From Eledone cirrhosa (Eukaryota), in assembly GCA_964016885.1 (NCBI GenBank), contig OZ024743.1, positions 97,030,001 through 97,094,000 of the forward strand: a stretch of 64,000 bases of DNA, written 5' to 3'. Below are positions 1-64,000 of the stretch, piece by piece. Below the pieces are notes generated by a model, which did not search any database, was not told the origin of the DNA, and saw only the letters and a program-made list of their open reading frames with translations. The position numbers were made by a program, and so were the translations under genes. Every line of letters begins with the position of its first letter. Position 1 is the stretch's first letter.

Positions 1-3000
1 TGTCTAAAACACATCTGTGTATGTCTTATTGTGTGTGCTTCTGTGTCTGTCTAAAACACATCTGTGTATGTCTTATTGTGTGTGCTTCTGTGCCTGTCTA
101 AAACACATCTGTGTATGTCTTATTGTGTGTGCTTCTGTGTCTGTCTAAAACACATCCGTGTATGTCTTATTGTGTGTGCTTCTGTGTCTGTCAAAAACAC
201 ATCTGTGTATGTCTTATTGTGTGTGCTTCTGTGCCTGTCTAAAACACATCTGTGTATGTCTTATTGTGTGTGCTTCTGTGTCTGTCTAAAACACATCCGT
301 GTATGTCTTATTGTGTGTGCTTCTGTGTCTGTCTAAAACACATCTGTGTATGTCTTATTGTGTGTGCTTCTGTGCCTGTCTAAAACACATCTGTGTATGT
401 CTTATTATGTGTGCTTCTGTGTCTGTCTAAAACACATCTGTGTATGTCTTATTGTGTGTGCTTCTGTGCCTGTCTAAAACACATCTGTGTATGTCTTATT
501 GTGTGTGCTTCTGTGTCTGTCTAAAACACATCTGTGTATGTCTTATTGTGTGTGCTTCTGTGTCTGTCTAAAACACATCTGTGTATGTCTTATTGTGTGC
601 GCTTCTGTGCCTGTCTAAAACACATTTGTGTATGTCTTATTGTGTGTGCTTCTGTGTCTTCTAAAACACATCTGTGTATGTCTTGTGTGTGCCTCTGTGT
701 CTATCTAAAACACATCTGTGTATGTCTTGTGTGTGCCTCTGTGTCTGTCTAAAACACATCTGTGTATGTCTTATTGTGTGTGCTTCTGTGTCTGTCTAAA
801 ACACATCTGTGTATGTCTTATTGTGTGTGCTTCTGTGCCTGTCTAAAACACATCTGTGTATGTCTTATTGTGTGTGCTTCTGTGTCTGTCTAAAACACAT
901 CTGTGTATGCCTTGTGTGTGCCTCTGTGTCTGTCTAAAACACATCTGTGTATGTCTTGTGTGTGCCTCTGTGTCTGTCTAAAACACATCTGTGTATGTCT
1001 TATTGTGTGTGCCTCTGTGTCTGTCTAAAACACATCTGTGTATGTCTTATTGTGTGTGCTTCTGTGTCTGTCTAAAACACATCTGTGTATGTCTTATTGT
1101 GTGTGCCTCCGTGTCTGTCTAAAACACATCTGTGTATGTCTTATTGTGTGTGCTTCTCTGTCTGTCTAAAACACAACTGTGTATGTCTTATTATGTGTGC
1201 CTCTGTGTCTGTCTAAAACACATCTGTGTATGTCTTATTGTGTGTGCTTCTGTGTCTGTCTAAAACACATCTTTGTATTTCTTATTGTGTGTGCTTCTGT
1301 GTCTGTCTAAAATACATCTGTGTATGTCTTATTGTGTGTGCTTCTGTGTCTGTCTAAAACACATCTGTGTATGTCTTATTGTGTGTGCTTCTGTGTCTGT
1401 CTAAAACACATCTGTGTATGTCTTGTGTGTGCCTCTGTGTCTGTCTAAAACACATCTGTGTATGTCTTATTGTGTGTGCTTCTGTGTCTGTCTAAAACAC
1501 ATCTGTGTATGTCTTATTGTGTGTGCTTCTGTGTCTATCTAAAACACATCTGTGTATGTCTTATTGTGTGTGCCTCTGTGTCTGTCTAAAACACATCTGT
1601 GTATGTCTTGTGTGTGCCTCTGTGTCTGTCTAAAACACATCTGTGTATGTCTTGTGTGTGCCTCTGTGTCTGTCTAAAACACATCTGTGTATGTCTTATT
1701 GTGTGTGCCTCTGTGTCTGTCTAAAACACATCTGTGTATGTCTTATTGTGTGTGCTTCTGTGTCTGTCTAAAACACATCTGTGTATGTCTTATTGTGTGT
1801 GCTTCTGTGTCTGTCTAAAACACATCTGTGTATGTCTTATTGTGTGTGCCTCTGTGTCTGTCTAAAACACATATGTGTATGTCTTGTGTGTGCCTCTGTG
1901 TCTGTCTAAAACACATCTGTGTATGTCTTATTGTGTGTGCTTCTGTGTCTGTCTAAAACACATCTGTGTATGTCTTATTGTGTGTGCCTCTGTGTCTGTC
2001 TAAAACACATCTGTGTATGTCTTATTGTGTGTGCTTCTGTGTCTGTCTAAAACACATCTGTGTATGTCTTATTGTGTGTGCCTCTGTGTCTGTCTAAAAC
2101 ACATCTGTGTATGTCTTATTGTGTGTGCTTCTGTGTCTGTCTAAAACACATCTGTGTATGTCTTATTGTGTGTGCTTCTGTGTCTGTCTAAAACACATCT
2201 GTGTATGTCTTATTGTGTGTGCTTCTGTGTCTGTCTAAAACACATCTGTGTATGTCTTGTGTGTGCCTCTGTGTCTGTCTAAAACACATCTGTGTATGTC
2301 TTATTGTGTGTGCTTCTGTGTCTGTCTAAAACACATCTGTGTATGTCTTATTGTGTGTGCTTCTGTGTCTATCTAAAACACATCTGTGTATGTCTTATTG
2401 TGTGTGCCTCTGTGTCTGTCTAAAACACATCTGTGTATGTCTTGTGTGTGCCTCTGTGTCTGTCTAAAACACATCTGTGTATGTCTCGTGTGTGCCTCTG
2501 TGTCTGTCTAAAACACATCTGTGTATGTCTTATTGTGTGTGCCTCTGTGTCTGTCTAAAACACATCTGTGTATGTCTTATTGTGTGTGCTTCTGTGTCTG
2601 TCTAAAACACATCTGTGTATGTCTTATTGTGTGTGCCTCTGTGTCTGTCTAAAACACATCTGTGTATGTCTTATTGTGTGTGCTTCTGTGTCTGTCTAAA
2701 ACACATCTGTGTATGTCTTATTGTGTGTGCTTCTGTATCTGTCTAAAACACATCTGTGTACGTCATTATTGTGTGTGCTTCTGTGTCTGTCTAAAACACA
2801 TCTGTGTATGTCTTATTGTGTGTGCCTCTGTGTCTGTCTAAAACACATCTGTGTATGTCTTATTGTGTGTGCTTCTGTGTCTGTCTAAAACACATCTGTG
2901 TATGTCTTATTGTGTGTGCCTCTGTGTCTGTCTAAAACACATCTGTGTATGTCTTATTGTGTGTGCCTCTGTGCCTGTCTAAAACACATCTGTGTATGTC

Positions 3001-3168
3001 TTGTGTGTGCCTCTGTGTCTATTTAAAACACATCTGTGTATGTCTTATTGTGTGTCCTTCTGTGTCTGTCTAAAACACATCTGTGTATGTCTTATTGTGT
3101 GTCCTTCTGTGCCTGTCTAAAACACATCTGTGTATGTCTTATTGTGTGTCCTTCTGTGCCTGTCTAAA
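1..3168. repeat. 47-bp tandem satellite (about 68 copies, includes 44-bp variants; runs off the left edge)
   Basis: Unit TGTCTAAAACACATCTGTGTATGTCTTATTGTGTGTGCTTCTGTGTC recurs every 47 nt (1, 48, ...). A variant lacking 3 nt gives 44 nt. The array ends at ...tgtctaaagg. Confidence 0.97.
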
Positions 3169-3229
3169 GGCCTCATTCAGCCATCTTCCTATTGACACGT
3201 TCGCACTTGCAAGTAATCATAAGATTACA

Positions 3230-3298
3230 TTGCATACATACATACATATATACATACCAATACATACATTCATATGTACATACATGCATAGACACATG

Positions 3299-3375
<77 letters not shown>

Positions 3376-3545
3376 GAGTATTGAATCAGAGGTGATGATT
3401 CACTTGTTGCTACTTATAGTTTCTCACTATGTGCAATACTTCAGGTGACAAAAGATGAATATATAATTATATATATATATATATATGTGCGTGTGTGTAT
3501 GTATATATATATGTGTGTATGTATATACACACATATATATATATA

Positions 3546-3600
<55 letters not shown>

Positions 3601-3636
3601 ATATATATATATGTGTGTATATATATATACACACAT

Positions 3637-3709
<73 letters not shown>

Positions 3710-3740
3710 ATGTATATATATATATATACACATATATATA
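3230..3740. repeat. (CA)n and (TA)n/(TG)n microsatellites
   Basis: Read directly. Representative of dozens of similar tracts, e.g. 16440-17003, 18355-18860, 20233-21080, 27770-28158, 32930-33440. Confidence 0.95.
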
Positions 3741-3790
3741 TTAACAGTAGTAACTGAAGTCCATTAATAATTTCAGTGTTCAAGACTCAC

Positions 3791-3857
3791 CTTTCACTGA
3801 CCCTCCTCTTATCAGTTACAGCTGTCTTTTCTCACTCTAGCCCCTGCCTCTATGTTT
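3791..3857 (-). other. possible spliced exon (non-coding or terminal)
   Basis: On the minus strand, a polypyrimidine acceptor tttttacttttttgtttcaacacag is followed by 67 nt and a strong donor AAG|gtgagt. All three frames contain stops. Confidence 0.25.
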
Positions 3858-4550
3858 CTGTGTTGAAACAAAAAAGTAAAAACAACAAAAAAACAATCCA
3901 TTTTAAAAACTGTTTGGTTTTTTCAGTTGTCTTTTTGTTTTAATGAACTTCTGGGAGAACTGTGTACATACATTTTATTTTTTGTTTGTTTGTTTGACTG
4001 ATTCAATGCTGTTAGTTACAGTTCAAAGTTAGCTGTTTGATTCCATGTGTAAAAAAATATATATAAATAAATAAAACAGGATAAAAATATATAAATAAAA
4101 ATGTAAAAAATGTAAAAAAAATATATAATACAGAATATTGTTTTACAGAACTTGTAGAAGAATAAAATAAAATTAAATATATTAATTTGTATCTTATTTT
4201 TCTTTCTCCCCCCCCCCCCCTATATATTTATATAAATAGAATGAGGAAAATATGAAGGGAGCAGACAACTACAGCAAAATCATAAACGATATTTTTAGTC
4301 CACACCCTTGCACCTACGATTGCCTCAGGAATGTTACCTTTTACTCAATTTTGCTGTCTGATGAGATCACGTAAATGGTTCAATAACCAAGTGAACATTG
4401 AAATATGTATCACAGCCTTATTAATAAAGGACTCTTTAACATCTACAACTACACATTTTCCTCATTCTAATTATACTCTCTCATGCTTATTTTGAAGAAA
4501 TAACAAGACATCAAGTGCTTGAATTGCATCAATATCTACTGTTTGTATAT

Positions 4551-4940
4551 CACCTTGATTACCTTCACCACCCAGTCTGTCGGGCACCGCTGGTCACAGC
4601 ACGTGCTGTTTTAGCCATACAATGACACCATCCCACTGGCTGGGTGGGTAGGCCGTAAGTCTAAAGTCTGTTTTAAGCCAGAAGGCTCATTTCGCCGGTG
4701 CTTATCCCAGTTTCATGGCGTGAAGCGACTGAGTGTACAAGACTCCCCCCTGGACAGGACGCCAGTCCATCGCAGGGTTAAACGTCTAGCTATTGCTGGT
4801 ACTCATTTTCAGCTGAGTAAACTGGAGCAACGTGAAATAAAGTGTCTTGTTCAAGGAAACAATACATCACCTGGTCCGAGAATTGAACTCACAACCTTTC
4901 GATTGCAAGCCTACTGCTCTAACCACTAAGCCATGCGCCT
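4551..4940 (-). mobile_element. tRNA-derived SINE, family A (head GGCGCATGGCTTAGTGGTTAGAGC), 3' body type b
   Basis: A-box-like TGGCTTAGTGG and B-box-like GAGTTCAATTC, then the conserved ccttgaacaagacactttatttcacgttgctccag segment. The 3' body is shared with 53203-53330. Confidence 0.8.
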
Positions 4941-4957
4941 GTATATATATATATATT

Positions 4958-5222
4958 AGAAAGTGAAATTTTTTTACAAAATGAAAAAAAAACTGAGGTG
5001 TCCTACATAAGTGAAAGTATAAGGAAAAAAGATGAAATCGAAAATGCAACTGGAGTCTTTTTTTTTTTAAATATATATTTATTTGGTTCCTTTACTGGTT
5101 TCACAGTTCTGCTTTTCAAAAGTAGAATTGAGATGGAGGGTTTGTGGTTTTTATCACAGATGTGAGAAAAACCACAAACCCTCCATCTCAACTCTACTTT
5201 TGAAAAGCAGAAGAACTGCGAA
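4958..5222 (-). mobile_element. PLE-derived fold-back insertion in (TA)n
   Basis: About 45-bp inverted repeat (5109-5152 vs 5167-5210), flanked by TA tracts, containing an HHR motif. Confidence 0.65.
5088..5124 (-). ncRNA. minimal hammerhead ribozyme motif, U3-A8 core variant
   Basis: Minus strand reads actt TTGAAAA GCAG-AA-CTGT GAAA CCAG TA aagg. The inverted arm has TTGAAAA GCAG-AAGAA-CTGC GAA. Confidence 0.5.
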
Positions 5223-5884
5223 TATATATATATATTTATATAAAGGCTTACATATACAATGTCCATATAGACAGTAAGCTATATATAAATAACATACATA
5301 AAATCTTCCTGTGATTAAAACATGCCTTTGATAGAGTACCACCATCTATTATCTAGTGGCCCATAAGGAAAACTGGGTGTAGATGAATGGTGTGTGAACA
5401 CAGAGCAAAACACGTAGAGAGGACCTGCCAGTAAAATGAGTTTAGTGAGGAATTCAATTTTGAGGTAGGTGTTCATCAGTGCTCAGCCCACTTCTATTTA
5501 TTATTATTCTCCAGGCAATAATGGAGGAGCTTAAGACCAGCTGTCCATGGAACTTCTGTAAGTTGACAATCTGGATTTTATAGCTGAATCTCTGGAAGGC
5601 CTAGAGAGGGACGTCCCAATTGTGGAAACAGAACTTATAATCAAATAGGCTTAGAATAAACATAAAAAAACAAATTATATCTCTCACAAGACCACAACTT
5701 CTGGTGCTATGCAGTATTACAGAAGACCCACCCTCTATTATTCTCTAGCTGAGGCTTATACCTAGTAGGCAACACCTTCCTCAACCTTCTCCCCTCTCAT
5801 TCACCTCGCTTTGCAGTAACCATCTCTCCCATATTATCTATGTCTGCAATTTTGCCACGTTTCCTACCCCCATCCTTAGTCCCA

Positions 5885-6235
5885 AGACAAAAGTGCCCAG
5901 TCCCCACTGTAAAGTGGTTGTGTAGTTTTCACGACAAAAAGTGCCCACTCCACACTGTAAAGCAGTTGTGTAGGTGACACAACAAAATGCACCCAGCACA
6001 CACTCTAAATGTGGTTGGCAGTAGAAAGGGCACCCAGCTATAGAAGCCAAGCCAAAATCTGCCCTGGGTGAGCTAAACATGGTACTCTGAAACGTTTTCC
6101 TCCCTAAGGGTCAATCCGTCCTACTCATGAAGTTGGACATTAAACGATAAAGATGATGATATATAGATGTGTATATGTATGATGTGTGTGTGTATATATA
6201 TATATATATGTATATCATTGTCATGATATATACAC

Positions 6236-6286
<51 letters not shown>

Positions 6287-6510
6287 GCTGGTACCACAAA
6301 ACATCCAGCCCACACTGTAAAGTGGTCATGTAGGTGACATGACAAAAAGCACCCAGCACACACTGTAAATGTGGATGGCGCTAGGAAGGGCAGCCAGCCA
6401 TAGAAAACCAGCCAGAAACACTCCTATATGAGTGATCCAACTTGCCTCTAAATGGGAAAAACCCGTCTAACCCATGCTACCATGGAAGATAGACGTTAAT
6501 CAATGTGTGT
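5885..6510 (+). mobile_element. SINE/RTE-tail-like repeats with about 55-bp subrepeats (cacactgtaaagtggt...aggaagggca...), two copies split by (TA)n
   Basis: The motif recurs at 47510-48120, 48900-49195 and 53640-53810, ending in ggacgtta(a)a...gatgatgat. Confidence 0.6.
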
Positions 6511-6606
6511 GTGTGTGTGTACATGTATATATATATATATATCATCATCATCATCGTTTAACGTCTATCTTCCATGCTAGCATGGGTTTATATATATATA
6601 TATATG

Positions 6607-6875
6607 TAGGAGGTGAGTTTTATTGTAGCACAATAAAGCAATGCAAATATCGGATAAGTAGCACTCCACAGTTTATAGGACTGAAGTATAAATAATATAA
6701 AATCAAAAGATGGTTAAAGGAGTTCCATGTATTTTATTATGTGCATTTCAAAAACAAATATCATCATGGGATGATATCTGATGAGAACGCAAATATCATC
6801 CCATGATGATATTTGTTTTTGAAATGCGCATAATAAAATACATGGAACTCCTTTAACCATCTTTTGATTTTATAT
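6607..6875 (-). mobile_element. PLE-like fold-back insertion in (TA)n
   Basis: About 80-bp near-perfect inverted repeat (6697-6778 vs 6794-6875) with GAAA-TGCGCA-TA-ATAAA in the arms. A fragment of the same family is at 46024-46085. Confidence 0.6.
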
Positions 6876-6931
6876 ATATATATATATATATATGGAAGAA
6901 CGGACGTAAAACGTTGATGATGATGATGATG

Positions 6932-6972
<41 letters not shown>

Positions 6973-7129
6973 AACAAAGATAGACAGACAGCTATAGTAA
7001 GTCATTAGAACATTGGATTAAAATGTGCCATGGTGTTTGATTTGTTCCAGCTCTTTGTGCTTTGAGTTCAAACTGCAGTAAAGTCAACTTTGCCTTTCAT
7101 CCTTACAGGGTCAATATCTATCTAGGGCG

Positions 7130-7335
7130 GCTAAAATTCCCGAGATCCATGGACGAGTTCTCTCCAACGGTCTCTGTCCCTCATTATCGCTGCCATGTCC
7201 TGCCCTCCAACAGACCAGTGTCTGTCCTTAGGGCATCAACATAAGTTAACCTTGGTCTTTCTCTTCCAGTGTGTCCATGTAGGGGCTCCCACAGGAGCAC
7301 TGAGTGCAATGTCAACTCTGGATGCCCCTGTGTCA
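7130..7335 (-). mobile_element. RTE-clade LINE 3' fragment
   Basis: Peptide GHPELTLHSVLLWEPLHGHTGRERPRLTYVDALRTDTG matches the RTE C-terminal pattern LLWEPxHG...RPxxTYxDxL. It sits within a degenerate SINE. Confidence 0.7.
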
Positions 7336-8089
7336 CTTTTGAGCTGACTTTTGGGAGGCTCCCATACAGCTCTGAGTTTTTCATCCTCAGGGTCAATATA
7401 TAAAATATTATTCGAGGGCAGTGTTATAGAGCATTTGATGTGCTGCCTTATGGTATCTCTTTGTCCACTTTGTGTTTTGAGCTCAGCTTCACAGGTGGCA
7501 AGGTTTATCAGCTTTGCCTTTTCTTTCGATATTATCAGTGGGATGGAGAGGGAAGGTTTGGATTGATTACCACTTTATATAGTCATTTGTTCTCTTTCTG
7601 GTTTCTATGATTAGATTGTGGCCATATTGTGGCACTGCTTCAAAGAGGTTTAGTTTTACTCAATAATATTTATCCAGGATAGTACTCATTTCTGTATATT
7701 GATCTCTATATGCCCAAAAGTGCTAGTGCCATAAAAATCGCACAAAGTACACTCTCTAGGGTGGTTAACATTAGGAATGGCATTCAACAATAGAAACCAT
7801 TCCAAATACTGAACATATAAGCAAGATGAAGTCACAATGACCTATCTGATTTTGGTCCATTACAATCTGTCCAAAACATGCCATAATCATCATCCATTTT
7901 CCCCGCTAGTAGGGGCTGGTGGTTCATGCAGTAATTGGAATTGAAAAGTTATACATACAGGTATTAAATTCAAAAATTCTAACCATTTTAAAACTAAAAA
8001 GCCCAGCTGAGGGCACAAATAAATTGCTATGGCCATCGCTGATTGGGCACCCCAGTGCTGGGAGCTCTCCCCCTTTGCCCCCCATTACA

Positions 8090-8500
8090 TCCAGCCCCGT
8101 ATGCAGTCGACCTTTCATTAATAGGAAGAAAGCTTTTGTAGCCAACAGAGGTAACTGGTCCCAAAACTTCTTCCATCCTGTCCTTATTCTAGCTACTATG
8201 CCATCAGAGTACCCAATTCCAATGCAAATTATATCACCTATGTAGCAGAAGCTATCAACCCCTTTGATGGATCCTTTCTGGGGTTGGAAAAGGTTTATAT
8301 TATTTATTTTATTATCCTTATTGATACTCTTACTATTAGTTGACCTTGAACATCTACTACATACAAAGTCTTTCTTTCCCCTTAACCTACCAGTTATCCC
8401 ACACCATGTTTTGTGTACCCAAGATTTGCATTGTGTAAATTGTAAAGAGTTTATGCCTTTTTTTTCTACATATCGAACAAGACCACTTCGCTCATGAGAT
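8090..8500 (-). mobile_element. RTE-clade LINE fragment (post-RT region with Cys-rich insert)
   Basis: Minus-strand peptides GINSLQFTQCKSWVHKTWCGITGRL...FVCSRC and GVDSFCYIGDII...ARIRTGWKKF. Confidence 0.7.
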
Positions 8501-8551
8501 TGGTGCCCTATCTTCTTTCCTATTAATTAACATTGTACTATATATATATAT

Positions 8552-8720
8552 ATTTAATGTAAAAAAGCTTTTACAGGACCAGAACTGTTTCATTCGTGAG
8601 AAATCATCAGGAAGCAGTTCTGGTCCCATAGAAGCTTTTCTACATTAAACATTTATACTCTGCTATGTATTGAGTACCTTACTTACTGTGGTTACCTCGA
8701 TTGAACCCGGGATAACTTAC
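8552..8720. mobile_element. PLE-like fold-back with degenerate HHR (8575-8611, minus)
   Basis: Inverted repeat aatgtaaaaaagctttt...ggaccagaactg / cagttctggtcc...aagcttttctacatt. Minus strand reads CTGATGA TTTCTCACGAAT GAAA CAGTTCTGGTC. Confidence 0.55.
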
Positions 8721-9540
8721 CCGCCAATCTCCTCAGAGTCGAACAAAGAACCATCTTCGTCTTACAGACCCACACTCCCCCCGGCCTGAACTCCCCACCC
8801 TTATTCCTTTAGCCTTCGACCGCCCGCCTCCCCCCATACATATCCCCCACTAACACCACTAACACACCCCTCCTTTTCACCGCCCACCCCACAACTAACA
8901 ATACTAACACCTCCACTCCACCCCTCATCCGACCACCCTTCCCCAACTAACATACTAACATCCCTCCCTTCTTCTCCTCCCCCCTCCTTATCACACACAC
9001 ACACACACCGGCACATATATACACGCGCTCACACTAAACACACCCCCTACTACCACCACTAACCCTCACCGCCATACCTTCACATACACACACACACACA
9101 CACACGTACACCTACACACACACACCACCTTCAGCCCTCCCCGCTCGGACACCCGTCTACCTCTCCCCACTCCACCCGCCACCACCTCTACACACCCCAC
9201 ACCCTTCCACCACCTGTGTTACCCCCTTTTTAATTTCAGTTTATTTTGATCATGCTTTTATATTTATTTTTATTTCATTTCATTTTATTTTGATCATGCT
9301 TTATTTTTATTTTTATTTTTAATTTCATTCGCACCGTTTCCTCCCACCCCCTTTTCGCTATATGTCTCTCCACCACTCCCCTACACACCCTTTGAACTCT
9401 CTTCCCACACACTTCTCACCCGAGGAAGGGCTTATGCCCGAAACGTTGTTCCCCATCACCACCCCACTCTCCAGAGCGTGAAATTAATAAACATTCGTTG
9501 TACTGCCTCTCTGTTTTGTTCCTGTTCAAATTTTCCATTA
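8721..9540 (+). mobile_element. Penelope-like element 3' end (GIY-YIG C-terminus, C-rich UTR, HHR core, AATAAA)
   Basis: 8723-8812 encodes ANLLRVEQRTIFVLQTHTPPGLNSPPLFL* (PLE ExxxIxxLxTxxPxGLN motif). CCGAGGA-AGGGC-TTAT-GCCC-GAAA at 9420-9443. Same family at 42138-43663 and 20828-20930. Confidence 0.8.
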
Positions 9541-10427
9541 TATATTTATATATATAATCCAACAGGGGTCAACTTTGCCTTTCATTCTTTCGAGATTGAT
9601 AAAAACAGTACCAGTTCAGTACTGGCGTCAATTCTTCCTTTATAGAAAACATCGGCTGTGTTCAGACCTTAGACTTGCCTCTATGACTCCACAAGGAGTT
9701 ATGGGATCTTTATCCTTATCCTTTATATATATATATATATTGTTCTCGGTATGGTGAACTAACTGTTGTGTTACTACATATAGGAATGAAAAATGGCGTG
9801 CTGTGTTCTTGCAAATGTGATATACAAATTAAAATAAAGAATTAGAAATAGGATTATCCATCATCTATTCTTCATTTTAATTTGTATATATATATATAAT
9901 AAATACACTACACATATAAATATGTATGTATAAACACATGTATATATTGATCCTGCAACAGAAGGTAAAATTGACAAGAAAACTGAATAGATAAGCATTA
10001 ATTTTAATAGTTAATAACGGTCTGAACACAAGCATATTGATGAAAGTAAAGATATGCACTAGAAAGGAACTCTTCAGGCATGGACTTATGCAAATGGTTG
10101 TGTTATGCTCTCATGTCCTGTGAAATGTACACAGATGTTGGAAAGTAATAGGAAGAAGCTGTGAAGCCTGAATGTACAACAGTGAGATTAAATATTAGGT
10201 AAGTGTTGTAAACTTTATTTCTTTTAAGATCAATAACTCTAGGGTAAAGAAAATTGATTGAGCCTTTACACAGTGGCTTGGCCTCAAGAAATAGCAATGA
10301 AATTTGATAATATAGTCCTAAATAAAATATATACGAATAAGCAGTGGTTACAATGAACACTATGTTAATCATAGTTCAAGTCTTAACTGGGAAGAAACAA
10401 CTCCTCCTCCTCCTATTACTACTACTA

Positions 10428-10700
10428 CTAATAATAATTGTTTCTACTTTTGGCACAAGGCCAGCAATTATCCCAGTGCATTACTGGTACTTTATTTTAT
10501 CGACCCCGTAAGGATGAAAGGCAAAGTTAACCTCGGCGGGATAACATTGTTACTAGAGCAGCAGTTTTAGGGAAGGGGAACGTTGATTATATGAACCCTA
10601 GCATTTCACTGGAACTTTATTTTATCACCCCCAATGTTGAGCTCAGACTGTAAAGAGGAAGACGAAACATGAGGTATTTTATTTGACACTAATAAATCTG
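10428..10700 (-). mobile_element. SINE family B fragments (ggtactttattttatcgaccccgtaaggatgaaaggcaaag core, (ATT)n tail)
   Basis: Core shared with 11713-11878, 25225-25380, 52080-52250 and 58176-58370. Confidence 0.75.
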
Positions 10701-11712
10701 CCTTTTTTTTTTCATTTATTTTGCCACAAGAACCCTTCAAAGAGACAATGAGCTGTTCATACTTAGTATATAGAATAAGGAATAGGGAAAGGAAAAAAGT
10801 AGCATAATCAGAGCACTTTCTATTCCTTGTTCTGACACCTGATATACCTGAAAGTGCCCATAAACATTTTTAGCCCAGCCAATCTATGAAGGGTTTTACT
10901 TTCTCTGGAGCATAATCCTTCAAACATTCCTAGACTGTTAAGAATCTATCATTCAAGGGCACCTATTAATGGCTCTTTATTTTGCGTATGATCAGTATAT
11001 TATCTGGTTTATTTCCATCCAGGTTTAACATTAAATTAAGCAGGTAAGTTTTCACTTTTTGGACTAGCCTAAAGTTGAGCAATTCCAGAGCTTGCCTCCT
11101 TGTGCTCCTCTCCTAGTGCTTTACATACCTTCTATTTTCACTTATTATTGTCCTCTTTCTTTTTCATTTTATTTCTACTGTTCCCAACAGATCCCCGTCC
11201 CTCTCAATCTTCCATCCAATCAATCCCAGGCAACGTGCATTTATACAACCTATTATGAGTAGATCCATTCAAAGAGGATGGAAAGAAACAAAAGAAAATA
11301 GGTGTGGGTCACTTATCCTAATTTTGAGGTAGTCTTCTCTAGCAAACCAAAACATTAAGGCTCTTCCTCCTGAGACTACCCAAAACATCCCTGAAGCATC
11401 TTGGACATGGGTCTTTTCCTAACGTCCCTCCATCCTCTGAGAATCTTTGTAGGAGTTCTGCTTAAACTCCTGGTGCTGCTTGTATAAGCAGTCTGTCTGC
11501 CTTTGTTTTGAATTGTTTGATTCATACAACATTTTGTGTGTGTGGGGGGGGGGGGGGGGGGTAAAAAATGTCGGTCCCGGCTGTGTGTTTCACTTGTCCT
11601 ACACTTCTTCAGTTTTGCTACTCTTGCTATTTTACCTATTTTCTGAATCTTTAAAGTTTTTATCGCCATTCTCTCCTTTAGTGGAGTTTGCCTGTGTGTG
11701 CCTAGGCATTAT

Positions 11713-11878
11713 TTAATAATAATTGTTTCTACTTTTGGCACAAGGCCAACAATTAACCAGTACATTACTGGCACTTAATTTTATCGACCCCGTAAGGATG
11801 AAAGGCAGACCATAAAGGGATGTAACTATGCTAGAAAGCATGGCGCCCAACCCTCTACTGATACTGCCAATTCACCAA
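11713..11878 (-). mobile_element. SINE family B (internally deleted)
   Basis: Same core and tail as 58176-58370, flanked by aataataat on both sides. Confidence 0.75.
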
Positions 11879-12699
11879 TAATAATATTAATTTTATTAGC
11901 CACCGACTGCAATTTCATGCATCAACATTCATATATAAATCCCAAGGAATAGCAAAAGTGATTTACAATGACGGTAGGGTGTGATAATCAAGTTATGTGT
12001 AAAAAAAGCGAAAGGTGTGAAGTACGTTATGCAATGACTGAAGACAATTTCTTTTAAATGGTTAGATGCAATAGGTGGTGTTCCATATCTGTATTTCCAA
12101 TTAAAATTTATTATTAGATTGATCTGCTATACATCATAGGTATACCAACAACAAGATCAAAAAGGTAATTTTATTTCCATATTTTACTGAGAAAGGTAAA
12201 TAGTTTATATTTTGTGTTTACTTTTCTCTTGTTAAGCTCTTTGAGCAGATAGTAATAACATCTAAAATATTGAGCTATATATTTTAAACATATATATATA
12301 TTTAGTTAAACATACAGAACAAGAAAACAGTAGAGGAAAGGACCATAAATGAGAGGAAAAGGAGGGGAAGATCAAGGATTACTAGATAAAGGAAGAAAGA
12401 ACGGAGAAGGGGAGAGGGTGGAAGACACTACACCTAGGACAGAGCAGTGTTTTGGCTGTGCCCTGTGGACAAAATGGCAAAGGTTTTTCTGTGGACAATG
12501 GCCAGTGACATAAGCTGCAACGACCACCACAGCTTACTGGGCTCTTTTTTCAGAAGGGCTGCTATCTGATTTTACAGGGGAGGTCAGCTGTTCAGGGTAC
12601 CAGGATTCATCAGGGATACAACAGCATGTTGTATCCCAGATGAGGGATTTACCTCCTTCAAAAAGGAAAAGAGTAATACCGTCGGTGTGCTTGCCATCA

Positions 12700-13730
12700 C
12701 CATGGTCAAGGCCTACTGTCTCTAAAGCTCCTTGGACTCAAGATCAACCCATACGAGTCCGAAGTGATAACCATTAGCTATGGTGAGGTCAAATTACACG
12801 ATGCCATACTCAACATACATCCCAACTTGTCTAGGGCTTGGCTAAAGCCCAAAGACACTGCCCGCATTGTCTGCTCTCCAATTCTCTTGAAAGCCATACG
12901 GGAAAGCCTGGAGACCTGTTGAGGATGACGGAGAGGTTGCGTCTCATTGATGCATACGTGGAGATCTTCCTTCTGAGGAGCTGCTTCACCCTTCCTAAAT
13001 CTTTGTTCACACTGCACTTTCTTGCAAATCGACTTGGTGAACACCATGCTACCATCTGGCGCTATGTGGAACTCTCTGCAATGTCAATTTCAACAGCACC
13101 GACTGGCAATATGTGAAACTCCCTGTGAGATTCGGTAGCTTCGAGATCTGATTTGCATCAGATATAAAATTGCCAGCCTACTTCTCCTCAATCTCCTCTA
13201 GTTGCACCATCATCAGCAAGGTCCTCAGCAACACTGCAGAACCTGATGTGAACCAAGAACTGGAGCAGTCGCAAGCCGAGTGGGTTAGTGAAGGCCTCTT
13301 CGTTCCCCACTAAACCATTGTAATTGGGACGAAATCAAGTGCAGATCTACCTTCAGCTGGGTAGATTCTGGTTTGAACCAACATCGCCTTGCCTGAATTT
13401 GTTTCGCTTCGCAGCCAAACAGAGGTGCATGGCTTAATTTGGTGCTCTTCTCATCAACCGGTATCCTTTATTGGTGATGACTGCCCTCGCATCGGAGTAG
13501 CCCAATGCCTCGGCCTCCGCATGTGTGAACCACATAAATGCCGTTATGAGCTGCCTTCGATGAGTTTGGCCTGCATTATGTCACCAGAGCGCAGTCCGGT
13601 TACCCCGACATGCCACTCTCAACAACATAATGAGAAGGAGCCTCAACACAGCCGGCTTCCTGTCACAATTTGAGCTAGTAGGTCTCGACCCTTGTGACGG
13701 CAAGTGCCCCAACGGAGGCATATATTCTTC
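12700..13730 (+). mobile_element. degenerate CRE-like non-LTR retrotransposon (restriction-like endonuclease region)
   Basis: Frameshifted peptides FLLRSCFTLPK, LPVRFG, RIGVAQCLGLRMCEPHKC and RHATLNNIMRRSLNTAG...GLDPCDGKCPNG (RH..LN and DGKRPDG-like motifs). Confidence 0.7.
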
Positions 13731-16271
13731 CTCAGATAGAGTGAAAGAATATTTAAGAGCGACCACCAGAAAGGGCGGGGAACAGCAGTTTGAATAATGT
13801 TTAAAAAAATTACCATAACTTGTTTTTTTCGTAGAAATATAATTCAAAGTTGAATTTCAACAGTAAATTCTATTTATTTCATATTTTTTTCTTAGAATGG
13901 TTTTTATTATCAACACTTTTATCACAAATACGAATTTCAACTTTTACCGGAAGATTCTCTCCACCCCAATGAAACTTAAATGAATGGGTCAATCAGAATG
14001 ACGTTTGTTGAAGTGAAAACTCAAGACTTAGAGGTCTTAGCTATGAAAACAATCAACTGAACTATAAAAATTTCCAAATATTTCTTGGTTAAAAAAAAAA
14101 AATTATTCTTATTCCCGCATTTCATCAATTTTTCTCGATTCATTAAAGAATAATTATCCTATCATTCCATATACGAAGAAATATTAATATGGCAACATGT
14201 TATATGTCATACAGAATATTAAAAGATATGTGAAATGTTCAGTCTAATTTGTATGACGTTCATATATTTGCCGACGTAATTAAATAAAACAACTTTTAGC
14301 CCTAGATGGGAATGTCATATACACGATGGAAATTTACTTGAAAAGTATAAATTTCAAGTTTGATAACAAAAAAAAAAAAAAAAAAAATTGCATGCTAATT
14401 TTCACAACGAACGGACTTGAAATTCATTGAATTATATATTTTTTATCTTTAATATTTACAAAAGAATGGCACATAAACTAGATTAAATAAGACTAAATGT
14501 GTGTGAAAAATACTTTTACCTTGTTTATTGTTTATTACTCTTTTACTCTTTTACCTGTTCCAGCCATCCGGCTGAGGCCATGCTGGGCACCGCCCTTGAC
14601 TCGGATCGCTGGATTCTGAGTCCAGCGTGCTAACCATTACATTTTTTGTTTTGTTCGGCACCATTCCACTGAAATTCAACATTGTAGTTGCATGCGTAAC
14701 TGGATCAACAAAGAATTCAATGAATGATTGACTGTGTTGCAAACCAATTTGACTGATGGTGTTGTATGGCGCCAGGCGATCGCTTGCAACTGCTGTTTCT
14801 GCTAAAATATAGGAGCTACAGTATATCTCACATTGTTGCTGTCATTCTATCATCTACTGCTACCAGAAATCACATTTAAGAACAAACACTGCGAGTGTGC
14901 TGGCTTGCCTCAAAAATCATTAGAGAGGTTGCCCTGTACTCCTCGCGACATTGCTGTCTTTTGCTCTGGTGGTGGCTTGGCTGTTCATCCCTTCCTTTAC
15001 ATTTTATTTAATATTGTAACATTAAAAGAATATATCTTTCTGAAAGAATCGCGAGCAATCTATAATGTTATCTAAGCATTTGTAATGTTATTTATGTATA
15101 TATTTAAAACATATTTGTTATGTTATTATACTGTAAATTTATTTATTATGCTCTGTATAATAAAAATGTAAGAACAAACTTCAAAATCGCAATTAAAGAA
15201 AACCTACATTGTACTTAAATTTGATAGCTGCCTTCTCATTCATTTCTTCAATGAATTTTGATAAAATGTTCTGTGCATGTATCTCAACAGCAGTTCATTC
15301 AGTTCCCTATAACTGCTGGTGTCAAATTCAAATTCAAAGTTTATATATTCCATACGTCCAATAACACTCGAGATTGATGACTTGCAGAAGAAAACGTTAT
15401 CCTTGGGAAAATGTGTTTACAATGACAATTTCGTTCGACAAACTTATTTGGTTCACCGCCGGAGGCATTCTTGTATGATGTTTATCTTCAGATTTTCAGT
15501 GAGCTTTATACCATCAGTACAGCCAAGATGAAGTCAAATGCGTTGAAGGAGGTGATAGTTATGAAGAAAACCAATCGTATCTTCAAGTATTTGGTCTTAA
15601 TTGCTGTATCCTCTGTCAAAATTTGATCGGCCAATTAACTTAATTTTCATTAAGGAAAGAACATTCTGATTAAGATTAAAATAGGTGTTGATACTTAGCT
15701 GTTTGCACGTTGATTTAATAAAGAAATATATTGTTTCGTTGATCGAACTTGATGGTCTAAATTTGGTTGTCGAGATTGATGGTCCATTTTTTAAATATGT
15801 TTATAACCGCAGGCATGGTTTGTGGTTAAGGAGTTTACTTTACAATTTGGAATTCAGTCCCCCTGAGGGAACGTTAGGCAAGTGTCTTCTATAGCCTCGT
15901 TTTGACTAATGCCTTATAAATTAACTTTGGTAGACGAGATTGCGTGGATGCCTGTTGTGTGTATGTATCAGTGGCGAAGGGTAACCTGGAAAGCAGGGCA
16001 TGCAGTCCAATCGACATGGCGGAAAGTGGAGCTGTGCAGCCTTACCCCCCCCCCCATTCCCTCTAAATGACCTTCCCAGTTAAAGCCGCATGTAGTGTTA
16101 TCTAGTGTGTGTGTGTGTGTGTGTTATCTTTTTATGTGTCTACGATTTAGCAAGCAGCCAAAATTCTGCTTGCTTCAACCGACGCAATTGATCAACTCAA
16201 GATTCTATAACACATGCACTGCATACGTTGCATGCACGGACCCTTTGCCCCTGGTATATATATATATATAT

Positions 16272-16436
16272 ATAATGAAGGAAGTGTGGTAAGGAACCAG
16301 GTGGACCATAATGCACCAGAGTACTCGATAGTTTGGGTAGTAGAGTGGGTAATAGGAAAAGAGTCAGGACCCCAACGGCAGAGCTCAAGCCGTCAAAACG
16401 GCTTGAGCTCTGCCGTTGGGGTCCTGATTCTTTTCC

Positions 16437-16438
<2 letters not shown>
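16272..16438 (-). mobile_element. short fold-back element in (TA)n (PLE-like 3' end)
   Basis: About 40-bp near-perfect hairpin aggaaaagagtcaggaccccaacggcagagctcaagccgt-caaa-acggcttgagctctgccgttggggtcctgattcttttcct. Second copy at 54923-55118. Confidence 0.65.
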
Positions 16439-16488
<50 letters not shown>

Positions 16489-16599
16489 CATATACATATA
16501 TATATACATACATATATATATATATACATACATATATACATATATATATACATATATATATACATATATATATATATACATATATATATACATACATAT

Positions 16600-16646
<47 letters not shown>

Positions 16647-16666
16647 CATATATATATACATACATA

Positions 16667-16698
<32 letters not shown>

Positions 16699-16763
16699 CA
16701 TACATATATACATACATATATATACATATATATATACATATATACATATATACATATATATAC

Positions 16764-16819
<56 letters not shown>

Positions 16820-16875
16820 CGTTTCTGAATTTGGTGCGTGTGTTTCTTATTGGCAACATGACCCTCCCAAAGTAT

Positions 16876-16961
<86 letters not shown>

Positions 16962-17004
16962 TCTATATATATACACATATATATATATATATATACATAT
17001 ATAT

Positions 17005-17543
17005 AGTTAAAAGAATAGAGGTGTAACACACAAGTTATTATATATAGGTAAACGGAATAGAAAATGCTGACAAATTGTTCACAGTTGAAAAATGGTTTAA
17101 TTGGGAATAAAAGAGTATTAGTGATTGTATGGGTTAGTATTCAGTTGTGGTTTTAAGTTTTTAAGTTTTTACCGGTTGCGCATTTCTAAATGCTTTTCAA
17201 AAATAATTTTGAGATAGAGTGTCCGTGCTGTTTGCTCTGATCTGATTAGTTTTGGGAATTCTACCTGTTTTTATGTTAAAAAAGTGGCTCCAGCGCTACT
17301 TTGGTGTTGCAAAAATTATTGTGGTCAAAACAATTTTGATTGGTCGGTAGAGGTCATGTGAATGTAAAAAATTGATTTTGCGCCAAGACTGTTTTTATGT
17401 TAAAAAAGTGGCTCCAGCAAAAATTCTTGGTCAAAATAATTTTGATTGGTCGGTAGAGGTCATGTGAATAAAAAATTGGTTTTGCGCCAAGATTGAGAAA
17501 TGACTCTTTCACAACAAATATGTGTGTGTGTCTGTGTATATGT

Positions 17544-17581
<38 letters not shown>

Positions 17582-18082
17582 TAGTAGTAGTAGTAAGGTG
17601 TTCGATGCTGCGACAATGGCCAGCAGCGATGTGTGTCAAATGGCTATTAAGATAAGTGTGTGTGTGTGTGTGTGTGTATAGCAGAGTGATTCGTGGTGGT
17701 AGGGATGGTAAGTAAGAATGTGTCTGAAAGCAATGGGGCGTATTTTAGCATGTCAAAAGATAAGTGTGTGTGTGTGTGTGTATAGCAGAGTAATTTGTGG
17801 TGGCAGGGATGGTCAGTACGAATGTGTCTGAAAGCATGTCAAAAGATATTTTTCAGCTTTTGTCTTATACCCAGCGCATCAGCAAGGAATCTTACTTCAT
17901 TAACAAATACGGACCCCGTCTAAACACTTCTCCCTAAGACGAACCCACAACATACACACGTCAACATACATACCTACTACATCACCACACATCTCTACCC
18001 ACATATAAACACAATGACACACGTAAACACACATGCTCTATGGTGCAATACAGGGAAATATATGTGCATATATATGTATGTA

Positions 18083-18131
<49 letters not shown>

Positions 18132-18355
18132 AATATATGTATGTGTATATATATATAGTGAATATCATTTCACACCTTTTATTGTTAAGATTATTGATGT
18201 TCTATTAATAGAACCGATTTTACTGAAAAAATCGAATAATGTACACCATTTTACCAGGGGGAAAATAATACTGGTCCACCCTCACACACACACACACGTG
18301 CGCACTTCTCCGTATAAGACAAAAGCTGAAAAATATCTTTTGACATGCTAAAATA
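17005..18355 (-). mobile_element. Penelope-like element with 5' inversion (same family as 30740-32568)
   Basis: 17005-17870 aligns to the 30740-31480 region. 17868-18355 is the inverted upstream part encoding TQRISKESYFINKYGPRLNTSP* (EN C-terminus). HHR variant at 17166-17204. Confidence 0.8.
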
Positions 18356-18453
18356 TATGTATGTATATATGTATGTATATATATATGTATATATATATAT
18401 ATATATCTATATATATGTATATATATATGTATATATATATGTATATATATATG

Positions 18454-20232
<1,779 letters not shown>

Positions 20233-20233
20233 A

Positions 20234-20539
<306 letters not shown>

Positions 20540-20572
20540 TATGTATATACATATATATATACATATATATAC

Positions 20573-20603
<31 letters not shown>

Positions 20604-20604
20604 C

Positions 20605-20705
<101 letters not shown>

Positions 20706-20780
20706 TATACATATATATATACATATATATATATACATATATATATACATATATATATATATACATATATACATATATAC

Positions 20781-20821
<41 letters not shown>

Positions 20822-21080
20822 TATATACCGAAACGTCGTCCTCCACCTACCCCCCACTCTCCTATGCGTGAATTTAATAAACATTTATCGTACTGCCTCT
20901 CTGTTCTGTCCCTGTTCAATTTTTCATTATATATATATATATACATATATACATATATATATACCTATATATATATATATAAATATATATACATATATAT
21001 ATACATATATATATATATAAATATATATACATATATATATACATATATATACATATATATATACATATATATATACATAT

Positions 21081-21802
21081 AGTATTTTCCGTAGTGTTGT
21101 AATACGAATATTACACACAGCAGATGGACAGCTCACGTAGGGTTTGCTCGACGGTTCCAGTTGTAGTTTCAAAAGTAATCCGGAGAAAATAGAAGGATTT
21201 AAATGGATACAGTTCAGTAAAAGGAATTTATTGAAACGTGTTTCAATAACAGTTATATAACCTGAAAACAGCTGCTATCTACAAAGTATTAATTATGCAG
21301 ACACTCAATATTTCAATGTTATTTTCAACTATCATTTCATCAGAATAATCTCATTGAGAACTTGTTTTGTTTTTATAGAGAATATTAATAGGGAGGCGTG
21401 AAATTAGAAGAATAGTTAAGGGAGTGTATAGGAATTTTTTGATAGCAGTGGGTAATTAGATTCCCATCTGTTGTTTTGACATTTTTATAGAATACATTAT
21501 TTGGCGTTGGTTATTTTTCTAAATCTATAGAAGGATTAGAGATAGTAAAGATATGCATGGTTGGTTTTGTGTTTGCACTTAATTAACATACAGACTTAAA
21601 TTTTTCTTTCAAGTGTGTGTATCCGTTTGCCCACACATAGATATATGTGTATATATATTTATTTAAAAAAAAAAACATACACATTCACACACATACATAT
21701 ATGCACACCTCTACAAATACATACACTCACATACACATACTAACATGCTCATACTTACATACATACTAACATGCTCATACTTACATACATATATACATGT
21801 AC

Positions 21803-21834
<32 letters not shown>

Positions 21835-21934
21835 ATGTACCCACATACGCATTCATGTATATACACTTTCATACTCTACTTATCTTCATATACACACATA
21901 TATAGACACACATATATACATACATATTCCTGTC

Positions 21935-22004
<70 letters not shown>

Positions 22005-23482
22005 CACATATACATGAATACACATACATTTAATTATAAACATCAAATATATATATATATATATATATATATACACTCATTCACTTATTTATATACATTT
22101 TCACCTATATACATACATATGGTCGCTTTTAGACACATTCATTATACCATATTCGCACCTATTCTCACCACCATATTTATCCATTATTAGTGTGATAATT
22201 TAAGGTTATTAATAGTACATATATATGTTGAGAAGTGATTGTTTTTATATTTTTCTAACTAGATTGAGGATTTGTATAGTTGGGAGGATGTCCCTCGTTT
22301 ATGTAATATTCAGCTTGTAGTGGGAAAAAGGGTTTTAGTTCGGCGACGGCAGAATAATGTTCGTTCGATTCTGTTATTAAGCAGTTTCTTCTTGTGTGTG
22401 ATTATGTAATAAATCTCAAGATTACATAATTTGCAGAAATTTTGGCTCCTGGAAAAGCTTTGGGTTTTAGCTAATTTCTCCCATTTTAGGGTAAACTTTT
22501 GATCGCTATCCTTGAGTGTCCAAGCTTTTTCTGCTAAAGTTGTTACATTTCTTTGGCTCAGGTGTTTTATTGAGTAAGAATGCCTATACAATCGAGATTT
22601 AAACGATGTTGCCGTTGATCCCACGTAATACCACTCGTTGCCCCCGGATTCAATGGTACACTTATAGATGATATTTTTTTCAAGGCAGTTATTGCCGAGG
22701 GGGCAATTGTCAGGATAGGTGCAGTTGCAGTTGTGTACGTTGGTTTTGTAGTTAGGTTTACTCTGGAGTAGTATTGCGGACGAACTTAGGTGTGGTTTAT
22801 TTATGTTCTGTAGTGTATTGTCTACTGTTTTTTTTGTGCTCTTTGTACTTAAGTTTTTAGTGTTTTCGTTTAACCTTCTAGTATTGATCTTTTTTATGTG
22901 TTGTTCATGGTTTAACGCTGTAGAATATGACAGTCTTATAGTGGTAGGGTTTAGGATTTTGTGGTATTTGTGTGATGTTTCCTAACTATTTTAAAGAAGA
23001 GTACTGGTAAATTTGTACTAATGGAACTATTGTATCCAGGGTTATACCATAAGCACTCTTTGCATCGCTTTCTATTAGTTTTGTTTGTTGGTTTACTGGT
23101 GTGTACACTATGGTAGTAAGTGTGGTTTGGTGTTGTGTTATTATTTCGACCTATGTGGGATTTATTTTGGGTGTTTTGATTGTTTTCATCTATATATTCT
23201 ATTTTTACCCACTAATTACCCACTGCTATCAAAAAATTCCTATACACTCCCTTAACTATTCTTCTAATTTCACTCCTCCCTCTTAATATTCTCTATAAAA
23301 ACAAAACAAGTTCTCAATGAGATTATTCTGATGAAATGATAGTTGAAAATAACATTGAAATATTGAGTGTCTGCATAATTAATACTTTGTAGATAGCAGC
23401 TGTTTTCAGGTTATATAACTGTTATTGAAACACGTGTCAATAAATTCCTTTTACTGAACTGTATCCATTTAAATCCTTCTAT
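21081..23482 (-). mobile_element. Penelope-like element with GIY-YIG endonuclease remnant and about 270-bp inverted arms
   Basis: 22310-23100 (-, one frameshift) reads RKRCKECLWYNPGYNSSISTN...TIRLSYS...CNCTYPDNCPLGNNCLEKNIIYKCTI...YYVGSTATSFKSRLYRH...CKLCNLE...LLNNRIERTLFC. 21190-21459 is inverted at 23211-23482. Confidence 0.9.
23323..23443 (+). ncRNA. type I hammerhead ribozyme with long stem-II insertion
   Basis: TTATT CTGATGA AATGATAGTT-(72 nt)-AACTGTTATT GAAA CACGTG TC AATAA. A mirror copy lies at about 21229-21349 (-). Confidence 0.65.
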
Positions 23483-23516
23483 ATATATACATATATATAT
23501 ATACATATATATATAC

Positions 23517-23547
<31 letters not shown>

Positions 23548-24097
23548 CTGTATATATATATATATATTGTGTGTGTGTTAATACATGTGTGTGCTTGTGC
23601 CTGTGTTTACTGTTTGATTATGTTCAGTAACGCAGCGATTCGACAAAAATAGATCGATATATTAATCTTGAAAAAAAAACTACTGGATTCGATATGACTA
23701 AAATTCCGACAGTTGTGTGCCCCAGTATGACCGCAGTCTAATCACTGAAACCGGTAAAAGAGTAAAAGAATGTTTGCTTTAAATGATTTCTTCCAGTACA
23801 ATTATGGAAATTATGAAAGATTCAATAGCTCTACCTCACAGTTATGACACCATCAACAACAAATACTGATGTGTCAACGGCAAAAACCAGTCGGTCTCTC
23901 AGCTCGTATCGATCGATATAGATGCTGAAATTCTTGTTTCTGCTTGTCTCTTTCCTTTTTACAACTGGTATCTGAAAATGGCAATGTTTAAAAACTAGCT
24001 ATACTAGTTTTGTTTTTCCTTTGCTTTCTATATTTTTGTTTGTAATTTTAGTAGTTAACTCTTTTCGGATTGAAATGTTTTCAGCCTTCTATATGGT

Positions 24098-24570
24098 TTA
24101 TCCAATTAATATACACAACTTAGTGAGGAAACAAGTAGCTACAAGAAATGCCACAAGTAGTATTCGCCAGCAGAAAACAGGATATGTCTTATCACGATTC
24201 CTCTCATTCACCGTACATTCAACGCCATTGATGTTGGGATCTGAAGAAAATATCGATCTTCTGCCAGTGATAACGGTCATGATGGACAAAAAATATAAAA
24301 ATGAAAAAATAAAACGATAAAACTGATGTAATTCACAATAGACTGACTTTGCGCCGAATAAACTTATAGAATGGTTTGCAAACTCAAAAATAGAATATCT
24401 ATCAAAGTCTACACAGATGAATGTGGCAGCTGATGCCATGATGGTAATACGTTTAATAAAACCTAGTAGTCTGCATGCTAAAGCATCAGACATAAGGATC
24501 AAACATTTAATACTATTACTGGCTATATCAAGACGTCCAAGCGAGAGAAAAGGTAATAATTAGCAGTAAG
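24098..24570 (-). pseudogene. class A (rhodopsin-like) GPCR pseudogene fragment, TM2-TM5
   Basis: TANYYLFSL (TM2 start, then frameshift) ...GRLD; DALACRLLGFIKRITIMASAATFICVDFDRY (TM3 Cys and DRY); hydrophobic TM4; ECL2 Cys (GVECTV); TM5 YPVFCWRILLVAFLVATCFLTKLCILIG*. Stops and a frameshift are present. Confidence 0.6.
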
Positions 24571-25224
24571 TGGCTAATTGTTAGAGCATCAAATTAAATA
24601 CGTCAAGTTATTTGTTCCTGCTGTGCTCTGAGTTCAAATTTTACCGCAGTCAATTTTCTCTTAACTTTTCAGTATGCATAAAGTATCAGTCACGTGGATT
24701 CGTGGAATTGTTAGTGTTAGACATGATAGATTGTGATATCTCTTACAGCTCTTTATGTTTTGTGTTCGGTATCGGCCCTTGCTTGTCGCTTACAAAGCAT
24801 TTATGGCATGGAAAGAAGAGACTTGCAAACATTGACAACTGCTAGTCGTCCACTCACAGAAACGACTTTGTCCAGTCATGCGCATTTGAGAACTTTCTAG
24901 GCGCAAACACCAACTCATGTTCAGACATAACCGATGATGATCTACCAGTGATATTTGAAATTGTGGAGTACTAGATGGATCAATTAGGTGGAATAGTATT
25001 CAAGCCAGAGTTTTAAAGTTGTTTCTGTAATGAAAAAATAACGTTCTACCATCTGAATCTATTTGATAGCATATATGACCCACTAAGAAAACGATCCACT
25101 TCTTATATGCGAAGTTGAACTATGTTTTAGTAAGATATTTACCTGTAATTACATAAAACCTTAAAAACCCTTCTTTGAATATTCCTTGTTGAATTGGCGT
25201 TCATACGTCTTATGTAAAAGGAAA

Positions 25225-25380
25225 TATTTGTTTCTACTTTTGGCACAAGGCCAGCAATTATCCCAGTGCATTACTGGTACTTTATTTTATCGACCCTGTA
25301 AGGATGAAAGGCAAAGTTAACCTCCGCGGTATTTGTACTCTGAATGGCCGTAACTCTATGCATCAAAGCATGGCGTATGT
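25225..25380 (-). mobile_element. SINE family B
   Basis: ttgtttctacttttggcacaaggccagcaattatcccagtgcattactggtactttattttatcgaccc core. Confidence 0.75.
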
Positions 25381-27205
25381 ACCAGGAAATATGTTAATAT
25401 CTTAGAACTGTGAAATTATTGAATATTTTGTTAGTTTGCAATATTAAATTCATTCAATTACCCCTGCGTGAGATTGAGCCACATTCTACCAAGAGAAAGA
25501 TTTGTCTCTCTTCTGCTTAACACTTCAATCACCAGTGAACCAATGATGATGATGGTGGGATCTAAATCGTTGCTCAGGCCACTGGAAATAGTAATTAAAT
25601 CTTGCAGCTGTTGGTGAAAAGAATATATTGGATGATGTGATTGCTCAAGAAGTGTTAATTTGGGGCTAAACAAGAAGTACAAAAGACAAGGATGAACTGG
25701 CTCAATAAGAGGTTTAACTTATAATTAATTTAGCCATCACCAATGAAGCTGGTGAAGATAAGTAATTGTAAGAATAAAATTGTATAAAACGTGTGGTTTA
25801 CCGTCATGCTAATGTGACAAATACAACTAATATTGACATCGGATTAAATGTTTTACCGTATTTATTCCTGTTCCTTGCATTCTGTGTTGAAATGCCGCTG
25901 AGGTTAACTTTGCCTTTCCTTCTTGGGTCATTAAAGTGCCACTCTGGGTTTGGTGTATTTTCTGAGTTCAAATTTCACCTCCTGTCACTGGTTGACGCTT
26001 CTGCTAGGTGCTGCGATAGACAGTGTCAGAAATGCAAACAACAATGGAAGCATTGTTTTCTTAGTTTGATTTAGATAGATATTCAGTTTCCTTTTTTGTG
26101 ATAAACCGATATATTTTGATCAGATAAGAGCTTTATATTTACACAAGGGAACCCTTGTGTCTTGCACGACAACACCACCTATCTAATTGTCCTGTTTTTA
26201 ACTACATCTTAGATCAATATTTCCTGTTAGACAGTGCTCTCAACCCACATTCAAATCTGGTTCATTTATATATCTCACATTCTTTTCCTCTGTGCATTAA
26301 TGACATAGACGGTGTCACCACCACACACGCTTTTGCACCGAAACAAAATAATGCAAGTAATGTACCACCATCACACAAGTATACTAGACGAACACAACTC
26401 TCTGTTACTCGTTATTCTTACTGTATACCGCAATACACAATCTTCCTAGTTATTTCCCTTTAGATCCTCAACCTTCAGACATTTCCTCAGCAGCCATGAT
26501 TTCCATACAGTCATCAATTTCAAAGTGAACTTCAACAGTTTCAGTCTCAGGATTATGGGCAGCATTAGTTTCTTCCTCCACCAAATAACTGTTAACGTTG
26601 CTATTTATGCAGGGGGCCAACTCTATGTTATTGATCACCGTGACGTAGCCTCAGCAAGATTGTTTAATGTATTAATACCATCCGTTTAGCTTTGTTTTTT
26701 CTGCTAAGCTTGGTGTAAATATAATATTAAACAGCTAACCTCATTATGTAAATGATTCACTTGCAACTAACACCATTATGTAAATTAGCTTACTCAACCA
26801 TAAGGTGAACAATATTTTATGGCTCTAAGATGTTAATTTCTTGGTTGAACGTACGTTAAGTCTGGTGATGATATTACAAAATTGTCATTCTGTTATTTTT
26901 ACCATTTATCTCCAACTTGCTACTCCTATATCTTTTTCTTTCTATTTTATTTTACTTTCTTTTATTTCTTACATATCTCTATTTTTGTCACTCTCTACCA
27001 GTCTATTTTTTTTATTGATATATATAGTTTGTCAAAGAGACTCCTCCCAACAAATGAGTAGTCCTCTGGCAGCAGAACCGCACCAGAGGCAGGAGGCTTC
27101 CGAAACTTTTTGGGATATCAGCAAATTTACAATAAATAGATAATTCTCTCCTCTTACCCTTCACCAAGATATTTGATGTATGTGTATGTATATTATATGT
27201 ATATG

Positions 27206-27244
<39 letters not shown>

Positions 27245-27270
27245 ATGTATATATATGTATGTATATATAC

Positions 27271-27314
<44 letters not shown>

Positions 27315-27430
27315 ATATATATATATATATAAATGAAGTATTTCCGTAAGAAAGATAAAGGAAAAGAGAGTGCTCTATGTAGGCTACAGAGCTTTTTAAT
27401 TATGTAATAAACAACATAAGATAATTATTT

Positions 27431-27488
27431 CATTTACCAGTGGTTTCTTGAAGACAGATATTTATGCCTGTCTTCATTCATCAGAATA
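27431..27488 (-). ncRNA. type I hammerhead ribozyme in a TA-flanked PLE 3' end (27331-27490)
   Basis: TATT CTGATGA A TGAAGACAG...CTGTCTTCA A GAAA CCACTGG TA AATG. Homologue at 45061 shows compensatory stem changes. Confidence 0.75.
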
Positions 27489-27545
27489 AATATATATATA
27501 TACATATATATATATAGGTTTTAAACCCAATATATATATATATAT

Positions 27546-28544
<999 letters not shown>

Positions 28545-29410
28545 GCAAAATACCGTCAAAGCGGCGTTGGGTAAAATATCACCTCGAAGGACAGAGATGA
28601 GCGGCTAGATGTGACTTGACTCGACTCGAAGGAAGGAAGAAAAGATAAGAAGGAGGAAAAGGGATGGATGAGAGTGAACAGGTCACACACATTGAAATAT
28701 GCTCTTCAGATCTCAACCTCCTGCAGTTTAGACAAATTAATGAGATTACTGCGGGGAAAGTGAAGGCGCGTGGCTTAGTGGTTAGAGCATTGGGCTTGCA
28801 ATCGAAAGGTTGTGAGTTTAATTCTCAAACCGGGTGATGTGTTGTTTCCTTGAGCAAAACACTTTATTTCACGTTGCTCCAGTTTACTCAGCTGTAGAAA
28901 TGAGATGATAGGGTTTGGGGTCCATATCATTAAATTACCCAAGACACCTCCAACGAGATATACCTTGGAGGAGGCCAGCTAAACTTGTATAGGTGTGAGC
29001 TGTCGCCGCACACAATAGGGGGCTCGTAACGGAGAAACAAATATCTTGGTTCATATAATGTTTGTGTTGGGACAGGTTAGAGGAAGAGGGAGTGTGTCTG
29101 ATCGACCCCAAGTCATCGCGAGAAAGGAAGAATGTTGGCGTCAGTAGAGCTGACCTGTAGAAGGGAGAGAGGGGGGAGGGAGAAGAAGGTGACAGTGGGA
29201 GGGAGAGATAGGAAGCAGTGAGAGAGAATGGAGGTCTCTCTCTAACCTGTCCCAACACAAACATTATATGAGCCTCCTTCCAGGTAATATTTTACCCAAC
29301 GCCGCTTCGACGGCATTTAGCGGTTCTAACAGCTTCCATACGTCCAGTTTTCCCATTTCCCTGAGAACCTAAATACACTCGCGTCTCAAAAATCTATTTT
29401 AGAGTTAATT
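28545..29410. mobile_element. TA-flanked element with inverted segments, interrupted by SINE A (28765-28930, +)
   Basis: 28547-28591 is inverted at 29276-29318, and 29051-29082 is inverted at 29240-29271. Confidence 0.5.
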
Positions 29411-30080
29411 TATGTATGTATATATATATATAAAAAAACATGAGAAGAAAGAATACTGCGTGGTTGCACATGGGTTACATATGATAAAAATAGTCCTTCG
29501 TCAGTGATTTTCGAACCTTCATTGGTATTTCATCGCTTAAAAAATCATATACCCCCGGTTGGTGCGAGCAATAGCTAAATAAAGCTATTGGGACAAGTAA
29601 ATCGCGTAAAGCGAGCGAGACAAGTAAACAACAGGGAAGGAAAGCAACGCAAAGATAGGAAAAATCAAGCAGCATGGAAATCGGGTCAGCTTAAGCTGGG
29701 TGGATTTCATGAGCGAGAAAGATATACAGACCGTCCGACGTGAGTGAGATGTGAGCAAGAAGAGAACCCACTACAGGCCAAACGGGAGGAAGTGAGAAGG
29801 GGAGAAACAGAGAGTTAGTGAGTGGAAGTGCGAGGAAGAGGCCAGTCGAGAGAAAGTGTAACTGACAGAGGGGGCTAAAGAAGGTGAGAGAAACAGAGAG
29901 AGCGGGGAAGCAGTAAGAGAGAAACAGACAAACGCAGCTGAGGCAAATATATATAAAAAAAATATGAGAAGAAAGAATACTGCGTGGTTGCACATGGGTT
30001 ACATATGATAAAAATAGTCCTTCGTCAGTGATTTTCCAACCTTCATTGGTATTATATATATATATATATGTATATATATA

Positions 30081-30378
30081 ATGGTAGAACACTGGAAGGT
30101 AATATCCGTAGTGGTAGAGCACTCAGGCACGGGACGAGTTAGGTAGAAGTGGTTACACAACAGTTAGTTCCCGATACCGGGAACAATTGTTTCACCTTAG
30201 GGGATCCTCAGCTCGTAATGGTTCACATTACTTCACACAGGCAATCGTTTCTGTGCATGCGCGTTCGTACGGTTGTCCTTCCTGTTCCATATAACCATGT
30301 CCATTACGAGCTGAGGATCTGCTAAGGTTAAACAATTGTTCTCGGTATGGTGAACTAACTGTTGCGTAACCACTTCTA
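30081..30378 (-). mobile_element. PLE-like fold-back with HHR in both arms
   Basis: 30144-30221 is inverted at 30301-30378. The arms read GAG CTGAGGA TCC..GGT GAAA CAATTG TT C(T/C)CGG. A fragment also occurs at 9741-9777. Confidence 0.65.
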
Positions 30379-30600
30379 TATATATATACATATATATATT
30401 ATTAAGGATACTATTTATGGTTATGTATATAATAAAACCTTATATAGTTATATATATTTTAAACCCTAAATAGTGTAAGACAGTAATTCATTACTATCTT
30501 ATTACCAGTAAGATAAATAGCTCAATGTAATAACATCAGTTGTTTTACAAAGCAGTTATATAGAAATTACATGAATCAAAGTTCAGTTTAAATCATTTAT

Positions 30601-30649
30601 TTGCTTACAATTGTTTCCTCCAAACCGAGGTTTGGATTCTTCGGAGCAA
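30601..30649 (-). ncRNA. type I hammerhead ribozyme (CCGAAGA core variant)
   Basis: TTGCT CCGAAGA ATCCAAACC-TC-GGTTTGGAG GAAA CAATTG TA AGCAA, then ATAAA. Stem I is a perfect 5 bp and stem II is 8 bp. Confidence 0.7.
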
Positions 30650-30685
30650 CTATTTAGTGATTTTTACATACTTGACCTCCTTTTC

Positions 30686-30739
<54 letters not shown>

Positions 30740-30742
<3 letters not shown>

Positions 30743-31317
30743 TAAAAGAAAAAGAAAATGCTGACAAATTGTTCCCAGTGAAAAATAGTTTAATTAGGAA
30801 TAAGTAAAAATTAGTAATAAGTATTGGTTAGTATACAGTTTTAGTTTTAAGTTTTTACCGGTTGCGCATTTCTAATGTTTTTCAAAAATAATTTTGAGAT
30901 AGAGCGCCCGTGATGTTTGCTCTAATCTGATCAGTTTTGGAAATTCAACCTGTTTTATGTGAAAAAAGTGGCTCCAGAGGTATTAAGATTTGGTTGGTTG
31001 TTGAATGTCACGTGAATGAGTACTATAAGTTTCGCGCCAATTCGTGTCGCAAAAATTCTTGTAGTCAAAACAATTTTGATTGGTCGGTAGAGGTTACGTG
31101 AATGTTAAAAATTGATTTTGCGCCAAATGTAGGTTTGTCGAAGAGTGTCCTTTTTCGCTTGATTGAGAAGTCACTGAAAAATAAGTCTTTTAAGACAAAT
31201 ATGTGTGTGTGTGTGTAGTAAAGAGATTCATTATTGTGATAATGGTCAGTAGGGATGTGTGTGTGAATTGCAGTCATGTTGAAAGGTCAACAGTTCAGGT
31301 GCCTATTAAGACAAATA

Positions 31318-31381
<64 letters not shown>

Positions 31382-32568
31382 GCAGAGTAATTCGTGGTAG
31401 AGGGATCGGTCAGTAGGAATGTGTCTGTACGTGTGTGGGGGGTATTTTAACATGTTGAAAGATTTTTTCAGCTCTTGTCTTATTCGGAGAAGTGTGTGTG
31501 TGTGTATATGTCTCTTTGTATGTTAGCGTACGCGTGTGTATGTGTACATGTGTGTATGTGTGTGGGTGGACCAGTATTTTTGTGATACTGGTAAAAATGG
31601 TGTACATTATTCGATATTTTCAGCAAAAACGATTCTCTCAAGAGAACATCAAAAACATTAATAATAAAAGGGGTGAAATCATAAATAGTATTGGCATAAC
31701 ACCAAGGTGTGTGTGAGTGTCCAGATTGTACGTACTGCAAGGGGAATCCATTAGGCCCTGCCGTATGGGAATACTTGTGTACAAATATGTATGTGCCCAT
31801 CAGTGTGCAATGCATGTGTGCGTATATGTATGTGTGTGTGTCGCACGTTTATATCTATAGACATCAAAAGGTATGCAAATTTGTGTTGCACCATAGAACA
31901 TGTGTGTTTACGTATGTCATTGTGTTTATATGTGGATAGAGATGTATGTAGGATGTATACTGATGTAGGTATGTATGTTGACGTGTGTATGTTGTGGGTT
32001 CGTCTTAGGGAGAAGTGTTTAGACGGGGTCCGTATTTGTTAATACAGTGAGATTCCTTGCTGGTGCGCTGGGTGTGGGTGGCATTATCTTTAAATTTGTA
32101 GAGGGGAAAGATTCTAAAGTTGGGATGATTTTGGGCGGCACAGGTATCAATGTGTTCACTCAGAGGTATTTTCATGTATTCCCGTATTTTAATTTGGGGT
32201 CTATGGAGAGTCATGCGTTGGTGGAGGCTGGTTTTGGTCTGGCCTATGTATTGTTCTCGACAACCTGAGCAAGTTAATACATATATTAGATTTTTCTGAT
32301 TTAAAATTGTGTTTTACAAATATGTATGTCCTTCTTTGAAATAGAATTCCGAACCCTCTATTAGGTTGATGCATATGCCACAGTTGGGTCTATCGCATTT
32401 TTTTACTGTGGGTTTCGTTGTTGTGGTTGGCACTATTTTGGCATGTGTTAGGATGTTTTTCATTGACTTAGATTGTCTTTTGCTCTTTATGATTTCGTGT
32501 GTTCGAAGGATTTGGTTCATTCTATGGTCCTTTTATAATACAGGGATGTTCTGGAGGATGGTGTCAAA
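30740..32568 (-). mobile_element. 5'-truncated Penelope-like element with GIY-YIG endonuclease
   Basis: 32005-32520 (-, one in-frame stop) reads [11 protein letters not shown]...NLIYVLTCSGCREQYIGQTKTSLHQRMTLHR...LSEHIDTC...KESHCINKYGPRLN. The long 3' UTR has an HHR variant near 30852-30890. Confidence 0.9.
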
Positions 32569-32580
32569 TATACACATATG

Positions 32581-32635
<55 letters not shown>

Positions 32636-32704
32636 GTATATATATATATGTATATGTATGTATATATATATATATATATGTATATGTATATATATGTATA
32701 TATT

Positions 32705-32927
32705 TTTGAAACGATCCACTTTCGTCAAATCGGACCGAGGGAACAATGTTTCCGTTGGTCTTTCCAATTGCTAATACTATCTATCGGTCGCAACTCCAGG
32801 TAGAAGGAGCAACGTGAAATAAAGTGTCTTGCTCAAGGACATAACGCATCGCCTGGTCCAGGAATCAAACTCACAACCTTACGATTGCGAATCCAATTCT
32901 CTAACCACTCAGCCACACGCCTTCACA
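32705..32927 (-). mobile_element. SINE family A, body type c
   Basis: Near copy of 27546-27768. Confidence 0.75.
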
Positions 32928-33031
32928 AATGTATATATATATATGTATATATATATATGTATATATATATGTTTATATATATATATGTATATATATATAT
33001 GTATATATATATATATGTATGTGTATATATG

Positions 33032-33118
<87 letters not shown>

Positions 33119-33440
33119 GTATATATATATATATGTATATATATATATGTATATGTATATATATATATAAACATATATATATATACATATATATATATAC
33201 ATATACATATATATATACATACATATACATATATATATATATATATATACATACATATACATATTTATATACATATATATACATATATATACATATATAT
33301 ATATACATACATATACATATATTATATACATATATATATACATATATATATACATATATATATACATATATATATATTTATATATATGTATATATATATA
33401 TGTATATATATGTATATATATATGTGTCTATATATATATA

Positions 33441-33720
33441 TAAAACCAAAGATTACTATGGTTCGTTGATTACTTAATGAATACAATATTACAATAGATT
33501 AAAAGCACTCAACTGCAAAAAATTTCCTGGAGTTTTTAATATTATTCAAAATATTAACAAATGAAGGATATTCACAAAATCAAAATATATGCTGTATTAT
33601 ATATATTTCAAAGGTACTGTGTTGTTTTTTCAGTACGTCTTCAACAGATAAAATATATGATTTGATATATGACATACCGCTACGGTCTTGATTATACAAT
33701 TCCAGTATTAGCAGTGATTT
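33441..33720 (-). mobile_element. PLE-like 3' end related to 45367-45806, with HHR-like motif at 33592-33647
   Basis: Shares taaaagcactcaac and gacataccg with the 45.4-kb element. Minus strand reads TTGAAGA CGTACTG..CAGTAC CTTT GAAA TATATA TA. Confidence 0.5.
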
Positions 33721-35011
33721 ATTTCATCAAATCTCAACGTTTATATACCATAAATAAGATGATAAACTTAAAGAAGAAAAGGACGTAGAGCAAATTAGAG
33801 ATATGAGAGAGGGTGTAAAGAAGAGGAAAGGCAAGAAAAAAAAAATACATACATAAATACATACATAAATAGATAAATGAATAAAAAATAAAAAATAAAA
33901 AATAAAAGGATGAATGAGTAAAATAAATATATAAAAAAGAAAAGAGAAATAACGACAAAAGAGGCAAGGTGTGGGGGAAAGTAAAAGGCGCAGAGGGGGG
34001 GGGGGGGGGGGGGGGGGAGAGAAAATAACGGAAACATCAAATAGAGGGGGATAGAGAAAAATACCGTCGTTTTCAAATGCTAGATCGAATAGGACATCCA
34101 ATCAATTCAACTAAACAATTGAATATCTTTAGTATTTGATTATGCTTTAGCTAATTATACTTATATATTATATCAAAATTAATCAGTATAGATTATTTTC
34201 TATAGCAATCACATATATAGTTTAATTAAAAATTTGTATAATTTAATTTAACTCATTATAGATTATTTTTAATTTTAAGGTAAGATATTCTATAAATATT
34301 TTGTTACAACTTTTAAAAAATTAATCTTTAAAGCGTATTTAAATAATTATTAAAATCTAATACCATACATAAGTCACCATCAATATATATAATATATTTA
34401 GATCATATATTACTCAAATTATTTAATTATATTCTCTTTATAAAATCTTCACTACTCTTTAATTTTCATTTAATTCCTAGGATTAAACTGCAGTTACATT
34501 TATTCACAAAAGTTAATTTCATTAATTTACTGAAAGGTTATATTTACTTCTGTATTTACTTATTTATATAGTTTCATTTTAATGATAGTCTGTATATTAT
34601 TAGTCTATATATTTCAAAACTAATATAATTCAACAAGCTAGACAAAAAGAAAGTAAATTTTACGGACAATGTAAACAAAAGGAAGATAACTCATTCACCA
34701 TATACAAACATTATAACATATCTCTACTCTCACATTCAGCGATATTTTGAAAAGCATAAATCATCTATTGCAAATATCATAAAAGATGTCTAGTTAGATA
34801 TTGAACTGACCTAATCAAAACATAGGATAATGGGGAAACTCGACGTATGAGACGTATATACATATATACGTCTCATTCTACATTTCCTCTTCCATGTCTC
34901 TCATTACCACCTGATTCTGTTACCCCGAGGTTTACACATCTGCATTGTTGAGGCTTCCAAAACGACAAAATTTTATTATTCCACAGTGCTTCAAGCAAAC
35001 TTCAACACTCT

Positions 35012-35105
<94 letters not shown>

Positions 35106-35336
35106 TGTATGTATGTATGTATGTATGTATGTATGTATGTATGTATGTATGTATGTATGTATGTATGTATGTATATATATATATTGTTAAATAATAAATA
35201 AATCAACTAATACCTTAACACTTCACACAAAGTAAAACATTTCGTTTTAATCATTTTCTAACCCAGAAAAAAGAGAGAGAGACAAAAAAAGAAAAAAAAA
35301 AATGTTTCTACCTCATAATCGTCTTTTTCTCCTTGT

Positions 35337-35417
<81 letters not shown>

Positions 35418-35446
35418 CATATATATGCATGTATATATATATATAT

Positions 35447-37690
35447 ACAATCTCAAAACAAGCCCCCTGCAACAGTCAAAACCAGCCACCACACTAGCTT
35501 CCACATTTTTACTCAATACACAAGGTATCAGCCCATCCATCAATGCACAGAAATGGAAGATTCAATTCATTGAGGATTGGGTTGGTAACCATCCATTTCA
35601 CATCCCCTTCTTCATTCTTACTAAGACCCACCTTGACAACTCCCACTTGGAGGCCGAAGTAAGAGTGAGAAATTTCACAACTATCCGTGCGGATCGTGTT
35701 GGCAGAAGGATCGTGTTGGGACTGCCATTTTCCTGCATGACTCCTTTACAGCAGATGGTAACACAACATTCTCCAATGGCTACTGTGAATCAGTCACTGT
35801 GCACAACAAAGCCAATGACCTGACATTAGTTGGGCTTTTAGGCGGGTTTGAAACCAGGCACTCCAACCTCAACCACTGACAAAGAAGCTGTCGAGTCACT
35901 TCTTGACTTCATGAATGAGTTTTTCTTGTCACAACTTGTCCTTGCACCAACGAGGCATCAGAAGAACATTCTAGATCTAGTGTTTAGTAACCAGACTAAC
36001 ACTATACATAATATTACAGTGGAAAAAACTCTTCTCTGGTTCTTTGTAACCTGAGATTCAACAAGCCGAAAGCTAATCCTAGGGACCTCTTTCCAGCCCA
36101 TCCATTTGATAACATGGATCTCTACAATGCCAACTGGGATGCAATTATGAATGAACTATATCACATGTTGACTGGTCTTTTACACACGCACACACTTCCA
36201 CCAACATCAAAACATCTTGGCAGATCTTTGTAGACACTGTCACAAATATATGTACAAAACACACTCCACCAAAACCTGTGAACAAAACTAACTGCAGTAT
36301 CCCCCAAAACAGAAAAACAATTATCGGAAAAATAAAAAGAACAAACAAAAAAATTAACACACTAAAATACTGCCAACAGCAACACACACATTCAATGGCT
36401 ATCACCCTGCTTGAATAAAAAAAAATATAACCTCCAACAATGCATGAAGACTATAATCAATAACCAAAGAACAGCTGAAGAGAGGTGGGCCATTGAGAAA
36501 ATCAAACTCAACCCCAAAGTGTTCTTTTCATTTGCTAAAAAACACAAGGTCACTGTCTCCACTGTTGGCCCCCTAGTTGATGAAAATCGCATTCTCCAAG
36601 ACATTGCCAAAACCATGGGTGAGATACTGCAGAAACAATACTGCTCTGTTTTCAGCAATCCTGATTTGGCCGATCTGGGCTGTATCAGTGATGTTAATCC
36701 CCAACACACTATATCGGACATAACGTTTGGCGCCCCTGATGTCTTAGCGGCAATAAACGAAATTAAACAATTCAGCAGTAGGCCCCGACAAGTGCCCTGC
36801 TTGTGTCCTGAAGGTGTGTTGACACCGACTTGCATCTCCTCTTGCTAATCTGTGGAGGAACACACTGGATACTGGCTATATTCCTGAAAACTTTCTGTTC
36901 CAGTCCGTTGTCCCAGTCTTCAAAAAGGGAAATAAGTCCCTTGCAGTGAACTAACGTCCGATCTCACTCACCTCTCATATTATCAAGGTATTTGAGAGGG
37001 TGGTGAGATCACGAATAAACCACTTTCTTGAAAGTAGTGGCCTGCTAAACTCCAACCTACATGGGTTCCGTAATGGAAGGGACTGCCTAACGAAGCTCCT
37101 GCATCATTTTGACGATGCTTTGAGAGCCTTGGGAGAGGGCTCCAACACCGATGTCATCTACATTGATTTCAGCAAGGCCTTTGACAGGGTACATCATAAG
37201 ATTCTACTGAAAAAACTATCCAATATTGGTGTCTCTGGAAAGTTACTACAGTGGATCAAATGTTTCCTGACAGACAGAACCCAACATGTAGTCGAAGGAG
37301 TAAAATCAAGCCCTGCCAAAGTCAGTAGTGGCGTCCCACAAGGCACTGTGTTGGGCCCACTTCTTTTCATCATCTACGTTAATGACATTACTGACATCAT
37401 CAAGCACAACAACATAGGAATCTTCGCAGATGATTCCAAGCTCCAAAGGGTCATCAATGAGGTGGGTGACCGGACTTGCCTTCAGTCAGACCTACTGGCT
37501 GTTATCCAATGGGCAGAAACGAATAATATGCTGTTGAATGAGGATAAGTTTGAATTAATCCACTTTGGAAAAAAGGATGCCATGAAACTACCATACTCTC
37601 TTCCTTCAGGTGAAACTCTAGTGGCATCCAACAACATCAGAGACCTGGGAGTATTTGTGGACAACAACATAAGCTGGGCCACTCATATAG
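35447..37690 (+). mobile_element. CR1-group LINE ORF2 remnant (APE endonuclease and RT), frameshifted and truncated
   Basis: LLNTQG...LTKTHL...IRADR; PTRHQKNILDLVFSN; IKLNPKVFFSFAK; YIDFSKAFDRVHH; SGVPQGTVLGPLLFIIYVNDI; FADDSKL; RDLGVFVD. Confidence 0.9.
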
Positions 37691-37751
37691 TTTGTCGTAT
37701 TCCAAATTTTTTTAATATATAAAATATTTATTTTATAATATTCATGTTCTT

Positions 37752-37795
<44 letters not shown>

Positions 37796-37802
<7 letters not shown>

Positions 37803-40800
37803 GAAACACACAGATACATGCGGACACACACATATATACATGAATGCATCCGCACCCAACTGTGAGTTAAGGGTGCCAACTTCACCGATGTTGCTCAATG
37901 AATGACTGGGACAGACTAATTCAGTTTGAACCAGACTGAACCAGTATCAGAGTTAAAAATACATTATGAAGAGAGAAGAAACATTTAGATATAATTAGTA
38001 ATAAAATGTATCATACCTAAACTGTTCCTAAATTCCTCGACTACGTAGTTTCGTGGCATAAACAAAAACAATATATCAAAGATATAGAGTCCCTGCGAGG
38101 TCTGCCGACTTATCAAGAGGATACCTCATTTTACTAGTCTCAAGAACGCGTCTACACGACGTGAGAAAGAATCCCAAAAGGCGGAGGGGGAGATAGTCAC
38201 GCGATATAACGGTCGAGAAACAGAGCTAAGCCTCTTATAACCACGAAGAAAATACCACGGAGGCGGAGGGGGTATTCATATCGAGGCCGTAGAAGAGGTA
38301 GTGAAGAAGGCGAGAAGTATGAGTAATGGAAGCTTTCCAGTTGTCCCCACACTTCAAAGATTGCTCGACCAGAGGGAGTTATTAATATATTTAGAAACAC
38401 ACAGATACATGCGGACACACACATATATACATGAATGCATCCGCACCCAACTGTGAGTTAAGGGTGCCAACTTCACCGATGTTGCTCAATGAATGACTGG
38501 GACAGACTAATTCAGTTTGAACCAGACTGAACCAGTATCAGAGTTAAAAATACATTATGAAGAGAGAAGAAACATTTAGATATAATTAGTAATAAAATGT
38601 ATCATACCTAAACTGTTCCTAAATTCCTCGACTACGTAGTTTCGTGGCATAAACAAAAACAATATATCAAAGATATAGAGTCCCTGCGAGGTCTGCCGAC
38701 TTATCAAGAGGATACCTCATTTTACTAGTCTCAAGAACGCGTCTACACGACGTGAGAAAGAATCCCAAAAGGCGGAGGGGGAGATAGTCACGCGATATAA
38801 CGGTCGAGAAACAGAGCTAAGCCTCTTATAACCACGAAGGAAATACCACGGAGGCGGAGGGGGTATTCATATCGAGGCCGTAGAAGAGGTAGTGAAGAAG
38901 GCGAGAAGTATGAGTAATGGAAGCTTTCCAGTTGTCCCCACACTTCAAAGATTGCTCGACCAGAGGGAGTTATTAATATATTTAGAAACACACAGATACA
39001 TGCGGACACACACATATATACATGAATGCATCCGCACCCAACTGTGAGTTAAGGGTGCCAACTTCACCGATGTTGCTCAATGAATGACTGGGACAGACTA
39101 ATTCAGTTTGAACCAGACTGAACCAGTATCAGAGTTAAAAATACATTATGAAGAGAGAAGAAACATTTAGATATAATTAGTAATAAAATGTATCATACCT
39201 AAACTGTTCCTAAATTCCTCGACTACGTAGTTTCGTGGCATAAACAAAAACAATATATCAAAGATATAGAGTCCCTGCGAGGTCTGCCGACTTATCAAGA
39301 GGATACCTCATTTTACTAGTCTCAAGAACGCGTCTACACGACGTGAGAAAGAATCCCAAAAGGCGGAGGGGGAGATAGTCACGCGATATAACGGTCGAGA
39401 AACAGAGCTAAGCCTCTTATAACCACGAAGAAAATACCACGGAGGCGGAGGGGGTATTCATATCGAGGCCGTAGAAGAGGTAGTGAAGAAGGCGAGAAGT
39501 ATGAGTAATGGAAGCTTTCCAGTTGTCCCCACACTTCAAAGATTGCTCGACCAGAGGGAGTTATTAATATATTTAGAAACACACAGATACATGCGGACAC
39601 ACACATATATACATGAATGCATCCGCACCCAACTGTGAGTTAAGGGTGCCAACTTCACCGATGTTGCTCAATGAATGACTGGGACAGACTAATTCAGTTT
39701 GAACCAGACTGAACCAGTATCAGAGTTAAAAATACATTATGAAGAGAGAAGAAACATTTAGATATAATTAGTAATAAAATGTATCATACCTAAACTGTTC
39801 CTAAATTCCTCGACTACGTAGTTTCGTGGCATAAACAAAAACAATATATCAAAGATATAGAGTCCCTGCGAGGTCTGCCGACTTATCAAGAGGATACCTC
39901 ATTTTACTAGTCTCAAGAACGCGTCTACACGACGTGAGAAAGAATCCCAAAAGGCGGAGGGGGAGATAGTCACGCGATATAACGGTCGAGAAACAGAGCT
40001 AAGCCTCTTATAACCACGAAGAAAATACCACGGAGGCGGAGGGGGTATTCATATCGAGGCCGTAGAAGAGGTAGTGAAGAAGGCGAGAAGTATGAGTAAT
40101 GGAAGCTTTCCAGTTGTCCCCACACTTCAAAGATTAGGAACAGTTTAGGTATGATACATTTAGGAACAGTTTAGGTATGATACATTTTATTACTAATTAT
40201 ATCTAAATGTTTCTTCTCTCTTCATAATGTATTTTTAACTCTGATACTGGTTCAGTCTGGTTCAAACTGAATTAGTCTGTCCCAGTCATTCATTGAGCAA
40301 CATCGGTGAAGTTGGCACCCTTAACTCACAGTTGGGTGCGGATGCATTCATGTATATATGTGTGTGTCCGCATGTATCTGTGTGTTTCTAAATATATTAA
40401 TAACTCCCTCTGGTCGAGCAATCTTTGAAGTGTGGGGACAACTGGAAAGCTTCCATTACTCATACTTCTCGCCTTCTTCACTACCTCTTCTACGGCCTCG
40501 ATATGAATACCCCCTCCGCCTCCGTGGTATTTCCTTCGTGGTTATAAGAGGCTTAGCTCTGTTTCTCGACCGTTATATCGCGTGACTATCTCCCCCTCCG
40601 CCTTTTGGGATTCTTTCTCACGTCGTGTAGACGCGTTCTTGAGACTAGTAAAATGAGGTATCCTCTTGATAAGTCGGCAGACCTCGCAGGGACTCTATAT
40701 CTTTGATATATTGTTTTTGTTTATGCCACGAAACTACGTAGTCGAGGAATTTAGGAACAGTTTAGGTATGATACATTTTATTACTAATTATATCTAAATG

Positions 40801-41412
40801 TTTCTTCTCTCTTCATAATGTATTTTTAACTCTGATACTGGTTCAGTCTGGTTCAAACTGAATTAGTCTGTCCCAGTCATTCATTGAGCAACATCGGTGA
40901 AGTTGGCACCCTTAACTCACAGTTGGGTGCGGATGCATTCATGTATATATGTGTGTGTCCGCATGTATCTGTGTGTTTCTAAATATATTAATAACTCCCT
41001 CTGGTCGAGCAATCTTTGAAGTGTGGGGACAACTGGAAAGCTTCCATTACTCATACTTCTCGCCTTCTTCACTACCTCTTCTACGGCCTCGATATGAATA
41101 CCCCCTCCGCCTCCGTGGTATTTTCTTCGTGGTTATAAGAGGCTTAGCTCTGTTTCTCGACCGTTATATCGCGTGACTATCTCCCCCTCCGCCTTTTGGG
41201 ATTCTTTCTCACGTCGTGTAGACGCGTTCTTGAGACTAGTAAAATGAGGTATCCTCTTGATAAGTCGGCAGACCTCGCAGGGACTCTATATCTTTGATAT
41301 ATTGTTTTTGTTTATGCCACGAAACTACGTAGTCGAGGAATTTAGGAACAGTTTAGGTATGATACATTTTATTACTAATTATATCTAAATGTTTCTTCTC
41401 TCTTCATAATGT
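37796..41412. repeat. 591-bp tandem array with inversion (about 4 copies minus, about 2.1 copies plus), each unit with a hammerhead ribozyme; retrozyme-like
   Basis: Period is exactly 591 (ORF-track copies at 38197/38788/39379 and 40358/40949). The inversion junction is at about 40134. Both ends run into (TA)n. Confidence 0.9.
40661..40748 (+). ncRNA. type I hammerhead ribozyme, U3-A8 variant (also 41252-41339 +; 38034-38121, 38625-38712, 39216-39303, 39807-39894 -)
   Basis: TCCTC TTGATAA GTCGGCA-(44 nt)-TGCCAC GAAA CTACGTAG TC GAGGA. Stem I is TCCTC/GAGGA, stem III is palindromic, and the GUC cleavage triplet ends at 40743. Confidence 0.75.
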
Positions 41413-41582
41413 ATATATATATATATATATATATATGAGAAAGAACGTGAATATTATAAAATAAATATTTTATATATAAAAAGCGACCGGCTGAGGTTGA
41501 AGGAACGGAATAGCGGTCGCCCTCGGGTCTCGATTTTCAGCCCCATGGATTTTACCTATTACATTCACGTATTATATTTCGA

Positions 41583-41646
41583 ATACCTGATGATATCACC
41601 GGATTCATACGGAACCCGGTCATTGAAATGATCATAGTATAATAAA
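41583..41646 (+). ncRNA. type I hammerhead ribozyme followed by AATAAA
   Basis: ATAC CTGATGA TATCACCGG...CCGGTCATT GAAA TGATCA TA GTAT AATAAA. Confidence 0.65.
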
Positions 41647-41686
41647 CCTTTCAAGGATTTACACAAATCCAGCCTCCTGTCATTTC

Positions 41687-41738
<52 letters not shown>

Positions 41739-42042
41739 TTATATATGTATATGTATGTGTGTATATGTGTGTGTGTGTGTACGTATGCATACGTATGTGT
41801 ATGTATATATGTTTGTGTAGGTATATATGTGTATGTTAGTAAGTATGTATGTGTATGTATGTGTATGTGTATATATATATATATATATATGTATATTTTA
41901 GAGTTAAATAAGGTTCATATGAATTATCTAAGAATGAGTTTTACACACATATATATATATATATATATGTGTGTTTGTATTTGGTTGTGCGTGTTTGTGA
42001 TATGTACGTATTTGTATGTGTATAATTGTATGGCTATGTATG

Positions 42043-42112
<70 letters not shown>

Positions 42113-42137
42113 TATGTACATATATATATATATATAA

Positions 42138-42659
42138 CTATCTTCATCTTACAGACCCACACTCCCCGCGGCCTGAACTCCCCACCCTTATTCCTTTAGC
42201 GTTCGACCGCCCCCCTCCCCCCACTTATCCCCCACTAATACCACTAACACACCCCTCCTTTTCACCGCCCACCCCACACTAACAATACTAACACCTCCAC
42301 TCCACCCCTCATCTGACCACCCTTCCCCAACTAACATACTAACATCCCTTCCCTCCCCTCTTCCCCCCCTCCTTATCACACGCACACACTTACACCACCC
42401 ACCCCACACGCAAATAACATCACTAACACCCCCCAACCCCACTCACACGTAACCACACACCCTCGTACACCACCAACTCTACATACCCTACCCCCACTCA
42501 CACCTGCATTCCACGCCTCCCCACCTCCCGTCTACTAACACCCACTAACACCTCCTCACCAAACTACACACTCACCAGTACACCACACTCCCTCCATAGA
42601 ACCACACACACCCTTCTCTCCCCACTCCACACTCACTCATCCCACTAACACCCCTACTA

Positions 42660-42698
<39 letters not shown>

Positions 42699-43663
42699 CC
42701 TCACTCCAACTCTCACACCTACCCATCCTCGCCTCCCTACCATTCCGCCGACTGCTGCTATGCCCTTCCGACCACTGTCTCAGCACCAACTGACCACAGC
42801 ACTTCCACTGCTGACCACTTCCTGTTGCGCGCGCACCCCACATCTCTCCTCTTCCGACCACCGCTTCTTGGATTACCCACACGCGTTTTGACTTCCAACC
42901 AAAATCTCCATACATCCGTGTAACTTACCATTTTCAACCATCCTCTTACACCATCACCTATATAACTCACCCACACACACATCCCAAAACAATTTTTTTT
43001 ATCCACACGCCACCCACACCCACAACACGCTTAAACCACACACACGTGCTTCCCACCACATATTTACACCCTCAGCCCCCTGATTCCTCTCCCCCACCCT
43101 CCTATCCACACACGCACAGACCCTCCGACCCACAAAAACACCCCCCACACACACCTTCCTGAACATGCAACCCCGTTCTTCCCCCAACCCTCACTTTCAC
43201 ATACACACACACACACACACACGCACACCTAACCACACACACCACCTTCAGCCCTCCCCGCTCGGACACCCCGTCTCCCTCTCCCCACTCCACCCGCCAC
43301 CACCCCTACTCACCCCACACCCTTCCACCACCTGTTTACCCCCCTTTTAATTTCAGTTTATTTTGATCATGCCTTTATTTTTAAATTTTCTCATTCCTTG
43401 TATTTTGATCATGCTTTATTTTTATTTTTATTTTTATTTATTATTTATTATATTTTTGTCTTTATTTGTTAATTTTTCATTCGCACCGTTTCCTTTCGCT
43501 ATATGTCTCTCCACCACTCCCCTACTCACCTTTTGAACTCTCACCTGAAGAAGGGCTTATGCCCGAAACGTCGTCCTCCACCTACCCCCTACTCTCCTGA
43601 GCGTGAATTTAATAAACATTTATCGTACTGCCTCTCTGTTCTGTCCCTGTTCAATTTTTCATT
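42138..43663 (+). mobile_element. Penelope-like 3' end (family of 8721-9540) with expanded C-rich UTR and HHR core at 43545-43575
   Basis: Starts with [14 protein letters not shown]-like codons. CTGAAGA AGGGC-TTAT-GCCC GAAA CGTCGTC, then AATAAA and a TA tract. Confidence 0.8.
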
Positions 43664-43769
43664 ATATATATATATATATATATATTAAGATAAGCAGAAC
43701 AAGTAAAATTCAATCAATTTTTCAAAATACATTAAAAAATATAATATAAATATTTACCTCTCCTAGTGG

Positions 43770-43848
43770 CCCTTACTGATCAGTTTCGCTTTGTAAAACC
43801 TCATAAATCCGATGGATTTATGATGGAAAACCAAAGCTCATCAGAGAA
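43770..43848 (-). ncRNA. type I hammerhead ribozyme with extended stem II
   Basis: TTCT CTGATGA GCTTTG..(TCATAAATCC/GGATTTATGA hairpin)..CAAAGC GAAA CTGATCAG TA AGGG. Confidence 0.7.
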
Positions 43849-44462
43849 GCATTTTCCCTTCCTAGGGCTAAACGTCCCAGGAACGACAAAATATACAACC
43901 TCCTGCCAGCTAATAAAGGTCTGAAAGGTCGTAAAATTGACCCGTATGTAAACTGGACCGAAGTAAAAGCGGGAAAATCAAAGACTTGCTGTCTACAATT
44001 ACTACTAATATGTATGTATATATGTGTGTATATATGTATATGTGTGTGTATGTATTTGTGTATGCGTATGTATGTGTTTATGTATTTGTATATGTATATT
44101 TATGTGTGAGAGTGTGTGTATGTATTTATTTTTACGTATGTATGTGTACGTGCATTTGTGTGTATTGCTTACCACGTGTGTTTGTTCATTTATTTGTTTC
44201 CTGTATCGCTGTCAACTTTATAATAGTCTTTATTTTCTTTTATTATCTTTTATATATATCTTTTCTTATATTTATTTGCGTGTGTGAATATGTAGAGGTG
44301 TGTGTATATTTTTCTAATTTTGTGCATGCATATGTATGCATGTATGTATGTGTGTATGTATGTGTATGTATGTACGTGTGTATATACGTATGATTGTGTG
44401 TATGTATGTATGTATGTATGTATGTATATGTATGTGTGTATGGCTATGTATGTGTATGTGTA

Positions 44463-44507
<45 letters not shown>

Positions 44508-44640
44508 ATATATGTGTATATATGTGTGTGTGGTTGTATATATGTATGTATGGATATGTTGATATTTATGTGTGTATGTATGTATGTGTATAAGTACGTG
44601 TATGTATATATATACACATATATGTGTATATGTGTGTGTG

Positions 44641-44709
<69 letters not shown>

Positions 44710-44877
44710 GAAAGGTATAGAAAACACTGCAGCGAAAAGCGAACAGCATTCCATAGTATATAAGTGACTATAGCGTCAAAATGGGAAAAATAGTTAACGT
44801 AAGATGTGGGAAAAATAATTTAAACTCATCCTAAAGAGAATCAGGATATAAATTCATCATGTGTGTGTATGTATATA

Positions 44878-44944
<67 letters not shown>

Positions 44945-45060
44945 TTGCATGTGTGTTTTTATTTTATTTTTCCTTTCCTTCTTCCTTCTCCAGCCTCACT
45001 TTCATATAGATTGCATTTTTGTTTTTAGAATCCAATATCAATAAATACACCAGGATTTTT

Positions 45061-45116
45061 TTATTCTGATGATTGAAAGCAACATTTTTTGCTTTTAAGA
45101 AACCACTGGTAAATGG
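45061..45116 (+). ncRNA. type I hammerhead ribozyme (homologue of 27431-27488)
   Basis: TTATT CTGATGA TTGAAAGCAA-CATTTT-TTGCTTTTAA GAAA CCACTGG TA AATGG. Downstream 45126-45214 matches the reverse complement of 27332-27420. Confidence 0.75.
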
Positions 45117-45214
45117 AATAATTGCCTTATGTTGTTTATTACATAACTATTAAGCTCTGTTACCTACATAGAGCACTCTTTTTTCCTGGACTTTTCCGAC
45201 GGAATTACTTCATT

Positions 45215-45311
<97 letters not shown>

Positions 45312-45366
45312 TATATATATATTTATATAACCACAGCTAATGTATATATATATATATATACACATA

Positions 45367-45806
45367 TGGAAAGTTATATTTAAATTGTTGGGTTACAACT
45401 AGTAAATATTTATAACTGATATAAAAGCACTCAACAAGTATTTGGAGTATATTTGCGATGTTAAATAAATGGAAACTATATTTATAAAACCATATTTATT
45501 TCATTATATATATTTCAGGGATATCATATTAACAATATGTTATGCCTTCCTCAGACAAAATACAATATAGACAGTTTTATAGATAAATAGATTTGACATA
45601 CCGTTCAACATCGACTTGTATTTGAATCAACTTTTTCAAATACAAGTCGATGTTGAACGGTATGTCAAATCTATTTATCTATAAAACTGTCTATATTGTA
45701 TTTTGTCTGAGGAAGGCATAACGTATTGTTAATATGATATCCCTGAAATATATATAATGAAATAAATATGGTTTTATAAATATAGTTTCCATTTATTTAA
45801 TATCGT
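45367..45806. mobile_element. PLE-like fold-back with a 171-bp near-perfect palindrome and HHR in each arm
   Basis: Arms 45456-45626 and 45635-45805 with an 8-nt spacer. TTTTGT CTGAGGA AGGCATAACGTATT/AATATGATATCCCT GAAA TATATA TA ATGAAA at about 45701-45762. Confidence 0.75.
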
Positions 45807-45864
45807 ATATATACACATATATATATCCCCAGCTAATGTATATATATATATATAACCCCATCTA

Positions 45865-45955
<91 letters not shown>

Positions 45956-45989
45956 ACCCCAGCTAATGTATATATATATATAACCCCAG

Positions 45990-46025
<36 letters not shown>

Positions 46026-46130
46026 AACAAAAGATGGTTAAAAGAGTTCCATGTATTTTATTATGCGCATTTCAAAAACAAATATATATATATGTATATA
46101 TATATATATGTATATATATATATGTATATG

Positions 46131-46400
46131 TCAGGTCACCAGTTGGTGCTACTGGTAACATGTATCCCAGTACAACCTGTCTTATGGTCGGGTCGTTGGC
46201 GACTAAACTGGCAACCGCACCAAGGTTTCTTGGTGAGGAGGGTGACTTTGGACATCCTGCAGGACTAAAAACAAAACCTGTCAAAGAGCAAAGGAGCTCT
46301 TAAGAGTCAATGGCCATCCAAAATCACCGGGAGAGATGACCCCTTAGCCTTTGTCAAGGCAGAATTCTAGGAGAAGGAAAACTCTGATATAACACCTGCA
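46131..46400 (+). repeat. interspersed repeat (RTE-like 5' region); second copy at 52690-52980
   Basis: Shared gtgctactggtaacatgta.cccagtacaacctgtc...ggtgaggagggtga.tttggacatcctgcaggac. Confidence 0.55.
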
Positions 46401-46821
46401 ACTCTGATGGTATCCAATAATGTTGACTTGTTCTTCTTTTTGGTAAATATCATCTTGGTTAAGAGAGTGGGACTGGCTATGTGCAGTGCCTTTGCTCACT
46501 ATAAAAGCTTCATGGCACAGGCATTGCTTTATATCTGGAGATCTCTCTGCACTTGTCGTTACATGGTACCATGGGCCCAGCACTATGTGTCAATAATTGT
46601 CACAAGTGTAGTGTTTGTACCAGAGTTTTTAAGTCACTGGCTGGACTAAAAAGTCACACTCGTTCAGCGTATCGGTAGGGTTTCTCCTACATGGATATAA
46701 AGTAGTGGCCGTACTCGAAAACGAGTTGGCAGCCACCATATATGTATATATATATATGTATATATATATATATGTATATATATATGTAATTTAATGTACA
46801 ATAGACAATACAATATAATTA

Positions 46822-46889
46822 CCTCATTACCAGAGGTTTCCCGAATAAGACGAATACAAGAAACGTCCTCATTCGTTCGTCAGACAAGG
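46822..46889 (-). ncRNA. type I hammerhead ribozyme
   Basis: CCTTGT CTGACGA ACGAATGAGGACG...CGTCTTATTCGG GAAA CCTCTGG TA ATGAGG. Stem I is 6 bp including G-U pairs. Confidence 0.7.
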
Positions 46890-46931
46890 AAATTTAAAAG
46901 TGAAATATTTGAAAAATCTCATCAAGAAAGG

Positions 46932-47000
<69 letters not shown>

Positions 47001-47509
47001 TGTATATGTATATATGTATAAACTTTGTAAAATATCTATTAGATTTAAGAAAGCATGTCTGTTGCATATGTAAATGCATGTGTATAAATACTATAGCTTT
47101 AAAATGTTCATATCTGATTTCCACAGACAGGCAAAACTAAGATAGATAGTGAAAGAAATATAGAATATCAGCATAAAGATTGAATGATAAAACAAAATAT
47201 GTTTGACACATCCATACTCGATGGTGGAACATTGTACACTGGTGGGTTTATTTGTTGACATCTTAAAATGAGTGTATTTATAAAAGATTAAATATATATT
47301 GTATTTCTTGATGAATGTTTGGAATCAATATTTTATTTCTGTTGATTATTAGACTAAAAATTAAGTTTGGAAACGTTGTTGTGTCTTTCTCTGAGATCAG
47401 AGAAATTTCAACTACTCATGAATCCTTTCCATACTCCTACACCATTTTATAGCATTAGATACATCAGTGAGAGTGCTTATGTATGTATGTGTATATATAT
47501 ATATATATA

Positions 47510-47850
47510 TCATAATCATCATCATCATTTTACGTCCGCTTTTCCCTGCTTGCAAGGGTGGGACGGGAACTGATTCTCGCTTGATTTCTACAGCTGGATC
47601 CCCTTCCTAACACCAACCCCATTTACAGTGAGTGCTGGGTGCTTTTTTTCCGTGGCACCTACACGATCACTTTACAGTGGAATGATATGGACCCCAGTCT
47701 CTATCATCTCATTTCTACAGCTGAGTAAACTGGAGCAATGTGAAATAAAGTGTCTTGCTCAAGGAAACAACACATCACCCGGTCTGAGAATTGAACTCAC
47801 AACCTTTCGATTGCAAGGCCAATGCTCTAACCACTAAGCCATGTGCCTCC
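47510..47850 (-). mobile_element. SINE family A, body type a ((GAT)n tail)
   Basis: Reverse complement of the 53470-53810 copy. Confidence 0.8.
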
Positions 47851-48450
47851 ATATATATATATACACACATGTGTGTCATCATTCTTCCATGCTAGCATGG
47901 GTTAGACGAGTTGTCCTGTTGTTGGCAATGCCAAGTCAGGTGACCATGTTTTGCTCATACAGAAGTGATTTTGGCTTAATTTCAACAGCTGGATGCCCTT
48001 CCTAACACCAACCTCATTTACAGTGTGTACTGGGTGCTTTTTCCCATGGCGTCTACACGACCACTTTACAGTGTGGTCTGGGTGTTTTTTGTTGTGGCAC
48101 CTACATGACCACTTTACTTTCTCTCCGGCCCGGGTGAAACATTATGTCCTTGAGCAAGACACTTTATTTCACATTGCTCCTTCTGCCTGGAGTTGTGACC
48201 GACACATAGTATTAGCAATTGGAAAGACTAATGGAAACATTGTTTCCTTGGTTCAATATGATGAGCTCCACCTCACTTGTTAAGCAAATGAGGTTTGGGA
48301 TCTGGTCGATCGACTGTCGATATATATATATATGTATATGTGTGTGTGTGTGTAAAACAAGTAATAAAAAATGGTGCTATACCCAGTGACTGGCAGAGCA
48401 GCATTATCAGCAACTGCGTTACAATAGCAAAGGTGATGCTCTAGACATAG

Positions 48451-48740
48451 GAAATTACTGAGGTATCAAATTGATGGACCAGTTCATGAAAGTTACAGAG
48501 TCATTGTACAATTGGTTAGAGATTGAATGTACCTAGACGATATGCAGTTCAGATGTGCCAGGTATAAGTACCATGGATGCCCTCTTCCTTGTGAGGCAAC
48601 TGTAGAAATATCTAACTAAAATAAAAGTAACTCCTCTACTTGGCATTTGTTGACCTGGAGAAAGCTCGAGATATCTGGCATTATGCTGTACATTTGATTC
48701 ACCTCTCTTGATCAACACATGCATACAACCATGGAAAGCT
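48451..48740 (+). mobile_element. RTE-clade RT fragment
   Basis: Degenerate peptides GIKLMDQFMKV...DDMQF...TMDALFLVRQL...LAFVDLEKA. Confidence 0.6.
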
Positions 48741-51149
48741 GAACACAATGCTACTAAACTGGCTAAAATTTCTCAGTTCAACCTGTAAGGTGGTCTTGCT
48801 GATGACAACAAAATCCTCTTGCCCAACATGTAAGGTGCTTATGCTGATGTCATGATAAAAGAGCACCTAGTTCTCCATGTAAGGTGACAATGATAATAGG
48901 GCACCAATATCTCCATGCACTGTAAACTGGTTGTGTTGGTGACATGACAAAAAACATCCAGTCCACACTGTAAAGTTGTGTTGGTGACAAGACAAAGTGT
49001 CCAGTCCACAGAGTAAAGTGGTCATATGGTGCCATGTCAAAAACGCCAAGTCCACACTCTAAATTGGATTGTCATTAGGAAGGGCATCCAGCCATAGGAA
49101 CCAAGCCAGAAACAGTTCTGTAGGAGCAAGACATGTCATCTGATCTGACTTATCTCACAAGATAAATGGACGTTAAATGGTGATGGTGATGATATGTATA
49201 TGTGTGTGAGTGAGGTGGAGGATTGCAAAAAGTGGTAAGAACTCAGATCCAGCTAATCTATGCCAGTATGAAGTAACAAATACATATATGCATGCGTGTA
49301 TATATACTATCATCATCATTATTTAACATTTAACAGTGTGTACTGATGTGGTCTGTCAAGATCATCCAACCCTTGCTAGCAGAGAAAGTAAAATGATGGT
49401 GACACACACTCCCACACATATGCGTCTTCATACAGGCATTGACTAGCTGGGTCTCAATGTTTTTGCCACGTCTTGCAATCCTTTATAATTTGGCACACAT
49501 TGTTTGTTTTTTATCTTTTCTGCAGTCTCAGTATTATGATGATGACATTTGATAAAAATATCTTGATGTCATCTCCCTTCACATGATTTGGATAACTGCT
49601 GCTCATTTGACAAATGGGATACAGACCAAAACCAATGTAAGCTTTGTTTCTGCTTTTTGATCTTAATGTGTAATAATTTAGCAGAAAATGCCTAAAATTC
49701 GTTTGTTAATTCAAATGTATATAGTATCTTTACTAGTGGACACATTTCTCACAGTTGTGGCTAATTTTGTATTAGGTATGTAGAAACCTTCATTACATGA
49801 AAAACAAGCTTGCAATGACTTACAGAGTTTGGTTAAACCATTGGAAACATTGTACATCATCATTTGGTGGTCAAGCTATTTTATTCAGTCTCATGTGATT
49901 TCAAAACATTTTTCATTGAAGAGTTAAAATTTATTTTTATCGCCATATAACAAAACTGAACATAATTTTTTTTTCTGTTTGTTTACTTGAATAAGCTCAG
50001 GTGTAATGCAATTATTCTTACTGCCCAACTAAATAGAGTACCTGTAATTGGTTTGTAAACTAGCTAATTAATATTCTAAATGGATAAATTTCTGATTACA
50101 CATATCGATATGATATATGTACTCACAAACACACTCACTCTCTCTCATCCCTGTCTTCTCCTTCCCGTCATTATTTCCTCCTATCTCTCTCTTTTACCTC
50201 CTATCTCCCTCTCCTCTCTTCCTTTCTCACTCCCATCTTTTTTGTTTCCTCATAGCTCTGTCATGAGTTTATTTTGCTACTCTGTTACTTTGGCAAAAAA
50301 ATATTTCTTCCATCTCTGAAAATATAATTACCTGTCTTCCAGAAAAACACCTGGTCTAGAACTACCTCAAAGCCAGTAATATTACAAATTTAGATGAAAA
50401 GAATTAACAGAAAACTTGTCACCACACAGTAGTACTAACTTGAAAGATATCCCAATGGAAGTGTTACCTTGCTGCAGGGGCAGAGGAAGCATTTCAGAAT
50501 TGTGAAGGGGATGGGGAGCAAATTTGGTTAGTTCAGTTGTAGTGATTAGTTTAGCTGTTATTATCAAATATCAACCAAGATATAAAAAACTTCGATATGT
50601 GATAAACATAACATGTACATAAATTGTAGTGCATATAAAAATAGATATGTGTTTTGATAGTTAGGGGAGGAAAATATAATTATTGGGGTCCATGACACCC
50701 ATGGTCCTCCGCAATTCCCCTGCCCCTGTGATAGTTCTCGCAGTTCCCCAGTAACACTCAACAAACTGACTGGAGTACCACTTCTTGGAATTCTTTGTCA
50801 TCTGGCACACATTGCTTGTTTTAAAACTATAAAGTTTACAAGTTTACAGTCTTTAGTATGAGATGTTTTGGAGTAAAACCTCTGTCATCCGTTGTGCTAC
50901 CTTGAATAAATATTATTTAGTTCAATTTAGCTCTGATTAAGTAAAATTGCGATCAAATTTATTCCATCCATGACCATCCTATTTTTTGTATATCAAGGAG
51001 TACATTGTCCAATATGGCTTTCTTTATTTAAAAGTATAAGGTGTGAGTGAAGACAGAAGCCTGTTTATGATGTTACTGGCTCTAGTTCTTTTGATCAATA
51101 TCTAACATTACTTGACAGCCATTACCTGCTGGTTGACAAGAAGTTATGG

Positions 51150-51790
51150 AGACGTTGAGGACAGGAATTGTCCATCGAATTGAACCACACAAGATGTCTA
51201 TCCTTATGTTATTCTAGGTACTAGTTGCTACTCAGGATAGACAAATGTCACTGCAGATCCACCGTAGACTCTTTCGGCCTCCACCTGCTGTTCTGTCACT
51301 ACAGTACCAGTCGCCTATCATGCTATGCTACTCTCAATGAGGTCACAAAAATTGCTTGGATGCTGCAGGCTTACTCTGCCAGCTCAAGCCGGCAGGGCTG
51401 GACCGAGGGGACGGCAAAAGACCAGCTGGTATGAACATCTTCCCATTCTTCAGTGGTAAACCGTTCATCTTGGATGCCACATACAGAGACACTTTATCCA
51501 GCGGCATCCTGGTGCAGTTTGCGACTAACCCAAGCTGAGGAGGGCAATCTCTCTAAATATTAACCGCTCTCCAACAGATTTGCGGTCGAGCCCGTAGCAG
51601 TGGATACCTCTGGTGTCCTTTGTCCTAGTACCATCTTACTACCATTGGCATGGAGTTGGCTACCCGCAAGTGTGAGCCACGTGAGCTGGAATGGCTCTTC
51701 CTGTGCGTCTGCCTCACCATCTTCCAGAGAAATGGCTTCTCTATTCTGTCTGCCAGGGCCAGGGGATGGCTAGCACGGGGCCCACATTTT
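51150..51790 (+). mobile_element. CRE-like non-LTR retrotransposon 3' fragment (RLE domain)
   Basis: KCHCRSTVDSFGLHLLFC...ATLNEV...PAGLDRGDGKRPAG...ILDAT; EPRELEWLF...IFQRNGFSIL. Confidence 0.75.
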
Positions 51791-52079
51791 ATTATAATAG
51801 TGAGAGATGGGGAGAGCGGGAGAGATAGTGGCAGTGACAGTTTGAGTTTGGTCCCATTGTATTCGGATCTGGTGTACATACATATATACACATGTACATA
51901 CATATATACACATACATACACATACATACATACACATACATACATACACATACATACATACACATACATACATACATACACATACAAACAAACTAACACA
52001 CAATAACTGAAGAAGAATAAATATTAGGCCTCAAAATGATCATTTTTGATCTCCAAGATTTGAAGTCTGAAGCAGTCAC

Positions 52080-52250
52080 CAGTAGAGGGTTGGACATGCT
52101 TTGCAGCGTAGTTATGTCCCTTTACGGTCTGAGTTCAAATCCCCCCGAGGTTAACTTTGCCTTTCATTCTTACGGGGTCGATAAAATAAAGTACCAGTAA
52201 CGCACTGGGTAATTGCTAGCCTTGTGCCAAAAGTAGAAACAATTATTAAT
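52080..52250 (+). mobile_element. SINE family B
   Basis: ctgagttcaaatcccc...ttgcctttcattcttacggggtcgataaaataaagtaccag...ccttgtgccaaaagtagaaacaattatt. Confidence 0.78.
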
Positions 52251-53202
52251 AGTGACTTCTATTTAAGTAACTTAACCTGTGACTGCTGATGTACAGTCAT
52301 TAGCTAGAGAGGACTAACATAGTAATCAGAAATTATCTAAAGAACTGGATGCTCATTCATAGATGATCAACATCATCGGGTCGAGTTTGCTCGGCCTTTT
52401 TTAGCTTTCAATAGCTGGATATACACTTGCGGTCGCTACTCCATACAAGTGAAAGCAGTACTCTGTATCAGAGCGGTTGTGCCTCACCGAAACATCCAAC
52501 AATAGTTGATATGATCGCCTTGCCACTAGTAGTATGAACCAAATTCACAGTTACTTGATCATTGCCTTATCTACTGAGCTGACATCCTGCTTACCAATGT
52601 TGTCGTTTAACACAGTCAGGATTGGTTTGACAGATTGCCTATCAAGGCCAAAGAGCTCTGTTCGCCCTGGCTTTGCAATCAGTGTGTCAGGCTACTCTCG
52701 AGTGCTACTGGTAACATGTAACCCAGTACAACCTGTCGCATGGTCGGGTCATGGTGACTAAACCGGCAACCCTATCAAGTTTACTTGGTGAGGAGGGTGA
52801 TTTTGGACATCCTGCAGGACAAAAACAAAACCTGACAAAGGGTGGAAGAACTCATATGGCCATCCAAAAATTGTGTAAATATGTATATAGTGTATATAGT
52901 GTATATTTGGTAGCCTTGGTTGGCAATCTGCCTAGGAGAGGGACCACTCATAGATGAGCCTTTGTCACACTTGACCAGATTTTGCTTATAGGATTGCATT
53001 GTATTGAAAACATAAAACTAATGCACGCTGCAATATGATTTGTCTTTGGTGAAACAAAATGTTGGCTTAAGTTTTAATTATTTTATTATTTCTTTGAGTA
53101 GATAATTTATTAAAATATCTCATCCTTTCATTGAGATGTCTAAGTGTTAGAGACAATTAACTTATATAATTATATAACTTATATATAAACTGATATATAT
53201 AT

Positions 53203-53810
53203 CACCTTGACAGACCAGTCTGTCGGACGCCAATAGGCGCCGCTGGTCACAGCACGTCGTGCTGTTTTAGCCATAAGATAACGCCATCCCACTGGCTGGA
53301 CGGGTAGGCCGGTACTCATTTCTACAGCTGAGTAAACTGGAGCAACGTGAAATAAAGTGTCTTGCTCAAGGAAACAACACATCACTCTGTCCGAGAATTG
53401 AACTCACAACCTTTCGATTGCAAGCCCAATGCTCTAACCACTAAGCCATGCATGTATGTATATATATAGAGGCACATGGCTTAGTGGTTAGAACATTGGC
53501 CTTGCAATCGAAAGGTTGTGAATTCAATTCTCAGACCGGGTGATGTGTTGTTTCCTTGAGCAAGACACTTTATTTCACATTGCTCCAGTTTACTCAGCTG
53601 TAGAAATGAGATGATAGGGACTGGGGTCCCTATCATTCCACTGCAAACTGGTCATGGAGGTGCCACGGCAAAAAAGCACCCAGCACTCACTGTAAATGAG
53701 GTTGGTGTTAGGAAGGGCATCCAGCTGTAGAAATCAAGCCAGAATCAGTTCCCGTCCCACCCTTGCAAGCAGGGAAAAGCGGACGTAAAAATGAAATGAT
53801 GATGAAATGA
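53203..53810. mobile_element. head-to-head pair of family A SINEs (53203-53450 -, 53470-53810 +)
   Basis: Two tRNA-like heads in inverted orientation, about 20 bp apart, with different 3' bodies. Confidence 0.8.
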
Positions 53811-53841
53811 TATATATATATATATATACATACATACATAC

Positions 53842-54826
<985 letters not shown>

Positions 54827-54922
54827 CTACAAATTCGGAGAATATTTCCAGTTTATGTAGAAGCCTAATATACATTCATGTAAGAATATATTTAGGTGGG
54901 CGATTATATATATATATATATA

Positions 54923-55118
54923 TAACAACAGAGGAATTGTGTTACGGAACCAGATGGACCATAACACACCAGAGTACTCAATACTTAGGGTAGTAGAGTG
55001 GGAAATAGGAAAAAGTATGACCCCGACGGCAGAGCTCAAGCCGTCGAAACGGCTATTTCTGGACAGAAATAGCCGTCGAAACGGCTTGAGCTCTGCCGTC
55101 GGGGTCATACTTTTTCCT
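54923..55118 (-). mobile_element. fold-back element, second copy of the 16272-16438 family
   Basis: Colinear with 16272-16438, with a longer nested hairpin at 55006-55118. Confidence 0.65.
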
Positions 55119-55680
55119 ATATATATGTATATATATATATATATATATATTAAAATAACAGGTTTAAGCAAAGAATCGGTGCTTTCACCCTTAACTTTAA
55201 TCTGTTATTTTAATAAATATTTGCTCTAAGGTTCTTATATATTTGATATATATTTATCCTTATCGAGCCTTCTTTGGATGTTAGTCTTCACATTTATTAT
55301 TATTACTATATATATATATACATATATGCATGCACATGCACACCAACTATGCATTTTCATATAAAGAATTATCTATCAAATTAAATTGTCGAGTTAAAAA
55401 CTAGCAATATTCCGCTTCAATTAAATATCCAAGCTCTTTATAACACAGTAAACAGAGAAATACAGATATATGTTCAAATTATAAGGGATTTAAAGCCACC
55501 AGGGTGACGAAGATATTAACTACAAATAGAATGGTTTATACAAATTAATTAAAAGAATAAATCAAAGTATACAAACCAACCATATTTATGTGTATTTCTC
55601 TCTTTACTGTGTTATAAAGAATTAAATATTCACAAATACATAACCTCACTCTTATGGTCGACATTTCTCTTAAATACCAC

Positions 55681-55802
55681 CTGAAGCATACAAGATACAT
55701 GGTCGAACGTATACAGAGATATACAATAGCCAAAGACATATCTGAAGCATACAAGATACATGGTCGAACGTATACAGAGATATACAATAGCCAAAGACAT
55801 CT
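55681..55802. repeat. 61-bp tandem duplication
   Basis: ctgaagcatacaagatacatggtcgaacgtatacagagatatacaatagccaaagacat occurs twice. Confidence 0.85.
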
Positions 55803-56030
55803 GCCAATGCAGATACAAACACACATCCCAGCATATTCCTTTATCCAACCTGCAGTTAAGTTGGCAGTAGTAGCTGTTGGCAACATCAGCTTAACAACAT
55901 ATTGTTGAAACATTATACCCTCCCCCCTCCTCTACTTTCAAACTGGAATTCTCCTCCACACTCTCTTGACATTTCTCACATTCACCAAATCTATTAAACA
56001 TCCTTCTATAAGTACTGACCACGTAGAAGA

Positions 56031-56885
56031 TACCACCACCACTACCACCACCACCACCACTACCACTACCACCGATACCACCACCACCACCACCACCACT
56101 ACCTCTACCACTACCACCAATACCACCACCACCACCACTACCACCACCACCACCACCACCACTACCACAACCACCACTACCTCCACTACCACCAACACCA
56201 CTACTGCCACCACTACCACCACAACCACCACTACCACTACCACCACCATCACCACCACCACCACCACTACCACCACCACCACCATCACTACTGCCACCAC
56301 TACCACTACCACCACCACTACCACCACCACTACCACCACTACCACCACCACCACTACCACAACCACCACTACCACCATCACCACTACCAGCACCACCACT
56401 ACCACCACTACCACTACCACCACCACTACCACCATTACCACCACCACCACTACCACAGCCACCACTACCATCACCACCACTACCACCACCACCACTACTG
56501 CCACTACTACCACCACAACTACCACCACCACCACCACCAAAACCAACACCACCACCAACGCCACCACCATCACTACCACTACCACCACAACCACTACCAC
56601 CACCAAAACCAACACCAACGCCACTACCACCACTACCACCACCACCACCACCACCACCACCATCACTGCCACCACCACTACCACAACCACTACCACCATC
56701 ACCACCAAAACCAACACCACCACCAACGCCACCACCACCACTACCACTACCACCACCACCACCAAAACCAACACCACCACCACCACCAACGCCACCACCA
56801 CCACTACCATTACCACCACCACCACCAAAACCAACACCAACGCCACCACCACCACCACTACCACCACCACCACCACCACCACCAT
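56031..56885. repeat. (ACC/ACT)n trinucleotide tract
   Basis: Read directly. It produces spurious poly-Thr and poly-Val ORFs. Confidence 0.9.
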
Positions 56886-57417
56886 AATATATATATATAT
56901 ATATATATTAGAAATATAAGCTTTCACCGTATTTTTGACTAAAGAAATTTTTAGCCTGATAGTGGGGTTTAGAACCCTCAGAGAAATGGAAAAAAATTAA
57001 GTATTGACGTACATCTATTGAAAAGATAACAAGGACGAATGGTTACTCCTTCATTACATTTATTGTTAGGTGACGCGCGTTTCGCCACTGATCAGCTCAA
57101 TGTTCGATCTGTATCGATCTTACCCGACTCTATAATCCGCAGCTCGACGGACCCCTTAAAATGTTAGTAGAAAAACATCGAGTGCTCACCCGGGTGAACC
57201 TACAGTAACTCCAAGTTACACTCCCTATATATAATTCAAAATAGCACAAGGATGGACAACAGAAAAAAACATGGACCTTTTCCCCAATAAGAAAGGAGGA
57301 GAGAATGTGGTAGAGAAAAAAGGGCCTCAATATGTAAACTAAACCACTCATTCTGATTTTTTAGAAAATCAACGGACTCGGTTTATCCTGCACATTCACA
57401 TTGCATACATACATGCA

Positions 57418-57481
<64 letters not shown>

Positions 57482-58175
57482 GTACCCAATGGTAAAATAT
57501 GACTACATATGCAATGTCCTTATTTTGGGAAATTTTGAAATGGTGACTATAACTGGGACGTGTATGATGAAAGATTTGTTTAATCAAGACTGATCTTGAC
57601 AACAACCACAACATATGATTGACCCATTAACTTCTCGGTGTATAGAAATGAGTGAACAAAGAAATAAGGGTTGTGATTTATCCAAGGCAACGGAAATGAA
57701 TTATAGTAATTCCAGTTGGGAATTGAAATTGAATTGAGTAATGAGGTCACTGGGAGATTATATACTTCCAAGCTCATTTCATTGTCACGAAACGCAAATC
57801 ACCCTCAAATCACAACCCACTTTCTTAAAAAGGTATTGGACACATGGGGCAATTAAATTCCAGATATAGAAAAAAGACAGGATGGTCATACATAGAACCT
57901 CTTTGTTGATGTGTCTGCTGAACTTAGTCTGACCTGGAGCTGAACAATAATTATAACAATCGCAGTCATTGTAGCCCTATGAAATAAATGGAAAACAACC
58001 AAGTCAATTTAGCGACGTGCTTTCTAGTAGGAAATATTTTTCCTCCAACAATATTAAGATCCTTGTTCCAATCCAGTTTTTCTCTGGTATGTAAATCAGT
58101 TGTGCTTACTCAGAAGAAATCAATATATTTTAATATAAGACTTTAGTAGAAAATAATATTTATAGCTATAATAAT

Positions 58176-58370
58176 AATAATAATTGTTTCTACTTTAGGC
58201 ACAAGGCTAGCAAATACCCAGTGCATTACTGGTACTTTATTTTATCGACCCCGTAAGGATGAAAGGCAAAGTCAACCTCGGCGGGATTTGAACTCAGATC
58301 GTAAAGGGACGTAACTATGCTGGAAAGCATGGCGTCCGACCCTCTACCGATACTGCCAATTCACCGCCAT
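58176..58370 (-). mobile_element. SINE family B, apparently full length
   Basis: tRNA-like head (ggtgaattggcagtatcggtagag...gagttcaaatccc), family core and (ATT)n tail. Confidence 0.82.
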
Positions 58371-58779
58371 CAATAATAATGATTTCATTTATTAGCCACA
58401 AGGGCCGACATGTAGGGGACAATACAAAGACAGGGACAGTGGGGCTTTACAATAAGGTCGAGTAAAAGTGCACAAAGGCAAGACTAATAATAATGATTTC
58501 ATTTATTGGCCACAAGGGCCGACATATAGGGGACAATACAAAAGACTGGGACAGTGGGTTTTACAGAAAAATCGAGTAAACAATATGAATCATAATAACA
58601 AAGTAACAATAACAAAGTAACAATAAAGTAACAAGACAATTACAACAAGAAAAAATTCCCCAATAGGGGGGATGACCACCTAGGGTTCGCTCAGGTACCC
58701 CACCAGTCCTGAACGACCCGACGCTTCGAGAGCACCCTGGAGGGGCACCCCTCTCCTCCTCAAATTTACCTACCTACGG

Positions 58780-61700
58780 CCGCATGACCAGAGTAGGCCC
58801 ACTCACACGGGCCATTCTCGCCACATTCACCCACCTTTCAGCAAATGTACTGGGGGGGGGGGGGGGAGCACTTCTCTCTCCACCCTCACCTTCCTTTCCA
58901 AGTGAAACTTGAAAAAGTTGATGAGGGATTGGCCGAAGAGAATAGTGTCTGTCTTAAGTCCTTTCAACCTTGTTCACCATACAACCTCTTTCGCTACTGC
59001 CACCAGACAGAGGAAAATTGCCTGCCCTTCCTGGCCAAAAGAAGGCGGCGGGTCGATCTTCACTATGGACTCGGCCGATAGCCGGATCCGTTCTACACGC
59101 GACAACAGCTGTTCAACATAACTCCACAAGTCAGTAATGCACGGACACTGGACGAGTGCGCACATCTCGGGCAGGTCCGTCTGACAGCACTTCCGTGCCT
59201 GTAGAGTTTATCTCGAACCGGCAGTGCCCCCCGGTAGCACTGCCAAGCGAGGGATTTTTGGAAATTATCCATCGTCCCCGGCTCGAAAGTCCTCCGGTAC
59301 AGACTGGTTAGTTCGACTTCGTTGACTCCCAGAGCCTCTCCGAGTGCGTCGTCGCACTTGCCCACCACTAATCCTCTATAGAACTCGAGAGTGGAAGTTA
59401 CACTGACCGCATTGCCCGCCTGGTAGAGGGCAGTGAGTGCCTGGCAACATTCCAGATGCCAGTCACCCAGTCTCGGTCTCTTCTTGACCCAGGACTGCAG
59501 CTCAGTCAAAGAAACGAGCTGCGGAAAGGCCCGTCTAACAAACGGCGACCACACTTGTTCACTGTTTAGGCAGAATATCTGAAGATGCCGCAGCCTCAGC
59601 GCGTGCCTGCGCATCATTAACCACGGCATGCCCAGCCCTCCACGTAGACGGTGCTGGCAGCAGATGGACTGCCTCACCAGCGGAACCTGACCCCTCCACA
59701 AGAATTTGAAGAGGAGCCGCTCCAAGATGGCGAGGTGCGAACGGGGGCAAGGGACGACGGTCAGACGGTAGTAGTTGACGGACGCGATGTACACGTTCGC
59801 CACCTCCGCCCGACCTTTCAGTGATAGCTTCATCCCAGCCCATTTCTGAGTGAAACTGGCTACCCTGCCCGTCACCTCGTCCCAATTCTTATCCACCTGG
59901 AGGTCTGGCCCGAACCAAACCCCTAGCATCTTTACCGGTCCGTCCGTCCAGCGCCTAACGACGCTGTTGGACGGCATGGACTTGCCTCTCCAGGTGCCGA
60001 GTTGCAAGCCCACCGACTTTTCCGGGCTAAGTTTAGCTCCCGTCAACCTTTCATATTCCTCCAATAAGCTGCCGACCACCTCGATTTCTGAGGTGTCCGA
60101 CACCATCACGGTGATGTCGTCCGCACAAGCCGACACAGCCTTTCCGCGTCCCTGTTCGAGCGGGATGCCCTGCAACAGCTCCAGCTTCCGCAGTAAAGGC
60201 TCGAGAGTCAATACGTACAGAAGGGAGGAGAGAGGGCACCCTCGACGGACCAATCGGGAGACCTGAAACGGTTCCGAGAGGTGGCCATTAATTTTGACCA
60301 TCGAGCAGGTGCCGCTGTGCATTGCAGTGATCCAGCTTCTGAAGACGGGGCCGAAGCCAGCCGCCTTGAGGACAGCCTCCAGGTACCGATGGTCGACCCT
60401 ATCGAATGCTTTCGATTGATCTAAATTGATCAGCGCCCCACCGAAGCCAGGTTTACACCCTACCCTCTCTATGATGTATCGCATTAGGTGGAGGTTGTCG
60501 TGTATGGACCCAGTTGGGATTGCGCAAGTTTGCGCCTCCCCAACCAAATCCCCGACGACAAGCGCCAACCTCTTCGCTAACACCCTGGCCAAAATCTTAA
60601 ACTCTGTGTTGAGCAGAGTTATGGGCCTGAAATTGTCTAATGTGTCCCTCTTGTTCTCGTCTTTCCTTATCAGCGTCACTACGCCCCGGCTCACAGAACT
60701 GAGAATACTCCTGTTTTGCTGCCAGTTGCAGTAGAGGGCTTCGAGGAGATTGGAGAACAAGTCTGGCATATTTACGTAAAGCTCGTATGGCAGTATCTGA
60801 CCCGCCACTTCCCCCGAACAACCGAGCAAAATGTTGGCGATAGGCCTCACACATCCTCTTGGAATCGCTCAGCTCGTGCCCGTCTCGGTCCGTCAAAGAC
60901 CGAATCGTGGTTTTATTACCACGCTGCGCCTCTGCCACGCGGGCCCATCGAACAGCTTTGGTTCCCTCGTTTCTAAGAGCACGCGCCTTAGCTCTGACAA
61001 TGCAACCTTCGTGTTTCGCATTGAAGAAATGGTCTAATGCCATTCTCGCCGCTAGCACGTCAGTTGCAATGCCACTACCAATAGCCTCGTCTAACTTATC
61101 TACCAACTCCCCCCTCCTTTCTATTTTTCTCTAACGCTACTTCTTTGCTAAACTCTATCGACATTACTCCAATTTCTCTTTTGAGAGCCCCCCCACCATC
61201 TATTGTTGACGACATGCCCTGTCAACTTTTTCTTAACTAAATTGTTGACCTGGTCCCTGTAAGCCTTACGTGCCGGAAATGACACGTTTAGCATCTAGTA
61301 ACCAGGTCCTAACCTACGCGTCTTATCTAGGTCGACTATACAGATCACAAACTTGTGATCTGAATAAGCGACCGTTTCAAAACATGGACAGCTTACACTA
61401 TTTCTGTCTATTTTCCTAATGAATATCCTGTCTATATACGATCTAGATGATCCTATGCGGTTAACCCAGGTCCACACTAGCGCATTAGGGAAATCTAGTC
61501 GGTACCTGTCAGACAGTTGGAACTGGCTGATCAGGTTCTTGAGGCTTTTGCACCCCCCGCTCCTATCGGATACTCTCACACAGTCCCAGCGTGCGTATAA
61601 GATGCCGTTCCAGTCCCCCGCTAACAATAAAGGGCGAGACGTACCCAGAAAGGCTTCCAGGCGTCTAAAGAAGTCCGGCCGTCCTGCCCCAGTAGGAGCA

Positions 61701-62036
61701 TAGACGGCCACCAGTCTAAAGGCACCACCTTCGTTATTGTTCACGTCCAGGACCACCAACTTCCCGTCCGGGTCCCGGAAGATCGACCTTACCTCGAGAT
61801 CCAGGCCTTTCCTAAACAGCACTGCCACCCCGCCTCCCATTCCCGGCCGGCTAACAGATGCAAAGATCTGATAGTCGTCGAAAATGGGGGATAGTGCGCG
61901 CGTGTCGGAAATCCTGGTCCCGCTGACTACAATTACAACCATTTCTATAGACCTGAGGTCGTTGAGCAGGTGACACCTGTTTCCAGGACGATCCCAGGCC
62001 TCGAACATTTAAACATCCTACTCTTAATACGGCCAC
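58780..62036 (-). pseudogene. ORF2 (APE endonuclease, reverse transcriptase, zinc-binding domain) of the Tx1-like LINE, disrupted
   Basis: ORF-track pieces 61851-62036, 61295-62008, 60597-61106, 59093-60850 and 58974-59165 are in different frames. Confidence 0.88.
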
Positions 62037-62039
62037 GTT

Positions 62040-63992
62040 GGCAGGTTAAACAGAGAGAGAGAAAGGTTTCCTTATCTTCCGGGCTCTTGTGAAGGTCGGG
62101 TTGTTCGACCTCCATAGTTGGTGGAGTTTCTTTTGGGAACCCCTTTTAAAGTCTTGAAGTGAGTTTTACGTTCGGGGTTCCCACGTCCCGAGGAAAGCTG
62201 TCTCGTATTTCTTTGAATATGCCGAGCGACATTCGCACCAGAACCAAATCTTCCAGCACGCGAAATGTGCTCGATTTAAACATTTCCCCCTCTTTTTGTA
62301 TATTTTCACTTCGTGCTACGAGGGCCATCAGTTCCTTGTTGGCCCTCCTGACGAGCACGAAGTTTTGTATGTTTTGTTGGTGTGATTTTATTAGTTTGCA
62401 TGGCTGTGGTGGTGATGGTTTTGGTGGTGTTTCGGTTCTATCTGTGTTTGTTGTGAGTGCGGTGTCTATGGTTTCAGATGTTTTTGTGTATATTTGTTCT
62501 TGCGTCTGTTTCGGTTGTTTGCGTTTGGGGGATTCTGGTGATGGTGATGGTGGTGTTGATGTTGGTGTTATTAGAGAGATGTTTGCGTGGGTGGTGTCTG
62601 CGTTTTTTATTGTGGGTGCTTTTGTGCTTTGTTGAGTTTTCTTTTTCTTTTTGTGTTTCCTTTTTTGTATTTTGGGAGATTTTGGTTTCCCCTCATCTTC
62701 ACTACTGGTAGATGAGGGGTCTGTGTCTGTAAGTGTGTCTGTATGTATGTTTATGGTTTTATTGGTGTGTGTATTTTTTTTTGGGGGGGGGGGGAATTTG
62801 ACAGCTTTCCTCGTTTCCTCCCTGGGTGGTCAATTTTGGTGGTGGTCTTTCTATTGGTGTTGTTGTTGGTGGTTTTGCCGGTGCTGGTGTTGGTTGTGGT
62901 CCTCGCCCCGGCGTCGGCAGCAGTGGAGCCTTTCTACCCCTTGCCTCTTTCAGCAGTTGAGGGCAGAAGGCTCGCAAATGGGTTTTTTCCCCACAAACAA
63001 AACAATGCGGCCTTTTGCCTTCGGTCATAATGTGAATGACCGTCCCATTCTGAAGGCGGATGTGGTCCGGGATTGTCTTCACATTCTCGGGCCTGAACTG
63101 GAGAAGGGGATCTCCAGGTCAACCCCGGACCAGTCCTCTCTGGCCGTTCTGATCACTTCTATAGGGACGGTATCCGTCCCCTCCACAATCACACATCCCA
63201 GAAGCCACCACATGTCAAGTCCCGGTGGGATTCTGGGAATGCGGAGACGGGCCGTTCCTTTTCCAATGTGGGAGGGGTATATTATGACCTTGCTGGTTTT
63301 GCAAGGAGTCATAGCGTGTTTCATAGCGAGGGCTTCTGACTTGAACAACACCGAAATGGTGCCGTACTGTCTGCTCCTCTCTATGTACTGGGTGTCTTCT
63401 CTGATGCACCTCAGCGCGACTTCGACATCTTCTTGTGGGATTAAAGCTGCCCTTTTGGTTTGTGCTGAGATGCATCTATAATGCACCGTTCTGCGCTCCA
63501 CTGCCTCAATAGCTTCTACCGGGACAGTTAAGTTGGCCCAGGTTTGTTCTTGCTTGATGAGCTTCCATGCCTGGGCCAACTTTTCATCTTTGTTTGAGAG
63601 ATCCATGTTGAAGCATGGCCTCTTTTTTGCTGCTGCCGCAGCGAATGTGTTCTTCTTGTTTTCGTTGGGGGTGTTGTTGTCTTTGTTCTTGTTGGTGTTG
63701 TTGTTAGCACTGTCGCTGTAATCATTGTTGTCTTTGTTGCCACGGTTGTTCTCGGTGCAGTTGGTATTGTTGCTGTTGGTGTTGTCGCTATTTGTTTTCA
63801 TGTTAGTGGTGTTGATATTGTTGTTGCATTTGTTATTTTTTTTTTTTTGTTATCTGTATTTTCGTTGTCGCTGTTACTGTCATTTTTTTCAAAATTAGAG
63901 TTCTCATTGGTATCATTGGTGTCTTTGTTTACATCGTTTGTGGTGGTGTTTGTGTTATCAATGTGTGTTAATTTCGCTGTAGCGCTCCTCAC
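62040..63992 (-). pseudogene. ORF1 (gag-like, zinc knuckle, N/T/D-rich N-terminus) of the Tx1-like LINE, disrupted
   Basis: Pieces 63798-63992, 63079-63801, 62759-63082 (CCHC) and 62146-62358. Confidence 0.75.
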
Positions 63993-64000
63993 GACAGCAG

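What the first reader, a model, noticed from the sequence alone, without database searches (positions are those of the whole stretch)
40134..40190. The inverted arm of the array begins about 7 nt downstream of the predicted ribozyme cleavage site
Seen: in the unit, the sequence after the cleavage triplet is GTC|GAGGAAT-TTAGGAACAG. The plus arm starts at TTAGGAACAG (40134), with its first 26 nt duplicated (40135-40160 and 40161-40186), and then runs through two intact ribozymes. Inference: the cDNA was copied from a multimeric RNA whose 5' end was made by hammerhead self-cleavage, with an RT stutter or jump at the template end. That would be a genomic footprint of in vivo activity of the variant ribozyme.
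Basis: partly seen in the sequence, partly recalled or inferred. Interest (0 to 1): 0.75.

Follow-up and report, generated by a model that had tools for sequence, protein, structure and literature searches.

The report
Ribozyme-cut footprint in retrozyme insertions
This is one end of a jumping repeat that carries a predicted self-cutting RNA; across the genome such ends are several times denser just after the predicted cut than just before it, which likely records the cut happening in living cells, although this single end could also be chance.

Summary
Observation confirmed: the plus arm starts 5-9 nt past the predicted hammerhead cut, with a 26-nt duplication. The array is one of thousands of insertions of a 591-nt non-coding retrozyme in (TA)n. 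All 91 plain two-armed copies sampled pair a 3' end 80 nt past the cut with one 245 nt past it, the Penelope 'tail' pattern; the scan noted this family and its twin ends before, on other DNA. Inner 5' ends are scattered (338 read-throughs of the site, 6 stops on it), but genome-wide they rise 3.6-fold at the predicted cut (12 in 11 positions before, 83 in 21 after; p 1e-6) and fade over ~40 nt. A sequence-unrelated Penelope element with the same core shows a 2.8-fold rise at its own site. Against: a stronger hot spot lies at a hairpin with no ribozyme, and here the partner arm, copied from the same template lineage, runs 920 nt further, so the site is a leaky barrier, not a template end. A ribozyme-made nick or ligation scar is likely for the family (0.6); for this junction about 0.35-0.4. 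No RNA data.

The parts
40134..41414 (+). Arm A of the insertion: 5' end q6-q10, 2.1 units, 3' end at q80 (CATAATGTA then TA repeat)
37794..40135 (-). Arm B: 5' end q268, 3.96 units, 3' end at q245 (TTTCTAAATATAT then TA repeat); crosses the predicted cut four times
40134..40135 (.). Inversion junction, 2-nt microhomology TT shared by both arms
40134..40187 (+). 26-nt head duplication of q8-q33; re-entry through ATTT (q6-9 = q32-35) at 40158-40161
40661..40748 (+). Type I hammerhead motif, U3-A8 core (UUGAUAA), long stem II, palindromic stem III ACUACGUAGU, predicted cut after GUC at 40743
   Evidence: no Rfam hit at gathering score
41252..41339 (+). Second hammerhead motif of arm A, predicted cut after 41334
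38034..39894 (-). Four hammerhead motifs of arm B (38034-38121, 38625-38712, 39216-39303, 39807-39894)
40744..40814 (+). Predicted RNA hairpin q1/q11-q62/q71, just 5' of priming site q80; its outer stem uses GAGGA and competes with ribozyme stem I
   Evidence: z -4.3 for the 101-nt stretch
40914..40978 (+). Predicted RNA hairpin q171-q235, just 5' of priming site q245; second hot spot of 5' ends (q169-q181) at its base
   Evidence: z -4.5
40533..40533 (+). q381 T>C in the second lap from the 3' end of arm A; same change at 38840 in the second lap of arm B, other laps T
37756..37799 (.). (TA)n target, left
41412..41436 (.). (TA)n target, right

Best explanation
The junction is the inner end of one arm of a two-armed insertion of a 591-nt non-coding hammerhead repeat, and it lies in a zone just after the predicted cut where such ends are about 3.6-fold denser than just before it, likely because the RNA template carries a ribozyme-made break or ligation scar there that a borrowed reverse transcriptase usually crosses but sometimes stalls at. 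Steps. (1) Shown: both ends of a (TA)n target carry copies that end at two fixed places, q80 and q245, always one of each. (2) Shown: both arms and all laps share variants, once a haplotype found nowhere else in the genome; inferred: two Penelope-type RTs copy one RNA, usually a monomer circle, round and round. (3) Inferred: the circle is made by hammerhead cleavage and ligation, so every lap passes the junction at q591/q1. (4) Shown: about 5% of passes end in q590-q19 against about 2% in control windows, on first and later laps alike; inferred: stall at the nick or scar, loss of 0-40 nt, slippage or repair synthesis (the 26-nt duplication through ATTT), then joining to the other arm by 2-nt microhomology. 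(5) Inferred: the enzyme comes from a Penelope-like element of this genome with the same core variant and the same 79-nt spacing. For this one junction the chance that it belongs to the excess is about 0.55-0.7, and that it records cleavage about 0.35-0.4.
For: Step at the site: 12 ends in q579-589 (11 positions) against 83 in q590-q19 (21 positions), n = 95 of the first 100 rows of 228, p 1e-6; best change point q590, next q1; same step for TA-joined (6:40) and other junctions (6:43) and (5:28). Decay downstream: 9.0, then 6.8, 4.4, 2.9 ends per position genome-scaled; upstream 2.5 and about 3.4. Unbiased C1 sample: 6 ends at q590-q1 against 1.63 expected; 18 of 353 passes against 10 of 506 in two control windows, p 0.018. 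Unrelated Penelope element, whose downstream RNA has no stable hairpin (z +1.0): 44 ends in 25 positions before, 25 in 5 at the site, n = 69 of the first 100 rows of 756, p 7e-5. End duplications 3 of 12 near the site, 1 of 168 elsewhere, p 0.0009; one more in L227. Twin ends: 91 of 91 plain two-armed loci; 1911 and 1038 exact ends genome-wide. One template: 92 of 95 family variants in both arms, 11% in shuffles; the L155 pattern occurs 7 times in the genome, all in that insertion; sense-strand A>G excess 25/133 against T>C 16/212, p 0.003. Core conserved: 96.7% against 79.6% in an older subfamily. Candidate helper: RT plus GIY-YIG, 775 aa, U3-A8 core, ends 79 and 147 nt past its cut.
Against: A stronger hot spot, q169-q181 (53 in 13 positions against 28 in 16; 12.4 against 5.3 per position), sits at the base of a hairpin with no ribozyme, and the predicted hairpin downstream of the cut also starts at q1 or q11, so a step at q1 is not diagnostic by itself. 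The exact site ranks only 9th among 3-nt windows, and q6-8 alone shows no excess in the C1 sample (1 against 1.65). Within the enriched zone the densest part is q8-q13, not q1. In the Penelope test only 5 positions lie at or after the site, they are AT-rich (microhomology to TA could attract joints), the best change point is -3, and 31 of 100 rows were dropped. All pattern tallies were read by eye from the first 100 rows. Local repeats (TTTAGG at q7 and q18, ATTT at q6 and q32) may explain the duplications. In vitro, uncut RNA is the main substrate of a Penelope enzyme and no RNA-seq read began at its cut site (PMC11167929). The q381 change in one lap of each arm here does not fit a pure monomer circle. 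The helper shares no alignable sequence with the unit.
Confidence: 0.55

Rival explanations
1. Structure, not cleavage: 5' ends gather at the 5' base of the long hairpin that precedes each priming site; the cut site merely coincides with the base of hairpin A.
For: Both priming sites lie 10-18 nt 3' of a hairpin of about 60-70 nt; the hot spot at hairpin B is stronger and has no ribozyme; both peaks lie about 5-12 nt into the 5' strand; both are independent of lap.
Against: The Penelope element has no such hairpin (z +1.0) yet shows a rise at its cut; the cDNA of hairpin A folds weakly (z +0.9) while that of B folds (z -2.7), so snap-back fits B only; the strong part of hairpin A starts at q11, while the step is at q590/q1.
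Confidence: 0.25
2. One reading: this arm ran off the 5'-OH end of a linear multimeric RNA cut at the upstream ribozyme, stuttered and jumped to the other arm.
For: End at q6-q10 with a 26-nt re-copy; similar re-copies at q1, q4, q16, q18 and three extra copies of p2-p10 in one Penelope row; q381C in one lap of each arm would fit a multimer.
Against: Arm B carries the same private change in the same lap yet extends 920 nt further 5'; in at least 7 other pairs the partner also runs past the site; no source array with that lap pattern was found, the other q381C copies lie on other haplotypes; arrays are homogeneous by lineage (195 of 198 shared variants in all laps). It survives if two sibling RNA molecules were used.
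Confidence: 0.2
3. This junction is an ordinary random 5' truncation with a repair-made duplication, unrelated to the excess.
For: Background supplies about 30-45% of ends in this zone (2.5-3.4 of 6-9 per position); 20 of 90 inverted junctions hold 4 or more extra bases, most far from the site.
Against: Terminal duplications are rare away from the site (1 of 168).
Confidence: 0.3

Closest known systems
Metazoan non-LTR retrozymes (Cervera and de la Pena 2020, PMC7229834, passages read; Li, Clavereau and Pollet 2026, 10.64898/2026.07.22.740005, part 1 of 5 and passages read)
   Same: Non-coding tandem units, one type I hammerhead per unit, GC under 50%, dispersed multimers, proposed circles and Penelope origin.
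   Different: Unit 591 nt (150-450 described); U3-A8 core with a long stem II; the passages read report no fixed paired ends, no inverted arms ('inverted' 0 hits in PMC7229834) and no map of 5' ends against the cut.
Penelope-like elements: tail, inverted 5'-truncated copy, two internal RT start sites (Frangieh et al. 2024, PMC11167929, parts 1-2 of 4 read; Craig et al. 2021, PMC8557442, passages read)
   Same: Two 3' ends past the hammerhead; both target strands primed; AT-rich or (TA)n target; inverted truncated partner. First start site 80 nt past the cut here, 85-92 nt in PAc (computed from the paper's positions).
   Different: No ORF; tail 165 nt, not 30-40; strict one-of-each pairing; those papers found the ribozyme dispensable in vitro and call its role unclear, while here ends step up at the site.
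U3-A8 hammerhead of Schistosoma Cercyon PLEs; circle-template proposal (Cervera and de la Pena 2014, PMC4209133, passages read)
   Same: Same core swap, palindromic helix III suited to dimers; they propose cut, ligated circles as templates for more-than-unit copies.
   Different: They state that in vivo evidence is absent; here genomic variants and ends bear on it.
L1 twin priming (recalled, no call)
   Same: Two target ends prime two cDNAs that are joined head to head by microhomology.
   Different: In L1 the second primer site varies and the arms barely overlap; here both sites are fixed and the arms overlap by whole units.

Membership tests
Metazoan non-LTR retrozyme | Tandem units each with a type I hammerhead motif | tested here: met
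   Six intact motifs in the array; ribozyme fold -21.1 against -22.9 kcal/mol unconstrained; no Rfam hit at gathering score
Metazoan non-LTR retrozyme | No protein-coding frame | tested here: met
   Longest stop-free run 86 codons in six frames of the dimer
Metazoan non-LTR retrozyme | Dispersed, mobile, many copies | tested here: met
   1911 and 1038 exact ends genome-wide; 99-100% identical copies on many contigs
Metazoan non-LTR retrozyme | Typical size 150-450 nt, GC under 50% (descriptive) | tested here: inconclusive
   GC 42% fits; 591 nt is above the published range, which is a description rather than a limit
Metazoan non-LTR retrozyme | Expressed as linear and circular monomer RNA | not testable with these tools
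   No RNA holder listed; only indirect genomic signs
Hammerhead ribozyme, U3-A8 variant | Core U3 U4 G5 A6 N7 A8 A9, GAAA, NUH, three stems | tested here: met
   14 variant calls in 11339 core positions against 1337 in 166826 elsewhere
Hammerhead ribozyme, U3-A8 variant | Self-cleavage after GUC | not testable with these tools
   Needs transcription assay
Autonomous Penelope-like element | ORF with RT and GIY-YIG | tested here: not met
   None in the unit; present in a separate family. It is not a PLE, it works like PLE cargo
Penelope-type insertion signature | Two 3' ends separated by a tail; inverted 5'-truncated partner; microsatellite target | tested here: met
   91 of 91 plain two-armed loci pair q80 with q245 in (TA)n; 3 further loci with three arms set aside
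Derivative of the pLTR of the candidate helper | Sequence similarity to its pLTR | tested here: not met
   Only microsatellite-like matches in 42 loci of the one PLE family examined, besides one nested unit copy; other PLE families were not examined

The most novel reading that the evidence does not exclude
The 5' ends of thousands of insertions form a genomic record of hammerhead cleavage in the germ line: two Penelope RTs, primed at fixed sites by the two ends of a (TA)n break, roll round one edited, self-cut and re-closed RNA circle and stumble at the cut on every lap, in the retrozyme and in its Penelope helper alike.
Probability: 0.4. Interest if true: 0.75.

Novelty: new variant of a known kind. 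Interest (0 to 1): 0.5.

Why it matters
Whether the hammerheads of Penelope elements and retrozymes cut in vivo, and whether cut or circular RNA is the template for insertion, is open: the papers read call the role unclear, found the ribozyme dispensable in vitro and saw no reads ending at the site. A step in 5'-end density at the predicted bond in two unrelated elements would be in vivo evidence from DNA alone, and the same count can be run on any ribozyme-bearing retroelement. The single junction adds little by itself.

Tried and rejected
Rfam at gathering score: no hammerhead hit. No RNA holder listed; contigs of four runs show only presence and loose (TA)n ends at q80 and q245. Fixed drop-off 60-80 nt after priming as cause of the hot spots: rejected, rates are alike on first and later laps and in both arms (cut site 7/128, 5/80, 4/95, 2/50). 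Coupled stops of both arms at the site: not seen; partners start in q1-q40 in about 8 of 46 non-TA rows, near the 16% expected. Control window q539-q570 was swamped by an older 80%-identical subfamily (499 matches; about 22 true ends in the first 614 Mb, read by eye), so that rate is rough. Source array for q381C: none among 6 matches. Nuclease cutting at hairpin bases (Drosha-like; recalled): would also remove the 3' strand and leave arms of 10-20 nt; set aside. A Pfam accession for PLE search, recalled, was not in the library. Target-site duplications or inverted flanks in other loci: none convincing in 91 loci. Literature searches found no map of 5' ends against the cut site; subscription papers and all supplements were not seen and may bear on this.

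Full report
What is there. Window 37794-41414 is one insertion in a (TA)n tract, made of two head-to-head arms of a 591-nt unit. With q1 as the first base after GUC, the minus arm runs q268 to q245 over 2342 bp, the plus arm q6/q8 to q80 over 1257 bp plus a 26-nt head duplication. Each unit holds a type I hammerhead motif with a U3-A8 core and a palindromic stem III; the core swap is published for Schistosoma PLEs (PMC4209133). The unit has no ORF.

The family. Exact patterns count 1911 ends at q80 and 1038 at q245 next to TA repeats (subfamilies ending at q247 or q76 are missed by these patterns). I fetched the first 100 hits of each list, all on contig C1, removed duplicates, one gap-cut locus and non-terminal segments, and kept 263 arms in 166 loci. 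Of these, 91 are plain two-armed inversions and all 91 pair a q80 end with a q245 end; 39 and 33 are single arms; 3 loci with three arms were set aside. An older subfamily at about 80% identity keeps both ends and the core (96.7% against 79.6% elsewhere). This is the Penelope tail pattern, tied to two RT start sites in vitro (PMC11167929). Earlier notes of this scan describe the same family and twin ends; I saw them after my own tests.

The template. Family variants are in both arms in 92 of 95 cases, 11% after shuffling partners; 195 of 198 shared variants are in every lap of an arm, and 42 variants seen in one locus only are in every lap. One such pattern (L155) occurs 7 times in the genome, in 4 laps of one arm and 3 of the other, nowhere else. 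Inherited variants lean to A>G on the sense strand (25 of 133 A against 16 of 212 T, p 0.003), with 5' G depleted and 3' G enriched, the pattern I recall for A-to-I editing; changes found in only some laps do not (5 A>G, 20 T>C). The simplest reading is one RNA monomer copied round and round by both RTs; a source locus missing from the assembly, or later conversion, is the caveat. This window is an exception: q381C stands in the second lap of each arm only, and the other four genomic matches lie on other haplotypes. A multimer template or conversion between arms would explain it.

In the C1 sample ends are spread widely (chi-square p 0.055), the site is read through 338 times and 6 arms stop at q590-q1 against 1.63 expected; q6-8 holds 1 against 1.65; the top hot spot is q169-q181 with 21 against 6.5. 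For more power I used patterns that demand non-unit bases upstream of a fixed anchor and read the first 100 rows by eye. Around the cut (228 matches; 4 indel rows and 1 duplicate dropped; n = 95): 12 ends in q579-589, 83 in q590-q19; p 1e-6; best change point q590, then q1. Downstream (174 matches; 11 dropped; n = 89): 43, 28, 18 in successive 11-nt bins. Genome-scaled this gives 2.5 per position before the cut, 9.0 after, then 6.8, 4.4 and 2.9, and about 3.4 further upstream; anchor efficiencies are alike, 0.92-0.97. So there is a saw-tooth with its edge at the predicted bond. Per pass, 18 of 353 end in q590-q19 against 10 of 506 in two control windows. Terminal duplications like the one here occur at 3 of 12 paired ends in the zone and 1 of 168 elsewhere.

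Is the edge due to cleavage? Against: at hairpin B (305 matches; 11 dropped; n = 89) 53 ends fall in 13 positions against 28 in 16, with no ribozyme, and the RNA after the cut also folds into a hairpin from q1 or q11. For: an abundant Penelope-like family in the same genome (775-aa RT plus GIY-YIG frame) has a U3-A8 hammerhead, 3' ends 79 and 147 nt past its cut, the second at TTTCTAA then TA as in the retrozyme, and six fully seen inverted copies pair 79 with 147; a seventh pair in L261 is 79/79 but repeats the inner junction of its neighbour and looks like a later duplication. It shares no alignable sequence with the unit and no stable downstream hairpin, yet its ends rise from 44 in 25 positions to 25 in 5 at the site (756 matches; 31 of the first 100 rows dropped as indels, internal deletions or duplications; p 7e-5; change point -3, then -4 and -2). 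AT-rich microhomology may inflate that figure.

What kind of barrier. If the RNA ended at the cut, both arms from one molecule would stop there. They do not: here arm B goes 920 nt further in template terms, and at least 7 other pairs behave alike. Stops are as frequent on later laps as on the first. That fits a nick or ligation scar met on every lap, crossed about 95% of the time, better than a run-off end; two sibling RNAs would rescue the run-off model. These steps are inferred.

Verdict. The locus is a retrozyme insertion of a known kind with Penelope ends. The single junction is weak evidence: about 0.55-0.7 that it belongs to the excess, about 0.6 that the excess comes from cleavage, so about 0.35-0.4. 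The family-wide step, seen in two unrelated elements, is the result worth following; I found no such map in six literature searches, and the papers read leave the in vivo role of these ribozymes open. Supplements were not read. No RNA evidence was available.

Noticed in passing
window 37710-37758 and 41434-41482: The DNA beyond the two TA tracts forms a 49-bp inverted repeat (96% identical); not seen at 91 other loci checked, so probably an older event at this TA tract.
   Followed up: partly
unit q169-q181 (window 40912-40924): Strongest hot spot of 5' ends, at the base of a long hairpin; could be a transcription start or a stall site.
   Followed up: partly
L155 (G000:C1:50595500-50601000): Six variants, four of them A>G, fixed in all laps of both arms; the one pattern searched is unique in the genome. 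The junction holds several repeats of q424-438.
   Followed up: yes
L261-L272: Young Penelope-like family, 4679-nt unit, many intact 775-aa frames, U3-A8 hammerhead with GUA site, ends 79 and 147 nt past the cut in (TA)n; several copies delete the ribozyme core or duplicate the bases just after the cut.
   Followed up: partly
L211-L226: Older subfamily, about 80% identical, about 585-nt unit, same two ends and invariant core.
   Followed up: partly
L228, L229, L230: Near-perfect fold-back junctions in which both arms start within q2-q19.
   Followed up: partly
unit q503-q513 (window 40655-40665): GAGG-UAU-CCUC can form a small hairpin that hides the 5' strand of stem I (circular fold); with the downstream hairpin it may keep the ribozyme mostly off.
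   Followed up: no
window 36955-37719 (+), 59096-62008 (-): LINE-type RT fragments by eye; not scanned against a library.
   Followed up: no
window 28769-28832: Weak tRNA-like match just above the Rfam threshold, possibly a SINE head.
   Followed up: no
window 1-3168: 47-bp satellite, 68 copies.
   Followed up: no
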